IMG/VR virus record: IMGVR_UViG_2806311071_000002
Span: 58,256 to 122,255 of that record
Strand: one strand, 5' to 3'
Source of the DNA: a virus
Lineage: Duplodnaviria > Caudoviricetes
Length of the DNA: 64,000 bases
The notes beneath the pieces are model-generated. The model searched no databases, had not been told where the DNA came from, and saw nothing but the letters and a program-made list of their open reading frames with translations. This document shows, piece by piece, positions 1-64,000 of this stretch (position 1 is its first letter; each line of letters begins with the position of its first letter). The translations under genes were made by a program, and so were the position numbers.

Positions 1-53
1 TTTTCCCTTACTTATGCGAAATTGGACTTATCTCGTGATGATCTTTAAAGCAC

Positions 54-88
54 AAAAGACGCCTAGCTCAATGAGCCAAACGTCTTCT
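54..88 (-). terminator. Intrinsic terminator downstream of aimP
   Basis: Minus strand reads AAGACGTTTGGCTCA-T-TGAGCTAGGCGTCTT followed by a T run. Confidence 0.75.
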
Positions 89-151
89 TGGTTTCATAAT
101 TTAATTTAATTAAGTAAATAATATAATCTTCTTAATTATGTGTCAAGGTTT

Positions 152-277
152 TTATGCGCCTCGTGGCATTCCGGCTACTTCATATTCGCCAGAAGCTTGT
201 TGGCTAGATGTGTTAACTCCTGCAAATGAGACAAAAAGTGCTCCCAAAATAATTGCTGCCATAACTACTTTTTTCAT
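152..277 (-). CDS. aimP: Arbitrium pro-peptide, 41 aa MKKVVMAAIILGALFVSFAGVNTSSQQASGEYEVAGMPRGA; mature signal GMPRGA
   Basis: Translated by hand (not in the ORF track). GAAAGGAGGTGA RBS, signal peptide, C-terminal GMPRGA, directly downstream of aimR. Confidence 0.96.
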   Translation of the reverse strand: MKKVVMAAIILGALFVSFAGVNTSSQQASGEYEVAGMPRGA

Positions 278-297
278 GCTCTCACCTCCTTTCAAGT

Positions 298-1458
298 TTA
301 CAACGCCAGCAGATTTAAAAGCTGTTCATTCTCTCCAAGCTGCTTTAACATTATTAACGGTAATCTGATAAGAAACTTGTCATTTGATTTTTTAAAATAT
401 TCAATTGATGAGTAGAAGCATTGCTTGTCCATTCTGAGTTTTCCTTTTAAGTAATAATGCATGGCCAACTCATTATCGTTATGTTCCAAATGATCTAATT
501 GCTCTAGGATTTCTTTTGCTTTTTCTGTATTTTTTTTATTTATAAGCATATGTGCGTATTCCTGTAAATCAATTATTTCCTTAGAATCTGTGTTTAGAAA
601 ATCGTTTTCTTTTTCCCAAACATTGTTTAAAAAACAGAGAGCTTGTCCCAATATTCTTTTATAGATGTAATTGTCCGTTGAAGCACTTAAACCCTTTAGA
701 AAAAATTCTTTAGCTTGATTGTAATCTGAGAATAATAAGGAATTGCCAGCAGTTAGATAGCTAAAAACTTGGAACCTTTGGATATTGGTGCTGTCAATTG
801 CTTTCTTTGCATACTCTCTACATTCACTTAACTTGTTCTCATTAAGTTTGATATTCGATTGTAAAACAAAAACTCGGGTTTGATACAGACTTTTGAGAAA
901 AAGATTTTCTTTAACTTCAGAAAGGTCAACTTGTTTTATTAGTCTATCCATTGGAGCAAAGTTGCCTGACTCTAGATAATGGTATAGCAAAGATATACGC
1001 GCAAAGTTGTTCATTTCAGTTGTTTTAATATTTAGTCTTCCAAGCCTTTTTGTCGCCTCAAACTCATTAATATTTCCTTGCGTAAGCTCTCTATGTATCT
1101 CGTACACCTTGCCATATTCTTTACTTTTATTATTGCTGCTTTTAATCATTAAATTTATCAACCGGTCTTCAATTTCATAAAACTTATTCGCATCTGCATA
1201 CTCTAAAGCACTTCTTGCCGCTTTAGTATTTGGATCAAGATGCGCACAATAGTCCTTCATTAGCTCATTTTCGCGTTCAGGATACTGGCTTTTCACAATA
1301 TTTACAAGAGAAGAGAATTCATTAAAAGTTTTCCCATCATGATTTAGGAAATCGTAAAGAGGGTTTGGGTTTTTAAGACCGGCTACCGTTGCCCATTTAC
1401 TCATGAGTGATTTATCATTTTCTAAATCTTTCCGCATAGCTATTCTTATAAGCTCCAT
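298..1458 (-). CDS. aimR: Arbitrium receptor / transcription factor (HTH + TPR, RRNPP family)
   Basis: 386 aa, MELIRIAMRKDLENDKSLMSKWA N-terminus as in SPbeta AimR (YopK); adjacent to aimP. Confidence 0.96.
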   Translation of the reverse strand: MELIRIAMRKDLENDKSLMSKWATVAGLKNPNPLYDFLNHDGKTFNEFSSLVNIVKSQYPERENELMKDYCAHLDPNTKAARSALEYADANKFYEIEDRLINLMIKSSNNKSKEYGKVYEIHRELTQGNINEFEATKRLGRLNIKTTEMNNFARISLLYHYLESGNFAPMDRLIKQVDLSEVKENLFLKSLYQTRVFVLQSNIKLNENKLSECREYAKKAIDSTNIQRFQVFSYLTAGNSLLFSDYNQAKEFFLKGLSASTDNYIYKRILGQALCFLNNVWEKENDFLNTDSKEIIDLQEYAHMLINKKNTEKAKEILEQLDHLEHNDNELAMHYYLKGKLRMDKQCFYSSIEYFKKSNDKFLIRLPLIMLKQLGENEQLLNLLAL

Positions 1459-1499
1459 TCGTTTCCCCTCTTTTCATATGTTCCTTTATTTATAATCTT

Positions 1500-1554
1500 A
1501 TAATACAGAATAAACACAATCTCGTCAACGATATAATGCTTATTTTTTATTTTT
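1500..1554 (-). promoter_or_regulatory. sigmaA-like aimR promoter (TTGACG-17-TATTAT) with upstream 19-bp repeated element AAAAATAAAAAATAAGCAT
   Basis: Hexamers at 1528-1523 and 1505-1500; element at 1536-1554 recurs at four other sites. Confidence 0.6.
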
Positions 1555-1611
1555 ATCTATTTAAAATTCGTATTTTATGAAGACATGATCCTCTTAATGA
1601 GGTCATGTCAG

Positions 1612-2178
1612 TTATTTGTATTGATAGTAAACACCCTTCTTGTTTAGCTTTTCAATAACTTCGTGTTTGAATGGTTCTCCAAGAATTGCAAATCTAACTG
1701 TATAATTACCTACTAGGATATCCTGAAAAGACAGATTGGATATTATTTTGCTGGTTTCCCCTTCCGGTTGGCGTCTAAAGAGTAAACTCTTTCTGTATTC
1801 TTTAAAGTCATTTATTTCACACTCGTTCACTTTTACAAAATGCTCAATTAAACGTTCCATTTTTTCTTTACTCGAATACATTTGTGTGAAACCAAAGTGA
1901 TGAAAAGCATGACAATTCGCACAGATTAGATTTAACCCAATTAATTTAACTACAATATTTTCATAATCATACTCTTCATGCTCATGTATATGAAGCTTGC
2001 TCGTTTCACCGTTTTTAGGCGAATATTTGCAAATGCTACATACAGGAATTTTCTTTTGTAAAATTTGATCTCTTATTTTAGCCCAAAGTGATTGCCCTAT
2101 CGTTTTTCTGATTGTCTTTCCATGAAACATACCTGGTTTAGCATCAATCTTCAATTTGAAATGAGTAAAATCATCCAT
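1612..2178 (-). CDS. HNH-family nuclease-like Zn-binding protein
   Basis: CSIC...HIHEH...CANCHAFHH pattern. Confidence 0.7.
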   Translation of the reverse strand: MDDFTHFKLKIDAKPGMFHGKTIRKTIGQSLWAKIRDQILQKKIPVCSICKYSPKNGETSKLHIHEHEEYDYENIVVKLIGLNLICANCHAFHHFGFTQMYSSKEKMERLIEHFVKVNECEINDFKEYRKSLLFRRQPEGETSKIISNLSFQDILVGNYTVRFAILGEPFKHEVIEKLNKKGVYYQYK

Positions 2179-2205
2179 AAAATCATCCCTCTTTAAGATA
2201 TTAAT

Positions 2206-2832
2206 TTATTTACGTTCTTCCCACCATGCTTCTATTTTTTCTACTCTCATTTCAGATTCTAGGTGATTGATGCTTTCATTAACCTGGTGATATTCTTTTA
2301 ATAGGGCAATATAATTTTCAATTAGAGTTTTTAACTCTGCACAGCCTTCTATATAGATATACTTATTATATCTTACTTGATTTTTCCTAAGTATATCCTT
2401 TATCCAATCAGCATCTGAATATCGGATTTGAACTATGTCAAAGGTAGCCAAAACTTTTCCCAGCTCCCCTATTGCAAATTTAAACTCTAAATCAATTTTT
2501 TCAGGAAGCTTATATACATTTTCATTTTTAGTAAGATCCTTTCCCATCCATAAAGAGTCTTTGTCTAAATATTTAGCTACACGAATTGGAACGGTTTCTT
2601 TAACATTTATAAGCTTAGCTTTTAACTTCTTTCTTTTTTTAATATTGAAGGAAAAAAACTTATCTGATTGTTTTTTTAATGTTCTCATAATTTCATGATC
2701 AATCCAGGATTTAGCGAATTTACATAACTCATCAGTTAATGCAACCCGAGTCTCTTTTAGTTTTTTTAAAAGTTGTTCTTTGGTTGAACTTTGCTTTTTA
2801 TATGTTTCTGTATCCAACTGGGCAACCTCCAT
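2206..2832 (-). CDS. Hypothetical helical/coiled-coil protein, translationally coupled to the SIR2-like gene
   Basis: 208-aa ORF whose ATG abuts the upstream TAA stop. Confidence 0.7.
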   Translation of the reverse strand: MEVAQLDTETYKKQSSTKEQLLKKLKETRVALTDELCKFAKSWIDHEIMRTLKKQSDKFFSFNIKKRKKLKAKLINVKETVPIRVAKYLDKDSLWMGKDLTKNENVYKLPEKIDLEFKFAIGELGKVLATFDIVQIRYSDADWIKDILRKNQVRYNKYIYIEGCAELKTLIENYIALLKEYHQVNESINHLESEMRVEKIEAWWEERK

Positions 2833-4155
2833 TTAGTTTTTATTTATTTCACCTGCAGACTTCACAAAGTATTTTTCGAGAATCGATTGAGTATTAATAC
2901 AATGGAGTTCTATTTGTTTCACGTAGTTAGTAAATTCATCGTTAAATGTTACAATTTTTGTATACATTTCCTCAAATGAATCTCTATCTTCTGAATTGAA
3001 ATAACAATATATAATTTTTGGCCTTTTCACATTCCTAGAAAAAAGTGAATACATAACAGAACGTAAGATGTGATAATCGTTTTCAATATTCATACCAAAT
3101 ATTAAGACATTGTTGATACAATTTCTTTTAAATGTCTCTTCTATGTCCTCTGAATAGTACGATTTTATTTTATTATAATAATTATTTTTGATAGAATAAT
3201 GAGCAATTAAGTTATATTGAGTTTTATATATAAAATAGTCTCCGATTATTATGTCCGAGAAGCTGACGTATTCTTTTCCATCAATCAACCCAAGACTTTG
3301 GTTATAAACAAACTCAATTTTATTTTTTATAAACTTACCATGCGGATGAATTATAGAATCGTTTTCTAAAAGTGTGTCCGCAATAAGGTCATAATTAAAT
3401 GAAAGCAATGATGTGAATAAATTCAAAAATTTTTTAATGCCGCACAAATTTAATTTATCTTTTTTCTCTAATTGGCTAAAATCACATGATTTCCCATTAG
3501 CATAGATAGCTATTGAAAAAAGCATTCTTATGTAGGTCGCAAAACCATTCATTATAGTGTTTTCCAGCACGTGACTTTTTTGTGAAAGTAAAATTCGGCT
3601 TTTGTGTCCAGCAATAATTGATTCAACAAATGTGTTACTTTGTGGAAAAGAAAATGTTCCTTTGTCAAGCTCACTAATTGCGAAATAAAAATAAATTAAA
3701 ATACTCCAGTTTTCAATATTAACATACTTATAACCTCTTCTATTTCCAACTTCACAAATATTCTTTAGGACATCAATTTCACTAATATTAAAAGCCAATG
3801 TATGAATCATTTCTTTACTTGAAAGACTTTGAAGTACCATGTCGTTATTTATAATCTCATTTGCTAGCGCTAATCCATCTTTGAATAAATTTTCAAGGTC
3901 TATTTCTGAATAAAATTTCAAATGTCTATAAACACCTGTAAAATTGTCTTTACATTTCTCCTTAAATCTTGAGTTTACTCCTTTTATATTGTATTGACCT
4001 TTCTTCGAAATTATTTTTTTATGAGAATCATATAATCGATTATAAATTCCGCTAAAACAATCATCAAAATTAATACTGAAACCATTACCTAATAATATTG
4101 CACTATTGCTGTTAATTATATAATCTTCTAACTGTTCCAGACATAAATTTTTCAA
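2833..4155 (-). CDS. SIR2-like (SIR2_2/DUF4917-type) domain protein, YopC-like
   Basis: LLGNGFS, SFNYD, HPHG and IFGMNIENDYHI motifs of the SIR2-like Rossmann fold; size and sequence resemble SPbeta YopC as recalled. Confidence 0.7.
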   Translation of the reverse strand: MKNLCLEQLEDYIINSNSAILLGNGFSINFDDCFSGIYNRLYDSHKKIISKKGQYNIKGVNSRFKEKCKDNFTGVYRHLKFYSEIDLENLFKDGLALANEIINNDMVLQSLSSKEMIHTLAFNISEIDVLKNICEVGNRRGYKYVNIENWSILIYFYFAISELDKGTFSFPQSNTFVESIIAGHKSRILLSQKSHVLENTIMNGFATYIRMLFSIAIYANGKSCDFSQLEKKDKLNLCGIKKFLNLFTSLLSFNYDLIADTLLENDSIIHPHGKFIKNKIEFVYNQSLGLIDGKEYVSFSDIIIGDYFIYKTQYNLIAHYSIKNNYYNKIKSYYSEDIEETFKRNCINNVLIFGMNIENDYHILRSVMYSLFSRNVKRPKIIYCYFNSEDRDSFEEMYTKIVTFNDEFTNYVKQIELHCINTQSILEKYFVKSAGEINKN

Positions 4156-4200
4156 ACGTATTCCCCTTTTATAAATAGATTGCTTTCATGAAGCATTACT

Positions 4201-4332
4201 TTAAAGTCTCTTCCATTCTACATACTCAAATCGCTGCTGATAAAGGTCTTCCAGAATTGCGGCCCATTCAACCCAGCCGTCCGCAACGATGCTTTTCTTC
4301 TCCCCATCCTCAATCCATTCAATCCAGTACAC
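4201..4332 (-). CDS. yopG: Small phage protein, 43 aa MYWIEWIEDGEKKSIVADGWVEWAAILEDLYQQRFEYVEWKRL
   Basis: Translated by hand; GTG start with AAGGGG RBS; follows yopE-yopF as in SPbeta. Confidence 0.75.
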   Translation of the reverse strand: MYWIEWIEDGEKKSIVADGWVEWAAILEDLYQQRFEYVEWKRL

Positions 4333-4343
4333 CTGCACACCCC

Positions 4344-4559
4344 TTACCTAGTGATAACTTCAATTTGTCTTATAGCAGAAATGACTTTAAATTGTGTATG
4401 CAGCTCGTTTGAGATCACTAAAGCTTCTGACATTGTAGTGAACTTAGAAGCGCCATGAAGCCCCTTAGATGTCTTATAACCACTTCCATCTAATTTAAAT
4501 GACTTGAAGTAATCATCATTATCAAATTGAATAACAAAAAAGTTATCGATAACCGGCAT
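4344..4559 (-). CDS. yopF: Conserved SPbeta small protein
   Basis: 71 aa, synteny yopE-yopF-yopG. Confidence 0.7.
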   Translation of the reverse strand: MPVIDNFFVIQFDNDDYFKSFKLDGSGYKTSKGLHGASKFTTMSEALVISNELHTQFKVISAIRQIEVITR

Positions 4560-4561
4560 AG

Positions 4562-4813
4562 CTAACCCCTCTTCAACAGACCAGCAATTTTTATGGCCAG
4601 TGGCAGCAATCCAATTAATATGTAAAACACCATGATATTTATTTTATTCTTAAAGAAAAGTTCAATCATATTCTGCTCCATGCCTGGTGAAAATGAATCA
4701 ATCAGTTCCTGCTTAAACTCTTCATCATAAACCTGATCAACAAATAAGGCCTTAACTCCCGTTAGAAAGCCAACACCAAGCCAGAGTATTAAGAAATATG
4801 CTATTCCAATCAA
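4562..4813 (-). CDS. yopE: Two-TM membrane protein
   Basis: 83 aa with two hydrophobic segments; AAGGAGG RBS; synteny. Confidence 0.7.
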   Translation of the reverse strand: MIGIAYFLILWLGVGFLTGVKALFVDQVYDEEFKQELIDSFSPGMEQNMIELFFKNKINIMVFYILIGLLPLAIKIAGLLKRG

Positions 4814-4883
4814 ATTAAAGCCCTCCTTATATACATCGTCTGGTATTATAGTAGTGTTAAATACTTTGTGTAGGTGAAATTTA

Positions 4884-5066
4884 ATGGAAGAGAAAGATTT
4901 TGAGACTAATGGCTACGATGTAACAGTTGTGTATGATTATAAGGAGTATCCCGATGTTAAATATGGCCGCTGTGACAACTGTGATTATGCTTTGTTCAAG
5001 AGTTCAGTGAAAAGTGGTGTGTTTTTACGTGAGTGTCGTAGGTGTGGTATGAAGAAGAGCATTTAG
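4884..5066 (+). CDS. Small Zn-ribbon protein (YoyH-like)
   Basis: CDNC...CRRC motifs. Confidence 0.65.
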   Translation: MEEKDFETNGYDVTVVYDYKEYPDVKYGRCDNCDYALFKSSVKSGVFLRECRRCGMKKSI

Positions 5067-5080
5067 TTTAATGCTCTTTT

Positions 5081-5305
5081 TTATTTCACTGGATCCATGT
5101 AGCTTACATATACTTCAATTCCGTCTTCAGTTTTATATTCCGCAATTTTGTCTGGATCCGATTCAATCTTTTCAATAAGCCGCTTTGCACTTTTATTGCC
5201 CTTTTCACTATTTGATGCAACAATCCAAGACCAATAATTCCATTCAGAGATGCAGGACTTAATCTTTTCTGGTATCTTATGACCTCTTGTATAAACCTTG
5301 ATCAT
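5081..5305 (-). CDS. Hypothetical protein
   Basis: 74-aa ORF with GGGGGAG RBS. Confidence 0.6.
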   Translation of the reverse strand: MIKVYTRGHKIPEKIKSCISEWNYWSWIVASNSEKGNKSAKRLIEKIESDPDKIAEYKTEDGIEVYVSYMDPVK

Positions 5306-5411
5306 TTATTCGTCTCCCCCTATAAAATAATGCTTGTTCTTGATCCCTTTGCCTCTGCAAAAAAAGTCTGCAACGTGATAAGGTTAACCAAATTACCTTA
5401 GGAGTGTTTGC

Positions 5412-5642
5412 ATGCTAAAAGCTACAAAAATTCTCATTTCATTTATGGCGTTGTTACTAGCCGTGTATTCTCTGTTTAATCAAAGTGGATTCCTGTTGAT
5501 TTCTCTTCAGGTATTAGTTGCAGTTCTTTTTATCATAGTCGGGCTGGAATTACTTTCAAAGAAACAAAAGAGCTATGGATATATCTTCTTTGGAACATCC
5601 GCCTTTATACTTGCCGTGAATATTATTAAATTCATGATTTAA
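5412..5642 (+). CDS. yoyI: Small three-TM membrane protein (YoyI/YczI-like)
   Basis: 76 aa, three hydrophobic helices, AGGAG RBS. Confidence 0.6.
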   Translation: MLKATKILISFMALLLAVYSLFNQSGFLLISLQVLVAVLFIIVGLELLSKKQKSYGYIFFGTSAFILAVNIIKFMI

Positions 5643-5732
5643 ACCTCAGATGATAGTGCCTTTATGTATCTCAATCTCTTGTTGAATACATAGTCTTCAA
5701 GCCCATTTCAATTTATAATTTTTCTTATCTCA

Positions 5733-5960
5733 TTATTTAATCCAATGAGCTAGTGGAACGCTCAGCACCTGATATTGTTCAACTAAGTAAGCATGTTTCC
5801 TTTCCCAGGTATTTTTCTTCCATGCTTTTTGATTTGTGAATGACGAATCTATTGGCTTTGGATATTCTCCGTCCACCCAGCCATCTTCAATATGATTCAG
5901 CTTGGCTTCGTTGACTTTATCATCGTTTTTGTACCATACAGTTATCATTTTGGCTGCCAT
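5733..5960 (-). CDS. Hypothetical protein (likely start MAAKMITV)
   Basis: GGGAGG RBS in front of the internal ATG. Confidence 0.55.
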   Translation of the reverse strand: MAAKMITVWYKNDDKVNEAKLNHIEDGWVDGEYPKPIDSSFTNQKAWKKNTWERKHAYLVEQYQVLSVPLAHWIK

Positions 5961-6018
5961 ATGTCCTCCCTCTCCCATTAAAGTTTTATATGGATTGAAA
6001 GACTATTGAAAATAACGT

Positions 6019-6651
6019 TTAATGATTATATTCTTCAACCCCCGCAGAAGATAATACAACAGAGTAAGTTGAATTACCGATCATTATATTGTCAACTCTT
6101 TTTATTGCTTTAGAATAAAGTTTAGAAAGGTTTTGAGGGAATTGATAATATAGTGGTTGTTTGGCTATTTCACTCCCTATAAAATTTACTGTTTCATCTG
6201 TAAGCAAGTCCTCTTGATCCGGATTGTTGGAGTGCATCTTTATGGCCGCCTCTCTTTCGACTCCAATGTAGTCATCATCTGAAGAAAAAGAGTATAATTT
6301 CGGCTGATTTTGATTTATATATCCGAGGAAAAACACCGAAATTGGAGGTATGTCAGGATAACTTGTTTCAAAAAATGTTTTTCCATTCTTAAATGCCTCT
6401 TTGAAAAAAATTAGAGGATCAATATAATTGTTTATTCCATCTATTCTCGCATAAATGTATTCAAATGCTTTTTTTGCTATATCTGCTCTTCCAGCAAAAG
6501 AAACAATGTACTTATCCTTTATAATCTTAATCTTCTTGTAGTCATCAGAAACTACCTCAAATTCTTGACCAAAACCGTTAGATTTGGTTACTCTTTTATC
6601 AGCAGTCATAATTATGCTATTATCTGAAATTACTGTTATCACCATCGTCAT
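6019..6651 (-). CDS. Ntn-hydrolase of proteasome-beta/HslV type
   Basis: After Met removal: Thr1, Asp17, Arg19, KKI and FAG motifs, matching the HslV/beta-subunit N-terminal pattern. Confidence 0.6.
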   Translation of the reverse strand: MTMVITVISDNSIIMTADKRVTKSNGFGQEFEVVSDDYKKIKIIKDKYIVSFAGRADIAKKAFEYIYARIDGINNYIDPLIFFKEAFKNGKTFFETSYPDIPPISVFFLGYINQNQPKLYSFSSDDDYIGVEREAAIKMHSNNPDQEDLLTDETVNFIGSEIAKQPLYYQFPQNLSKLYSKAIKRVDNIMIGNSTYSVVLSSAGVEEYNH

Positions 6652-6788
6652 TCATTCATCATGCCCTTTCCATAACAAACTTTATTGAGTCCTAGGAACA
6701 CAATGTCCTAGATGTCTTATATCTGGTTAAAAGTACGATTTTATGTAGACCTAGAAATCTTGTAAGTATTTACTGTTCTTGTAACTTT

Positions 6789-6817
6789 AGTATATCATGA
6801 TCACTTTAAGTGATCAA
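6789..6817 (-). promoter_or_regulatory. sigmaA-like promoter TTGATC-17-TATACT overlapped by the perfect palindrome TGATCACTT-T-AAGTGATCA
   Basis: Palindrome at 6798-6816 read directly from the sequence. Confidence 0.65.
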
Positions 6818-7028
6818 TATCTTTTTCATCTTTTTTGTAAATCAACAGCTCATGCAGCTCAATGTCTAAATATGTACAGACTTTATCTAACAGGTCTCTT
6901 GGGTACCGCTCCATTTCGTCATGATACAGCTTCCTAACTGTGTTAAAACCATGGTCAATATCATTGGACAGCTTTCGAATACTGATATTCCTTTCGTCTA
7001 ATATCGGCTTTAAATTTGATTTAATCAA
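6801..7028 (-). CDS. yopB: Cro/C1-type (XRE) HTH regulator
   Basis: 75 aa [21 protein letters not shown]...; resembles SPbeta YopB. Confidence 0.8.
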
Positions 7029-7054
7029 TTTTACTACCCCTCATTCATTATGTA

Positions 7055-7095
7055 TGATCACTTTAAATTATCATCATATGCATAAAAAAGGTCAA
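7055..7095 (-). promoter_or_regulatory. yopB promoter (TTGACC-17-GATAAT) with imperfect operator TGATCACTTTAAATTATCA over the -10/TSS
   Basis: Operator at 7055-7073 differs from the 6798 palindrome at two positions. Confidence 0.6.
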
Positions 7096-7121
7096 GGATA
7101 TACCTTGACTATGTATTAAGC

Positions 7122-7565
7122 TTACCAATCATCATCCGGCTCATCATGTTCGAATCCATAAAAGCCTTTAATCCAGACGTCACCGCAGCCGGTTCCTTTT
7201 GTGATACTTAAGTAATGATTCCTGTTTGCATCACCATTCACCTTATCCTCTGCGCTCAAGTTCAAATGATTTCCCGTGAAATTCTTTTCACTTAGAGTAA
7301 AATCATAACCTGCCAGTGTAATTCTTTGGAGTTTAAAATTTAATGTACAACCTTCAGCATTGTAAATGGTGAACCTGTATCCCAACTTAGTTGGCCAATA
7401 CTCGAGATTGGTGTCATCAGCCATAAAAAAGCCCGTTTCATTCTCAGTCATTTTAAAGCTGACCTTATGTTCATCTTTTGTAATCTTAGCCGAAACAACT
7501 CCACTGCTCAAACACCAAGTTAAAGACACAGCAGCAATACTCAAACCTAACTTTTTCATATTCAT
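7122..7565 (-). CDS. Secreted protein, YoaW-like
   Basis: Sec signal peptide; NLEYWPTKL, YNAEGCTLN and GCGDVWIKGFYGFEH segments recall B. subtilis YoaW. Confidence 0.65.
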   Translation of the reverse strand: MNMKKLGLSIAAVSLTWCLSSGVVSAKITKDEHKVSFKMTENETGFFMADDTNLEYWPTKLGYRFTIYNAEGCTLNFKLQRITLAGYDFTLSEKNFTGNHLNLSAEDKVNGDANRNHYLSITKGTGCGDVWIKGFYGFEHDEPDDDW

Positions 7566-7639
7566 CCCCCTTCTTCCAAATTATACAGCATTTGTTGTGG
7601 AAGAGAGAGAACTGATGATATAAAATTATATTATTTCAT

Positions 7640-8368
7640 CTACATTTTTCTTAGTTTTTTATGTTCCTCTTTGATTGCATTAAAAAGATAAATAGAAAGA
7701 GGAGAATCCCAGCCAAACCCTTGTGTTTTAAATAACTTATTTATGTAGTTCCTTCTTTTCTTTATATTTGTAAGATCTAAAAATTCATCAGTATCTTTAT
7801 CTTTTATCCTGTCAATAATTAAATTTACGATTTTTTCAAAATCGTCGTTGTGATATATTGGTTTATCAATTATATTCCCATAAACCCTGTTGTAGCCTTT
7901 CGGAAAAGCTTCATAAGCCCTTATAGCAATATCCTCTAATTCATTTAATGTGGAATAAGAGCTAGAATATAGAGATATCAAATCAATTGTAAATTTGTTT
8001 CCCGATATATAGTCTTTATAAATATATTCGTTACCCTCATTGTTGAAATGCTTGAAAACTCTGTTATATATCTTAACAGCCTGACCAATGTAATATTTGT
8101 CATATGTGTGATTCCTAATAATATATATTCCTGAAAAATTCTTAATACCTAATTGATCTCTTATAGACTTTTTGCTATACTCAAGAATTTCTTCGGGAGA
8201 ATATGTAGGCAACTTCTTTCTTAGCTTATCAAGGTATTCTTTTGATTCCCTTTTATCTTTATTTCGTTTAAGTTCGGCATCCTTTCTGTAGTGATAAGAT
8301 GGAGCAAATTGTGGCACATAGCTATCTACAACACTTCGTATCCAATTGAGTTCTTCTTTTGTAAACAT
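7640..8368 (-). CDS. GIY-YIG nuclease domain protein
   Basis: GIYIIRN...YYIGQA...R...E...GYN motifs. Confidence 0.8.
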   Translation of the reverse strand: MFTKEELNWIRSVVDSYVPQFAPSYHYRKDAELKRNKDKRESKEYLDKLRKKLPTYSPEEILEYSKKSIRDQLGIKNFSGIYIIRNHTYDKYYIGQAVKIYNRVFKHFNNEGNEYIYKDYISGNKFTIDLISLYSSSYSTLNELEDIAIRAYEAFPKGYNRVYGNIIDKPIYHNDDFEKIVNLIIDRIKDKDTDEFLDLTNIKKRRNYINKLFKTQGFGWDSPLSIYLFNAIKEEHKKLRKM

Positions 8369-9029
8369 TAAACAACCCCTATTCTTCGAATTGATGTTTG
8401 CATGAAATGGTGTTTTTATTTTAATATAATTTAGAAGATTAGTGTTTTATCCAACAACTTTGATATTTTCGCTTTCACAAGATGGGCAGTCATCATCAAA
8501 GTCATCACCGATCCATTTATACCCACACTCTTCACACTCGATGAGTAACTTATCCACTGTTTATCTCCCCTTTTTAAAGGATATTGCATGCAGTTTTATT
8601 TCAACCTATTTTTATTTCTTGTAAATAATTTATTAATCAATATATCCGAGAGGTAGAGGGTCTTGGAAAAGAGATTGGTGAACTGCGATTACCTCTGAGT
8701 CACCATTTTCTTTTGATTTATCTACGATTTCAAGCATGATACTATCTAATGCACCTTTTGTTTTCTTGACTTCAATTTCCATATTTGTACTCCTCTCATT
8801 ATTGATAATCTTTTTAATAAGTTGTTTTATTTAATCTCAGCTTCAATTTGCACATATTCGCCTAATGGTTCAACACATCGTACTTGATACATGCAGTCGT
8901 CATAAGTATTGAGCAGTACCTGTGTTTCCTCTGTTATTTCCCCTTTGTTTATCATCTCTTGCAATGAATCAATTAATTGTTTTACCTTCATGGCTATTAT
9001 ATTTCCCCTCTCTTTAACTACTCAGTTGC

Positions 9030-9350
9030 CTAACTAATTAATGGCTTAATTTCTTTTACATATAAAAAAAACTGCTGTTGACCTTCAAGAATGCCAAACA
9101 TTTCATGCCTACCAGTAAAGACCCATTGAGGTGACTCCCCATTTGTCTGTATCTCTACAGTAAAGCTAGTTCCTTTTGTATTAATCTCTTCATCTTCCTC
9201 AAGTTCATAATGATGTTCAATTAATTTTTTCAGAGTTTGACTGTCTTTTATTTCTTTCGAATAAAACGTTAACTCCTGATTTTCATATTCCTTTAGTTTA
9301 AAGCCATTGTCTAGTAAGAATTGAAGGATGTTTTCATTTAATTTCGTCAT
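9030..9350 (-). CDS. Hypothetical protein (likely start MTKLNE)
   Basis: ORF with GAGAGGAG RBS. Confidence 0.55.
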   Translation of the reverse strand: MTKLNENILQFLLDNGFKLKEYENQELTFYSKEIKDSQTLKKLIEHHYELEEDEEINTKGTSFTVEIQTNGESPQWVFTGRHEMFGILEGQQQFFLYVKEIKPLIS

Positions 9351-9381
9351 GCTTTTTTCTCCTCTCTTTAAAACTGCTGTT

Positions 9382-10044
9382 TTATCCACTTCTTTGATAA
9401 TGTTTGTTTATATCTTTAAGTACAATAGCTTTAATTTTATTTTCATGCTCTTTGTCTACAAAAATCCTTATCACATTATCACAGTCTATGTGTTCTAAAT
9501 GCTCAAGCTCTTGCTGTGTATCAATATAAATAATATCCCCTATACGTTTATTCCCGTATTTATCAAAGAAATATTTAACTCCCTCGTCATATTCCCTGTC
9601 CCATCTTTCCTTCCTAATTTGATCAATTGGTGAATTAGAGGTTTTATTCGTAGAGTCAGATTGATCTTCCTCATTTATTTTAGTTGCCTTCTCCTTCATT
9701 TGAGCTTGTTCGATAATTTCTTGCGGAGTATCTTCTATAATAAGATATTGATTAATAATATGATCTAGTGCGTTAATTATTTTATTTAGATAAACTTTTT
9801 TAAGAGGCTTCTTGAATTGATTGTAAGTCAAAGGTACTTCAATATAACCGCGGGCAAGTGTATCGTACTCCGCAAAACTATTTGAATTTTCATCACGCTG
9901 AATTACCTTATATTCAATACAAAGACTATTTGTATTACGATAAAGGCTAGTTTGAAGCGTTGTATTGTTATCTAAATTATATAGGTCGCATGTTGTTTCC
10001 ATACTTCCTCTGAATTGATTGAAATCTACTTGATATGTACTCAT
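9382..10044 (-). CDS. Hypothetical protein
   Basis: 220-aa ORF with GGAGG RBS, in the helicase operon. Confidence 0.65.
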   Translation of the reverse strand: MSTYQVDFNQFRGSMETTCDLYNLDNNTTLQTSLYRNTNSLCIEYKVIQRDENSNSFAEYDTLARGYIEVPLTYNQFKKPLKKVYLNKIINALDHIINQYLIIEDTPQEIIEQAQMKEKATKINEEDQSDSTNKTSNSPIDQIRKERWDREYDEGVKYFFDKYGNKRIGDIIYIDTQQELEHLEHIDCDNVIRIFVDKEHENKIKAIVLKDINKHYQRSG

Positions 10045-10089
10045 CTTAATGCCTCCACACTGGTTAAAATATGCATTTCATTTAGATTA

Positions 10090-11886
10090 TTAACAAACAA
10101 GCTCCTGTTGCCTATACTCATCAAAAAACATATTACAGTGACCAATTTGACTAAGATACAGGCTCTCCTTAGGTCTTGTTACGCCGACATAAAATAATCT
10201 CGCTTCGTCTAGAAGATCGCTTTTCCTATGTGGAAACTTACCATCTTCAACCCCAATTAAGAACACATGTTTAAATTCTAGACCCTTGCTTGCGTGAATA
10301 CTCATTAATCTCACCGCATTTTCATTTTTCTTTTTACTTGGCTTGCTGCCGTATACAAAATTAATGAACTGCTCTAAGTTATTATTCTTTACAAATTTCT
10401 TCATTGTATTGAGAGATTCTTTTCTGTCAGTTATCTCATCTTCATCGAGGTATTTCTCTTCTATGTAATCATTCATTCTGAAAGTTTTAACTACATTGTC
10501 GATCAATTCTTCCACGGCAATTCCTTTAAGCACTTGCATTTGGAGTTTATTAATCATACTTTGAAATTTCAAGACATTATCGTTTTGAGTCGGACGATCA
10601 AATCTCAAATTTAACATCGCCTCATATAGGGACATATTTGTTTGTCCGGCAAATGACTCAACATCTTTTAAATTCTTATTGCTAAAATAACGAAAAGGAT
10701 CATTCCTTAGTGTGAAAATATCTCGAAAGGCTGCATCATCATGTGGATCACGAATTAATCTTAAATAAGCTACAATCCCTCTTACCTCTTTTCTCTTAAA
10801 AAAGCTCCCATTGTTAGTAATATCATATTCAATTTCACGCCTTTTTAGTTCATTCTCAACATAGCTAGAATGAGAGTTTAATCTATAAAGGACACAAACT
10901 TCTGATGGTTTTTCACCGGCTTTAAGCAATGTTTCAATTTTATCAGCTGTATTCAGACCTTCTGCTTCTCTGTCTTGATATGTTAGTGTCTGAATTTCGC
11001 CATTGTTATGAATATTAGGGATGGAGTCTGCGTAATGTTCATAGTCACCGTAGTATTCCTTGATAAAGCTGTTTGCGTTATCAACTATGTTTTTATTTGA
11101 TCTATAATTTGTATCCAGGTTAATCACAGTGGCGTTTTCCCAATCCTTTTCAAACTCCATACAATACTCAGTATTGCCGCCTCTAAATGTGTAAATAGCT
11201 TGTCTATAATCAAATAAACAGAATATGTTCCCAGAGGCGCACAGCTCTTTTAAAATGAGGTTTTGTACTAAGTTAGAATCTTGATGCTCGTCTACAAGAA
11301 TAAATTCATACGTATACTTATATTTATTGTTTTTTAGTACCTTGTAACACTCTAATAAATAATCATCATAATCGAACAGTCCATTCTTGGTTTTAAAAGC
11401 TTCATACTCCTTATAGAAGAGTCGTAATTGCTCCTCAGTATATTTACTCTCTTTAATTAAAAACTCGTCTGTGCACCCCCTTAAAAAGTTCTTTTGGTAG
11501 CTGATGAAACCCGTTATGTCTTTAATGTCTGGTTTCTCTTCAAGTGATTTAAAACAGTTTTCTCGCTGCCATTCTTTAATCGTATTTTTATCGTTAATTT
11601 CAATTCCCTCTTTGAGAAGAATGTTGCGGCATACTGAATGAAATGTACCTACATTCACACTGGTTAATTTCTGCTTATGTAATTTCTTCTTAAGATCATT
11701 TGCAGTATTACGTGTGAAACTGATAGCTAAAATATCTTCTTGATCTTCACTGTAATCCCTTACTAATGTTTTAACACGGTTAAGGAGAACGGTGCTTTTA
11801 CCGCTCCCTGCCCCTGCAATGACTGCGCAAGCTCCTTTATAAAAATTAATCGCTTCTAGTTGTTGTTTATTAAACTTAACAGTCAT
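10090..11886 (-). CDS. UvrD/PcrA-like SF1A DNA helicase
   Basis: AGAGSGKS, LVDEHQD, NYRS, SIHASKGLEF and RLFYVGVTR motifs. Confidence 0.9.
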   Translation of the reverse strand: MTVKFNKQQLEAINFYKGACAVIAGAGSGKSTVLLNRVKTLVRDYSEDQEDILAISFTRNTANDLKKKLHKQKLTSVNVGTFHSVCRNILLKEGIEINDKNTIKEWQRENCFKSLEEKPDIKDITGFISYQKNFLRGCTDEFLIKESKYTEEQLRLFYKEYEAFKTKNGLFDYDDYLLECYKVLKNNKYKYTYEFILVDEHQDSNLVQNLILKELCASGNIFCLFDYRQAIYTFRGGNTEYCMEFEKDWENATVINLDTNYRSNKNIVDNANSFIKEYYGDYEHYADSIPNIHNNGEIQTLTYQDREAEGLNTADKIETLLKAGEKPSEVCVLYRLNSHSSYVENELKRREIEYDITNNGSFFKRKEVRGIVAYLRLIRDPHDDAAFRDIFTLRNDPFRYFSNKNLKDVESFAGQTNMSLYEAMLNLRFDRPTQNDNVLKFQSMINKLQMQVLKGIAVEELIDNVVKTFRMNDYIEEKYLDEDEITDRKESLNTMKKFVKNNNLEQFINFVYGSKPSKKKNENAVRLMSIHASKGLEFKHVFLIGVEDGKFPHRKSDLLDEARLFYVGVTRPKESLYLSQIGHCNMFFDEYRQQELVC

Positions 11887-11887
11887 T

Positions 11888-12490
11888 CTAAATAATGCCC
11901 CCTTTTGTTCCCTCTTCTGTTTTTTCTAGATATGTATATAAAGCATTGATCTTTTCTTTTTCAAGTGTTTCATCTTCAAGCATGAGTATGTATTCGTTGA
12001 TCTTTTTGTCAATGTACTTTCTGCTGGGCGCCCATCGCTTAACAATTTTCAATGCAGCTTCAAAGTCATTAATGTTAATACTTGAAGTATTAGGCACATT
12101 TAGAGCCTCAGACACCTTTCGATAGCACTGCATCAATAACCCTCTATAAAATAAAATATGCTCTGGACTGCCAATCGGCTTTACATAATCAAACACTCTA
12201 CTTTTAGCAGCATTTTTAAACTCCAGAAATTTTCCTGATTTATCATGTTGGAAAGTAAAGAATGTTTCATCATATTCTTTAAATTTGCCTTCCATCTTTG
12301 AAATTTCTTCTGCATTTTCACTTTCTTTTAAAGACAACTGCTCAACTTGCAGCTCCAGCTCTTTTTGTTTATCAGCCATTTTTATAAAATCTTCACTTAA
12401 TCTATTCACTTTTAAACTTAATACCTTGTCCATGAGCATATCAATTTCTCCGTTTGACATTTTGTTCAATTCCAATTCATTAATCGCCAT
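11888..12490 (-). CDS. Coiled-coil + ORF6C-like domain phage protein
   Basis: C-terminal LNVPNTSSININDFEAALKIVKRWAP is ORF6C-like; likely start MAINEL after GAGGTGG. Confidence 0.5.
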   Translation of the reverse strand: MAINELELNKMSNGEIDMLMDKVLSLKVNRLSEDFIKMADKQKELELQVEQLSLKESENAEEISKMEGKFKEYDETFFTFQHDKSGKFLEFKNAAKSRVFDYVKPIGSPEHILFYRGLLMQCYRKVSEALNVPNTSSININDFEAALKIVKRWAPSRKYIDKKINEYILMLEDETLEKEKINALYTYLEKTEEGTKGGII

Positions 12491-12491
12491 A

Positions 12492-13409
12492 TTAAACCAC
12501 CTCAATAATATTATTTTTATCCGTGATTTTTCTCATTTCTTTGCACCAGGATTCTACATGCCCAATTACAGAATCCAGATTGTTTATTATAATTTGATTG
12601 TCACTCATATTCCTTATGGCCTTTGCATATTTTACAGGCGCTAAGCTACCTTTTAGCACTTTTTCAATCTGCCAAACCATTTCAGAAAGCTCTGAAGTGG
12701 CCTCAACTTGTCTCCCTAAATCATCCTGTTCTCTTGTTACGGCCTTTAATTTGTTTGTTAGCTCCTCATATTCTTTTACTTTCACATCACTCCTTTCAAG
12801 TTGTTGTTCTAAGATCATTTTTTGTTTAGATAAGTTTTCATATTTTTTGTTTTGATACTCTAATTCTTTTTTTAATGTGTCTATTTGCTTGTAGTCAGTG
12901 TTATCAATGACTTTTTCAACAACTGTCCTGTTCTTCTTTTCTTGGCTTAATTCATAACTAAGATTCTTATTATCCTTTTCAGCTTTCCTCAGCTTAGCTT
13001 CAAGTTCTTTGTATTCCTTTAATGTCTTAACTTCTCCATTTAAGACTGCTTCCTTAGCTTGTTTCTTTGACTCTGTTGATTCTGATGAGGGTTTAGCTAT
13101 TTCATATGTTAGAGATACAGGTAGGTCTTCTATCAATTCTTTACTGTGACAATTTGTCACAATTAATTCATACCGTTGTATTAACCTACTAACTGCCTTT
13201 CTATTGATTCCTATGGACATGCACCATTCTTCAAAACACCCGTATCTATTCTTAGCCAGCATGTCTTGTGCTTCCTTTAGCTCTCTTCCCAGCTCTGTAT
13301 AAGCTTTACCGACAATCTCACGCATGTTAAATTCTTTTTGTTTAAGGAAATCAGCAGTTGATTGATCGACTAAATCATATTTGAACTCTGTTGATAACTC
13401 GTTTGTCAT
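12492..13409 (-). CDS. DUF3102-like coiled-coil phage protein
   Basis: ELGRELKEAQDML...YGCFEEWC motif. Confidence 0.55.
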   Translation of the reverse strand: MTNELSTEFKYDLVDQSTADFLKQKEFNMREIVGKAYTELGRELKEAQDMLAKNRYGCFEEWCMSIGINRKAVSRLIQRYELIVTNCHSKELIEDLPVSLTYEIAKPSSESTESKKQAKEAVLNGEVKTLKEYKELEAKLRKAEKDNKNLSYELSQEKKNRTVVEKVIDNTDYKQIDTLKKELEYQNKKYENLSKQKMILEQQLERSDVKVKEYEELTNKLKAVTREQDDLGRQVEATSELSEMVWQIEKVLKGSLAPVKYAKAIRNMSDNQIIINNLDSVIGHVESWCKEMRKITDKNNIIEVV

Positions 13410-13414
13410 TGTCT

Positions 13415-14269
13415 TTACATCCTTTCCAAGTTGCCGTTCCGATCCATTTTTAACTTTATGTTTTTCAAAGGATTGTCCTCTTTTTTCACTTTTATTGATT
13501 TGGAACCATCTTCATCATGATCAATCAACTCACTTGCTATAAGCTCTTGAAGCTTGTCTATTCTCCTCTTCTGGCTTTTAACTTTGTTACTAAGTTTATT
13601 GATCTTGTCATCTTTATCAGCTAATAGTTTGTTTGTTCCAGTTTTCTCATGTTTCAAAGACAAAATTTCGTTTTTAAGATCAAAGATTTCTTTTGTTGAG
13701 GTTTCTGTCATGTTTTGCACAGATTGCTGCATATTAAAAATCGGTGCTAACAATTTCTTTACCTCATGTAGAATTTGTATATTGTTCGACTTCATCATTT
13801 CTTTTATCACATTTGTATTTGAAGCAGATTCAACAACTTCTTTTCTTTCATGAAAAACTGCTGGAACAATTTCTTGTTGATCACCGTCCTCCTGGTCTGT
13901 GAGTTCTTTTCTTATCTTAATGGCTGTATCTGAATTTTTAAGGATCATTGCCAATCTTAAGGCTGCTCTTTTAGGAACGATATATAGCTTAATGAATTTC
14001 CCAGGCATATTATATTTATGCTTAAATCCTTCAAGCTCTAATCCTTCTAGTTTCTTTAGTCCATCATCAACCAAAACCTCATTATTTCTGTGAATGTATG
14101 TAGTTAATGTAGGTACTTTCATTCCGAAATACTCTGACAAAAATTTTATTGAGGTGTGTTTTTTGTCACCTAGCATCTTTAACTTTTTCACTTTGTCCAA
14201 GACGTCAATTCGATCCATGTACTGCTCTCTTTCACTTTCTTTGATTAAATATAGATTGGTATTCTTCAT
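13415..14269 (-). CDS. Putative DNA-binding/antirepressor-like protein with coiled coil (likely start MKNTNL)
   Basis: AAAGAGGAG RBS before the ATG at 14269; RAALRLAMILKNSDTAIKIR resembles phage antirepressor N-domains. Confidence 0.5.
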   Translation of the reverse strand: MKNTNLYLIKESEREQYMDRIDVLDKVKKLKMLGDKKHTSIKFLSEYFGMKVPTLTTYIHRNNEVLVDDGLKKLEGLELEGFKHKYNMPGKFIKLYIVPKRAALRLAMILKNSDTAIKIRKELTDQEDGDQQEIVPAVFHERKEVVESASNTNVIKEMMKSNNIQILHEVKKLLAPIFNMQQSVQNMTETSTKEIFDLKNEILSLKHEKTGTNKLLADKDDKINKLSNKVKSQKRRIDKLQELIASELIDHDEDGSKSIKVKKEDNPLKNIKLKMDRNGNLERM

Positions 14270-14317
14270 GTTATGTATTCTCCTCTTTAATTTATATTTT
14301 TTATATTTTCTAATCAC

Positions 14318-14373
14318 ATTATATACTGATCACTTTAATAATTCAACAATTTATATACATATTTTTTATTTTT
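14318..14373 (-). promoter_or_regulatory. sigmaA promoter TTGAAT-17-TATAAT with TGATCACTTTAA in the spacer and the 19-bp repeated element upstream
   Basis: Hexamers at 14346-14341 and 14323-14318; elements at 14327-14338 and 14355-14373. Confidence 0.65.
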
Positions 14374-14593
14374 ATATGATTAAATATAATGCTCATGAGG
14401 GGGTTTGGGGGTGGTGTGAGCAAAAATTGTTCAGGTGAGGAACGAACCGTTTTGAACAATTATCAGCACCCCCATTCTCTTATTTTATTTATTAAATTAT
14501 TTACCTCTTTTCTTCTACGAGAGACCCCCTTCAAACCCTTACGTATCAAGGGTTTCAAAAACGATTTATTGCTTTTTTTTTCATACGCCTTAT

Positions 14594-15826
14594 TCATATC
14601 TTGTTTTCAAGCCAATCTTTTAACAGCTTTCTCATTCTTGATGAAGGAACATAAATATCGATATTTTGACCATTTCTAATTGCTGATCTCCAAATCCATT
14701 GAATCATTTCAGAAAGTGCAAAATTATCTTCGTTAATGTCAACTCCCTTGGATCTAAAGTAATCATCAATTGCAGGATTGACAAATCTATTTATAGAATA
14801 AACTAATGTTTTCTTATGGCTGTATTCGTTTGTTGCCTTGATGTTACAGGCTAAAAACCCTTTAGTATAACCTTTACCACTTAGCTTGCTCTTATGTGAT
14901 TTAAACGTTGTCCATAGATTGTCCTTAGACTTTGATTTAATGATATTTTGATAATAATTAAGTATGTTATTCTTTAGTCTTTTATGTAACACTGACCGTT
15001 TTTCAAACCACGTTTTTGATAATGCATAATAGTCATCACCGATTTTATTTAAATCACCTTCATATATTCTAATTTTATTCTTAAGTTTATCCTTCTTTGC
15101 TTTATCAAACTGCTTATTATGCTGCATCAATTTGTAGCTGTGATTGTCTTTAACTACGGCATAAAGTTCATATTCAATTCCATGAATATCATAATAATAT
15201 TTCTGTATCTGCGCATCAAACAAATATGTAAGGTTGTATACTTGCTTAAATTGAGTAAAAATGTCGACTGGGAATTGCCAAAAAAGTACGGAATCATTGT
15301 GCAGAATTAAGTTATTACTCTTGGCTAACTGCTTAAGCGTTTGGAATTCTCCTCTATACTCCCTATTAAGATTCTTTTCTTGATCATCATTCCATATGAT
15401 TATTCCGTTTTGATTCTTAATCCATTCATTTTGAAACAACATATCTAAATCATCTTTAGATATATTTAATTTCTTTACTACTTCCATTGTTTCATCAAGT
15501 ACAAGTGTATAATTCCCCGAATAAATCAATTCTTTAGTTGTTTCATTAGCCATACTGAACAAAGCATGAGTTGTCACAATGTCATTGTTATCCGCTAAAT
15601 GTTTGTGCAATGAGTCCAGTTTATAGAGTGTTTCACCCTCCTCACTATGTATTTTCGGTTCGTAAAACTTTCTATTGGTGCATGACCGCTTTATCCTTGT
15701 TACCTCGTCAAGATAAGGTGTGATGAAAATGAAGTGTTCATCTTTCGGTGCCTCATTCATCATTCTAATAATGTATGTTGTTTTACCAGATCCCATAATG
15801 GAATCAATCACTTTAATCTTTTTCAA
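14594..15826 (-). CDS. yonV: P-loop NTPase / helicase-like protein
   Basis: 410 aa, MGSGKT Walker A, LVLDE Walker B, QWIWRSAIR; SPbeta position. Confidence 0.8.
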   Translation of the reverse strand: MKKIKVIDSIMGSGKTTYIIRMMNEAPKDEHFIFITPYLDEVTRIKRSCTNRKFYEPKIHSEEGETLYKLDSLHKHLADNNDIVTTHALFSMANETTKELIYSGNYTLVLDETMEVVKKLNISKDDLDMLFQNEWIKNQNGIIIWNDDQEKNLNREYRGEFQTLKQLAKSNNLILHNDSVLFWQFPVDIFTQFKQVYNLTYLFDAQIQKYYYDIHGIEYELYAVVKDNHSYKLMQHNKQFDKAKKDKLKNKIRIYEGDLNKIGDDYYALSKTWFEKRSVLHKRLKNNILNYYQNIIKSKSKDNLWTTFKSHKSKLSGKGYTKGFLACNIKATNEYSHKKTLVYSINRFVNPAIDDYFRSKGVDINEDNFALSEMIQWIWRSAIRNGQNIDIYVPSSRMRKLLKDWLENKI

Positions 15827-16080
15827 ATTTTATCCCCTTATATTTTCTTTTTAAAAAAGGAACGATAAACATTTTACCGCTCCTTCTCATACCTTAAATT
15901 CAATAGTTAGTTCTCTCTTCAAGATCATTAAAGTATCCTTCCCGCCTAGAAAATGAATCATTATTGCACTGTTGATCACTTGTTTATAATGGCAACATAG
16001 ATGCAATTTCTCCAGGTTCATTTGTGACAGTCCATTTATTTGTCCCGCTCATCTCAAATAAGCACCATATAGTGTGATGA

Positions 16081-16299
16081 TTAGTTAGACTTGTCTACAT
16101 TCTTTCCGCGTAAAGCAAAGTAAATGATCCATAACAAAACGATGATAACACATGTTACTATAAAGACAATCGTAATAAGCGACTGTATTCCGCTGCTGAA
16201 GTAATCTTTGATGAAGAGGAACAATAAGAATAAAATAACAAATGTAATGTTCGTAAACCACAATGAGAATCGTTTCATGTTTACAAAGTGCTTGATCAT
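16081..16299 (-). CDS. yoyJ: Small membrane protein of the yonT/yoyJ locus
   Basis: MIKH..NMKRFSLWFT N-terminus, two TM segments, downstream of yonT. Confidence 0.8.
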   Translation of the reverse strand: MIKHFVNMKRFSLWFTNITFVILFLLFLFIKDYFSSGIQSLITIVFIVTCVIIVLLWIIYFALRGKNVDKSN

Positions 16300-16312
16300 G
16301 TTATAATATGGG

Positions 16313-16416
16313 TAGCAACTAAAGGGGAAATTAATCCCCTTTAGAGATGTTATTTGCGTGTACGTTTGCGTTGTCTCTTTGGTCGGAGACGCTTGCGTAT
16401 ACGCTTTATTTTTTTG
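16313..16416 (+). ncRNA. SR6-like antisense antitoxin RNA (approximate ends)
   Basis: Plus-strand promoter TTTACA-16-TATAAT (16280-16307), then a hairpin, then a GCGTGTACG/CGTATACGC stem with a T run, antisense to the yonT 3' end. Confidence 0.7.
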
Positions 16417-16550
16417 TCTATCTCTTTCGCCTTTTTGCTTTTCTTATTCTTCTTTATGTTTTGGAATTTCTCAACTATCGTCAAACAGTTGATGATTAAA
16501 ACCGTTATAGGAATAAGAAAAGCAATTGCTATACCCACTTTCTCAAGCAC
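16350..16550 (-). CDS. yonT: Type I toxin (one TM + basic tail)
   Basis: MLEKVGI...TIVEK...RIRKRLRPKRQR as in SPbeta YonT; AAAGGAGGTG RBS. Confidence 0.88.
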   Translation of the reverse strand: MLEKVGIAIAFLIPITVLIINCLTIVEKFQNIKKNKKSKKAKEIDKKIKRIRKRLRPKRQRKRTRK

Positions 16551-17477
16551 TTATGTACACCTCCTTTCCCTATGTATCTATTATAACATTTTCCATACTA
16601 AATGTATACAATTATTATACTTATTTTTTATTTTTGTATCGTATTAGTGAATAGCGTATTGTCCATTATAATTGCGTATATGAGGATGTGGAGTTAAGTA
16701 GACTTATGGTATTAGATTGGAGATAAGAAGGCTTAGAAAGGCATTAGAAAGCTTCTGGAGGGATACTGTGAGTAATAATGTGAAAAAGTTAGGAATGATA
16801 TAGGATGATGTGCTGAATGGATATGTGAAAGAGGAAACAGGATGAAGGAAGACTATGAATGTGATTAATGCGGAGAATTGGAATGCGTAATATGATGAAG
16901 AATAAAAAAATAAGACTTCGATTTGCTTCCTCTCGTTATACCCACGATTATTTTTGATGAATGGTCATTCATATTTAAAGTACGCCCTTATTTAATTTTT
17001 GAAAATAAATCTTGTTTTTCGTTTGTAATCGTGGTAAAGCCTCAGTTTAATGGCTGAAATCATCAAATGCAGGTATAACGGATATTATATGTGCATTACA
17101 TTACCAGTATATGGGGGTGTATTAACATCTAAAGGCCAAAAAACAGGAACAAATGTACCCCTAGCACTTCCATTTCCACACCCAACTTATTTTTTCACTT
17201 TCCCATTTTTCACCCTATTTTTACATCGTAATCGCTATCGTAAAAGCCTATAATATCAATGTTTTTCCACCCCTCATTCTTCCCTTTTTCATCAGATTTT
17301 TAACTGAACGACATCTTTCCCTCTCTCCTGCCTACGTTTTACGATCACAAAACACCTATTGTCCCCTTTGACAGCCCTAAAACATTGCTATTTCAACTAA
17401 TTACCCCTTTCCGATCTTCATTTACGATAAGCACTTTTTCAGCTCACGATCACCAGGGGGTCATTAAAAATCAAAAT

Positions 17478-17503
17478 AAAAAAGCCACCTTAGTAGGCAG
17501 CTT
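17478..17503 (-). terminator. Terminator after the tubulin-like gene
   Basis: AAGCTGCCT-ACTA-AGGTGGCTT followed by TTTT on the minus strand. Confidence 0.7.
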
Positions 17504-17513
17504 CCCTTTAAAA

Positions 17514-18625
17514 TTAGCGCTTTAGTCTCTTCAGTGCCTCCATATACGAGGTCTTTTTCGATTCCTTGCTCTCCAGTTTCTTCGGTTTAAATAAATCCTC
17601 TCTACGTCGATTTCTAGCTTTATAAACAATTGTTTCTTTCATCTCAGTGTTCCCTGTTTCAATTAGATCGTCTAACTGCTTCATCCGTTCATTGATCCAG
17701 GTTAATCCACTAAGAATGGTTATCGCCCTATTCCCCTTTTCATAATGCCCCTTAAATAAGTCTAAAGGCATTTTGTTATCAAAGACATTAAACAGCTCAT
17801 TATACGAAATATGCTCCATTAAGAACTCATGAACATCCAGAATAACTCCTGCTCTCATCACATTTTTAAACTCAACTGGAGTGAATATCGAATTGTTCCA
17901 TGATTTCTGTATGTCTTCATGCAGCTTATCAAAATACTTGCCCTCATTTGTAAATTCAGTGAGGTCTGTTTGAGCAATAGTCATGATTCCTGGTGTATCA
18001 AAAAGCTGATTTAAATCCTTCCTGTCTAATGTACTGATCTTTGATCCTCTGTCCGTGTAATTGAGTAAGACTTCAATTAAATCAAGGAACATCTTGTTTG
18101 TTTCCTTGTATAGTCTACTCTCAGAAATCTTCCCTTCATATTTACTCAAAACCATTTGATTATCCAAAGGTAAAACACATGTCTCTGGCATAGATAAGTC
18201 ATCAAGTAACTCCAGTGAATTCATCTGGTTAACCATACTTCATTGTTGTCAGGAAGGATTGGTACAGCAACTATTGTTTTATGAGTGAGACATTCGTTTA
18301 ACAATTCTAATAATATAGGAGCTACCCCTGAACCAGTTCCACCAGCTGCAGAGAAAACAACAAAAATGACTTGAACTGAAGGCTTTTCCATTGTGTTCTT
18401 TATAAACTCAATAGAAGATTCCCAGTTGTTTTTCATATGTTTCGCTGCTACACTTCTTTCTTTGCCAACTCCTTCTGTTCCAACCAGATGAAGCTTATCC
18501 TGGACATTAACCAATGAATTAAGGTCTGAAAGTGAATAATTTATTGCAACAGAATGAAATCCTCTCTTCATTGCTTCATCTGCAACACTTCCACCGGCCT
18601 GACCTACTCCAATAAATCCAAACAT
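17514..18625 (-). pseudogene. TubZ/FtsZ-family tubulin-like GTPase split by a 1-nt frameshift near 18236 (about 370 aa if restored)
   Basis: GVGQAGG, GVGK and AAGGTGSG tubulin motifs in 18221-18625; LDN, T7-like DRKDL and a basic tail in 17514-18236; the two ORFs overlap. Confidence 0.8.
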
Positions 18626-18924
18626 TAAACCCTCTCCCCTTCTAATTGATATCTCAAAGCTTCGTATCCGTAATCAGTTAACATTACTTTGTGGGATCTA
18701 GCCCCAGCCACAATTTTTATAAACATAAGAGCTTCAAGCCGATATAATGACTTTCTTAAAGCTGCTTCTGTCAAAGGCGTACCTGCTTCAATAGCTATAT
18801 CTTTGATTTCAATTTTGGAAATTGCTTTAACTTTAATGTCTGCTCCCCTTTCCGAAAGAAAAGTCAAAATTGACAAGTCATCAAAATTTAGGTTTGAAGT
18901 TATCAACTCAAAATAATTCCCCAA
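18625..18924 (-). CDS. Winged-helix DNA-binding protein, TubR-like partner (likely TTG start, 99 aa)
   Basis: GGAGGGAG RBS; LRKSLYRLE..FI......K..LTDYG wHTH pattern; its stop overlaps the tubulin ATG. Confidence 0.6.
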   Translation of the reverse strand: MGNYFELITSNLNFDDLSILTFLSERGADIKVKAISKIEIKDIAIEAGTPLTEAALRKSLYRLEALMFIKIVAGARSHKVMLTDYGYEALRYQLEGERV

Positions 18925-19078
18925 AATTACTCCCTCCACAAAATGATCAGGCTTGATATTTCTGGATAAAAGATTACCCAATATGATAATATCCGAAGTA
19001 ATCATTTTCTGCAACTATTGTAATCATTAATGCTTACAAAAAGAACATTACATTTAAAAAATCAATAACTCGATTGAG

Positions 19079-19357
19079 ATGAAGGTATTAGTGTTGTATC
19101 TTTTAAATAAGAAAGGATGGTTATTATTGAAATACAAAATAAAAACCAATTTAGAACCTTATTTAAAAGAACGAGGTATTCAAAAAGTTTGGCTTGCAGA
19201 AAAAACCGGTGTAACAAAACAGCAGATTTCTAGATGGTCTAAAAATGATGAGAGTGGTTTCTGTAAGTATACCCCTTCACTTTCATATGCTCTTGTCATT
19301 TCAAAAGTCTTGGATTGCGACATCAAAGAAATTTTTGAACTTATTGAGCTGAAGTAA
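19079..19357 (+). CDS. XRE-family HTH regulator, divergent from the tubulin operon (true start likely about 19127)
   Basis: RGIQKVWLAEKTGVTKQQISRW...PSL..AL.I...L....EIF motif. Confidence 0.8.
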   Translation: MKVLVLYLLNKKGWLLLKYKIKTNLEPYLKERGIQKVWLAEKTGVTKQQISRWSKNDESGFCKYTPSLSYALVISKVLDCDIKEIFELIELK

Positions 19358-19377
19358 TTTTTCGGCTCAGAAAACCA

Positions 19378-19406
19378 TAGACAAAAATAAAATATAAGTA
19401 TATAAT
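19378..19406 (+). promoter_or_regulatory. sigmaA promoter for yonP-yonO (TAGACA-17-TATAAT) with the 19-bp element filling the spacer
   Basis: AAAAATAAAATATAAGTAT at 19383-19401; identical copy at 19617-19635. Confidence 0.7.
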
Positions 19407-19431
19407 ATAAACAAGAACAAGGAGGTGTGAT

Positions 19432-19611
19432 ATGCGGAAAACATACATGACTACTCACGTAATTGAATTTCTAGAATCAATTGTGCAAAATGATTGGGCT
19501 ACACAAAGCGAATGTGAGCTTTATGAGGACTTCAAACTCTTCGGTACTATTGATAAAGAATCGATTACATATAAAAGACTGGTTTATAAATATTTAAGGA
19601 GTGATTATTAA
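19432..19611 (+). CDS. yonP: Small protein, 59 aa MRKTYMTTHVIEFLESIV..., YonP-like
   Basis: Translated by hand; AAGGAGGTG RBS; precedes yonO. Confidence 0.7.
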   Translation: MRKTYMTTHVIEFLESIVQNDWATQSECELYEDFKLFGTIDKESITYKRLVYKYLRSDY

Positions 19612-19652
19612 TATTAAAAAATAAAATATAAGTATTAAATGGAGGGGATTGA

Positions 19653-22172
19653 TTGAAAAGAAAAAAAGATGGATTGTCTAAGCAAGTTCACATATACAGC
19701 GTAGACACATCAGCATTTTATAATGACAAAGAAAATTCATTACATAATAAGATTTTGAAGTCTTATAGATACAGAGATTATCTTAAAACATTAGACAATG
19801 TAAATAATAAACATAAGAAATACATATCACATAGAATTACATACCTTAAAGAGTGCCTCTATTCTGCATTCGAAGAACATAATGACATAAGAACACTTCG
19901 AACTGACAGTTTAAGGGATAATAAAGTAATTTCTTTATTTGATTCAGTGTTGACCCGTACATTAGGGATTAAAGAAAATACCCTTTCAGAGGAAATCATG
20001 GTTGTACAAACTTATCATTTTGAAGTATTGAAAGACATTATTGACAAAGGATTTTTACATAACAATGAGAAATACGTTTATTTCACAAGCAGTGCCGGTC
20101 AAATTCGCACAAAGAAGTCATGTTTCATAAAAAAAAGCACTTACGATAAGTATCAGGATGCTTTGACCTGTGGCTTGAGAATTGAAAAGATTAATTCCCT
20201 TGGTGGGAGCAGCATTAACAAATGGAATAGCTATATGGCCTTATCTAACAGCGCCAGTAGCCCTTGGGAGATCGATATTGATAAAGCAATTGTTGTTAAC
20301 GACCTAGAAACGGATGTATCAAGCCTTGTTGACTATATTGACCGAGACACCTACGAAATCACACGAAAAACAATGAACATTCCCATTGAGCATACAGATG
20401 GCTGCGGAATGATACTCCCCACTCTAAGTCGTAAAAGCTTCATGGTAAGGCTCCCGTGGGTAAAGGGTTTATTAGTCCCTTTTGATTTTCGTAAATTTGC
20501 TGAGGAAAACAAAGCTTTTAAAGTAACTGATATATACGGCAAGGAATGGGACGTAGTGAAAGATGATGTTCAAATTATCTTCACTAAAAGCCAGTTTAAA
20601 ATGTGGAAGTATTATTCATCGTGGGAAGAATATCAAGATAATTATAAAAAATATGGATGCTTAGGGGCAAAACTCAACGAAGAAGACCCTTCTGTTGAAG
20701 GTAAGCTCACTTATCAAATGCTCCAGACACTTACAGATATCTCCGATGAAGAATTAATTCAAATGAGCTCAAAGACTGTAAAAGAGATTACCACATTGGG
20801 AACTGACAAAGAAACCATGTTAAGAGTTCTTGGAGCTACGGAGAAAAAGAAACATCGGACAACTCTTCAGGACGCTTTACTTCTATATCCAGAACTTCTT
20901 AACGATGATCACACGAAAGAAATTATTAAAAATAAAAAGAAAAGCATGATTAAAGATGCCAAATCAGGAAAATTGCTTGTTGATGGTGCTCGTTATACAT
21001 ACTTATGCCCTGATCTATATGCTTTCTGCGAAAAATTATTTCTGAATATCCAGAATCCAAAAGGAATGCTTTCAGGAAGTGATGTCCATTGTTCTTTATA
21101 TGATGAAGGGTATATTGACATCCTCCGCTCCCCTCACCTATTCAGAGAGCATGGTGTTAGGTGGAACAAAAAAGATGAGAAATATGAAAAGTGGTTCATT
21201 ACCCCAGGTGTTTACACAAGCATTCATGATCCGATATCTAAGTTGCTGCAGTTTGATAATGACGGGGATAAGGCCTTAATTATTTCTGATGAGTTAATCG
21301 TCAATATTGCCAAGCGTAATATGGAGAACATCGTTCCTTTGTATTATGAAATGTCAGTAGCCCAGAAACAAGAGATTAATAGCAGGAACATCTATGAAGC
21401 ACTAACCCTTGCTTACGGAATCAATATCGGGGAGTACAGTAACAACATCACTAAGATATGGAACAGTGACAATATAAACCTGGACGTGATCAAATGGTTA
21501 TGCATGGAAAATAACTTTACTATTGATTTTGCAAAAACCTTGTTCATGCCTACCCGTCCTGATCATGTTGATGAAAAAATCAAAGATTACATAAAAAATA
21601 AAGTCCCCCACTTCTTCATCAACGCAAAGGATAAAGAAGAACATAGCGTTGAGTTTATTAATGAAAGCACAGTAAATAAGTTAGACTGCATTATCCCTTC
21701 TGACCGAATTAATTTCGCAGCTGTTGCAGGAAAGTTCGATTATCGCTTCCTACTCAAGAACAAGGATATTAAATTGGACGATGCAATTATTCGTGAATAT
21801 AAACGATTAGACCAGAACAAGAAATGGCTCATGAATGATGAGGACATTAAGCCTGGACAAAAACTTTATGTTTATAAGGTTATCAAAGACAGATTGTTGA
21901 AAATCCATAATGACGAGCAATATGTTGCTGATGTTTTAGCAAAGTACCTATATAAAAAGAAAAGCAAATTTAAATCAACATTATGGGAGTGCTTTGGTGA
22001 GATTCTATTAAATAACTTAGCAATAAACTTAAAGAACAGGAAGGTATGTTTAAGCTGCTTGAAACCTATAAGCAATAAAGGAAACAAGAAAAAATACTGT
22101 ACAAAATGTTTAAATGAACGAGAAAAGATAAGAAAAAGAGAATGGAAGAGAAAACAACTGGTAGCGAAATAG
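19653..22172 (+). CDS. yonO: Single-polypeptide DNA-dependent RNA polymerase for late genes
   Basis: 839 aa; HTDGCG, RSPH and catalytic FDNDGD motifs. Confidence 0.93.
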
Positions 22173-22424
22173 AAAGTGCCCTGAGCCTTACTCCCCCAAG
22201 GGGTACAGCGATTTTACCAGAAAAAGTTTAACGAAAAAAGCGCCTTGAACCCTTGATATGACTGGTCTGAAAGCCCCTTTTGAGATAATCGCCATAAGGG
22301 AGAAAGAAAGCTAATTTCCACATATAAGGGTGAGTACGTCTCCCGTTTTTCAAAAGAAGCACAAACGTTACCGTAATTTTACTTTAACACAAAAATAAAC
22401 AATATCACTAGGAGGAATTAAAAC

Positions 22425-22700
22425 ATGAACAAAACAGAATTTGTTGGAGAAGTTGCAGAAAAATTAGGAGTTACTAAGAAAGAAGCTGCACCTAAAGTGG
22501 AAGCAGTATTTAATGTCATCATTGAAGCACTAACAAAAGGTGAATCAATCAAGATTCCAGGAGTTGGAACGTTTGAAGTTCGTGAACGTGCAGCTCGTAA
22601 AGGGAGAAATCCGCAATCGGGTGAGGAAATTGATATTCCAGCTACAAAGGCACCTGCCTTCAAGGCTGCTAAAGCACTAAAAGACGCAGTGAAAGCTTAA
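22425..22700 (+). CDS. yonN: HU-like DNA-binding protein
   Basis: MNKTE...GTFEVRERAARKGRNPQSGEEIDIPA HU signature. Confidence 0.95.
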   Translation: MNKTEFVGEVAEKLGVTKKEAAPKVEAVFNVIIEALTKGESIKIPGVGTFEVRERAARKGRNPQSGEEIDIPATKAPAFKAAKALKDAVKA

Positions 22701-22726
22701 TGTAGCATCTTCCTCCCTTTTCCCTA

Positions 22727-22866
22727 GAATGCGGTGGCGAAAAAGGTAAACGCGTAGATCGAGGTGGTATGACTAACCTTCGGGAATCTCGAGGCCAACC
22801 TTCAAGAGAAGACTAATAGTTGGCGAATTGTCATCCATGAGAGGTGCAAATCCTCTCCCGCATTCA
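22727..22866 (+). ncRNA. tRNA-like RNA with acceptor, D and T arms but an ~85-nt multibranch insert in place of the anticodon arm
   Basis: GAATGCGG/CCGCATTC stem, GCG-AAAAAGGTAAA-CGC D-arm, GAGAGG-TGCAAAT-CCTCTC T-arm. Confidence 0.6.
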
Positions 22867-22889
22867 TCTCCAGGTTTATTAATTAGAGT

Positions 22890-23760
22890 TCTTTTATTGA
22901 TGGCATGGGGGTGTCGTCAATAATAAGCTGATTACTGATATGTGGGATATCAGTTCTCGGCTAATATTCATTTGTTTGAGGACTTGGAATGCTGGAGCTT
23001 CGGACAAGTGGATATTAGCGGGGTATTGCCCCTTCGTGGATTAAGCTTTTTCTAAACATGTCTATTCTCACTTTCTAACGAACAAAAGCATTAAATTCGA
23101 CTTTACAGCTACAACTGGTCATTGTGGTTAGTCGGATAATGGTCATTTATGAGGGTTCGAGGTTAACTTGGATGTCTGTATCTTAAAGAGACAGGTAATT
23201 GGCTATTATCGGGCTAAACATGCCGATAAGACTTAGCGCATTAATGCAACGACTGAATCCCATCAGGGTCTTATTATGGGTGGCATGTGACCTGAATATT
23301 AATTGCGGTGTATTGCTTCGGCTTGCACTTAGGTAAGGAAGATGCGTCTCCCTTCCCTTTAAATAATGCCCTTGTAAGCTTTGATGCTTATTATGCGGCC
23401 ACATAAAAATTTTCCGGGTTAGCGAGTCTTCTATACTCGTAAAATAAGTGAGATGGAGGTTTGGGCGCTTGATCACCGCCCCCATTTCACAGAAAAGGAT
23501 TATTTTCGGTCTTACCTTTTCAACTTCACTTAGCAACACATTCGCTATTTATTCACTTCATCTCCTTCAATGTTCTGAATGGAGACTTACCTTTCCCAAT
23601 GCACATACCTCCTTACACGGGTCAGAGAAAACTGTGCAAAATAAATGACGAGCGTTTGAGACGCTTTGTTTCTCAATAAGGCGTGTAACCTGACAAGAGC
23701 ATTAAAAATGCCATTGAGAAGGCTTATTAGGGTCTTCCCTTCTCAAATTTTTCCTTGGCT
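22890..23760 (+). ncRNA. Large structured non-coding RNA or cluster of RNAs
   Basis: Consecutive long stems whose mismatches are mostly G.U-compatible on the plus strand; no credible ORF. Confidence 0.55.
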
Positions 23761-23782
23761 CTCAGACTCTAAGGGCTGAGCA

Positions 23783-23865
23783 GTTGGCAAGCAACATAAA
23801 AACTTGATACATTTTCCAGACTACGAGAGCCGGACGTTGGCAAGCAACATAAAAACTTGATACAT
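23783..23865 (+). repeat. Two identical 30-nt direct repeats GTTGGCAAGCAACATAAAAACTTGATACAT with 53-nt period
   Basis: Copies at 23783-23812 and 23836-23865. Confidence 0.95.
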
Positions 23866-24185
23866 AAGATGTAAAGGTAATAGGAACTTTTAACACATTC
23901 CAGAAAGCGTGTATTATTTGTTGTCATAGCTCATCTGCCAGGTGTAGAAGGAGCCAGCTGGATTTCAAACAGCGATAACCAGCCTTTTATGCTCATGTAC
24001 CATGATGTACAAGGAGTTCCTGAAGACGTTATTATGGCGTCTTTTGTTATTTTCGACTTACAAAGATTTCGATCGATGAACCTGTAATCAGCGTATTCCC
24101 TGTCGATTTTGCGTACCTACGTGGGTTAATGAATAATATTTAAGGAAACGCTAATTTCGTATAATTTTCAAGGGAGGACGAAAAG

Positions 24186-24416
24186 ATGGACACAAACATT
24201 CGCGTTAAAGTTATGTATGATGACACGGTATATAATAAGTGGGGCGAGATTATTAATGAAACTTATGCCGGCGAGATTATCGATGCTATCCTTAACGAAG
24301 ACACAGAAGAATATTTTGGAAAAGATCATGGAGGTCGCGAAGTATTTGTCGCATCTCTCGACATGTACGGTAAGCTCGTACTAGAGCCTGGATTTAAATT
24401 AGTAGACGACAAATAA
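24186..24416 (+). CDS. Hypothetical acidic protein
   Basis: GGGAGG RBS, upstream TATAAT and a downstream hairpin/terminator. Confidence 0.7.
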   Translation: MDTNIRVKVMYDDTVYNKWGEIINETYAGEIIDAILNEDTEEYFGKDHGGREVFVASLDMYGKLVLEPGFKLVDDK

Positions 24417-24664
24417 CGCAATCAGAAAGAGGCTTCCGCATCCTGTGGCGAGGTCTTTTTGTGCTTGCGTTTTACTTTAGCGATCATCCGGAATGTGCTT
24501 ACGAGCCTTCCGGTACGCAAGTAATCAATAATCTCCTTCGGGCGTTTCCCCAACGCCTATCCGACTTATCTTTTCATCTCCTTTATATCCCCTTTTCGGA
24601 CGTTACCGATGCTTCGGATCATCGGGCTTCCGAAGGAGCTTATTGTACGTAAATAAAACACATA

Positions 24665-24865
24665 TTGGAGGAATTAAATTTGGCTAAGAAAGTTCATACA
24701 GTAAATTTAAAAGGTAACTATACTTACATTGATGGAATTATTGAAGAAGAAACAAAAACAGACATCGAGCGTTATGATCTAAATTCAATCTTAAAATCAT
24801 TTGATGGTCGGAAAGTGAAAATTTCTATTACCGAAGAAGACGAACTTCCACAAATCAATGAGTAG
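24665..24865 (+). CDS. yonK: YonK family protein (likely TTG start about 24680)
   Basis: KKVHTVNLKG...IIEEETK...YDL..IL..FDGRKV.ISITEEDEL. Confidence 0.8.
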   Translation: MEELNLAKKVHTVNLKGNYTYIDGIIEEETKTDIERYDLNSILKSFDGRKVKISITEEDELPQINE

Positions 24866-24876
24866 GTGGTGACTGA

Positions 24877-26076
24877 ATGACAGCTATTTTAGATCCTGTT
24901 TTGCATCGTGAAAAAGACGAATCATTTACTGATTATCATATTAGACTTTTCAAAAACAAAGACACTTATCACATTGACACAAAAACAATTGCATCCCTTT
25001 TAAATAAGGATCAAGGAACCAACTATGATGAAAGCAAATGGCGTAAAGACTTTAAACAGTATGAACGCTGGCACGATTACTTCATCTCAAAGAATATGAA
25101 CAAAGAAGTTCAACAAAAACATGAAGAAATTCGCATTGAAACCGAAAAACAAACAATCAAAGCACGAGATCAAAAAAGAGAATACCGCAAGTTCATTGCC
25201 AATCAAGCACGATTTGAAAAAATTAAAGATGATGTTGTTCAAGCTATTGCATCTCTAGAGTCAAAAAGACCCCTTCGCTTCACCTTCCCATCACCTGCTA
25301 TTACTGAAAAACATGGACTTGCTCTATTCAGTGATTGGCACTTCGGAATGGAAATTGACAACCGCATTAATAAATTCAATAAAGAAATCTTTAATGAGCG
25401 TGTAGAACATCTCACCAACAAAGTGATTGAGTATGGTAAGCAGAATCACATTTCCACACTTCATGTAGCAAATCTCGGTGATTTAATCGGAGGCCTAATT
25501 CATGTGTCTACAAGAGTTCAGGCCAATGAAGATGCTGTAGAACAAATTAAATATGTATCTGAAACGCTTGCTGAGGTGTTAGCTATGTTGGCTAGTGAGT
25601 TTCAAGAGGTTAAGTTCTATAACGTTGCAGGCAATCACGGTCGCCTCTCCCCTTCTAAGAATGATGTGGGGATCAAAGAAAACTTTGAATACCTCATTAA
25701 TTGGTATCTTGAAGCCAGATTGAAGAATATAAAGAACATCTCAATTGAACCTGAGCAAGACGGATTCATCCCCGCTAAAATCAACAATCAGGAAGTCGTG
25801 TTTGTGCACGGCCACTACGATCGTGTTGATCAGTGTGTAACACGATTGCCCCAATTACTTGGTTACATCCCTTCTTACATATTCGGCGGTCATATTCATC
25901 ACAATTATGAAAAAGAGTATGGCAGCACAACAGTTGTAGTAAATGGAGCGCTTGTCGGTGCGGATGATTATGCTATGCAAGGTCGGTTCGGAACAAAACC
26001 TTCTCAAAAATTTATGGTTTTTGATGATGCTGGTATTGAGGCTACATACATAATTCGCTTTAAAAATGAAAAGTAA
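24877..26076 (+). CDS. yonJ: Calcineurin-like metallophosphoesterase
   Basis: SDWH, LGDL, GNHG, VHGH and GHIHH motifs. Confidence 0.85.
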   Translation: MTAILDPVLHREKDESFTDYHIRLFKNKDTYHIDTKTIASLLNKDQGTNYDESKWRKDFKQYERWHDYFISKNMNKEVQQKHEEIRIETEKQTIKARDQKREYRKFIANQARFEKIKDDVVQAIASLESKRPLRFTFPSPAITEKHGLALFSDWHFGMEIDNRINKFNKEIFNERVEHLTNKVIEYGKQNHISTLHVANLGDLIGGLIHVSTRVQANEDAVEQIKYVSETLAEVLAMLASEFQEVKFYNVAGNHGRLSPSKNDVGIKENFEYLINWYLEARLKNIKNISIEPEQDGFIPAKINNQEVVFVHGHYDRVDQCVTRLPQLLGYIPSYIFGGHIHHNYEKEYGSTTVVVNGALVGADDYAMQGRFGTKPSQKFMVFDDAGIEATYIIRFKNEK

Positions 26077-26223
26077 AAGGAATGATTCTATGTCTGCCAA
26101 CGAATTTATTGAAATATTAGCAGAACATTGGGACAACCTGTCCCATGAAAGCAAAAACACTTTAGTAAATTTGATTGTTAATTGATTTAAAACTTTAATT
26201 TTATTCAGATTGGAGCAGTGTAA

Positions 26224-26553
26224 GTGGCTGATCACAAAGATGTTTACGAGTCTTTCTGGAAGGAAATCATTGAAGATGGAACAGGAAATATTAACAAAGA
26301 ACAATTAATGAAAGAGCTGTGTGATTATAAGTATCTGTTGGATTCAATTCCTGCTGTTTATGAAGAAGTGACTTGTAATACTGTAAGTAAGCCATTTGCT
26401 GATCCTAAATATGTTATTGAGACTCATAGAGAAGCTTTTATAAATAAAAGAATTGTCATAGATGATTTAAGAAACATGAGTGTGGCAGCAAAACACTATT
26501 CACCTTATGAGACAGTTGTGAGCCTAGGAGCTATTGAAGGTTTATTAAAGTAA
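26224..26553 (+). CDS. Hypothetical protein
   Basis: 109-aa ORF in the late operon. Confidence 0.6.
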   Translation: MADHKDVYESFWKEIIEDGTGNINKEQLMKELCDYKYLLDSIPAVYEEVTCNTVSKPFADPKYVIETHREAFINKRIVIDDLRNMSVAAKHYSPYETVVSLGAIEGLLK

Positions 26554-26583
26554 TACAAAAAATATTGAGGATGAAGACGAAAA

Positions 26584-27057
26584 ATGACGAATGAAGATTT
26601 TAAATACTTAAACAAGCATTTTGAACAGCTTATTAAATTAAGAGAATCTGGTTATAAATGTGATTTTGAGATTAGAACTGTCTTAGATAAATTGCATGAA
26701 AAAATGGGTCTTGAGCAAAGAGCAACTATCGGAAAATGTTCAATGCCTGGAATTAGTATAAAAGAACCTTCCGTTGTTGTTTCACAAGGAGCAGTTAATT
26801 ATTCACCGGCATTTGGGTCATCTAAAGGTGATACCCCCTTAAACAGTCAGAAAGATAAACCTAAGCTATTGATTCTTGGTGAACCTGGTTTGCTTTTTGA
26901 ATTTTTCAAAGCATATATTGTACCTGAATCAACTATAGTAAGATGCAATATAAGTCGAGATCAAGCTCAGATAATTACAGAGGAAATTGAGATAACTTTT
27001 TTGAAGAAGACGTCCTCTACTAGGGGGATGCGATTTGATTATAAATTGTCTATGTAA
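26584..27057 (+). CDS. Hypothetical protein
   Basis: 157-aa ORF with GAGG RBS. Confidence 0.6.
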   Translation: MTNEDFKYLNKHFEQLIKLRESGYKCDFEIRTVLDKLHEKMGLEQRATIGKCSMPGISIKEPSVVVSQGAVNYSPAFGSSKGDTPLNSQKDKPKLLILGEPGLLFEFFKAYIVPESTIVRCNISRDQAQIITEEIEITFLKKTSSTRGMRFDYKLSM

Positions 27058-27165
27058 TTAAAAACACATTTTAAGAGCGCCCAGTGATGATTGAAGTCTC
27101 CCCACTTCTCTATTGCTGGGCGTTTTATAAAACGTGTTTTTAAAAATTATATTGGAGGTGTATGA

Positions 27166-28095
27166 ATGCCTAGAAAAGCCAAAGAAAAGGAAAAATTGAT
27201 CTGTGCTGCTTGTCAGAAAGAAAAGGACAAAGAGTCAGGGTTCTATAATTCACGAAGCAGTCTGTATGAGAAGACTGGAAAAGTCCCTATTTGCAAGACT
27301 TGCTTGAAGAAAAACATTGATTACAACAATATTGAGTCAATATATACAGTCTTACAACAGATCGATGTTAAATTTGATCCTTTGTATTGGGAACAAGCTG
27401 AAAAGAGAAAAACAGATACATTTAGCGCTTATATGACAATGGCTAATTCATTGAAGCAATTTAACGGTACTGGTTACAAAGACAGTATATTTACAAAAGA
27501 AGATAAAACAAATGTAACAGCTAATGAAGAAGAGAGCCAAACGTCTCAAGACATTGACTCAGACTACCTAGAGAAACTTAAAGAAAAATACGGATATGGC
27601 TATCCCGATGACGACTACCTCCTCTTCGAAAAGAAATTCCTTCAACTAAAACCCTCTTTTCAGTTACTCACCACAATGCACGAAGAGTGCTTACGAGAAT
27701 ACTGCGTAAATAAGGTATATGAGACCCTTGCTAAAGCAAAAGGAGATTTTAAACAAGCTAAAGACTGGGCTGCAATGGCAAAAGATACAGCTGAAGCTGG
27801 GAAATTAAAACCTTCTCAAATGAGTAAAGCTGATTTATCGCAAGGTTTGGATGGATTTGGACAACTGGCGAGAATGGTTGAAGAGAAAGTTGACATTATC
27901 CCTATTTTACCGAAGTTTGTTTCTCAGCCGAAAGATAAGCCAGATGTAGTATTATGGTGCTATTTAAATTATGTTCGGGACTTAAAAGGTCTTCCACCTG
28001 CTGATTATAAAGATATCTACAACTTCTATGAAGAACGTAGATCAGATTATGAGAAACAGGAATTAGATAACGATCCTTCAATGCGGGAGTTATAA
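27166..28095 (+). CDS. yonG: YonG-like protein, probable terminase small subunit
   Basis: N-terminal CAAC/CKTC Zn finger; directly upstream of the large terminase. Confidence 0.65.
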   Translation: MPRKAKEKEKLICAACQKEKDKESGFYNSRSSLYEKTGKVPICKTCLKKNIDYNNIESIYTVLQQIDVKFDPLYWEQAEKRKTDTFSAYMTMANSLKQFNGTGYKDSIFTKEDKTNVTANEEESQTSQDIDSDYLEKLKEKYGYGYPDDDYLLFEKKFLQLKPSFQLLTTMHEECLREYCVNKVYETLAKAKGDFKQAKDWAAMAKDTAEAGKLKPSQMSKADLSQGLDGFGQLARMVEEKVDIIPILPKFVSQPKDKPDVVLWCYLNYVRDLKGLPPADYKDIYNFYEERRSDYEKQELDNDPSMREL

Positions 28096-28097
28096 TA

Positions 28098-29873
28098 ATG
28101 GCTTCGAGAAAGAACTTCCAAAAAGATAATTTTAAATACACCAAACAAAGTTCAAGATTGGACAGCGACCCTGAATTTAACTCCCCTGTCCAAGCAAATC
28201 AAAATAAGGTTGATACTTTTGAGAGAAATTTAGATAAATGGATTGAATTTGTTCAATGGGCAAGATGGTTTCCTGATTTATGGTACGACTTAATTAAGCC
28301 AGAAAAAGGCGGCATGAGACTAGATTTAGATCAAAGGGTTTTCCTAAGATGTATGAGTCGTTTTGTAAGTACATATGGAGTTTTTCCTCGTGGATTTGGG
28401 AAAACAATGCTCGAGTTAATGTCAATTTACCATACTGCTATTTGGTTTCCTGATATCACGATAGCCATGTCAGCACAAACAAGAGAAAATGCAGCTTCAA
28501 TCAGTGAAGAGAAACACAATGAAATTATGAAGTGGTTTCCTTTAATGAAAAATGAATTAGCTGGTAGACCTTCTTTTACTAAAGACTCTGTTGAGGTTAA
28601 GTTTTCTTCTGGAGGAGTTTATTCTGTGCTGGCAAATGCACAGTCTACAAAAGGACAGCGTAGAAGAAGGCTAAATGTTGAAGAATCAGCTCTCTTAAAT
28701 AACGAGCTATTTAAAGATGTGCTTGAACCAGTAGTAAACGTACCCAGAAGAACAATTGGTAAGCTTGCTACAGTAAACCCTTTTGAATTGAACGGAATGA
28801 TTAATTACCTAACAACGTCAGGCTATCGAGGATCGGATGAATTCAACAGGATTTTAAACATGCTTGATGAAATGGCTGATTTAAAAGGGAAAATTGTTCT
28901 AGGAGCAAGCTGGGAGTTACCTTGTCACTTTGGCAGAGGTGAAACACGGACTCAAATACTTGCAAAGAAAAACGATCCTACAACCTCATCAACTGCTTTT
29001 GCAATGAACTATGAGTCTAAATGGGTTGGTGCGAGTGATGGAGCACTTATCAACATTAGCAAATTGATCAAAGCAAGGACAATTACAAACCCAGAACTGA
29101 CCTGCCCTAGAGATAAGAATAAGAATTTCTTATTAAATGAATATGTGATTGGGGTCGATGTTGCCCGCTCAAGTGAAAAGTCAAACAACAAAACAGCCAT
29201 CATTGTTCTGAAGATTATTCGCAACTCCAATAATGCAATTAGACAAGTCCAGGTTGTAAATATAATCGAGCCGCCAAATGGATTGAATTTTAAAGAGCAA
29301 TCGATCATGGTTAAAAGGGTTTTCAAAAACTATGGAGGTAATGAAGATCTATCTATATCAAGAGTTAGAGCTGTGATTGTGGATGGAAACGGAGTCGGAA
29401 GTGGACTAGTGGATAGACTTCTAGAAGATGTTACAGATCCAGAAACGAATGAAGAATTAGGATGCTGGGCAACAATCAATACTGATCAGAAGCCAGATGT
29501 TCCAAACTCCCCTGCTATTGTTTACAACCTCAAATCTCAAGGGATTAATGACAAGATTATTACCACTTTCTTAGATTATGTTGAATCTGGAAAGTTGAAA
29601 TTATTGAGACCATATGAAGAAATAAAAAGCAAAAAAGTCATCAGCGACGATATAATGGTTGAGGCCACATGTATTCAAACACAATTATTAATTGATGAAG
29701 TAGCCAACTTAAGGCTAAAGAAAACACAGAACTCAATTAGCGTTGAACAAGTAGTTAAACGTATTGATAAAGATAGGTACAGTGCATTGAGTTACGCTCT
29801 TTACTACATAGCTTTATTTTTAGAAAAGGAAGAATCCGATGATGAGTATTCATTTGGATTCTTTTTTAATTAG
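28098..29873 (+). CDS. yonF: Terminase large subunit
   Basis: PRGFGKT Walker A, VEES Walker B, IGVDVAR RNase H nuclease motif, KDRYSA. Confidence 0.9.
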   Translation: MASRKNFQKDNFKYTKQSSRLDSDPEFNSPVQANQNKVDTFERNLDKWIEFVQWARWFPDLWYDLIKPEKGGMRLDLDQRVFLRCMSRFVSTYGVFPRGFGKTMLELMSIYHTAIWFPDITIAMSAQTRENAASISEEKHNEIMKWFPLMKNELAGRPSFTKDSVEVKFSSGGVYSVLANAQSTKGQRRRRLNVEESALLNNELFKDVLEPVVNVPRRTIGKLATVNPFELNGMINYLTTSGYRGSDEFNRILNMLDEMADLKGKIVLGASWELPCHFGRGETRTQILAKKNDPTTSSTAFAMNYESKWVGASDGALINISKLIKARTITNPELTCPRDKNKNFLLNEYVIGVDVARSSEKSNNKTAIIVLKIIRNSNNAIRQVQVVNIIEPPNGLNFKEQSIMVKRVFKNYGGNEDLSISRVRAVIVDGNGVGSGLVDRLLEDVTDPETNEELGCWATINTDQKPDVPNSPAIVYNLKSQGINDKIITTFLDYVESGKLKLLRPYEEIKSKKVISDDIMVEATCIQTQLLIDEVANLRLKKTQNSISVEQVVKRIDKDRYSALSYALYYIALFLEKEESDDEYSFGFFFN

Positions 29874-29891
29874 AAATTGAGGAGGTGAATA

Positions 29892-31433
29892 ATGACTACA
29901 CCTGAACCACAGCCATCATATGAGTTTAATACAAATTTAACACCGCTTGATTCATTGTTCTTTAATGATTTATTTAACGGCATTTCTTACGACAAAGTTA
30001 AATCATGGCTGAAAGACCACAACACCTACAATAAACAGATTAGAGATGCCTCTAAATTGCTTTATAACGCAAATGGTGTGTATAGAAACGTTATTGACTA
30101 CATGGTAGCCCTCCCTACTTTAGACAGAGTTATATTGGGGTCAAGTAAAGCAACTAATTTTAAATCGAACAAACAAAAGTTCAACCTGGCTTTAGGGAAA
30201 ATCAGTGACAAAAGTGTTGTCAGGGATTCATTAGGAAAGCTCAGCAAATATGGTACTGGTTTTTATTATTTTGATTCTGTGGTGAATGATTCCTTCCCCA
30301 CTACTCTAAGTGACAATGAGATCGGATCAATAACTGAATCAAATACCATTGACGACTTTAATTGTTCAGTCCTCCCCCTTCCTCTCGATTATTGCAAAAT
30401 TATCGGCAGGAAAAATTCCTCTTATCAGTTAGCTTTTGATGTCTCCTATTTTGACAAGTTCACAACTAACGGAAGGTCGCTCAAGCTTAAACGATGGCCA
30501 GAAGAAATCAGACAAGGTTATAGAGCTTATAAAAAAGATCAAAATCGAAAATGGCTAGTTCTTGATAACAATAAGACCATTGCTGTTAAAGGAAGTAGCG
30601 ACATTGAAGATCAATGGGGACGCCCAATCGGTTTATCTGCATTTATTGATATGGTTTATGATGAATACTTTGTTGACACTAAACGGAACATTTTAGATGA
30701 GCTTAACAGTACTTTAATCTACCAGACCTTCCCTGAAGGCGATCAAAAAGGTAAATCAGCTTTATCTCAAAAGCAACAGGAACAGCAGCACGAGAATATA
30801 AAAAAAGCGTTAGTTGCCAAAGGCAGTGTTAAAGGGGTTAAGTTCTTCTCTTTGGCTTCGGGAACAAAATTAGACAAGTTAGAAACTAATGTGGATTTCT
30901 TGAAGGTAAAAGGTGAAGACGAGCTCATTAAACGAATCACTACAAATTTAGGATTTGCAGGATCTGCTCTCAATGGTCAAGACGGTAACTACTCTTCTCA
31001 ACAAACCAATATTGAGATGGTTTCTTCCCAAATATTCTCCTGGTTAGAACAAATCCAAAGTGAATTTAACAAGGTGATAAACGCCAACATCATCAAAGAT
31101 CCTCGCTCTTATATTGAGGTTTACTACCTCCCTCTTACCCACGTTAACAGGAAAGAAAAAGTCCAAAACATGAAAGACCTTTATACAAGTGGTCGAGGCA
31201 GCCTTATTGCTTGGATAGCCGCTACTGGATGGAATCCTGATGCTTACTTATCCCTAATGGAATATGAAAAAGACGAAGGTTTTGATGAAAAGTTCCCTGT
31301 TCATGCAACCTCTTTCACAATGAGCAAGAATAGTGATAAGTCAGCCGGCGCACCTGAGATCGATACTCCGAAAAATGAAAACACGATTAAATCGAAGACA
31401 AATAACAGTAACGGAACGCCTTCTGGCTCTTGA
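29892..31433 (+). CDS. yonE: Portal protein
   Basis: 513 aa directly after the terminase; SPbeta synteny. Confidence 0.75.
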   Translation: MTTPEPQPSYEFNTNLTPLDSLFFNDLFNGISYDKVKSWLKDHNTYNKQIRDASKLLYNANGVYRNVIDYMVALPTLDRVILGSSKATNFKSNKQKFNLALGKISDKSVVRDSLGKLSKYGTGFYYFDSVVNDSFPTTLSDNEIGSITESNTIDDFNCSVLPLPLDYCKIIGRKNSSYQLAFDVSYFDKFTTNGRSLKLKRWPEEIRQGYRAYKKDQNRKWLVLDNNKTIAVKGSSDIEDQWGRPIGLSAFIDMVYDEYFVDTKRNILDELNSTLIYQTFPEGDQKGKSALSQKQQEQQHENIKKALVAKGSVKGVKFFSLASGTKLDKLETNVDFLKVKGEDELIKRITTNLGFAGSALNGQDGNYSSQQTNIEMVSSQIFSWLEQIQSEFNKVINANIIKDPRSYIEVYYLPLTHVNRKEKVQNMKDLYTSGRGSLIAWIAATGWNPDAYLSLMEYEKDEGFDEKFPVHATSFTMSKNSDKSAGAPEIDTPKNENTIKSKTNNSNGTPSGS

Positions 31434-31450
31434 GAGGAGGTGATTAGTAT

Positions 31451-32605
31451 TTGAAAAGCACGATTTTAGAAATTAACAATCAGAAAAAAACCAGTGGTCA
31501 GACATACATCAAGTGGGTCGTTCTTGAAATTCATGAAAACAATACTCAATTTAACAAGAATGGCATTACCTGGCTGGAGAAATACATAAACGCTAACCTT
31601 GAATCAATCAAGTTAATGCCAATTTGCGCAGAGTTCTTGGATGATGAAAACAGTGAGCCATTCGGACACGGGTTAACAGAAGTCAAGGACGGTACCCCGC
31701 TCTTTGAAAACAGCGCTGTGGTTGGTACGACCACCAATGCTTACATTGATACTATAGATGTTAATGGTGAGCCAAAAAGAGTGTTAATAGCTGAAGGCTT
31801 CCTATACAACCAGCGCTACCCTAAATTTGTTCAATGGTTAAAATCAAAAATGTTTGATGGTGATTTCCCTGAAACCTCGGTTGAGATAGCAGCTGTGGAA
31901 GGTTCAGATGCAATTGAATATGAAGGTGGCTGGAAAGAACAAGGACGTATACCTATGAAATTTGACTTTACAGGTGATGCAATTTTAGGTATTGACCCTG
32001 CAGATGACGCTGCCATTTTACTTGAATTAAACAGTAACAAAAAGGAGGATAATTTAATGTCAAAATCTCAAGAAGAAGTAGTCCTTGAATTAAACAACAA
32101 ACTTGATAATAAGAATAAAGAAATTGGAGAGTTAAATCAAAAAGTTGAGAAACTTACTGAGGACTTAAAGCAAAAAACTGAAGAACTGAATGCTGCTGTT
32201 AAAGCTGCAAAGGATGAAAAAGCTAAGGCTGAAGCAAAAGAAAAAGAAGCGCAAAAAGCCAAGGATGAAAAAGCCAAGGCAGATGAAGAGCTTAATTCCC
32301 TAAAGGAATTCAAAAACAAGGCGGTAGCCGAAAAGATGCAAGGAGAGCTTAACCAAGCTTTAAAGGAATATTCTCCTGAAGAAAAGGATGTCGCAAAAGA
32401 GAAAATTGAAATGTTCTCTAAGTCCCCTTCTATCGAGCTTAAAAACGAAATTATTTCTGAAATCAACTCAGCAATCGCTCGATCCTTCATCGCTGAACGC
32501 TCAAAGAAACAAGCCTCTGAGACTAATAGCAAAAATTTCGATATTTATTCAGACGTTCGTGATTCTGGGCAACAAGGTTCAGTGACAATTGATGATCTTT
32601 ATTAA
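31451..32605 (+). CDS. Prohead protease/scaffold protein (YonD-like)
   Basis: N-terminal protease-like domain (FGHG, TSVE, ILG.DPA) and C-terminal coiled coil. Confidence 0.65.
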   Translation: MKSTILEINNQKKTSGQTYIKWVVLEIHENNTQFNKNGITWLEKYINANLESIKLMPICAEFLDDENSEPFGHGLTEVKDGTPLFENSAVVGTTTNAYIDTIDVNGEPKRVLIAEGFLYNQRYPKFVQWLKSKMFDGDFPETSVEIAAVEGSDAIEYEGGWKEQGRIPMKFDFTGDAILGIDPADDAAILLELNSNKKEDNLMSKSQEEVVLELNNKLDNKNKEIGELNQKVEKLTEDLKQKTEELNAAVKAAKDEKAKAEAKEKEAQKAKDEKAKADEELNSLKEFKNKAVAEKMQGELNQALKEYSPEEKDVAKEKIEMFSKSPSIELKNEIISEINSAIARSFIAERSKKQASETNSKNFDIYSDVRDSGQQGSVTIDDLY

Positions 32606-32645
32606 GATAAAATAACACTTTTATAAAATTTAGGAGGAATACTCA

Positions 32646-33110
32646 ATGTTCAAATTTGGAACAATTGGTGCTTACAAACAAGTACGAAATAATCCACGCT
32701 GCAAGGCTAGCGTCGATTTAGTCCCTGGTCTAGTCGTAATTCCTAACGATTCATCTGCTAATGCATTCCCTCCAGGCGCATCTTCAACTGCAAAAGGTGA
32801 TGTGTATGTGGTTGGAAACATTATTGATAAACCTGAAATCCGTGATAAAGCCGACTTCAAAGTTTTAAAAGGTGAATATGTCCTTGCTTTCAATGTAGCA
32901 GATTTAAAAGGACTTCCAATTGAACTCAGCTCTGATGTGGTTGTTGATTATGATGCGCTTGTTAAAGACGACGTATTGGTTCCTGCTGCCGACAAATCAG
33001 GCAAATGGGTTAAAGCTGGAGATGACGTTGCAGAGTTTAAAGTATCTCTAAAAGTCTTAGAGAAAAATACATTTGGCGGAAAAGGTTTGTACCTAACAGT
33101 ACAGGCTTAA
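32646..33110 (+). CDS. Probable capsid decoration protein
   Basis: Position between scaffold and major capsid; strong RBS. Confidence 0.55.
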   Translation: MFKFGTIGAYKQVRNNPRCKASVDLVPGLVVIPNDSSANAFPPGASSTAKGDVYVVGNIIDKPEIRDKADFKVLKGEYVLAFNVADLKGLPIELSSDVVVDYDALVKDDVLVPAADKSGKWVKAGDDVAEFKVSLKVLEKNTFGGKGLYLTVQA

Positions 33111-33134
33111 TTAATATTCTGGAGGTAATTATTA

Positions 33135-34241
33135 ATGTTTACAGTTGAATTAAACAATGTTCAAAAAGACTCAAACCATTATGCAAATGCTAAATTGAAT
33201 GCTAAGTCCCCTATTGTAGAAATCTTTTCTGCAGCTGCAACGGGTCAAGATCTTTCCAAATTTGGAGCAAAAGCCGATGCCGCTATGACCCATGTGAAGG
33301 AACTAGCTTCCAAAGCTCTAATGGGCAACCCTGTAGCTAAAGCCGAGATCAACACAATTGTGCGTTATGCTATTGAGCCTAAACTTATTTCAGCAATTAA
33401 GCTATTTGATTTTATGGGCACGTTTAGAAATATTGGCTATGATCAGCAACCAATGATGACAACATACGCACATGAATCCATCCGAAGCCAATTCCAAGCA
33501 TCCCGTGGTGACGTACCGTTCGCTACTACAACTTGGAGCGAATATCCAATTGGAACTCAAACCATTTCTTCTGGCTATGCTGTTAACTATCGTGAGATTC
33601 AAAGTGGAAACCTCGATAAAGTAGCTGAAGGCATGGAGCAAGTTCAAACAGATATGATGAACAAAGCAATGTACTATGTAGTAAATGAAATGTTCAATGC
33701 AATTAAAAATGCAACAGGCGTTAAATACTTTGCTGAAACTGAAAACATCACCAAATCATCTGTAGACGATATAATCACAAAGATTCGCCGATTTGGACAA
33801 CCTTCTATTGTTGGTGACTTTTCTGTTGTTTCTCAGTTAAATGACTTTGCAGGATTCCAGGCTGTAGCCGGAGATGCTTCAAGCACTAAGCTCCCTCAAT
33901 CTGTAATGGATGAAATCCGAAGAACCGGATTGCTTAACACTTATAAAGGTTCTTCTGTTGTAGAATTGCCTAACTCTTATAATCTTACTGAATTAAACAA
34001 AGCCGGCGATAACTTCAAAACATATCTTCCTGAAGGTCTTCTCTTCTTCATTCCTCAAGGCAAAAAGTCTCCTCTTCAAGTATTCCAAAAAGGCGGACTT
34101 ACTTCAATGAATGGTAACGACATCATCACTGGAACTGAGATCACTCGTTTTGATATGGAAATTGGAGCTGGTGTAGCCAAAGGACAAGAGCATCAAATTG
34201 GTCTCATCAGAGACACCAAATATGAATTGCCACAAATTTAA
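33135..34241 (+). CDS. Major capsid protein
   Basis: 368 aa, strong RBS, followed by a terminator; YonB position. Confidence 0.7.
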   Translation: MFTVELNNVQKDSNHYANAKLNAKSPIVEIFSAAATGQDLSKFGAKADAAMTHVKELASKALMGNPVAKAEINTIVRYAIEPKLISAIKLFDFMGTFRNIGYDQQPMMTTYAHESIRSQFQASRGDVPFATTTWSEYPIGTQTISSGYAVNYREIQSGNLDKVAEGMEQVQTDMMNKAMYYVVNEMFNAIKNATGVKYFAETENITKSSVDDIITKIRRFGQPSIVGDFSVVSQLNDFAGFQAVAGDASSTKLPQSVMDEIRRTGLLNTYKGSSVVELPNSYNLTELNKAGDNFKTYLPEGLLFFIPQGKKSPLQVFQKGGLTSMNGNDIITGTEITRFDMEIGAGVAKGQEHQIGLIRDTKYELPQI

Positions 34242-34295
34242 ACAATTTAAAATCTAGGAGGGCTGTGTCCCTCCTTTTATTTTTGGAGGGATTAC

Positions 34296-34769
34296 ATGTC
34301 TTTTAATTTAGATAAAAAGATCACAATTAAAAATTTATGTCCATGGGATTTATATTTCCGAAAGATTGACACTCACGGTGACTTCAGATTGCCGGCCAAT
34401 GGGATTAGACAGATTACAGCTGGAGAAGTGCAATCCCAAGTTTATGACAGTACCTCACTGTTCACCGGAACTGACGGTCAAGGCACACATGCCAAAATCT
34501 ATATCGATGACAAAGAAACCCGTGTACACTTAGGTTTCGAGACCGAAGATAAAGACGACAAGCAAGAAATTGTTACTGTAGAACGGATTAAACAAATCTT
34601 GGGGTATAAAACACAAAAAGCTTTCGAAGAAAATGTTCAAAAGGAAATCTTACTTGAGTCTGAGAAAGCTCAGCTGTTTGAGGTAGCTAAAAAAGAAAAG
34701 ATTAATGATTACGCCAAGATTAAGTTCATTGAAGAGTACACTGGATTTAAATTTGATACTCAATCATAA
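34296..34769 (+). CDS. Head-associated hypothetical protein (YonA position)
   Basis: Synteny. Confidence 0.5.
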   Translation: MSFNLDKKITIKNLCPWDLYFRKIDTHGDFRLPANGIRQITAGEVQSQVYDSTSLFTGTDGQGTHAKIYIDDKETRVHLGFETEDKDDKQEIVTVERIKQILGYKTQKAFEENVQKEILLESEKAQLFEVAKKEKINDYAKIKFIEEYTGFKFDTQS

Positions 34770-34781
34770 GGGGGTTAAATC

Positions 34782-35168
34782 TTGACTCCTTATGAGAAAG
34801 TAATTAACGTTTTCCACTCAATGTTTCAATCAAATGAAGTTCTCCCCGATGGACTTGAGCAGCAATTTTTCACTAACGCCGTGGGTGAATATGAAACTGA
34901 ACTAACGGAACTTGGCTTTGATGAAGAGTCCAATACATTTAAAGATCCCCTCACATCTCCTCAAATTCAGATTTTAGGAATACTCATGTATAAAGGTTAT
35001 CTTGGAAGATACCGGGACAGAGCCCTAAAATTAAATAATGTTGTGGGGCGAGATATTCAATTGACGGGGTTAGCAAATACAAAAGCTCAAGTTAACAGGG
35101 CGTACGAAGACCTAATCGATGATATCGAAAAAAAATTGAGCAAATTAAAAATGAATAACTTTGATTGA
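34782..35168 (+). CDS. Head-tail adaptor-like protein (YomZ position)
   Basis: MTPY.. N-terminus; synteny. Confidence 0.5.
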   Translation: MTPYEKVINVFHSMFQSNEVLPDGLEQQFFTNAVGEYETELTELGFDEESNTFKDPLTSPQIQILGILMYKGYLGRYRDRALKLNNVVGRDIQLTGLANTKAQVNRAYEDLIDDIEKKLSKLKMNNFD

Positions 35169-35177
35169 GGTGATTAG

Positions 35178-35843
35178 ATGTCTATAGATTGGTATCTAAC
35201 CTCTTCTTCAAATTATTTGAGTGGCTGGGAAAACGAAGAGTTTAATTCAAACAAGTATGAAGTTTTCAAAGAAATCTTAGCAAATTCACCTGAAACTTAC
35301 AACATTGAATTGAATGGTAAGCCTGAACAGGTGATAATTCAAACCACTCAGGACAGCGAAACAAAAAAAGTCCTTACAGTTTTAGGCTTATTAAATCGTG
35401 GAGATTTGATTTTGTATGACGGTAGTTACTGGCTAGTTAATTCACGTCCTACCGATAACAAAATGAATGACAGTGCTACTATGCGGCTTTGTAATTCATC
35501 AATTAGTCTAACATCTTCTGATGAACTAATTGATTCTGGGAAGATTGATGAAGTTACAGGGAGACCGATAAAGATTAAAGTACCTGGTGAGAAGGTTGAC
35601 ATCCCGTGTGTTTTAGAACGAACAACCTCAACAATTGGATCAGAATTGGCCATAAATATTCCTGAGGGACAGGCACACGTTACCATCCCCTTTTTAAAAC
35701 ATGAAAAATTAAAGAAGGGTCTTTTTCTTTCTTTTTATGGCGAGGAATTCCGTGTTGATGATATAGACTATTCCAAGGTTTATGGAGACACTGGAACAAT
35801 TAGACTTATAGCCAAAAAGAAAGTTGGAGGTGATAGCGAATGA
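35178..35843 (+). CDS. Head closure-like protein (YomX-like)
   Basis: Synteny in the neck module. Confidence 0.5.
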   Translation: MSIDWYLTSSSNYLSGWENEEFNSNKYEVFKEILANSPETYNIELNGKPEQVIIQTTQDSETKKVLTVLGLLNRGDLILYDGSYWLVNSRPTDNKMNDSATMRLCNSSISLTSSDELIDSGKIDEVTGRPIKIKVPGEKVDIPCVLERTTSTIGSELAINIPEGQAHVTIPFLKHEKLKKGLFLSFYGEEFRVDDIDYSKVYGDTGTIRLIAKKKVGGDSE

Positions 35844-36346
35844 GTATGATGGTCGAACATATGACAACTATATTCAGAACTATTATGAATGATTCAGAAT
35901 TGAATCGTCTTTTATATTATAAGGATGACCCTCTCTCCTCTTCTCTCCCTGACGTTCAGACGTTGGAAAATTATTATGATCCAGTTGATGATTCCCCATC
36001 AATATTAAGCTCAATAATTAAACGTGCTCCCAAAACTGATGATTTAACCGATCAACCAATATGCAGACTTTGTGTTTATCTTGGCAATGGAATCCCTAAA
36101 CCCTCGACCCAAAGTGTGATGCTGCTAGATCAAGACTTGATGATTGATGTTTATACACACATTAACACTTATGAGGAGACCGAATTCAGGAACCTGAAAA
36201 TTACTGATCGTATTTGTGACATGCTCTTCAATCAAAATTTTGCGGGTATCGGTAAAAATGTTAAATACACAAGACTACTCATATCAAATGCACCTGAAGG
36301 GTACTTGGGATACAAATTGATATTCACTTTTGGAGCAAGTAAATGA
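35840..36346 (+). CDS. Tail completion-like protein (YomW-like)
   Basis: Synteny; 168 aa. Confidence 0.55.
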   Translation: MSMMVEHMTTIFRTIMNDSELNRLLYYKDDPLSSSLPDVQTLENYYDPVDDSPSILSSIIKRAPKTDDLTDQPICRLCVYLGNGIPKPSTQSVMLLDQDLMIDVYTHINTYEETEFRNLKITDRICDMLFNQNFAGIGKNVKYTRLLISNAPEGYLGYKLIFTFGASK

Positions 36347-37053
36347 ATGTGTTAAAGGATTTTTTCTTTTTAGGAAGACCTATTAACACTGATGTCGGTG
36401 CTATCAGCTTTATTCGCTTAAGAGATTATCCAGAGTACATAAGTGAACTAAATATGATGAAAATGAGCAAGAAGGAAATCATTAGAAACTTTTTAAAAAT
36501 CAACAATGACGGTTCATTAAATGATTTAATTATCGAATTGAAGAAGAACAGCCTCTTCAAAATTGTTCATGATTACTTACCTGAATTTAACCAAGCTTAT
36601 TTTAAAGTGTTTAGCAAAGTATTTGTGGACAAAGAGTCACTAAAGCTTATTGATCAGAAAGCATTTAATAATGTTAGAAAATTGATATTAGAGATGCATT
36701 GTTTGACTGAAGAGAAAATTGTTGAAAATGATGAATTGCAAGAGTTTAATGATTTAAATAATCAATTAAAGCTCCAAAATTCTCAAAATGATTTAAAGGA
36801 CATCGTCAGCTGTGTGACTGCTTTTAATGGATATACATATCAAGAGGTAGCCGATATGACAATTTATCAATTGTACCTGTCATATTACAGAATGGGCGAA
36901 ATAATGAATTATAACACTTCTGCGTTATTCGCTACTGTAGCAACTGATGTGAAAATCGGTGACTGGAATAGTCATGTAGATATGTATAAAGAAGAAAAGC
37001 ACCACCTCAGTACAGCAGATGCCAAAAATTTAGAGCAATTATTCGGAGACTGA
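36343..37053 (+). CDS. Tail-module protein (YomV-like)
   Basis: Synteny; 236 aa. Confidence 0.55.
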   Translation: MNVLKDFFFLGRPINTDVGAISFIRLRDYPEYISELNMMKMSKKEIIRNFLKINNDGSLNDLIIELKKNSLFKIVHDYLPEFNQAYFKVFSKVFVDKESLKLIDQKAFNNVRKLILEMHCLTEEKIVENDELQEFNDLNNQLKLQNSQNDLKDIVSCVTAFNGYTYQEVADMTIYQLYLSYYRMGEIMNYNTSALFATVATDVKIGDWNSHVDMYKEEKHHLSTADAKNLEQLFGD

Positions 37054-37093
37054 TTTTCAGTCTCTTTTTCATTTTATATTAGGAGGAAAACAC

Positions 37094-37897
37094 TTGGCAA
37101 AACAAACAGTTATCCATGAAGTTGGTAAGGTGCTAACCAAAAGACTTAGTGACCATAAGGTTGTTGCATCTTCTGTAACACAAATGACTCAGTTCGCCCA
37201 ACAAGTCCAACAAGACTTTTTAAAAGGTGGATGGGGAAATAGAGACCTCTATGTCATCAACTCAAGCAAAGAGGTTTCAGGTAATGTAAAAAATGCTTTC
37301 TTTGATCTTGATTTTATGGCAATGCAGCAAGGTGTAAAAATTGAAAACGAGACGATTTCTGTATGGGAAGATGAAAGTCTTACTGTAGATGATTCTGGCA
37401 CGGTCAAAATCGCGTATACTCCTTTATCCAGAGTCTCACTTACAAATGAAGACGGAGATCAACAAGAATTTAGTGTTTCAGACAAAACAATTACTGTTCC
37501 TGAAACGTTTGCTACTAAAGGGAACGCTGTAACAGCTCATTATCAAATTGAAGTTGATGCAGAAACAGTTGAAATTAGTGGTGAAAAATTCTCTGAGAAC
37601 TATTACTTCGAAATTCACACACTTGAGTACGATCCAAAGACATCAAAAATTTACAGTGACCTATATATCCAGTTGCCTAAAGTTAATTTCTCTGGTGAAG
37701 CAGACATGTCTTTGGAAGCAGGACAAGCCTACACACCTGAAATTGGATACCGAGCATTAGCTGATGACAATGGCAAGATCGGTACTTTTGCACGTGTTAA
37801 GCGTAATCCTGATGGGACAAAAGGAGTTAAAACGGAACAAGAAGATGTGACATCTAAAAGCAGTGTAGACATTGGAACAACGCAAGAAACAAAATAA
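37094..37897 (+). CDS. Probable major tail (tube) protein (YomU-like)
   Basis: Strong AGGAGG RBS, beta-rich 267 aa, synteny. Confidence 0.6.
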   Translation: MAKQTVIHEVGKVLTKRLSDHKVVASSVTQMTQFAQQVQQDFLKGGWGNRDLYVINSSKEVSGNVKNAFFDLDFMAMQQGVKIENETISVWEDESLTVDDSGTVKIAYTPLSRVSLTNEDGDQQEFSVSDKTITVPETFATKGNAVTAHYQIEVDAETVEISGEKFSENYYFEIHTLEYDPKTSKIYSDLYIQLPKVNFSGEADMSLEAGQAYTPEIGYRALADDNGKIGTFARVKRNPDGTKGVKTEQEDVTSKSSVDIGTTQETK

Positions 37898-37915
37898 CGT
37901 TAGGAGCTTGATATC

Positions 37916-38380
37916 TTGGCACTTTTAAATAAAGACGGAGACATTTACACTTCAGCTAGAGACGATGGAAATGGTAAACCGATCACTGACATTCATCTAA
38001 AATCACAAGAAAAACCCCTACAAGTTGACTTCCCTCAAGCTGGCTTGGATGCTATCAAAGGGATTCAAGTACAACCTCCTTCCGTGACCTTGAATGAAAG
38101 AGATCCAGGCTTCTCCTCTTTTAAAACGGATAAATTCACTGTTACTTCAACAGCTCAAAAAGTTACCGCAGGTATCACTGACAGGACAGCACTTACTATT
38201 TACCCTCCTGCAGAAGGCACGATTTACATTGGGAACTCAACTGTAACTGCTGATACAGGTATCCCATTGACAGCCGGTGACAAACCTTTTTCGGTGCCTG
38301 TTGCTGCTGGCAAAACGCTTTATGTCTATGTGATCAATGACGGTACTGACAGAGACGTAAGAGTATTTGAAGCTAAATAA
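37916..38380 (+). CDS. Virion-associated hypothetical protein
   Basis: Thr/Val-rich beta protein in the tail module. Confidence 0.5.
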   Translation: MALLNKDGDIYTSARDDGNGKPITDIHLKSQEKPLQVDFPQAGLDAIKGIQVQPPSVTLNERDPGFSSFKTDKFTVTSTAQKVTAGITDRTALTIYPPAEGTIYIGNSTVTADTGIPLTAGDKPFSVPVAAGKTLYVYVINDGTDRDVRVFEAK

Positions 38381-38424
38381 ATTGAGGGGATACTTCCCCT
38401 CTCCTTTTTAAACAGACTTAGGAG

Positions 38425-38790
38425 GTGGAGTTGTTGACAGAAACCGATGAAAATATTTTAAAAACCATTCCAGATAAAGCAACCTTTACATTCCACGAAG
38501 CAACAACTGCCCCGTCTGAAGGTGAAGAATTTGTAGTATCACATTATCGGGATATTACTGTTAAGATCTCTGGTTCCTCAACTTCAAGAGAAATAAAATT
38601 CTTTGCTGTAGATGAAAATGGCGAAAAGACAGAAATTGCTGGAACAAACAAAACTGATTTTCAATTAGGTACGGGCACATTGAATACAAATGAAAACTGG
38701 GATTTTGATATTGCGGGGCTTTTCAAATTCATGGTTGAGGTTGTTTCTGTAAATGGAGATGTAACGATTAAAGGAATTGCGGTGAGTTAA
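38425..38790 (+). CDS. YomS-like structural protein
   Basis: Synteny upstream of the YomR-like gene. Confidence 0.55.
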   Translation: MELLTETDENILKTIPDKATFTFHEATTAPSEGEEFVVSHYRDITVKISGSSTSREIKFFAVDENGEKTEIAGTNKTDFQLGTGTLNTNENWDFDIAGLFKFMVEVVSVNGDVTIKGIAVS

Positions 38791-40121
38791 TGAGTGATAG
38801 TAAATTTGTAGGTCAGCTCAAACAAAATAACGAGCAAATTAATAATCTTAAAGATCAATTTTTCAGAACTGAAGCTCATATGTCAAATCATGAAAAACGC
38901 TTGAATGACAAAGTTGATGAGTTCATGGAGAAGCAGAATTTCGATTTGAAAATGCATATTCAAAACAATGAGAATCCACATCATGTCACTAAAGAACAAG
39001 TCGGATTATCAAATGTAATAAATGAAGAGCAAGCCACAAAAGTAGATTTTGATAGTCATCTTGACGATAAGGAAAATCCCCATTCAGTTACTAAAAGCCA
39101 AGTTGGCTTGTCTAAGGTTGATAATGTTCAACAAGCAGCGAAGACTGACTTTGACGCTCACGATGCAGACCTCGATCGACATATCACAAAGGATGAGCGC
39201 AGTTATTGGAACAGCTCCGATGAAAGGACAAAGTCTTTATTAGCTGAACATACTGACGATCAATCAAACCCACATAAGGTTACTGCTGAACAGGTTGGGC
39301 TTGGGAATGTAGACAATGTAAAACAAGCTACTAAAAGTGACTTTGATAATCATCTGAATGACACTAGTGTTCATATTAACAAATTTGATCGAGATAAATG
39401 GAACGCTGCTCAACTCTTCAAACTCACTGCCGATGATGGAAAAGTAATCTACAAAGACAGTTCTGAAAAAACGGAATACAACGATTTGATTACCACCGGG
39501 TTCTATTTAATCTCCAACCAGGGGCTACACTCCCCTGCTAACTTGTCCAATGTATATTTGGTTGTCATGAATTATGGTGATACAATAGCCCAATTTGCTT
39601 TAGAAGCATATTACGGAACTCATAGTTATTTCCGATTTAGAAAGAGTGATTCAACTTGGACTTCATGGCAAACACATGAAACGACCGACGGAGCACAAAC
39701 AAGAGCTACTGCTGCACTCAACTCAGCTAAAACCTATACCGATACCAAGCTTTCCTCTACGACATGGTACACTCCTACTTTACAAAACGGATGGGTTAAT
39801 TACACTGATGCTAACTCTACAGATCAAACAGTGTTTAAAACTCGATACACAAAGGATGCAACAGGAACTGTTTTTGTAGAGGGCGCTATAGCAAAAGGAA
39901 CGATTGGTTTTGGAGTGGCAGCATTCACGTTACCTGAAGGCTACAGACCTGGAAGAGCATTTCAGTGGGTCGGTGTGGCTTCTCAATCAGGAATGTCAGG
40001 TGTACCGCAAACTCACAGAGCGCTTATTGACACTGACGGAAAAGTTATTATAGAAAATAGCTCAAATACCTCCAAACCCAACGATTACATTAGTTTAGGC
40101 TTTAGTTTTAAAGCCGTGTAG
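38790..40121 (+). CDS. Tail fibre-like protein (YomR-like)
   Basis: Three NPHxVTxxQVGLxxVxN repeats, pyocin-knob-like segment, C-terminal FTLPEGYRP. Confidence 0.75.
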   Translation: MSDSKFVGQLKQNNEQINNLKDQFFRTEAHMSNHEKRLNDKVDEFMEKQNFDLKMHIQNNENPHHVTKEQVGLSNVINEEQATKVDFDSHLDDKENPHSVTKSQVGLSKVDNVQQAAKTDFDAHDADLDRHITKDERSYWNSSDERTKSLLAEHTDDQSNPHKVTAEQVGLGNVDNVKQATKSDFDNHLNDTSVHINKFDRDKWNAAQLFKLTADDGKVIYKDSSEKTEYNDLITTGFYLISNQGLHSPANLSNVYLVVMNYGDTIAQFALEAYYGTHSYFRFRKSDSTWTSWQTHETTDGAQTRATAALNSAKTYTDTKLSSTTWYTPTLQNGWVNYTDANSTDQTVFKTRYTKDATGTVFVEGAIAKGTIGFGVAAFTLPEGYRPGRAFQWVGVASQSGMSGVPQTHRALIDTDGKVIIENSSNTSKPNDYISLGFSFKAV

Positions 40122-40131
40122 GGAGAATATT

Positions 40132-40410
40132 ATGATGCAAGTATACAAATATGACGAAAATTATATTTACGAATCCCCTGTTGTACTTGAAGACGGTAGT
40201 CCGCTTCCCAATAATTGCACACCTATTGCTCCTTCTGATGGTCTTTATATTCCAAAGTTCACCCCTAAAACAAAAAAGTGGGTGGAGTCTGCATCAGAAG
40301 AATACATTGACAGTTTAAAACCACTTGATCCCGAGCCATCTGAAGTAGAAAAGGTTAAAAAACAATTAAGTGACTTAACATATCAACTAATGATGGACGG
40401 TGTACTTTAA
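40132..40410 (+). CDS. Tail fibre assembly-like protein (YomQ-like)
   Basis: QVYKYDENYIY...P.NCT.IAP.DGLY.PKF......W.E motif. Confidence 0.6.
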   Translation: MMQVYKYDENYIYESPVVLEDGSPLPNNCTPIAPSDGLYIPKFTPKTKKWVESASEEYIDSLKPLDPEPSEVEKVKKQLSDLTYQLMMDGVL

Positions 40411-40563
40411 ATGAATTGGTATGAACTTATAAAAGATTATTACAACGACGGTAATGGTGTGTGGGATGAATATCGTGTAGCACAAGCTGTAGTCAAAGGC
40501 AAAATTACACCAGAACAGTACGAAGAAATTGTTGGAAAGAAATATATTGAACCAACTACCTAA
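40411..40563 (+). CDS. XkdX-family small protein, 50 aa
   Basis: Translated by hand: MNWYELIKDYYN...AVVKGKITPEQYEEIVGKKY. Confidence 0.8.
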   Translation: MNWYELIKDYYNDGNGVWDEYRVAQAVVKGKITPEQYEEIVGKKYIEPTT

Positions 40564-40581
40564 ATATGATAATTTTAGGTT

Positions 40582-41430
40582 ATGAAAATACTAAATTTTA
40601 TAACATTAACCATTGCTTTAGTCATACTAGGAGGATGTTCATTTAACGAAGTTGATTCATCTGCTTTAGGCTATGGGAAAGGAAGCAGTAAAAAATACGA
40701 GCCGCTAATGATAGCACACAGAGGCGCATCGGAAATTGAGCCAGAACATACCCTACTCTCCTATGAACGAGCAATAAAAGACAAAGCAGACTACATTGAA
40801 ATTGATTTACGACAAACCAAAGACGGTCATCTAGTTGCAAACCATGACAAGACTGTTGATCGAACCACAAACGGTAAAGGAGAAGTTGAGGATCTTACAC
40901 TAGATCAGATTAAAAAGCTACGTACTGGAAAAGGACAAAAGATATTAACGATTGAAGAAATCATTAAAAAGTTTGGACAAACAACAAATTATTATATCGA
41001 GACTAGAACAAACAGCAAAGGCAAATTGGTAATGGAGAAAAAGTTAATTGACACACTCTCTAAAAATAATCTAATCGCTAATAACAAAGTTGTTCTAGAA
41101 TCATTCAGTGACAAAAGTCTAAAGAAATTACATAAGCTTGACAGCGATGTTCCTCTTGTTCAACTTTTAAAAGATAAAGATGTTAAGAATATGAGCAATT
41201 CAAAGCTAAATGAAATTAAGAAGTATTCTAACGTTGTTGGTCCTAATGCCAAATTGGTTGATAAAGATTTTGTTAAGATAGTCCACAATAACAATATGAA
41301 AGTACATGTGTTTTTTGATACTGATAAAGAAAGAACATTTACTTCCAAAATGCTGAAATTGAAAGTTGATGGACTATTTACAAATAATCCAGCTTATACA
41401 GAAAAAGTTCTAAAAGAAGATTATAAATAA
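40582..41430 (+). CDS. Glycerophosphodiester phosphodiesterase (GDPD) lipoprotein
   Basis: LGGC lipobox; IAHRGAS, PEHT, YIEIDL, NHDKTVDRTT and VDGLFTN motifs. Confidence 0.9.
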   Translation: MKILNFITLTIALVILGGCSFNEVDSSALGYGKGSSKKYEPLMIAHRGASEIEPEHTLLSYERAIKDKADYIEIDLRQTKDGHLVANHDKTVDRTTNGKGEVEDLTLDQIKKLRTGKGQKILTIEEIIKKFGQTTNYYIETRTNSKGKLVMEKKLIDTLSKNNLIANNKVVLESFSDKSLKKLHKLDSDVPLVQLLKDKDVKNMSNSKLNEIKKYSNVVGPNAKLVDKDFVKIVHNNNMKVHVFFDTDKERTFTSKMLKLKVDGLFTNNPAYTEKVLKEDYK

Positions 41431-41446
41431 AATACAAGTTTTATTT

Positions 41447-41478
41447 AGACACCTCTCCCCTATTGAGGTGTCTTTTTT
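41447..41478 (+). terminator. Terminator after the GDPD gene
   Basis: AGACACCTC...GAGGTGTCT followed by a T run. Confidence 0.8.
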
Positions 41479-41512
41479 AATGTGTGCAGAGGATATATAA
41501 GGAGGAAATGAG

Positions 41513-41998
41513 ATGGCATCGAAAAAATTAAATCTTGGGTTAATCGAAGAAAGTGTAAGTAAATATGACAAGAAAGAACGAGTGCAACTAACTGATGACG
41601 TTCATGTTTTTATTTACCCTTACTTCTCCCCTACCCGCTTAACCAAAATGCTTACTGAATTAATTACTGATCCACAAAATGCTCAAGAAAAAAACATTGA
41701 CTTTAAAAGCATAAATCCTGTTCAATGGGGATTCTTTTCACTAATTAAAGAATTTACAGACTTGGGTATTCCAAGTGATATCAAAAACAAAGTAAAGTGG
41801 TTTGTTAAGCTTGTGGACTCTGAATTTTTCCCATTGATTATCAGTAGTTTCCCTGAAGAAAGCATGAAGAAATTTAGAGAAGCAACAAAGATGATGCAAG
41901 AAAATTTAGACAAACTGTCAAACATATCTCAAGAAGAAATAAATGATCTTATCCTTAATAAGGTCGAAGAGATTGAAAATGAACAAGAGGCTGAATAA
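41513..41998 (+). CDS. YomO-like tail assembly chaperone candidate
   Basis: Synteny. Confidence 0.55.
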   Translation: MASKKLNLGLIEESVSKYDKKERVQLTDDVHVFIYPYFSPTRLTKMLTELITDPQNAQEKNIDFKSINPVQWGFFSLIKEFTDLGIPSDIKNKVKWFVKLVDSEFFPLIISSFPEESMKKFREATKMMQENLDKLSNISQEEINDLILNKVEEIENEQEAE

Positions 41999-42414
41999 TG
42001 GCCAAGAATATAAAAGATATAGCAGCACTAATTGAATATGCCGCGAAGCAAGCCGTTCAAAAACAGGCAAACACAAAAAATACGCTGATTAAAACAGGTC
42101 AAGAGCATGTGCAATCTGATGTGTACGACGCCTACAATCCCCTAGAATATGAACGTACATCTCTTTTGAAGGACTCCTTTGTCATTCAAAACGAATCTAA
42201 CGGAATTTCATTAGACAATACCCGTGGAGACAACGGTAAGGATGTTGCCACGGTTGTTGAGACTGGTCAAGGGTACACGTATCCAGATAAATACGATTAT
42301 GGATACGGAAAACCACGCCCATTTATGAAGAATACTGCTGAATCCTTAAAAGATGGACGATTAGTTGCTGCTATGAAGAAAGATTTAAATGCAAGTGGTA
42401 TTAAAACAGAATAA
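41998..42414 (+). CDS. YomN-like tail-module protein
   Basis: VY..Y.P..YERT..L...PRPFM motif of HK97 gp10-like proteins. Confidence 0.55.
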   Translation: MAKNIKDIAALIEYAAKQAVQKQANTKNTLIKTGQEHVQSDVYDAYNPLEYERTSLLKDSFVIQNESNGISLDNTRGDNGKDVATVVETGQGYTYPDKYDYGYGKPRPFMKNTAESLKDGRLVAAMKKDLNASGIKTE

Positions 42415-42427
42415 CGGTGGTGTATTA

Positions 42428-43429
42428 ATGGCCAGAGAAATAAAACAAAACATGATGCGCTCTAGAGCCGAAAAGTTGCCCGAAGTCACGGATGAAATGT
42501 GGGGTCAGATTGATGACGAGCATAGAAGCTTAACACAAGAATTTCTTGATGCCCACTCATTCCGAGATAAAACCAGGAAGCAATACAACTCCTCTCTTCG
42601 TCAGTTCTTCTGGTGGGTGCATAATTCCTTGAATGGGAAGAAGCTTTACAAAATATCCAAAAGGGATTTCATCAGATATCAAAGCTTCCTTAAAAATAGA
42701 GGGATGTCTTCAAGTGGAATAGCTTTAAAAAAGGCTGGAGTATCTTCTTTAAATAACTACATTGAAAATGTTGTTGCTGAAGATGACGATAATTACAAAT
42801 CATTCAGGAACTTCACAAGAGGTCTCCCTGCCATCCCTAAAACAACCACGTATGAAAAAGTAAAGGTTACTTACGACGAATACAGAACAATGATGAAAGT
42901 GCTTGAAGAAGATAAAAACTATTTGGGGATGGCTTGGTTAGCTACTGCCTTTAATGTAGGTGCCAGAAGAGCTGAAATCATTCAGTTTAAAACCGAAATC
43001 CTGAATTATGAGATACCTGAAGGTCAATCTTATGTCATGGCTCACAAAGTTCTCGGAAAAGGAAAAGGCGAAGGAAAACCCCTCGACTACATGATTAACA
43101 CAGAAGCTCTGGAATATTTGAAGCTTTGGCATGAACAACGGGGATATGACCATGAATATCTATTTACTACACAGTACGGTGGCCAACCAAGACAAATGTC
43201 AGAGGGTTGGGCTGACTATTTTTGTTCTGATGTTCTTTCTGATATCCTCGGTCGCCGCATTAACCCTCACCTCTTTAAGGCCTCCTGTATTACTTACCTT
43301 CTTGAAGTCAAGAAAATTAAGATTGAGCTCGTGAGTAAATATGTTGCACAGCATAATGACGTTTCTACAACAATTAAGCATTACGACCTTCGTGATTTTA
43401 AAGAAGAAAAGAATCAAATCTTCTCGTAA
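42428..43429 (+). CDS. yomM: Tyrosine recombinase
   Basis: GARRAE, INPHLFK, QH..VSTT..HY catalytic pattern; SPbeta position. Confidence 0.85.
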   Translation: MAREIKQNMMRSRAEKLPEVTDEMWGQIDDEHRSLTQEFLDAHSFRDKTRKQYNSSLRQFFWWVHNSLNGKKLYKISKRDFIRYQSFLKNRGMSSSGIALKKAGVSSLNNYIENVVAEDDDNYKSFRNFTRGLPAIPKTTTYEKVKVTYDEYRTMMKVLEEDKNYLGMAWLATAFNVGARRAEIIQFKTEILNYEIPEGQSYVMAHKVLGKGKGEGKPLDYMINTEALEYLKLWHEQRGYDHEYLFTTQYGGQPRQMSEGWADYFCSDVLSDILGRRINPHLFKASCITYLLEVKKIKIELVSKYVAQHNDVSTTIKHYDLRDFKEEKNQIFS

Positions 43430-43434
43430 ACATT

Positions 43435-43689
43435 ATGAGTCTCTTCAATCCTCACCAAAGTTCAATTGAGAATATGCAACTGCAAATTAATGAATTGAAC
43501 GAAGCTGTTGCTGAATTAACTAGACTGCTTGATACTAAAGCAGATAAGAATCAATTCGGGTCTAAACAGATTGATGAATCTAAGATCAGTGACGGTAAAG
43601 TTCTTGTTTACAACGCGAGCACCGGTAAACTTGAATACGGAAAGATTAAGAAAAGCCTGTTGGGAGACATATCAATTGATTTGCTTTAG
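43435..43689 (+). CDS. Small coiled-coil protein (YozP-like)
   Basis: 84-aa ORF after yomM. Confidence 0.5.
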   Translation: MSLFNPHQSSIENMQLQINELNEAVAELTRLLDTKADKNQFGSKQIDESKISDGKVLVYNASTGKLEYGKIKKSLLGDISIDLL

Positions 43690-43835
43690 GCAGCACTCTT
43701 TATGAAATCCCTCTTTTATGCAGAATCAAAATCCTTCAACCGAGGGATTTTGCTTATGTATGAAATAAGCTTTGTAGTCCTCTCTCTTCTTTAAAATTTC
43801 CATTTGTGTCCGATAATCACCTTGAGGTGAACATT

Positions 43836-44294
43836 TTGGACAATGAAGCATATTACAAAAAATATTTAGAAGAGAGCTTAATTAAATTAAGAAGCTCAGA
43901 ACTTATAGAATTTATTAAAAGTGAATTTCCAGAAGAAGTGGAATATGATCATGATCTTCACCGAAAAAAAATTGAAGTGCTGAAAACATTATCTAAAACA
44001 GACTTATCAGCTGCGATAGCCCGACTGGCTAGAATTCAACGGAAATTTGACCATACCAAATTATGGACTGTTGCCGCTGTACTTATTGGTACAATGCTTG
44101 TTGTTTTACAAATCTTATTTAAAGTAAACCTTGCAAAAATTTCAGACGAAAACTATATAAATTTTTTATTGTACGGTATTGTTGCTATGATAATAAGTAA
44201 GATTATATATAATTCTGCCAGAAAGGATATTAAAATTTCAAATACAGCAGCTTATTTTAAAGACTTGCTCGAAGAGCTTAAGTCAGATAAATAA
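43836..44294 (+). CDS. Two-TM membrane protein (YomK position)
   Basis: GAGGTG RBS before the TTG; two hydrophobic helices. Confidence 0.55.
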   Translation: MDNEAYYKKYLEESLIKLRSSELIEFIKSEFPEEVEYDHDLHRKKIEVLKTLSKTDLSAAIARLARIQRKFDHTKLWTVAAVLIGTMLVVLQILFKVNLAKISDENYINFLLYGIVAMIISKIIYNSARKDIKISNTAAYFKDLLEELKSDK

Positions 44295-44415
44295 ATTTTC
44301 TTTAATGTAGAGTTATTACCTGAGAGATGGTAAGTAATCACTCGCTTCATATTGTTAGTTCTAACACATTGGAAATCATGCTATAATGTAGGAAAATAAT
44401 ACTGGCGGTGATTAG

Positions 44416-45042
44416 ATGATCTGGGCTATCATTCTAATTTTAGTGATTGGTGCTTTCATTATTATCGGGGTTAGCGCTTCAGATAAGCAAAAAGAAATGG
44501 ACAAAAAAAGAGCCGGAGAGATTGAAACGGTTGGGAATTTCCCTTCTAACTATAAGTCCATCATAAATCCAGACAAAAATACAAAGCTTACTTTAATTGA
44601 TCCAGAAGATAAATTTGTAATTCACAGCTTCAAACAGGATGGAACAATAGAAGAGAGAATTGTCCCCTTCAATAAAATAATTCAAGCTGAAGTTACAATT
44701 GATGATAGCACAGTTACAAAAGTGTCCAAAGGAAGTCAAATAACAGGTGCTGTTGTTGGTGGGTTAGCAGCAGGAAGTATTGGAGCATTAGTTGGTGGGT
44801 TATCTTCTAATAAGACAGAAACAAAGCACTTCAAAAAAATTGATTTAAAATTAAAGCTCGATGATTTCTCCTCCCCTATTTACAGATTTGATTTCCTGCC
44901 GAGTAAAGATGAATTTGGCTTAGAGAATGTTAAAGGGTTTAAACAGGATGATCCGAAAGTTAAAGATGCTTTATCAAATGCTGAAATATGGCAAGGTATT
45001 ATGGAGATAGCAATACGGAAAGCAAACAAAGTCGCTCAATAA
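44416..45042 (+). CDS. yomJ: YomJ-like membrane-anchored protein
   Basis: N-terminal [20 protein letters not shown] glycine zipper, KANKVAQ C-terminus; own promoter and terminator. Confidence 0.7.
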
Positions 45043-45104
45043 TGAGTGGCTTTTTTATATGCCCTAAAAACACTCTCCCCTATTCGAAAGGATGTGACCT
45101 ATAT

Positions 45105-48100
45105 TTGAGTCAAGATTTAAAGATCATTCTCACACCCAAAGCTGATACCTCCTCTAAGACTGTTGAACAGTTAAATCAGCAAATTAAATCTTTAGAGAAA
45201 AAGCTTAATTCCCTTAATTTAAAGACAAATATTAATGCCTCTGCTTTAAAGACACTCAACGACTTCTCCTCTGCAGTTGAAACTTATCAAAAACATCTCA
45301 AATCCTTCAATCAAACAGTTAAAGAAACCACAACGGTTACCAGAAATGCTGATGGTACTGTTGAAAAGCTTACGCAACAATATAAGAAAAATGGCGAAAT
45401 CATTCAGCGTGAAAAGAAGTTCATCGACAATCGTAATCAATCACTACGTGAACAAACGCAAGAAGTCAACAGACTTGCTCAAGCGACTGAAAAACTTGGT
45501 CAGGTACAGAAGAAAACAGAGCAAAAGAATGCTCAAGGACAAACGACAAGGGTTACTCAAAAGAACCGCAATGGCTTTGACGATATTACCTATACAACTG
45601 ATCCAAAAACAAACGCTACTACATCTAAAGTAACAACGAACTATGATCAGCAACGAAAAGCTATTGAACAATTACAGCTGGATTTAGAAAAACTTAGACA
45701 GCAAGGAATTGTAACTGACACCACCCTCTCTTCCCTTGGACGGAAATTAAATACTGCTCAAACAGCACAACAAATTGAAGCATTACAAAACAGAATTAAG
45801 ATGCTCGATGATAAGTCTGCTGCTGTGGCAAAAAATAATGAACTCAGAAAAACTATTGAGTTGTATCAACGCCAAGCGCAGGTAAACGTACAAAACCTTA
45901 ATACACGTTATGGCGATACAATGGGTGCCGGCAATAGACAAGCTGCTCAAGATTATTTAAATGCAGTAAATAGTCTTAATGTAAGTGCCGGCGGTAGTAA
46001 TATCAGATCTCAAATGCAAAGCTTAAACATGCAATTTAGGGAGTTGGCTTCAAATGCTCAAACAGCGTCTAGTCAAGCCTCCTCTTTTGGCACGGAGTTA
46101 ACTCAAGCTTTCAAAAGTATGTCAACATATTTGATTTCCGGTTCTTTATTCTATGGTGCTATATCTGGACTCAAGGAAATGGTCTCCCAGGCTGTTGAAA
46201 TTGACACTCTAATGACAAATATCAGACGTGTTATGAATGAGCCTGATTATAAGTACAATGAGCTCCTCGAGGAATCAATAAACCTAGGAGACACCCTTTC
46301 AAACAAGATCACTGACATACTCCAAATGACTGGCGATTTCGGGCGTATGGGGTTCGATGAAAGTGAACTGTCCACTCTAACAAAAACCGCTCAGGTACTT
46401 CAAAACGTCTCTGACTTGACTCCTGACGACACAGTTAACACTTTAACTGCCGCAATGTTAAACTTCAATATTGCTGCGAATGATTCTATTTCAATTGCAG
46501 ATAAGCTTAATGAAGTCGATAACAACTATGCTGTAACTACTCTTGACCTAGCAAATTCGATTCGAAAAGCAGGAAGTACCGCTTCCACTTTTGGAGTTGA
46601 ATTAAATGATCTGATTGGTTATACTACAGCAATTGCAAGTACCACCCGTGAATCAGGAAACATTGTTGGTAACTCACTTAAAACCATTTTCGCACGTATT
46701 GGGAATAATAATAGCTCAATTAAAGCCTTAGAACAGATTGGTATTTCTGTGAAAACTGCCAGTGGTGAGGCGAAATCTGCTACTGATTTAATTAATGAGT
46801 TAGCAGACAAATGGAATACCCTCAGCGATGCTCAAAAACAAAATACCTCAATAGGTGTAGCGGGCATTTATCAGCTTTCTAGATTTAATGCCTTGATGAA
46901 TAATTTTTCCATATCACAAAATGCAGCCACCACTGCAGCTAATTCCGCGGGAAGCGCTTGGAGTGAACAACAGAAATACGCTGACAGTTTACAGGCAAGA
47001 TTAAACAGGCTGTCAAATGCATTTACAGAAATGTCGGTTGCCTCAAGTGAAGCCTTCATCTCTAATAGCATTGTTGTTTTTGCAGATGCACTTAAAGGAT
47101 TAATGCAAACAAGTGCTCAAATTACTAAAACAGTCGGGCTCCTCCCTCAAGTTTTTGGTTCTGCGACAACTGCAATCCTGCTTTTCAACACCTCTCTTCG
47201 TACAGCTACCATCTCAACTGGAATGTCTGCAATATCAACCCTTAAAAATCTTGTCTTAAACTTTAATGCTGTTGGGCTTGGTGCAACAACAGCTTCAGCT
47301 AAAACTGCAGTTTGGACACGAGTGGTTAATGCTTCAAGCGTTGCGATGAGCAATCTAAAGAAAGTCGCAGTCTCGACAAGCGCGTTTTTAGCAGGAAGCT
47401 TTCTTCCTATGGCAGCCATGGTTGGACTTGGCGTTGTTATTGAGAAACTCATTTCCTCTTATTCTGAATTAAAACAAGCTAGAGAAGACTTTGAACAAGC
47501 TAAAACTACTAGCATTGAAGCAATTACAACGAATAAAGATGAAACAGACAAACTGATTAGTCAATACAAAGAACTACAAAAGGCTAAAGATGGTGGAGCT
47601 TTATCGGCTGACCAAGAGCAAGAATATCTACAAGTAACACAACAATTAGCACAAACGTTCCCGAATTTGATCTCCGGGTATGATTCTCAAGGGCAAGCAA
47701 TCTTAAAGAAAAACCAAGCACTAAAGGATGCTATAAAGTACACTGAAGACCTTAGTAATTTAAACAAAAAAGACATTCAAACAGGTGCCAATAGTAACTT
47801 TAAGGAAAGCTTAAAAGACATTGATAAACTCAATGATAAGATTAAACAGTATAAGCAGGTTGCCGATTATTATAAAAACGGCAAGAGTTGGGATATTTTC
47901 TCTTCTGAAAATGACAAAAAAAATCAAGGTATTAAAGCTGAACAAGATGCACTACGTACTGAACAAGAGCTATCCAGCTCACAGGCTAAAATTAGAGAGC
48001 AAGTGCAACAGACAATTGATGCCTTTAACTCAATAAAAATAAATCCGAATCTTTCAAGGGAAATATCTAACGCATTCGATAAAATTGACTTCAGCAAAAT

Positions 48101-51100
48101 GAATGCAGATGAACTTGAGTCATTCTCAATAAATGTTTCGAAATACATGGAAAATATCCAAAAAGCTCTGCAATCGGGCAATAAAAATAATTTTGATTCC
48201 GCCTCTAAAAGCTTAGAACAGCTTGTCAATCAATATATGAGTGGCAAGGATAAAGCTAATGGTTTGGCTTTATCTTATGATGACCTTAAAACTGCCATTG
48301 ACTCTACAAATGATTCTGCTAAAACTGCAAAAGTAACTTGGGATGAAAATGGTGAGGGTGTAGATGCGCTAGGTGAGCAAGTCGGGAATTTATCTGACAA
48401 GCTCAAAGAAGCTAAAGGTGATTTTGAAGCAATTAAAGGAATCATCGATGACTTAGTTGAATCGAAGCAAAATGATGCTGCTATATCTGCTATTCAAAAT
48501 GAAGCTTATGACACTATGTCTGACAGCATCTCCCCTTTAAATAACCTTCTTGAAAAAATGTCTGAAGGTAAGAGCTTATCTGCAACAGAAGCCATGAAGC
48601 TTATTCAGAAAGAACATGATCTTGCTGATGCAATTTCAGTTGAAAATGGTGTTGTAAAAATCAACAGAAATGCAGTTGTTAAGCTTCGGGACACAAAACT
48701 CAAAGCTTACAATGATATGCAACAATCTGTAAGACAAGATCTAATTAATCAGGCTAATGCATTAAATAAAAAGATCAACATGTATAAGTCTGAAGTCAAG
48801 GCTATCAAGACTGTTCAAGATGCTTATAAAATGAAATCTGAGCTTGAAGACAACAAGAAAAAGATATATGACGAACTAAAAAAAGGGAACAGTGGTGCGC
48901 TGCAGTTCCTACCGAAAACACAGGATGATTTAAATCAGGTCACTGATATCACTGATCAGCTTAAAGAGCTTGATAAGCTAGCCGATTTGGCTTCAACTTC
49001 CCTATCTGAAACAGGAACATCTCTTGATGACCTGTCTTCTTCAAGTGATAAAGCCTCTGAGGAAATTAAAACATCTATGTACGTGGCTGATAAATACAAG
49101 GAAGCTCTGGAGAAAGTAAATGCTGAAGTTGAAAAGTACAATAAGCAGGTAAACGACTATCCAAAGTATTCTCAAAGTTATCGAAATGCTCTGCAGAAAG
49201 AAATCAAAGCTCTTCAACAAAAGAAAAAGCTTATGCAGGAGCAAGCCAAACTCCTCAAGGATCAAATTAAGTCAGGGAACATTGCACAATACGGTATAGT
49301 TACCTCTTCCCTTTCCTCTGGTTCATCTTCTGGTGGCTCTTATTCTTCCGGTGGCGGGTCTTACTCCGGTAAATACTCCAGTTACATTAATTCTGCCGCA
49401 AGTAAATATGGTGTTGATCCAGCGCTAATTGCAGCTGTGATTCAGCAAGAATCAGGATTCAATGCAAGAGCTCGTTCTGGAGCCGGCGCTGCTGGTTTGA
49501 TGCAGTTGATGCCATCCACAGCTAAGAGTTTAGGTGTAAACAATGTTTATGATCCTTATCAGAGCATTATAGGTGGCACGAAATATTTAGCCCAACAACT
49601 AAGTAAATTTGGTGGCAATGTTGAGAAAGCACTTGCTGCTTATAACGCAGGGCCTGGTAATGTAATTAAATATGGTGGCGTCCCTCCTTTCAAGGAAACT
49701 CAGAATTATGTTCAGAAGATCATGTCGAATTACACTAAGTCAATGACTTCTGCTAATTCCTCCATTGCAAGCTACTACACGAAGAACAGTGCGTTTAGAA
49801 TAAGTTCTAAGTATGGTGCACAAGATGGCGCTTACCGATCAACTCCACATAAAGGTATCGACTTCGCAGCAAAAGCTGGAACCGCAATTAAATCGGTTCA
49901 GAGTGGTAAGGTTCAAATTGCTGGTTATAGCAAAACTGCTGGTAACTGGGTTGTCATTCAACAGGATGACGGAAAAGTTGCTAAGTATATGCACATGCTT
50001 GACACCCCTTCTGTTAAAGCCGGTCAAACTGTTAAAGCTGGTCAGACCATCGGTAAAGTTGGCAGTACGGGTAATTCAACAGGAAATCACCTTCATCTTC
50101 AAATTGAGGAAAACGGAAAGACGGTTGACCCTGAGAAGTATTTAAAGGGTGTCGGCACATCTATTTCGGATGCATCTCAAGCTGAAGCAGAACGACAGCA
50201 AGCAATAGCACAAGCCAAATCCGATCTTCTCTCCCTCCAAGGTGACATTGACTCAGTAAACGATCAGATACAAGAGCTCAGATATGAGATCGTTCAATCG
50301 AAGCTCGATGAATATGACAAGCGTATTGGTGATTTTGATGTAAGAATCGCTAAAGACAAAGCACTCGCAAGTCATTATCTGAGCGACAGTAAAGAGTTCC
50401 GTAAGTATACAAATGATCAGAAAAAAGCTTTAACTGAACAGCGAAAGATTCAGAGTCAGAAGGTTTCTTTCATTGAAAAAGAAATCAAAACAAACAAAAC
50501 TCTGAATTCTGCTCAAAGAGCACAGCTTGCTGAGGAATTAAAACAAGCTAAGATTGATCTCATCAATTTCCAAGAAGAAGTAAGAGAACTTCAAGGACAG
50601 CTCATCCAATCTAAGGTTGACGAAACGCTTAACGGTATTGAGAAATCCACCAAGAAAACTGAATCTAAGCTTAAAGATGTTAGCAACAAAATATCCATGA
50701 CCGAAGAAGATGAAGACAAGGTTAAATATTATAGCCAACAGATTAAACTTATTCAGCAGCAACAGACTGAAGCGAAGAAGTATATCAAACAGTTGGAAGC
50801 TCAAAAGAAAGCTGCTAAAGGGTTTCCAGATATTCAGAAACAAATTACTGAAGAGATTGAAAACTGGAAAGACAAGCAGAAGGATTACAATCTGGAGCTT
50901 TACAACACAAAGAAATCAATCATAGATGTGTACAAATCCCTTGCTGACGAAGTTGTCTCCATCTATAAAGAGATGTACGAAAAGATCCGAGATATTGAAT
51001 TAAAAGCGCACCAAAAAGCTACGCAGGACTTGATTGATGAGATTGATAAAACTGATGATGAAGCTAAATACCAAAAAGAACTCAAAGAAAAGAATCAGGC

Positions 51101-51989
51101 TATTCAGGAAACCAAAGATAAGCTAAACAAACTATCCCTTGATGACTCAGATGAAGCAAAATCACAGGTAAAAGACTTAGAAAAGCAACTTCAAGAACAG
51201 CAAGAAGCATTAGATGAGTTTCTTAAAGATCGTGAAAACAGTAAACGAAAAGAATCGTTACAAGATCAGCTTCAAAAAGATGAAGATTCAATTAACAAGA
51301 AATATGATGATCTCGTTAATGATGAGCGTGGATTCAAGGAACTTGAGAAGAAGCTGATGGACGGAAAGATTACTGATATTGCTAAGCAACTGAATGAATT
51401 CTCTAAGTTCATTAACAGCAATATGGAGTCCATAGGGAAAAGCATCTCCAATAACCTTATCGATAAGCTTAAAGAAGCCTCTAATGCCCTTAATACTGTG
51501 ACCAAAGGTAATAAAACTGGAAAAAAGGTATCTTCTTTTGCATCGGGTGGATATACAGGAACAGGACTCGGCGCAGGTAAACTCGCCTTCCTACACGATA
51601 AAGAACTCATCCTTAATAAAACTGACACTGCAAATATCTTAGATACAGTAAAAGCTGTACGTGAGAACAATACTCCAAGTGAAGAGACGCCTAAATGGGG
51701 TCAAGGTGGGAAATTAGCAGTCTTGATTAACAAAGGAATCACCACTATTCCATCAATAATTCCGAATATTAATCAATCAAGCCTTTCTAATAGTTTGATT
51801 CCGAGCATTCAAAACCTCTCTTCCCCACCAGACGCAGCTAAGTCAGTAAATGGCACTATAAACAACAATGATTTTAAAGTTGAATTCACCATTAACGAAT
51901 CAGGAAATCCTCAGAAAACAGCTGATTTTGTATTCAATAAATTTGCAAATGGTCTTAAAAACAAGGGCATAAATTTCAACAACTCATGA
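45105..51989 (+). CDS. cwlP: Tape measure protein with lytic transglycosylase (SLT) and M23 peptidase domains
   Basis: About 2294 aa from the TTG (SQDLKIIL); [19 protein letters not shown] and ALAAYNAG (SLT); HKGIDF and HLHL (M23). Confidence 0.93.
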
Positions 51990-52033
51990 GCCAGTAAATA
52001 TGCTGGCTCTTCTTATTTTTGAGGTGATAAAAA

Positions 52034-55443
<3,410 letters not shown>

Positions 55444-55555
55444 ACAGGCGCTATTGGTTACGTCTTTTTGTTTTAAAGCCCACTTTATTTATATATATAT
55501 ATTAGATTCCTTTTCAATCATTAAGAAATCGTCGATAACCTCAGTCTTTACTCCC

Positions 55556-56149
55556 CTATTTTTCTACTACAACATCAGGCAAATGAAATTCTTTTGATTC
55601 AGTCTTATGCTTTGTCCAAACACTGCTAATATTATGTTCTTTACACATTTGGTAGGCTTCTTCACCTAAACACTCTTTAGTTTTTTGCAGGTTTCTCACT
55701 TTTTCACCTTTGATATTGTTATCCTTCCATCCTTTGAAATAAATCTTCTCTCCATCTTCATAGGATGGACGATTCAATTCAGCTATTTCATGAATTGCAA
55801 CTCTTGAATTAACATTAACCCTTTCAGGAATCTGGATATTTAATTCATCGAAAAAGTACTTTGGTTTAAAAGGATTATTCGGATCGTACTGTAATCCTAA
55901 AATCTCAACTAAAGCCTTGTACTGGTCTCTTTCAATGGAAGTTTTTATATCATAATCAGTACTTACGGACACGGAAAGGCAAAACAATTCAGAACGTATA
56001 CCGATTAAAAGTTTATATGGTTCAATATCAGCTAAGAATATCGATTTAAAAAGTTTTCCGTTTTTTCTAAAATCAAACTTCACACGTTCCAAATTGTTTT
56101 CTTTCATATTCTGATGAAGAATTTCTAATCCATCTAGTTTCATGGCCAT
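55556..56149 (-). CDS. DUF6037-like protein inserted antisense in the tail module
   Basis: MKLDGL..L..NMK...ER.KF and EGEKIYF..W...N..KT...LG pattern; AAGGAG RBS. Confidence 0.6.
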   Translation of the reverse strand: MAMKLDGLEILHQNMKENNLERVKFDFRKNGKLFKSIFLADIEPYKLLIGIRSELFCLSVSVSTDYDIKTSIERDQYKALVEILGLQYDPNNPFKPKYFFDELNIQIPERVNVNSRVAIHEIAELNRPSYEDGEKIYFKGWKDNNIKGEKVRNLQKTKECLGEEAYQMCKEHNISSVWTKHKTESKEFHLPDVVVEK

Positions 56150-56398
56150 CTCCTTTTTTGATGTTTATCATTCAATTTTAATGTTCTATGGACTATTTTT
56201 CCACTAAACAGATGACTTTTAAATAAAATTCTTCTTTTATGCAAAGACTTGACCGTTTTCATACGATAATACCCCTTTTTTACTTAAAAATACCTTGTAA
56301 ATTATAAACCATTTTACCACTTGATCCCATAGTAGAAATTGTGTCATGATGGATTTTGGTATATAAAGTGTTTAACAGAAAGAGTGAGGGGATCAGCA

Positions 56399-56566
56399 AT
56401 GAGTGACAAAAAATATGAATCTATACACTGGTTTGCGTCAGTACTAGCGTTTTTATTAATAATTTTGAATAGCTTTTTTATAAAAATTGAGGGTGTAACT
56501 GTTGGTATTGCGATTGTATACATAGTGATCATGGGAATTGTTAGGAGTAAATGGAAAAAAGCTTAG
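56399..56566 (+). CDS. Small two-TM membrane protein
   Basis: GAGGGG RBS; 55 aa with two hydrophobic segments. Confidence 0.55.
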   Translation: MSDKKYESIHWFASVLAFLLIILNSFFIKIEGVTVGIAIVYIVIMGIVRSKWKKA

Positions 56567-56659
56567 AGAGAAAAGACTGCAGAGTTTAGAAGAGAGAGTC
56601 GCGCACTTGGAAGAATTGCTCAAATCAATTACACAATAAGAAAGGACGGTGAATTTAGT

Positions 56660-57475
56660 TTGGATTTCCCTCAGCTCTATAACGACCCTACCCTTTCTCA
56701 AAAAAGGAAGGGTTCAATCGATGACCCTTATTTAAGCTATAGTGAAACTTTAACTGTTTACAATGGTCGAGTCTTACTTACAGAAGTACCTAACCGTGAG
56801 TACAGAGTCGAGGTTAGTGGTGACAGTAAAGAATGGCGAGAAATTGAAGATGGTGAATTAGAAGACAACTACTTTAAGGTTGATTACCTTATGGGAGTTG
56901 TCTTTTTCAATGGTTCAAATGAAGGCAAATCACTTACTTTTACATATCAAGGAGAAGGTGCATCCTTCTTCCCTGCCTCAAGAATTTGGATTAAACGGCA
57001 AGGAAATATGGTCATTGAAACACTTCAAGGCTTAATTGATGATGCTGAAGATGCCATTATTCGTATCAACGAACGTATTGCTGAATGTGAACGTGTCACC
57101 AAGCGATGTGTTGAAATAACAAATTGGTGCAGACAAGCAACATCAGATTATGAGTATGTAGTTGAGAACACTAGGAAGATTTACTTGCCGTTTGTGTACA
57201 CCTATCAGGATTTATTAAGCACTTATCCTTCCCCTCAAATTGGTTGGACTGTCACTGTAAAAGAAACAGGTATTGAATATCGATGGGATGGTTTCGACTG
57301 GATAAATATTAGCATCTCAGATAAGTATGATGGTTTCAACATTGTTTCTAGCTATGTAGAGCCTTACAACATCAGATCAGTATGGTTGAGAACGAACAAT
57401 GCTCCCAAAAAGATGAGGATAAAACCTTCTGCAGAACCCCCTGACGGAAGTATGGTTTGGATTAGAAAAGGATAA
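56660..57475 (+). CDS. YomF-like baseplate/tail protein
   Basis: Synteny upstream of the tail spike. Confidence 0.6.
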   Translation: MDFPQLYNDPTLSQKRKGSIDDPYLSYSETLTVYNGRVLLTEVPNREYRVEVSGDSKEWREIEDGELEDNYFKVDYLMGVVFFNGSNEGKSLTFTYQGEGASFFPASRIWIKRQGNMVIETLQGLIDDAEDAIIRINERIAECERVTKRCVEITNWCRQATSDYEYVVENTRKIYLPFVYTYQDLLSTYPSPQIGWTVTVKETGIEYRWDGFDWINISISDKYDGFNIVSSYVEPYNIRSVWLRTNNAPKKMRIKPSAEPPDGSMVWIRKG

Positions 57476-57488
57476 GGAGGAGTATATA

Positions 57489-60038
57489 TTGAACGACAAT
57501 TTAATTCCCGTAAACACAATGGGTTATATGGACGAAGAAACAGAGCAATGGATACCCATTGATGCCATAGGGTTAAAATCAAATAATATTAGATATACTG
57601 CAGACGATATCCAAGAGGCTTTTGATAAAGCTTCTAAGGATATTAAAAACGTAATAAGCACAGTCGATTCTGGTTTAACAGATATCACAAACACTATTGG
57701 AGACATTTCAAAAATCCCTGCATCCGGTGCAACAATTGTTGATAAAGTCTTAAATGAGTTTATCAGACGAAGTGTCAATGTTCAGGATTTTGGAGCTAAG
57801 GGTGACGGGATTACTGATGATACTGAAGCTTTCAAAGCTGCTTTTGCCAGTGGGAAGCGAGAAGTTTTTGTACCCGCAGGTATTTATATGGTTCAAGGAT
57901 TGCATATCCCCTCTTATGTCAGACTTTACGGTGTTGGGTCAGGGTCTATTATCAAGCTTCACCCAACTGCTGCCGGAACATCTTGTGTGTTAACCAATAG
58001 CGACTACACAAACGGAAACGAATATATCTTAATTGAAGACTTAGACCTCGATTGGAATTTAGACAAAAAGGATAACACCATTACAAATGGAACAAATGCA
58101 AACTGTGTGGGTATTGTTAACTCTAAATTTGTTCGGGTTAGTAACGTCAATGCTCGAAATCCAGGTGTGCACGGTTTTGATGTAAGCTCCCCTGTTTGGA
58201 ACTCTTCCTCTGATGGAGCAGATCATTATCAGCCAAATGGTAGCAAATATGTTTGGATTGAAAATTGTACTGCAACTAATTATGGTGATGATGGCTTCAC
58301 AACTCACTATTCCGACTACATCTTCTTTACTAACTGTTATGCTTATGACGCTAATGGATCCGCACACAGCAAAGGAGCTTCAAATTCAAACGGTTTTGAA
58401 ATTGATGATGGCTCTAAAAACATATGGCTTGTGAACTGTTACAGCCGAAAAAATTGCAGGGGTTTCGAAGTCAAAGCTCACAACAGAGCACCAGCAGCAA
58501 GAAACGTAAACTTAATTAACTGCTATTCCGAAAATGATATCCGTGCTTTCGACTTTAGACATATTGGCTTCCACCTAGCCTCCGAAAAAATCTCCACAAG
58601 TGCATTTGACATAAATGTCGTTAACTGCACTGCACAACATCCTATTTTCAGTGACCTCTATCAAGGTTTAAATCCTCGCGCACTTGTTATTTCCGCTTAT
58701 AGAAATGTTAACGTATCAAACTTCAACGCAATTGGCGACCCGACATATGATTACAAGAATACTACAGTAATCTCTACTCAATATAAGAGCAAAAATATTA
58801 ATCTAAGCAACATCACTGTTTCAGGGTTTACAACAGCAAGTAACGATATCTATGTAATTGGCGGAGCTCAAAAATCAGACAATGTAAACATCTCGAATGT
58901 AACCATTAACCAGTCTGCTTTAGTGGGTATTGCTGTGGGAAGTAAAGTTGGCTCAGTCAATATCAATAACGTTAACATGACGGGAACAAACAAAGCAGGT
59001 TCAATAGGTATTTACTGCACTAACTCGCAAGCCAATATTAGCGCTGCAATGTGCGAACAATATGCTACTCCCAGTAAAATTGCCGGAAAAACCTACACGT
59101 TTATCCCGAATAATTTCAAGGGTGGTCTACGCGGGGCTACGACTTCTGGCTATGCTAAAACAAATACTAGTGCAGTATTAGCTTCATCGGGTGAACCTCA
59201 AGCACTTGGAGATGCCACTTTAGTTGGAGCCACTACCGGAGGATGCGTTGCAAAGGGAACAAGAACCAACGTTTTCGGTTCATCAGGCGGAAGCTCTGTA
59301 GATGGATCTCGTAGCGGTGTTTACAACTCCAATGATTCTCATATCGAGGGGCAAAATGTATCACGTGAAATCCACGCTTCTGGCGGTGTAAAACTTGGTG
59401 AAAATGATCGCTATATGGTGGTTGGCGGATATGGTGCTACTCCATCCAGAGCAAATATTAAATGGATGCTAAACTCCATGAATGGGGATATAACATCGGC
59501 AGGAAAGATGAATGGCGGAGCCACCTTTAGTGATTACGCTGAGTATTTTGAAAGCCTTGACGGAAAAGCAATTCCAACAGGAACAATTGTCACTCTTGAA
59601 GGAGCTAAAATTCGCCCGGCAAGAAAAGGTGAAGATGTACACGGAGTGATCTCCGAAACTGCAGGAACCATTTTAGGCGGAGCTGATATTCACTGGCAAG
59701 GTAGATATTTAAAGAATGAGTTCGGTGGATACATATATGAAGATGTGGTCAACCCAGAAACCGGTGATGTTAAGAAACTGCCTAAAGTAAACCCTGAGTG
59801 GATTGAAAAAATTGATTACGTCCCTCGTGAAGAACGCCCTGAATGGAATATAGTAGGATTGCTTGGACAGGTTTATGTAAAAGTGGACAACACCGTTTCT
59901 GTTGGAGATCGGATTGAAGGCAATTATGGCATCGGCACAAAAACAGAAGACAGGTTTTACTCTTGGAAGGCTATGGAGATTGTAACCCCATATTCAGACA
60001 AGCTTGGCTATGGCATTGCCATCTGCTTAATTAAGTAA
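57489..60038 (+). CDS. yomE: Tail spike: pectate-lyase-like beta-helix plus peptidase G2 intramolecular chaperone
   Basis: VNVQDFGAKGDGITDDT start, beta-helix repeats, SDYAEYFES autocleavage motif. Confidence 0.85.
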   Translation: MNDNLIPVNTMGYMDEETEQWIPIDAIGLKSNNIRYTADDIQEAFDKASKDIKNVISTVDSGLTDITNTIGDISKIPASGATIVDKVLNEFIRRSVNVQDFGAKGDGITDDTEAFKAAFASGKREVFVPAGIYMVQGLHIPSYVRLYGVGSGSIIKLHPTAAGTSCVLTNSDYTNGNEYILIEDLDLDWNLDKKDNTITNGTNANCVGIVNSKFVRVSNVNARNPGVHGFDVSSPVWNSSSDGADHYQPNGSKYVWIENCTATNYGDDGFTTHYSDYIFFTNCYAYDANGSAHSKGASNSNGFEIDDGSKNIWLVNCYSRKNCRGFEVKAHNRAPAARNVNLINCYSENDIRAFDFRHIGFHLASEKISTSAFDINVVNCTAQHPIFSDLYQGLNPRALVISAYRNVNVSNFNAIGDPTYDYKNTTVISTQYKSKNINLSNITVSGFTTASNDIYVIGGAQKSDNVNISNVTINQSALVGIAVGSKVGSVNINNVNMTGTNKAGSIGIYCTNSQANISAAMCEQYATPSKIAGKTYTFIPNNFKGGLRGATTSGYAKTNTSAVLASSGEPQALGDATLVGATTGGCVAKGTRTNVFGSSGGSSVDGSRSGVYNSNDSHIEGQNVSREIHASGGVKLGENDRYMVVGGYGATPSRANIKWMLNSMNGDITSAGKMNGGATFSDYAEYFESLDGKAIPTGTIVTLEGAKIRPARKGEDVHGVISETAGTILGGADIHWQGRYLKNEFGGYIYEDVVNPETGDVKKLPKVNPEWIEKIDYVPREERPEWNIVGLLGQVYVKVDNTVSVGDRIEGNYGIGTKTEDRFYSWKAMEIVTPYSDKLGYGIAICLIK

Positions 60039-60206
60039 TCCCTCAAATTAAAGGAGGTGGTTATGTTCTAGTTAAAATATAAATTTTATTCAATTTACAG
60101 CATTCAAAAACAGAGATAACAAGAGCATACGTGAGATAAAGAGAGATTGGGGTTTATCCCCTTCTCTCTTTTTGTGCTCAAATTTAATTTTAGGAGAGAT
60201 GTATAT

Positions 60207-61214
60207 ATGACAGCAATTATTCAAGACTTCATTCCATCAGGAAGCAGCAATAGACCAGGATATTCCATGAACCCATTGTATATTACAGTTCATAATACTT
60301 CTAATACAGCTGAAGGGGCAAATGCTGCTAGTCATGCACGTTTTGTAAAGAACAACCCGTCAACAGGTGTTAGCTGGCATTTCACAGTCGATGATACGGA
60401 AATTTATCAGCATCTTCCATTGAACGAAAACGGCTGGCACGCGGGCGACGGAAACGGCACCGGTAACCGGAAATCTATCGGCATTGAAATTTGTGAGAAT
60501 AGTGATGGGGATTTTGAAAAAGCCGTGGCAAATGCGCAATGGCTGATCAAAAAGCTCATGAAGGAGCAGGGCATTTCCCTTGCAAACGTAGTTCCTCATA
60601 AACGTTGGTCAGGGAAGCTTTGTCCACGCAAGTTGCTTGATCGTTGGGACTCTTTTAAATCCGGTATCAGTGGTGCTCCATCTAAAACTGTAACTTCTCC
60701 TGAGGTTAAAACAAGAGAGTCATACATTAAGAATACAGTTACCGCAGACAGTCTCAATGTGAGAACTCAACGCAATGCAAACTCCTCTATCGTACTTACT
60801 CTTCCTAAAGGCTCCACTGTCCAATATCAAAAGGGATCAACTCAAAACGGTTGGGGTTATATCAAATATACAAACTCCAAAGGTGCTACATACAGCGGAT
60901 ATGTAAATGTGAAATACATTAAAAGTGATGCTGAGCTTGGAAAATCAACCCCAAAGCCTAAACCCACTTCTAAGCCTGATAGCAATGGAATCAAATCTGT
61001 AGGCAAGATTAAAGTTGTCGGAGTAAAAAGCGCTGCTATCGTAATGGACAGACCTGATAAAAACAAAGCGAAGAATCTCGGCACTGTGGAGCTAGGTGAT
61101 ACCGTCAACATTTCTGGCTCAGTGAAAGGTTCAAACAATGCTAAGGGTTACTGGGAAGTGATCTATAAAGGTAAACGCGGCTACATCTCAGGGCAGTTTG
61201 GATCAAAAATCTAA
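60207..61214 (+). CDS. Endolysin: N-acetylmuramoyl-L-alanine amidase (Amidase_2) with SH3-like binding domains
   Basis: ITVHNT, SWHFTVD, WHAGDG, SIGIEIC and PHKRWSGKLCP motifs. Confidence 0.92.
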   Translation: MTAIIQDFIPSGSSNRPGYSMNPLYITVHNTSNTAEGANAASHARFVKNNPSTGVSWHFTVDDTEIYQHLPLNENGWHAGDGNGTGNRKSIGIEICENSDGDFEKAVANAQWLIKKLMKEQGISLANVVPHKRWSGKLCPRKLLDRWDSFKSGISGAPSKTVTSPEVKTRESYIKNTVTADSLNVRTQRNANSSIVLTLPKGSTVQYQKGSTQNGWGYIKYTNSKGATYSGYVNVKYIKSDAELGKSTPKPKPTSKPDSNGIKSVGKIKVVGVKSAAIVMDRPDKNKAKNLGTVELGDTVNISGSVKGSNNAKGYWEVIYKGKRGYISGQFGSKI

Positions 61215-61320
61215 ATATATTTAAATACCTTTGAGGATGATTGTAGCTCAAAGTGTATTAATGATTATTTAGGAGGTGATGTGACATTACCTCCTATTTT
61301 TTATGGAGGATGATTGCATT

Positions 61321-61692
61321 GTGGCTGAAAATGAAAATTATGAAGTTTTAAAGACTGAGGTCGCTCATATAAAAGAACGTCTTAAAGAACAAGCAGAAGA
61401 TAGAAAAATCATGTTGGAAACACAAAAAACAACAAGTGAATCACTTATTAGGCTTACCACTGTTGTTGAGAATCAAGAAAAAAATCTTGTTGAAACAAAA
61501 AATTTGTTCACCACTGAGATAGCTGGACTAAGAAATGAATTTCAGCAAGTTAATCAGTCGCAAACAAAGTGGCTTCAAAACTTATTAGAAGGAACATTCG
61601 GCAAGACATTGAAGATTTTAGTTCTAATTATTCTCTTACTGCTTGGTGCAGAGATCGCTGGTGTTGATATCACCAAATTAGCTAATTTATAA
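61321..61692 (+). CDS. Holin-associated coiled-coil membrane protein (BhlA/XhlA-like role)
   Basis: GGAGG RBS + GTG; coiled coil with C-terminal TM; lies between endolysin and holin. Confidence 0.6.
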   Translation: MAENENYEVLKTEVAHIKERLKEQAEDRKIMLETQKTTSESLIRLTTVVENQEKNLVETKNLFTTEIAGLRNEFQQVNQSQTKWLQNLLEGTFGKTLKILVLIILLLLGAEIAGVDITKLANL

Positions 61693-61704
61693 GGAGACGA
61701 TTTA

Positions 61705-61956
61705 ATGACTAAAATTAACTGGAAAGTAAGACTAAAAAAGAAAACATTCCTGGTTGCAATCTTCTCTGCAACTCTTTTGTTTGCACAAGCAATTGCATCT
61801 GCTTTTGGATACGATATTTCTGTATTTAGCGATGGTCTCACTGAGAAATTTAATGCACTGTTAACATTTTTAACTGCCATGGGAATTGTAGTGGATCCAA
61901 CCACTACAGGTATCTCAGATAGTGATCAAGCAATGGAATATACAGAACCAAAATAA
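61705..61956 (+). CDS. Holin, phi LC3 family
   Basis: INWKVRLKKKTF and GIVVDPTTTGISDS.QAM.Y..PK motifs. Confidence 0.9.
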   Translation: MTKINWKVRLKKKTFLVAIFSATLLFAQAIASAFGYDISVFSDGLTEKFNALLTFLTAMGIVVDPTTTGISDSDQAMEYTEPK

Positions 61957-62006
61957 CTTGGGGAGTTTATCTCCCCTTTTTTTCATTTTCAAGAAGAAAG
62001 GAATGA

Positions 62007-62297
62007 TTGTTGATCATGCAAATAGGATCTGGATATATCGGGAGTCCAATGCTTGAGAAGTCAAAGTCTAACCATGAAGTAATCCCTTCCCCACCTGCAA
62101 CATGGACGATTAAATATTCTTTCTATAAGTTCAGCTTTTCGAATGATCAGGAATGTCACGTATCAATCAATGGTGGAGATCCTATCTATTTAAGGGCTGG
62201 GCAAGGCTTTCAAATGGACGCTTACGATTCACCTATTACAAGCTTCAAGATTTCTGAGTCAGGAATAACATATAACTTTTTGGGGGCGCATAAATGA
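62007..62297 (+). CDS. Hypothetical beta-rich protein
   Basis: ORF with GAAAGGA RBS, coupled to the next gene. Confidence 0.55.
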   Translation: MLIMQIGSGYIGSPMLEKSKSNHEVIPSPPATWTIKYSFYKFSFSNDQECHVSINGGDPIYLRAGQGFQMDAYDSPITSFKISESGITYNFLGAHK

Positions 62298-62572
62298 GTT
62301 TCTTCAATCCAATGGTTAATGTCTCAATTGTCACTGGGAAGTCTGCTTATGATATTGCAGTAGACAATGGTTTTTCAGGAACTGTAGAGGAATGGTTAGC
62401 ATCATTAAAAGGTGAAAAAGGCGACACTGGAGCTACAGGTGCAACCGGGGTTAAAGGTGCTACTGGCGCTGCCGGTAAAGATGGAAAATCAGCATATGAA
62501 TTAGCCGTTCAACAAGGTTTCTCAGGAACATTAGATGAGTGGCTTGCCTCACTGAAAGCAACAGCAAACTGA
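62294..62572 (+). CDS. Short collagen-like (Gly-X-Y) protein
   Basis: Two GKSAY..AV..GF.GT..EWLASLK repeats flanking GXY triplets. Confidence 0.7.
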   Translation: MSFFNPMVNVSIVTGKSAYDIAVDNGFSGTVEEWLASLKGEKGDTGATGATGVKGATGAAGKDGKSAYELAVQQGFSGTLDEWLASLKATAN

Positions 62573-62723
62573 TCACGTACCCTTCTCTAACGAGGAGGGT
62601 ATTTTTTTCGTTTCGTTCAAAATCGAATTATTGATTTGTTTTTAATTTTCACTCAAATCCCCTTTACATTTCTTTCCTCTAATGCAACTATATAATAAAA
62701 TGAATATGAAAGGGGTTTAGGAC

Positions 62724-63884
62724 TTGAAGAGTGAAAAGGTCATTCCTTATGATTTAGTAGCAACAAAGATGAATCATTGGTATGTGGCTATTAAAAAGAA
62801 TTGGGTCGGTAGAGCAGAAGAAATGCGGAAAGAAGTTATGCAGGAAATAAAAATTATGGAAGAAAATCAAGATGTTTTACTATATTACTCCCTGCTTGAG
62901 TTTAGACATAAGTTAATGTTGGCATATATGTATCCTAACGCTATAAAAGACATTGAGAAAAATTATGGTGAGTTAAAAGCATATGAAGGCCATGAAAACT
63001 TAACAGGAATGCTCGAATATTACTATTATTTTTTCATGGGCATGTTCTATTTTAGACAAAAGGAGTTGGCATTCTCCCTTAATCACTATAGACAAGCTGA
63101 GAGATATTTGGATTCAATCGAGAGCGAAGATATTGAAGTTGAAAAAGCTGAATTTTATTTTAAATTATCAGAAGTGTATTACCACATGAAACAGACTTAT
63201 TTTTCAATGAATTATGCCATGAGGGCTTACGATATATTTAAAAAGCAACCTGTTATTGACGGTAACCCTACATACGGGGTACAAAAGGTACGCTGTCAAT
63301 TCGTCATATTTGGTAATTTATTGGACAGTATGAAGTTTGATGAAGCTTTAAAGCAAGCATACAAAGCGTATCAGGAAGCAGTAGAGCTAAACAAAAGTGA
63401 AAAGAATCGTGGGCATTTGATGCGTTCAGCACTGTTTAATATTGGATTATGTTATAATCAAATGGAAGAACTTGATAAAGCATTTTTTCACTTTAATAAG
63501 TCACTTCAAATCATTGAGCCGGAAAATCATGATTACGCTGCTAAAACATTATTTGTTATCTCCTTCTTAAAGGGAAGGCAAAATGACATTGAAAACGCAA
63601 AAAAATTTTATGAACAGGCCAAACAGTTGGCTGAACGGCATAACAATGAAATGGTACTTGAAAAGTTAAAAATGGTTAAAGGACTTTTCTTGGACTATGA
63701 TTTAGACTTAGTTAGGAAAACATTCGAGTTCTTCAAAGAAAGAAGTATATACCCTGACATGGAAAGTTATGGTGTCTCTGTAGCAGATTTTCTCACTGGA
63801 AAACAGGATGCTTGGGGTGCAGTTGAATTTTATCGTTTGGCAAATGAAGCAAGAAGACAAATCAAAAGGGGAGAAGCAATATGA
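62724..63884 (+). CDS. Rap-family response regulator aspartate phosphatase (TPR)
   Basis: MEENQDVLLYYSLLEFRH, LTGMLEYYYYFF.GM and EKAEFYFKLSEVYYHMKQT motifs. Confidence 0.93.
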   Translation: MKSEKVIPYDLVATKMNHWYVAIKKNWVGRAEEMRKEVMQEIKIMEENQDVLLYYSLLEFRHKLMLAYMYPNAIKDIEKNYGELKAYEGHENLTGMLEYYYYFFMGMFYFRQKELAFSLNHYRQAERYLDSIESEDIEVEKAEFYFKLSEVYYHMKQTYFSMNYAMRAYDIFKKQPVIDGNPTYGVQKVRCQFVIFGNLLDSMKFDEALKQAYKAYQEAVELNKSEKNRGHLMRSALFNIGLCYNQMEELDKAFFHFNKSLQIIEPENHDYAAKTLFVISFLKGRQNDIENAKKFYEQAKQLAERHNNEMVLEKLKMVKGLFLDYDLDLVRKTFEFFKERSIYPDMESYGVSVADFLTGKQDAWGAVEFYRLANEARRQIKRGEAI

Positions 63885-64000
63885 AAACTAAGCTATTTAT
63901 TTGTGCAGTTCTATTATTCGGCGTTGCCGGAACAGTGGGTGCTTCCTATCTCCAACAACAAAATGATACGTTCAAGGTTGCTGAAAGAGCCGAAACGTGA
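63881..64000 (+). CDS. Phr pro-peptide, 39 aa MKTKLFICAVLLFGVAGTVGASYLQQQNDTFKVAERAET; predicted mature ERAET
   Basis: Translated by hand; ATGA overlap with the rap stop, signal peptide, C-terminal VA-ERAET. Confidence 0.88.
   Translation: MKTKLFICAVLLFGVAGTVGASYLQQQNDTFKVAERAET

What the first reader, a model, noticed from the sequence alone, without database searches (positions are those of the whole stretch)
17514..19357. TubZ/TubR-like cytoskeletal module in an SPbeta-type phage
Seen: a 99-aa winged-helix gene is translationally coupled to a tubulin/FtsZ-family GTPase (GVGQAGG, AAGGTGSG, basic C-terminal tail), with a divergent XRE regulator. The block sits where SPbeta has yonS-yonR, next to the YonO RNAP operon. 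Known: type III partition (TubZRC) occurs on Bacillus plasmids and Clostridium phage c-st, and PhuZ positions jumbo-phage DNA. Inference: a family known for integrating should not need partitioning. The module may therefore support an episomal/carrier state, move phage DNA during lytic growth or into the forespore, or interfere with host FtsZ.
Basis: partly seen in the sequence, partly recalled or inferred. Interest (0 to 1): 0.8.

Follow-up and report, generated by a model that had tools for sequence, protein, structure and literature searches.

The report
Broken tubulin partition cassette in prophage
An SPbeta-like Bacillus prophage carries a real TubR/TubZ tubulin-type DNA-segregation gene pair, so far studied only on plasmids and a plasmid-like phage; it is conserved in many integrated relatives, but this copy is broken by a one-base deletion.

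Summary
Window 17514-19357 contains a 99-aa TubR gene that overlaps the start of a tubulin/FtsZ-family gene by one base, plus a divergent XRE regulator. The block lies next to yonP-yonO.

- **Identity:** TubR matches the solved TubR of plasmid pBM400 (E 2e-12). An intact TubZ relative models confidently, and its best structural match is phage c-st TubZ. In a tree it falls in one clade with pBM400 TubZ, apart from PhuZ and FtsZ.
- **State of this copy:** tubZ is split by a 1-nt deletion at window 18235.
- **Relatives:** 25 of 27 copies examined are intact, with dN/dS about 0.06. Of 80 YonO-bearing viral contigs, 27 carry the pair in the same slot.
- **Lifestyle:** nearly all carriers are integrated proviruses. 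Two are filed as circular 122-125 kb "plasmids" and still encode an integrase.
- **Alleles:** the DNA-binding part of TubR, short repeats spaced 22 bp apart and the XRE gene swap together as allelic cassettes.

My best reading is a type III partition machine that acts on the excised or episomal phage genome. At which stage of the life cycle it acts is inferred, not shown.

I found no paper linking SPbeta-like phages and TubZ. This scan has noted the same module on other genomes. It is a new member of a known kind, of moderate interest.

The parts
18221..18625 (-). tubZ, N-terminal piece (residues 1-130 plus 4 out-of-frame residues): GTP-binding part with GVGQAGG and AAGGTGSG
   Evidence: ORF. 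Pfam Tubulin E 1.4e-16. 99% identical to residues 1-130 of intact relatives.
18233..18236 (-). Frameshift site: one T missing (GTATTGG to GTATGG) at gene nt 391. The deletion also creates an ATG that opens the C-terminal piece in the correct frame.
   Evidence: Alignments. Position computed. Read from the sequence.
17514..18236 (-). tubZ, C-terminal piece (Met plus residues 132-370): rest of the GTPase domain, T7 loop (STLDRKD), C-terminal domain, basic flexible tail and terminal helix
   Evidence: ORF. 96% identical to residues 131-370 of intact relatives. Fold and tail taken from the model of the intact L019 protein.
17478..17507 (-). Terminator-like hairpin with a T-run directly after the tubZ stop
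18625..18924 (-). tubR, 99-aa centromere-binding protein homologue (allele type B), translationally coupled to tubZ
   Evidence: phmmer against PDB 4asn (TubR of pBM400): E 2.2e-12 over residues 1-94. Start and overlap. The exact protein is found on 12 contigs of up to 4.2 Mb.
18925..19126 (.). Divergent tubR/XRE control region and candidate tubC. AATGATTAC occurs twice, 22 bp apart (plus-strand 18998-19006 and 19020-19028). There is an inverted GATTAC at 18972-18977 and a degenerate partner at 19029-19037.
   Evidence: It is the only cluster of this hexamer in the 122-kb element. Other TubR alleles have different repeats at the same 22-bp spacing.
19127..19357 (+). XRE-family HTH regulator (76 aa from the TTG start; the longest ORF starts at 19079), divergent from tubR
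   Evidence: Pfam HTH_26 E 6.4e-9 and HTH_3 E 5e-7. A 76-aa gene is called in relative L128. It belongs to the allelic cassette.

Best explanation
This is a type III (TubZRC) DNA-segregation cassette of the pBM400 clade. It is an accessory module that many SPbeta-like phages keep in one slot, beside yonP-yonO.

**How an intact copy would work (inferred from homology).** TubR, a small winged-helix protein, binds short repeats in the tubR/XRE intergenic region. That would both repress the operon and mark the phage DNA. TubZ polymerises with GTP into filaments. Its flexible basic tail and conserved terminal helix engage the TubR-DNA complex, and the filament moves the DNA.

**What it acts on.** The substrate can only be phage DNA that is free of the chromosome. 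I therefore read it as a device that keeps or positions the circular, excised or not-yet-integrated phage genome. Most likely it lets the genome be inherited as a low-copy episome for a while, in a facultative plasmid-prophage or carrier state.

**Alleles and this copy.** The DNA-binding part of TubR, its repeats and the XRE gene are exchanged as allelic cassettes, which would give different specificities. In this window the motor gene is disabled by a recent 1-nt deletion, if that deletion is not a sequencing error.

**Odds.** Shown: homology, conservation, selection, the frameshift and the integrated state. Inferred: DNA binding, filament formation and the stage of action. I put about 0.9 on a true TubZRC homologue and about 0.4 on the episomal-maintenance stage.
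For: - **TubR:** it matches the solved pBM400 TubR (4asn) at E 2.2e-12 over its full length.
- **TubZ, sequence and fold:** the best PDB sequence hits are c-st TubZ at E 1e-14. The AlphaFold model has pLDDT 92, and the top Foldseek hits are c-st TubZ at E 1e-23.
- **TubZ, tree:** all copies from the SPbeta slot group with pBM400 TubZ (SH-aLRT 100). PhuZ, FtsZ and pBtoxis TubZ fall outside.
- **Selection:** 25 of 27 copies are intact, in 21 distinct nucleotide alleles. dN/dS is 0.058 at mean dS 0.26, including in the tail.
- **Conserved slot:** 27 of 80 YonO-bearing IMG/VR loci carry the pair in the same place. Three of these are distant lineages with YonO only 51-58% identical.
- **Insertion:** relative to Goe11 and SPBc2 the cassette is an insertion.
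- **Allele-specific repeats:** each TubR allele has its own repeats at 22-bp spacing, and they form a unique cluster in the genome.
- **Allelic cassette:** its boundaries are about 18680-19650, flanked by tubZ and yonO that are more than 90% identical.
- **Tail:** a disordered linker is followed by a conserved terminal helix.
- **Episomal hints:** two carriers are filed as circular plasmids of 122 and 125 kb and have intact serine recombinases. c-st, a plasmid prophage, shares YonO and TubZRC.
- **Neighbourhood:** a type I toxin-antitoxin antitoxin (SR6) lies next door.
Against: - Almost all carriers are integrated: IMG/VR labels them 'provirus', one shows spoVK/nrd host flanks, and relatives sit on 4.1-4.3 Mb contigs. 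A plasmid-like phase is therefore at best transient.
- A circular 'plasmid' record can also come from replicating or packaged phage DNA. One SPbeta-like 'plasmid' lacks tubZ.
- The repeat set is much smaller than classical tubC arrays, and the XRE protein could equally be what binds it.
- No TubY-like gene follows tubZ.
- None of about 24 isolated SPbeta-like phages of B. subtilis has the module, so it is dispensable for the family.
- The window's own copy is broken.
Confidence: 0.55

Rival explanations
1. The pair works in the lytic cycle. After induction or infection, TubR tethers replicating phage DNA to TubZ filaments, which place it for efficient replication or packaging. This is how the actin pair AlpAC serves the integrated prophage CGP3 and how PhuZ centres jumbo-phage DNA. 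No plasmid-like inheritance is involved.
For: - Carriers are integrated phages that keep their integrase.
- Strong purifying selection across integrated copies points to a stage that every phage passes through.
- The module adjoins the yonP-yonO transcription operon.
- Jumbo phage G also has a small gene followed by a TubZ-like gene.
- There is a precedent of an integrated prophage whose actin-like protein is needed for viral DNA replication (PMC4446434, listed).
Against: - The closest characterised relatives (pBM400, c-st) are partition systems of plasmid-state replicons. PhuZ lies outside the clade and has no TubR.
- The operon does not carry the repeated strong promoter motif found in front of yonP and yonO.
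- The module is absent from all isolated SPbeta-like phages of B. subtilis, which grow lytically without it.
Confidence: 0.3
2. The module is a functionless passenger or decaying relic picked up from a plasmid.
For: - The window's copy and one other (L028) are frameshifted.
- The module is accessory and missing from many relatives.
Against: - dN/dS is 0.058 over 21 distinct alleles, and 25 of 27 copies are intact.
- The slot is the same in lineages whose YonO is only 51-58% identical.
- The window's frameshift sits on a background with 1 SNP in 753 nt against an intact relative, so it is recent.
Confidence: 0.05
3. The module carries phage DNA into the forespore or keeps it in spores. Alternatively, the phage tubulin interferes with host FtsZ and cell division.
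For: - The hosts are spore formers, and one carrier is inserted in the sporulation gene spoVK.
- TubZ belongs to the tubulin/FtsZ superfamily.
Against: - There is no specific evidence for either role.
- TubZ scores 31.7 bits against the FtsZ equivalog, whose cut-off is 295.
- It has a TubR partner, like partition systems.
- An integrated prophage reaches the forespore with the chromosome anyway.
Confidence: 0.07

Closest known systems
TubR/TubZ of Priestia (Bacillus) megaterium plasmid pBM400 (TubR structure PDB 4asn)
   Same: - TubR aligns over its full length (E 2.2e-12).
- TubZ is 47.5% identical in the GTPase part and lies in the same well-supported clade.
- Gene order and translational coupling are the same.
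- Both have only short repeats upstream of tubR.
   Different: - pBM400 is a 54-kb plasmid. Here the host element is a roughly 125-kb integrating phage.
- Here a divergent XRE gene is attached and swapped together with the N-terminal part of TubR.
- The window's tubZ is frameshifted.
TubZRC(+TubY) of Clostridium botulinum phage-plasmid c-st
   Same: - It is phage-borne.
- It is the best structural match to the TubZ model (4xcq and 3v3t, E 1e-23, TM 0.83-0.86 normalised to the target).
- c-st and its relatives also encode a YonO homologue about 10 kb from TubZ.
   Different: - c-st is maintained as a plasmid prophage. The carriers here are integrated.
- c-st TubZ falls in a sister clade and has a Pfam TubZ_C_3 domain that is not detected here.
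- c-st has a roughly 350-bp split tubC and a TubY (PMC6009700). Here the control region is about 200 bp and there is no TubY.
TubZRC of Bacillus thuringiensis pBtoxis
   Same: It has the same three-part logic (wHTH TubR, tubulin-like TubZ, repeats upstream of tubR) and the same fold (2xka, E 4e-21).
   Different: It is distant in sequence: a long branch outside the clade, with no phmmer hit at E<0.01. Its TubZ is 484 aa, against 370 aa here.
AlpA/AlpC of Corynebacterium glutamicum prophage CGP3 (functional analogue)
   Same: An integrated prophage encodes a plasmid-type cytoskeletal filament (PMC4446434).
   Different: It is actin-like rather than tubulin-like and has no sequence relation. I did not read that paper beyond its abstract.
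PhuZ of phiKZ-like jumbo phages
   Same: It is a phage tubulin that positions phage DNA.
   Different: There is no TubR partner. It lies outside the clade on a long branch, and the PHROG PhuZ match to the N-piece is weak (E 2.4e-7).

Membership tests
Type III partition system (TubZRC) | Tubulin/FtsZ-fold GTPase with a glycine-rich signature and a T7-loop acidic residue | tested here: met
   Pfam Tubulin at E 5e-20 on an intact relative. GGTGSG is present, and D201 is invariant in a 70-sequence alignment. The AF2 model has pLDDT 92 with TubZ as top hits. In the window itself the gene is split at residue 130/131.
Type III partition system (TubZRC) | Falls with characterised TubZ proteins rather than with PhuZ, FtsZ or CetZ in a tree | tested here: met
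   It forms a clade with pBM400 TubZ (SH-aLRT 100), with the c-st TubZ group as sister. PhuZ and FtsZ lie outside. This was a quick IQ-TREE search of 79 rows, and the outgroups sit on long branches. CetZ was not in the tree.
Type III partition system (TubZRC) | Small winged-helix centromere-binding protein TubR encoded directly upstream in the same operon | tested here: met
   The 99-aa protein matches TubR 4asn at E 2.2e-12. Its stop overlaps the tubZ start by one base. Pfam gives only weak wHTH hits, and the AF2 model was too poor to use (pLDDT 64).
Type III partition system (TubZRC) | tubC: blocks of direct repeats upstream of tubR that TubR binds | tested here: inconclusive
   There are only two 9-mers 22 bp apart, plus one or two inverted hexamers. 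They are allele-specific and form a unique cluster in the genome. This is much smaller than the arrays described for pBtoxis and c-st. The binding protein is unknown and could be XRE.
Type III partition system (TubZRC) | Flexible C-terminal tail of TubZ that engages TubR-tubC | not testable with these tools
   The tail is present: residues 330-360 have low pLDDT, and a conserved terminal helix follows.
Type III partition system (TubZRC) | GTP-dependent polymerisation, and stabilisation of a low-copy replicon | not testable with these tools
   This needs biochemistry and a plasmid-stability assay.
Type III partition system (TubZRC) | Usual context: carried on an extrachromosomal low-copy replicon | tested here: not met
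   The window's record and 25 of the 29 relatives' records checked are proviruses, and none is classed circular. One is inserted in spoVK. Two carriers are filed as circular plasmids. This is the customary setting of the family rather than part of the protein-family definition.
PhuZ (jumbo-phage tubulin) | Groups with PhuZ; no TubR adaptor; jumbo phage with a phage nucleus | tested here: not met
   PhuZ of phiKZ lies outside the clade. A TubR is present. The element is an SPbeta-like phage of about 125 kb.
FtsZ (cell division) | Reaches the FtsZ equivalog score | tested here: not met
   TIGR00065 gives 31.7 bits against a cut-off of 295.2. Database names such as 'cell division protein FtsZ' are therefore misleading.

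The most novel reading that the evidence does not exclude
SPbeta-like temperate phages, textbook integrating phages, are facultative phage-plasmids. With TubZRC, the excised or not-yet-integrated genome can be inherited as a low-copy episome, for example when the attachment site in a sporulation gene is absent, occupied or must be restored. The swappable TubR/repeat/XRE cassettes would then define incompatibility groups among co-resident phages.
Probability: 0.3. Interest if true: 0.75.

Novelty: new member of a known kind. Interest (0 to 1): 0.5.

Why it matters
Tubulin-based partition has been studied on a handful of Bacillus plasmids and on one plasmid-state Clostridium phage. This work shows the same machine as a common accessory module of integrating SPbeta-like prophages in the Bacillus amyloliquefaciens and pumilus groups and beyond. 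It is under strong selection and always sits in the same slot.

That raises a testable question: what does a chromosome-borne phage need a plasmid segregation motor for? Either these phages have an unrecognised plasmid-like phase, or TubZRC has a role in lytic DNA handling.

The hosts are genetically tractable, so this may be the easiest setting in which to study TubZRC in vivo. On the practical side, these genes are widely mislabelled 'cell division protein FtsZ' in Bacillus genomes. Two 'plasmids' in public records are in fact SPbeta-like phage genomes.

Tried and rejected
- **Phage isolates:** blastn of the block against them found nothing, and tblastn found only phage G, c-st and D-1873.
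- **Long iteron arrays:** direct, inverted and tandem repeat finders show none near the operon. Only a k-mer analysis found the short repeats spaced 22 bp apart.
- **Non-coding stretch downstream of tubZ (16887-17346):** I considered it as a centromere and rejected it, because it is conserved in SPBc2 and Goe11, which lack tubZRC. Rfam finds nothing there, and RNAalifold shows no covariation.
- **XRE as a YonR homologue:** rejected, with no BLAST similarity.
- **TubR structure:** the model from eight sequences was of low confidence (pLDDT 64), so I did not use it for a fold search.
- **Aylett & Lowe 2012:** the paper is not held in the library, so I could not compare with the published pBM400 tubC.
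- **Pfam TubZ C-terminal domain models:** they do not hit this clade.
- **Recombinase search in the window's own record:** it found none. In sister records the recombinase sits at the extreme end, so it was probably trimmed off here.

Full report
**What is in the window.**
On the minus strand, a tubulin/FtsZ-family gene occupies 17514-18625 in two overlapping frames. The N-terminal piece is 134 aa (18221-18625) and carries GVGQAGG and AAGGTGSG. The C-terminal piece is 240 aa (17514-18236) and ends in a basic tail. The N-piece hits Pfam Tubulin at E 1.4e-16.

Directly upstream lies a small gene. Judged from relatives and from a GGAGGGAG ribosome-binding site, it starts at the TTG at 18924 and encodes 99 aa. 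Its TAA stop overlaps the tubZ ATG by one base.

A divergent XRE-family gene lies on the plus strand. Its ORF starts at 19079, its likely start is the TTG at 19127, and it ends at 19357. A terminator-like hairpin follows tubZ.

**The break.**
An alignment with intact relatives shows a single missing T at window 18235 (gene nt 391). Against the closest intact relative found (L128), the first 753 nt of the gene differ by one SNP plus this deletion. The lesion is thus either recent or a sequencing error.

The deletion happens to create an ATG that opens the downstream piece in the right frame. The split falls in the loop between strand S5 and helix H5 of the GTPase domain, so a working two-piece protein seems unlikely.

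Neither piece is on record as a called protein elsewhere. The window's exact TubR, by contrast, is found on 12 contigs of up to 4.2 Mb.

**What the proteins are.**
- The 99-aa protein matches the solved TubR of pBM400 (PDB 4asn) over its full length at E 2.2e-12.
- An intact 370-aa relative gives c-st TubZ as its best PDB sequence match (E 1e-14).
- That relative's AlphaFold model is confident (pLDDT 92.1). Foldseek ranks c-st TubZ first (E 1e-23), followed by CetZ and the B. cereus and B. thuringiensis TubZ structures.
- In a tree of 79 proteins with labelled references, every copy from the SPbeta slot groups with pBM400 TubZ (SH-aLRT 100). The c-st group is sister. pBtoxis TubZ, phiKZ PhuZ and E. 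coli FtsZ lie outside on long branches.
- The FtsZ equivalog model scores 31.7 bits against a cut-off of 295.
- The model ends in a disordered stretch (about residues 330-360) and a short terminal helix. The helix motif is conserved even in distant relatives, as expected of a TubZ tail.

**Context.**
The window is part of a 122-kb IMG/VR provirus. Its YonO, HU and neighbouring genes are 80-87% identical to those of SPbeta-like phages. An SR6 antitoxin RNA of the yonT type I toxin-antitoxin system lies at 16316-16415.

Compared with Goe11 and SPBc2, window 17346 to about 19371-19519 (tubZ, tubR, XRE) is an insertion between a conserved non-coding segment and yonP. SPbeta's yonR-yonS map to another gap (16637-16887), and the XRE protein is unrelated to YonR.

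**Distribution and selection.**
- IMG/VR holds 24 loci with a TubZ that is 96-100% identical. One GTDB genome contig and two PLSDB records add to these.
- Of the 27 copies examined, 25 are intact. Only the window and L028 carry frameshifts, and these are independent.
- Across 21 distinct intact alleles, dN/dS is 0.058 at mean dS 0.26, and it is similar in the GTPase domain, the C-domain and the tail.
- The 90%-identity cluster has 151 members from the B. amyloliquefaciens group and some B. subtilis, mostly named 'cell division protein FtsZ'.
- Of the 80 best YonO-bearing IMG/VR loci, 27 carry a TubR-TubZ pair in the same slot. They include B. pumilus-type copies and three distant lineages whose YonO is 51-58% identical.
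- None of about 24 isolated SPbeta-like phages, all from B. subtilis, has the module.
- The wider family is large: 1035 clusters at E<0.001.

**Integrated or episomal?**
I checked the IMG/VR class of 29 relatives' records. Twenty-five are 'provirus', three are 'linear' and none is circular; the one remaining record is a GTDB bacterial genome and has no such class. The window's own record is also a provirus. Where a large serine recombinase was captured, it sits at the very end of the record. One record has nrdI/E/F host genes on one side. On the other side it has the recombinase followed by the C-terminal part of SpoVK and by HflX, so it is inserted in spoVK. Integration is therefore the rule.

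Two carriers, however, are deposited as complete circular plasmids. These are B. velezensis HMB26553 plaBV1 (122,487 bp) and a B. pumilus FUA2116 plasmid (124,561 bp). Both have YonO/HU/YonK-type genes and intact recombinases. The paper describing plaBV1 treats it simply as a plasmid (PMC10177454).

This is only a hint. A tubZ-less SPbeta-like element is also filed as a plasmid, and replicating or packaged phage DNA can also assemble as a circle. Extrachromosomal SPbeta-like DNA and a possible carrier state have been discussed before, without mention of tubulin (bioRxiv 10.1101/2020.05.06.055103).

**Candidate centromere and alleles.**
The region between tubR and XRE is about 200 bp long. It holds AATGATTAC twice, 22 bp apart, plus an inverted GATTAC and a degenerate partner. 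This is the only cluster of that hexamer in the 122-kb element.

There are three TubR alleles: type A (94 aa, the majority), type B (the window, L019, L031, L128) and a B. pumilus type. Types A and B have different repeats at the same 22-bp spacing, and the B. pumilus type shows a similar but less exact pattern.

Between types A and B, the divergent block runs from about 18680 to 19650. It covers the N-terminal 85 residues of TubR, the repeats, XRE and the yonP-like gene. It is flanked by tubZ and yonO that are more than 90% identical.

The repeat set is far smaller than the tubC arrays described for pBtoxis and c-st (PMC6009700), although pBM400 also shows only a short repeated AGTATCT. Which protein binds the repeats is unknown. 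XRE is absent from two of the distant carriers.

**Reading.**
Identity as a TubZRC-type cassette is well supported. The mechanism (TubR on repeats, TubZ filaments, tail contact) is inferred from homology.

A segregation motor can only act on DNA that is free of the chromosome. The module must therefore serve the excised, replicating or not-yet-integrated phage genome.

I favour plasmid-like maintenance for four reasons: the nearest characterised relatives are plasmid-state systems, the two circular records, the allelic specificity cassettes, and a promoter region distinct from the repeated phage promoter motif. A lytic-cycle positioning role is a serious rival, given the precedents of AlpAC in prophage CGP3 (PMC4446434) and of PhuZ. 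A relic is unlikely given the selection.

**Novelty.**
Full-text searches found no paper that links SPbeta-like phages with TubZ. Earlier notes of this scan describe the same module in SPbeta-like prophages of other genomes and reached the same reading. I checked the main claims independently here.

It is a new member of a known kind in an unusual setting, and this particular copy is broken.

**Limits.**
- The TubR model was poor.
- The tree used a quick search.
- The key pBM400 tubC paper was not available.

Noticed in passing
window 16887-17346 (core 17095-17260): A non-coding segment between tubZ and the yonT/SR6 region is conserved at about 71-75% in SPBc2 and Goe11 and also in the B. pumilus type. 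Its core is nearly invariant (...TATGGGGGTRTATT.ACATC...GAACA.ATGT.CCC.TAGCACTTCCATTTCCACACCC... and ATCGTA...GCTATCGTAAAAGCCT). It has no Rfam match and no covariation, and its role is unknown. It might be a cis element such as an origin or a protein-binding site.
   Followed up: partly
window 19381-19406, 19606-19640, 16616-16637 (inverted); G000 7772-7805, 26689-26723, 36989-37016: A promoter-like motif (TAGACA, 17 nt, TATAAT, embedded in ACAAAAATAAAATATAAGTATA) recurs in front of yonP, yonO and the leftward yonT-side genes, and at three other places in the phage. It is probably a shared phage promoter/operator element. The tubRZ promoter region lacks it.
   Followed up: no
window 16316-16415 (+): There is an SR6 antitoxin RNA (Rfam RF02892, 84 bits, E 1e-14) opposite small hydrophobic ORFs. 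This is the yonT/SR6-type type I toxin-antitoxin module, next to the partition cassette.
   Followed up: no
PLSDB NZ_CP097468.1 (L001), NZ_CP154907.1 (L002), NZ_CP064819.1: Three records of 118-125 kb filed as Bacillus 'plasmids' are SPbeta-like phage genomes, with YonO, HU and YonK genes. I confirmed an intact large serine recombinase in the first two and did not check the third. plaBV1 has a very different YonO allele (25% identity) although its tubZ is 96% identical to the window's.
   Followed up: partly
L041 (G002:C1:136000-140932) and L040: The SPbeta-like prophage of relative L019 is inserted in the sporulation gene spoVK. The recombinase gene abuts the SpoVK C-terminal part and is followed by hflX, with nrdI/E/F at the other end of the record.
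   Followed up: partly
L039 (phage c-st), ACSJ01000017, NC_015417: C. botulinum type C/D phage-plasmids encode YonO homologues. They are up to 50% identical in D-1873 and BKT015925 and split in c-st, and they lie about 10 kb from TubZ. The YonO-TubZ neighbourhood is therefore shared between the c-st group and SPbeta-like phages.
   Followed up: partly
L007 (NZ_JBHVTC010000023.1, 133,358 bp): A phage-sized contig carrying this module sits in an assembly labelled Streptomyces sp. NPDC058103. This is probably Bacillus or phage contamination of that assembly.
   Followed up: no
L125 (Bacillus phage G, 78389-79816): Jumbo phage G has a 98-aa gene (gp137) directly followed by a 376-aa TubZ-like gene (gp138). 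This looks like a TubR-TubZ-like pair in a phage that is not SPbeta-like. In the tree it falls in a separate clade.
   Followed up: partly

Follow-up and report, generated by a model that had tools for sequence, protein, structure and literature searches.

Two tandem 53-nt units in an SPbeta-like provirus belong to a structured RNA family that, in bacteria and on plasmids, stands directly before genes for PBECR4, a predicted nuclease that the provirus itself lacks. We favor the reading that these repeats are an orphan antitoxin mimic directed against PBECR4, to which we assign a probability of roughly 0.55. This decoy antidote reading follows from the units being toxin-less copies of the RNA that stands before PBECR4 elsewhere, and its supports include a covariance model trained on PBECR4-linked units, the gene content of the provirus, and compensatory base changes across the wider family.

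The repeat locus and its two units

The window, by which we mean the whole 64,000-nt stretch of DNA that was analyzed, is part of an SPbeta-like provirus whose IMG/VR record is 122 kb long and 95% complete. The two-repeat module lies between yonN and yonK of this provirus, in a gap of 1.5 kb, and a Pfam search of the ORFs within the gap gave no match. The features of the region are given below in window coordinates, with the basis for each assignment in parentheses.

19653 to 22172, + strand: yonO-like single-chain RNA polymerase gene, an 839-aa ORF (synteny with yonO of SPBc2 and of the B. subtilis SH1 record)
22425 to 22700, + strand: yonN-like HU gene, the upstream neighbor (Pfam Bac_DNA_binding, 1.6e-33; annotation of relatives)
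23115 to 24054, + strand: predicted non-coding RNA of ~930 nt, upstream of the late operon (SPbeta conservation and terminator)
23745 to 23926, + strand: exchangeable cassette of the non-coding RNA (alignment of SPbeta-like loci, four types at the slot)
23761 to 23780, + strand: unit 1 hairpin, stem CTCAG/CTGAG, loop ACTCTAAGGG (stem 23761-65 with 23776-80)
23783 to 23812, + strand: unit 1 core, comprising stem 1 GTTG/CAAC, address loop G-CAAG, linker ATAAAAA, tail CTTG, and ATACAT (exact repeat)
23815 to 23834, + strand: unit 2 hairpin TCCAG/CCGGA, loop ACTACGAGAG (stem 23815-19 with 23830-34)
23836 to 23865, + strand: unit 2 core, with the same letters as the unit 1 core (exact repeat)
24186 to 24416, + strand: yonK-position ORF, first gene of the late operon, without a Pfam match (place of YonK family genes in relatives)
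24877 to 26076: yonJ (ORFs and relatives)

By homology with SPbeta, the repeats are predicted to lie inside the ~930-nt plus-strand RNA, a placement based on where conservation starts and where the terminator stands. SPbeta conservation begins at about 23115 (position 1502 of the SPBc2 locus, L001, corresponds to window 23116), and an intrinsic terminator, consisting of a stem at 24022 to 24044 plus a T run, ends the RNA, which has a fold z score of -2.8. In SPbeta, the phage polymerase YonO makes the corresponding RNA ahead of the late operon (Forrest et al., PMC5467207), and a YonO-dependent start upstream of the RNA has been published at position 2225998 of strain 168 (PMC5467207). Two published primers were placed on L001, at 1402 to 1425 and at about 1618 to 1644, and in window coordinates the YonO start is bracketed by these two primers only. 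The cassette that holds the repeats is flanked by a conserved 5' hairpin, GAGAAGG...CCTTCTC, which ends at 23744, and by a conserved 3' part, TAGCTCATCTGCC...

In SPBc2, which is without units, the 5' domain of the RNA (L001 1628 to 1645) has CTCAAGTTTTTTATGTAG, a near reverse complement of the unit's ACATAAAAACTTG. This site is the annealing place of the published primer-extension primer, and the window has a different hairpin there. Elsewhere in the window, Rfam at gathering scores gave a single match, the SR6 antitoxin RNA at 16316 to 16415 (+ strand; RF02892, 84 bits), a type I antitoxin belonging to the yonT/SR6 module of SPbeta.

The original prediction described two identical 30-mers in tandem, each able to fold as a compact H-type pseudoknot, and its account of the parts was borne out. 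There are exactly two occurrences of GTTGGCAAGCAACATAAAAACTTGATACAT, at 23783 to 23812 and 23836 to 23865, and their starts are 53 nt apart. With up to 3 mismatches allowed, the window contains 2 matches to the 24-nt core compared to 0.00 expected from 100 shuffles. Stem 1 (GTTG/CAAC) is present in both copies (23783-86 with 23792-95; 23836-39 with 23845-48), followed by a 1-nt G and by CAAG (23788-91; 23841-44), which can pair with CTTG (23803-06; 23856-59), and both units have the A-rich linker ATAAAAA. Each core is also preceded by a hairpin, as proposed; the CAGACT motif ascribed to that hairpin did not hold up as the conserved element, which is a loop start of GAC(U), because relatives read CGGACT or GGAC. 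The unit 2 hairpin of the window contains one A·C mismatch, and the related phage loci L012, L017, and L020 have a perfect TCCGG/CCGGA.

Tandem Repeats Finder does not report the unit pair because half of each unit differs. Neither the 121-nt stretch (z about -0.5) nor a single unit has a better folding energy than shuffled sequences; the structural evidence is therefore comparative rather than energetic. The minimum-energy fold of the two-unit form includes a competing helix, GGCUCUC (23758-64) with GAGAGCC (23826-32), which encloses unit 1 and joins the foot of hairpin 1 to the loop of hairpin 2. The changes found in L012 and L017 keep or extend this helix.

An RNA family that stands before PBECR4 genes

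To gauge how far the unit extends beyond SPbeta phages, a 24-nt core pattern, GTTGNCNNGCAACATAAAAACTTG, was scanned over one genome per prokaryote species. Outside SPbeta phages, four matches were retrieved: Sporosarcina, Filifactor (a clostridial genus), an Aneurinibacillus plasmid, and a Bacilli MAG. A scan of IMG/VR with the core pattern added one large phage, and an earlier pattern joining the core to the downstream flank of the phage had no match in the genome collection. Outside SPbeta phages, arrays consist of 2 to 4 units. Immediately downstream of three of the four bacterial matches (Sporosarcina, Filifactor, and the MAG) lies a stand-alone PBECR4 gene (PF18813, E about 1e-18 to 1e-31), and Filifactor has three arrays and two PBECR4 genes in a row. 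An array with PBECR4 directly behind it was also found at loci L098, L093, L094, and L121. At L121 (432 to 982), the PBECR4 gene behind the three-unit array seems split: its C-terminal part lies in an ORF at 530 to 982, and an ATG with a ribosome-binding site at 432 is in another frame than that ORF.

Covariance model R1 detected the RNA before PBECR4 on plasmids of Bacillus sp. FDAARGOS_235, Priestia megaterium, and Enterococcus faecium. PBECR4 itself occurs in 25 of 401 Bacilli genomes, either within giant polyvalent proteins or as small stand-alone genes, and R1 found the RNA before stand-alone copies only. The gene is carried by 76 Enterococcus plasmid records, and on plasmids it adjoins superinfection-exclusion and integrase genes. 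Among the genomes and plasmids surveyed, no PBECR4-plus-array locus was found in a Bacillus subtilis-group genome; the Bacillaceae carriers seen are the Bacillus sp. FDAARGOS_235 and Priestia plasmids. A DNA search for yonO across the 401 Bacilli genomes gave two distant matches, whose genera (6 and 37 genomes) are without PBECR4 and are not subtilis-group-like.

We also surveyed metagenome contigs starting from the RNA, which gave more than 120 contigs among the matches listed and 103 arrays with at least 700 nt downstream. A PBECR4 ORF stands directly behind the array in 55 of these 103 (among the matches listed). Another 37 arrays, again among the matches listed, are true members by the model and PBECR4-less orphans, and they adjoin assorted mobile-element genes, such as those for KilA-N, NikA, BrnA, and a sigma factor. 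Since ~40% of the true metagenome arrays (among the matches listed) are without an adjacent PBECR4, the RNA may have a role of its own. Orphan arrays were also seen on sequenced plasmids. Bacillus thuringiensis YBT-020 has a stand-alone PBECR4 gene on pBMB26 (L116), with no such RNA in the 160-nt gap upstream, and a two-unit orphan array on a second plasmid, pBMB28 (L243 1486 to 1592). On Kurthia sp. plasmid pYJ4A (L245 1429 to 1581), an orphan array lies just 3' of a gene annotated as "Abi family protein," on the same strand.

Read by eye in the sequences, the bacterial loci share a layout in which a promoter-like site precedes the array and a terminator hairpin separates the array from the PBECR4 ORF. 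[quoted passage not shown] Rfam searches of the bacterial array loci gave no family that matches the arrays; the unit is a widespread RNA class absent from Rfam.

Membership of the window units in this class was assessed with a second covariance model, R2, which was trained on PBECR4-linked units only. R2 scored 60.4 bits at 23808 to 23863 (E 4e-17) and 46.9 bits at 23761 to 23807; neither strand of the 64 kb gave a further match, and SPbeta gave none at all. By BLAST, the window cassette and the Sporosarcina array are 89% identical over 74 nt, and both are 53-nt spaced, which is comparable to the spacing in the Sporosarcina, MAG, and Filifactor arrays (51 to 57 nt). All parts of the anatomy typical of the PBECR4-associated RNA, together with its ~53-nt period, are present in both window units. 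As judged by these sequence comparisons, the window units are members of the PBECR4-associated RNA family.

The provirus has the RNA without the gene. PBECR4 is absent from the whole 122-kb record at E values up to 1, and ToxN (PF13958) is absent from it as well, in agreement with the earlier statement that no ToxN-like gene is adjacent. The gene that follows the units is the yonK-position ORF rather than PBECR4, so that the toxin gene of a type III locus is missing here, and a tblastn search found PBECR4 in none of the Bacillus phages of our phage collection. The window units are thus phage-borne homologues, without a toxin, of repeats with a presumed antitoxin role in bacteria. The original prediction that the phage has an orphan version of pseudoknot antitoxin repeats is partly borne out: homology to the PBECR4-linked arrays gives it strong comparative support, and the antitoxin status of those arrays is a deduction from locus layout. 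A second phage lineage carries the unit in another setting: in large phages of ~153 kb, it lies in a tRNA array, between tRNA-His and tRNA-Thr, and the flanking tRNA genes match those of Bacillus cereus-group phages. One of these records, L073, is a complete large-phage record and has no PBECR4.

Pfam places PBECR4 among the Barnase-EndoU-ColicinE5/D-RelE (BECR) nucleases. An AF2 model of the protein (pLDDT 81.7) retrieved nothing from the PDB by Foldseek at E values up to 0.001, and a wider search gave weak matches only, with Z scores of 2.2 to 3.3, to colicin D tRNase, BrnT, CdiA-CT, RelE, and HigB. In the literature searched, the name PBECR4 appears only in an unrelated context. Other PBECR4 subfamilies have different repeated RNAs, with a terminator, in the same upstream position. 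Directly upstream of other stand-alone PBECR4 genes we observed the Rfam motifs Bacilli-1 (above the Rfam threshold) and drum (below it), and a skipping-rope RNA closely follows the stop codon of a further stand-alone PBECR4 gene; the motifs beside these other genes are at L114 1311 to 1375, L110 1319 to 1377, L097 1348 to 1444, and L102 2039 to 2120. For drum, Weinberg et al. (2017) noted a "compelling association" with a nearby protein (PMC5737381).

Covariation and variation among phages

The structural alignment comprises 24 units. In the hairpin, 4 of 5 stem pairs show two-sided changes. Over the whole structure, 92.9% of cells are paired compared to 84% in shuffles (0 of 500 shuffles as high), and pairing falls to 18 to 40% when partners are shifted. 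The G·U pairs are compatible with plus-strand RNA only. Stem 1 is nearly invariant as GUUG/CAAC; first units, as well as the arrays of L093 and Enterococcus, have GGUG/CACC instead.

For the helix between address loop and tail, at least 6 different compensating pairs were seen inside units, and at least 6 more join one unit to another. Within a unit, loop and tail read, for example, CAAG/CUUG, UGAG/CUCA (L073), CGAG/CUCG (E. faecium), CUGG/CCAG (L121), CCAGG/UCUGG (Filifactor array A), or CGGA/UCCG (L093). Longer arrays follow a nested rule, in which loop i is matched by tail n+1-i. Filifactor pairs the first loop with the third tail (GAUUGA/UCAAUC), the first tail with the third loop (UCCG/CGGA), and the second loop with the second tail within the unit. 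In Sporosarcina, the first loop pairs with the third tail as UGAUUAGG/CCUAAUCA, and a loop-tail pair GAUUAGG/CCUAAUC is among the covarying pairs of the family. A four-unit array from Bacillus sp. pairs loop 1 with tail 4 (GUUAGG/CCUAAC), loop 4 with tail 1 (CAAG/CUUG), loop 2 with tail 3 (CAGG/CCUG), and loop 3 with tail 2 (CGAG/CUCG). At L098, loop 1 and tail 4 (GGGUGGG/CCCACC) form an outer pair that spans the whole array, and phi3T and Aneurinibacillus have a swapped pair CAGG/CCUG with CAAG/CUUG. The L098 array (reverse strand, oriented 986 to 1360) has four units before PBECR4, with ~220 nt between units 2 and 3 compared to 51 to 57 nt elsewhere.

Because loops and tails are individually matched in this nested order, the comparison suggests that an unprocessed array would fold as one body. 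The proposed H-type pseudoknot is accordingly upheld for the family by covariation, with the amendment that pairing is not purely within the unit and is often swapped between units in multi-unit arrays. In the window, both units carry the same address, and the letters present allow a tail to pair equally well with the loop of its own unit or with that of the other; the window units resemble the self-contained "middle" units of bacterial arrays.

For variation among SPbeta-like phages, the yonN-yonK gap was aligned from phage records and IMG/VR contigs, in which 39 entries keep both anchors (a few contigs are duplicated). Four cassette types occupy the slot.

Type A: the two-repeat-type module with 1, 2, or 3 units, 22 of 39 entries
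Type B: the unrelated insert of SPbeta, ~190 nt, 11 of 39 entries
Type C: another insert, ~210 to 224 nt, 3 of 39 entries
Type D: another insert, ~145 to 154 nt, 3 of 39 entries

A comparison of copy number across relatives, which the original prediction had called for, thus shows variation. Most type A phages have one unit (e.g., BUCT083); two units are found in the window, L012, L017, L020/L078, L074, and the B. subtilis SH1 "plasmid"; phi3T and its kin have three; and SPbeta and Goe11, with type B, have none. The SH1 "plasmid" (L242, NZ_CP064819.1, 118 kb) has yonO, yonN, yonK, and yonJ along with the two-unit module, which identifies it as the genome of an SPbeta-like phage. The inserts of types B, C, and D (the slots of L001, L023, and L038) are structured and unrelated to the units, and none is like the RNAs before the sampled PBECR4 genes. 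When cassettes B, C, and D, the entire non-coding RNA, and the stretch from 22701 to 23115 were compared with the PBECR4 loci by local BLAST, only the type A units showed similarity.

Changes within the core are few among SPbeta-like phages: A-to-G changes that keep G·U pairs, the loss of 1 nt from the tail of unit 2 in L012, and one A-to-T change in L017. The latter is identical in both L017 copies; that is, copies within one phage change together. Since the core hardly varies within these phages, support for the pseudoknot comes from the wider family rather than from SPbeta-like phages alone. Taken by themselves, SPbeta-like phages would present a lineage-specific duplication without compensatory change, an outcome that the original prediction had named among those counting against it; the wider family does have compensatory changes.

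Candidate functions and known systems

As a decoy antidote, the repeats would work as follows. Each unit consists of a 5-bp hairpin, a 4-bp stem with the address loop CAAG, an A-rich linker, and a tail CUUG. The tail pairs with an address loop, and a small pseudoknot results whether the two partners lie in a single unit or in two units that exchange tails. The transcript of the phage's own polymerase would carry the units, so that surplus antidote RNA would be supplied during lytic growth. Because the phage polymerase makes this transcript, the supply would continue when host transcription fails, and inhibition of any PBECR4 nuclease encoded by the host or a plasmid would persist. With PBECR4 kept inhibited, abortive infection would not be triggered. 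This scheme presumes that PBECR4 is a toxin, that the RNA neutralizes it, and that the phage copy would do so in trans. Copies without the toxin are found in two phage lineages and in mobile elements, which fits an antidote against a toxin belonging to another element.

Several observations weigh against the decoy. The RNA is part of a late transcript, and a decoy might be expected early. Some second copies look relaxed, as judged from the A·C mismatch in window unit 2 and the tail deletion in L012 unit 2. In addition, the fold matches of PBECR4 are weak, ~40% of metagenome arrays (among the matches listed) are orphans, and no subtilis-group locus was found among the genomes and plasmids surveyed.

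The strongest rival, which we nevertheless consider unlikely, is that the units form a peripheral structural or protein-binding domain that serves the leader RNA's own function and is unrelated to PBECR4. Such a domain would be in keeping with the unrelated structured inserts (types B, C, and D) that fill the slot in sister phages, with SPbeta doing without units, and with the ~40% of metagenome arrays (among the matches listed) that have no PBECR4 alongside. However, an exchangeable slot is itself typical of accessory or counter-defense cargo, the unit also occurs in an unrelated phage lineage in the different setting of a tRNA array, and its near-identity to PBECR4-linked arrays of distant bacteria points to a shared binding partner.

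A broader and more speculative extension of the decoy antidote treats the leader-RNA slot as an exchangeable RNA counter-defense cassette, in which types A, B, C, and D would decoy different RNA-dependent host defenses. Joined with the tRNA-like element just upstream, the slot would, on this same joint reading, constitute an RNA-only anti-defense island. Both formulations are doubtful. The same counter-defense logic would explain the units inside the tRNA arrays of large phages.

We regard it as improbable that the units are an inert relic of a captured PBECR4-RNA cassette whose nuclease gene was later lost. The small defects of second copies (the A·C mismatch in the window and the L012 tail deletion) are of the kind a relic would accumulate, and the tblastn search of the phage collection found the nuclease in no SPbeta-like phage. 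A relic would not be expected, on the other hand, to keep a core that is letter-identical in many diverged SPbeta-like phages with differing flanks, or hairpin stems that maintain pairing via compensatory changes; copies within one phage change together, and copy number has risen rather than only fallen.

A role for the element as DNA, in the form of binding sites for phage proteins, a promoter, or a packaging signal, is very unlikely. The core does contain an imperfect palindrome, GTTGG...CAAC, and a weak promoter-like match overlaps it. Yet the G·U pairs that are kept would be A·C on the other strand, and covariation between loops and tails that lie tens of bases apart characterizes RNA. The published pac site lies between yonR and yonP, and the YonO start is ~650 nt upstream of the units; the reading of the repeats as a pac site or promoter was rejected on the strength of these positions.

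Finally, mimicry of a classical type III antitoxin (ToxI, CptI, TenpI, or antiQ) with a ToxN-family toxin as its target, the kinship that the original prediction had in mind, can be set aside as having next to no likelihood: the resemblance is general (tandem units, a pseudoknot, and an A-rich single strand), Rfam at E values up to 10 over 22100 to 24300 gave chance-level matches only, ToxN is missing from the record, and every linked gene found is PBECR4 rather than ToxN, CptN, TenpN, or AbiQ, so that it is the different partner gene that sets the units apart from ToxI, CptI, and TenpI.

If the decoy antidote is correct, it has several consequences. The literature searched lists type III systems as three families (ToxIN, CptIN, and TenpIN); PBECR4, a BECR-fold nuclease, would be a fourth kind of toxin among RNA-antitoxin systems, accompanied by a new RNA class. 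It would also provide a natural, widespread case of a phage disarming such a system by RNA alone, an outcome for which the known examples so far are mainly escape mutants of a single Pectobacterium phage obtained in the laboratory, and would assign a specific function to part of the unexplained non-coding RNA ahead of the SPbeta late operon. The PBECR4-RNA cassette is common on Enterococcus plasmids and may act in plasmid maintenance or phage defense. Because sister phages differ in unit number (three in phi3T, one in BUCT083, and none in SPbeta), all pieces are testable in Bacillus subtilis.

Among known structured RNAs, the unit can be likened to the preQ1-I riboswitch (the B. subtilis queC aptamer), with which we take it to share a short stem, an A-rich 3' strand (AUAAAAA), and tail-loop pairing. 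Unlike preQ1-I, the unit is without an Rfam match and has no queuosine genes nearby, and its loop of only 5 nt leaves no ligand pocket. Like Bacilli-1 (RF02931) and drum (RF02958), the present RNA is a structured RNA with a terminator before PBECR4 genes; neither of those models matches its arrays, however, which makes it a separate class.

The bacterial relatives share with ToxIN, CptIN, and TenpIN a promoter, tandem pseudoknot-forming units, a terminator, and a small predicted RNase gene, and, like those systems, PBECR4-RNA loci are often on plasmids. CptI, too, has few repeats (PMC4627078), and the short arrays of the PBECR4-linked RNA resemble it in this respect. They depart from the three families in that the toxin belongs to another fold family and the units of one PBECR4-linked array are not identical.

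The closest parallel to the phage copy is Pectobacterium phage PhiTE, which reportedly escapes ToxIN through pseudo-ToxI RNA mimicry. In both cases, a phage has toxin-less repeats of an RNA from the antitoxin position of a bacterial RNase locus, and copy number differs between phage isolates. Here, the partner is the BECR-fold PBECR4 rather than ToxN and the RNA family is unrelated, and, unlike the laboratory escape mutants of PhiTE, copies of the window type are natural and widespread in a group of temperate phages.
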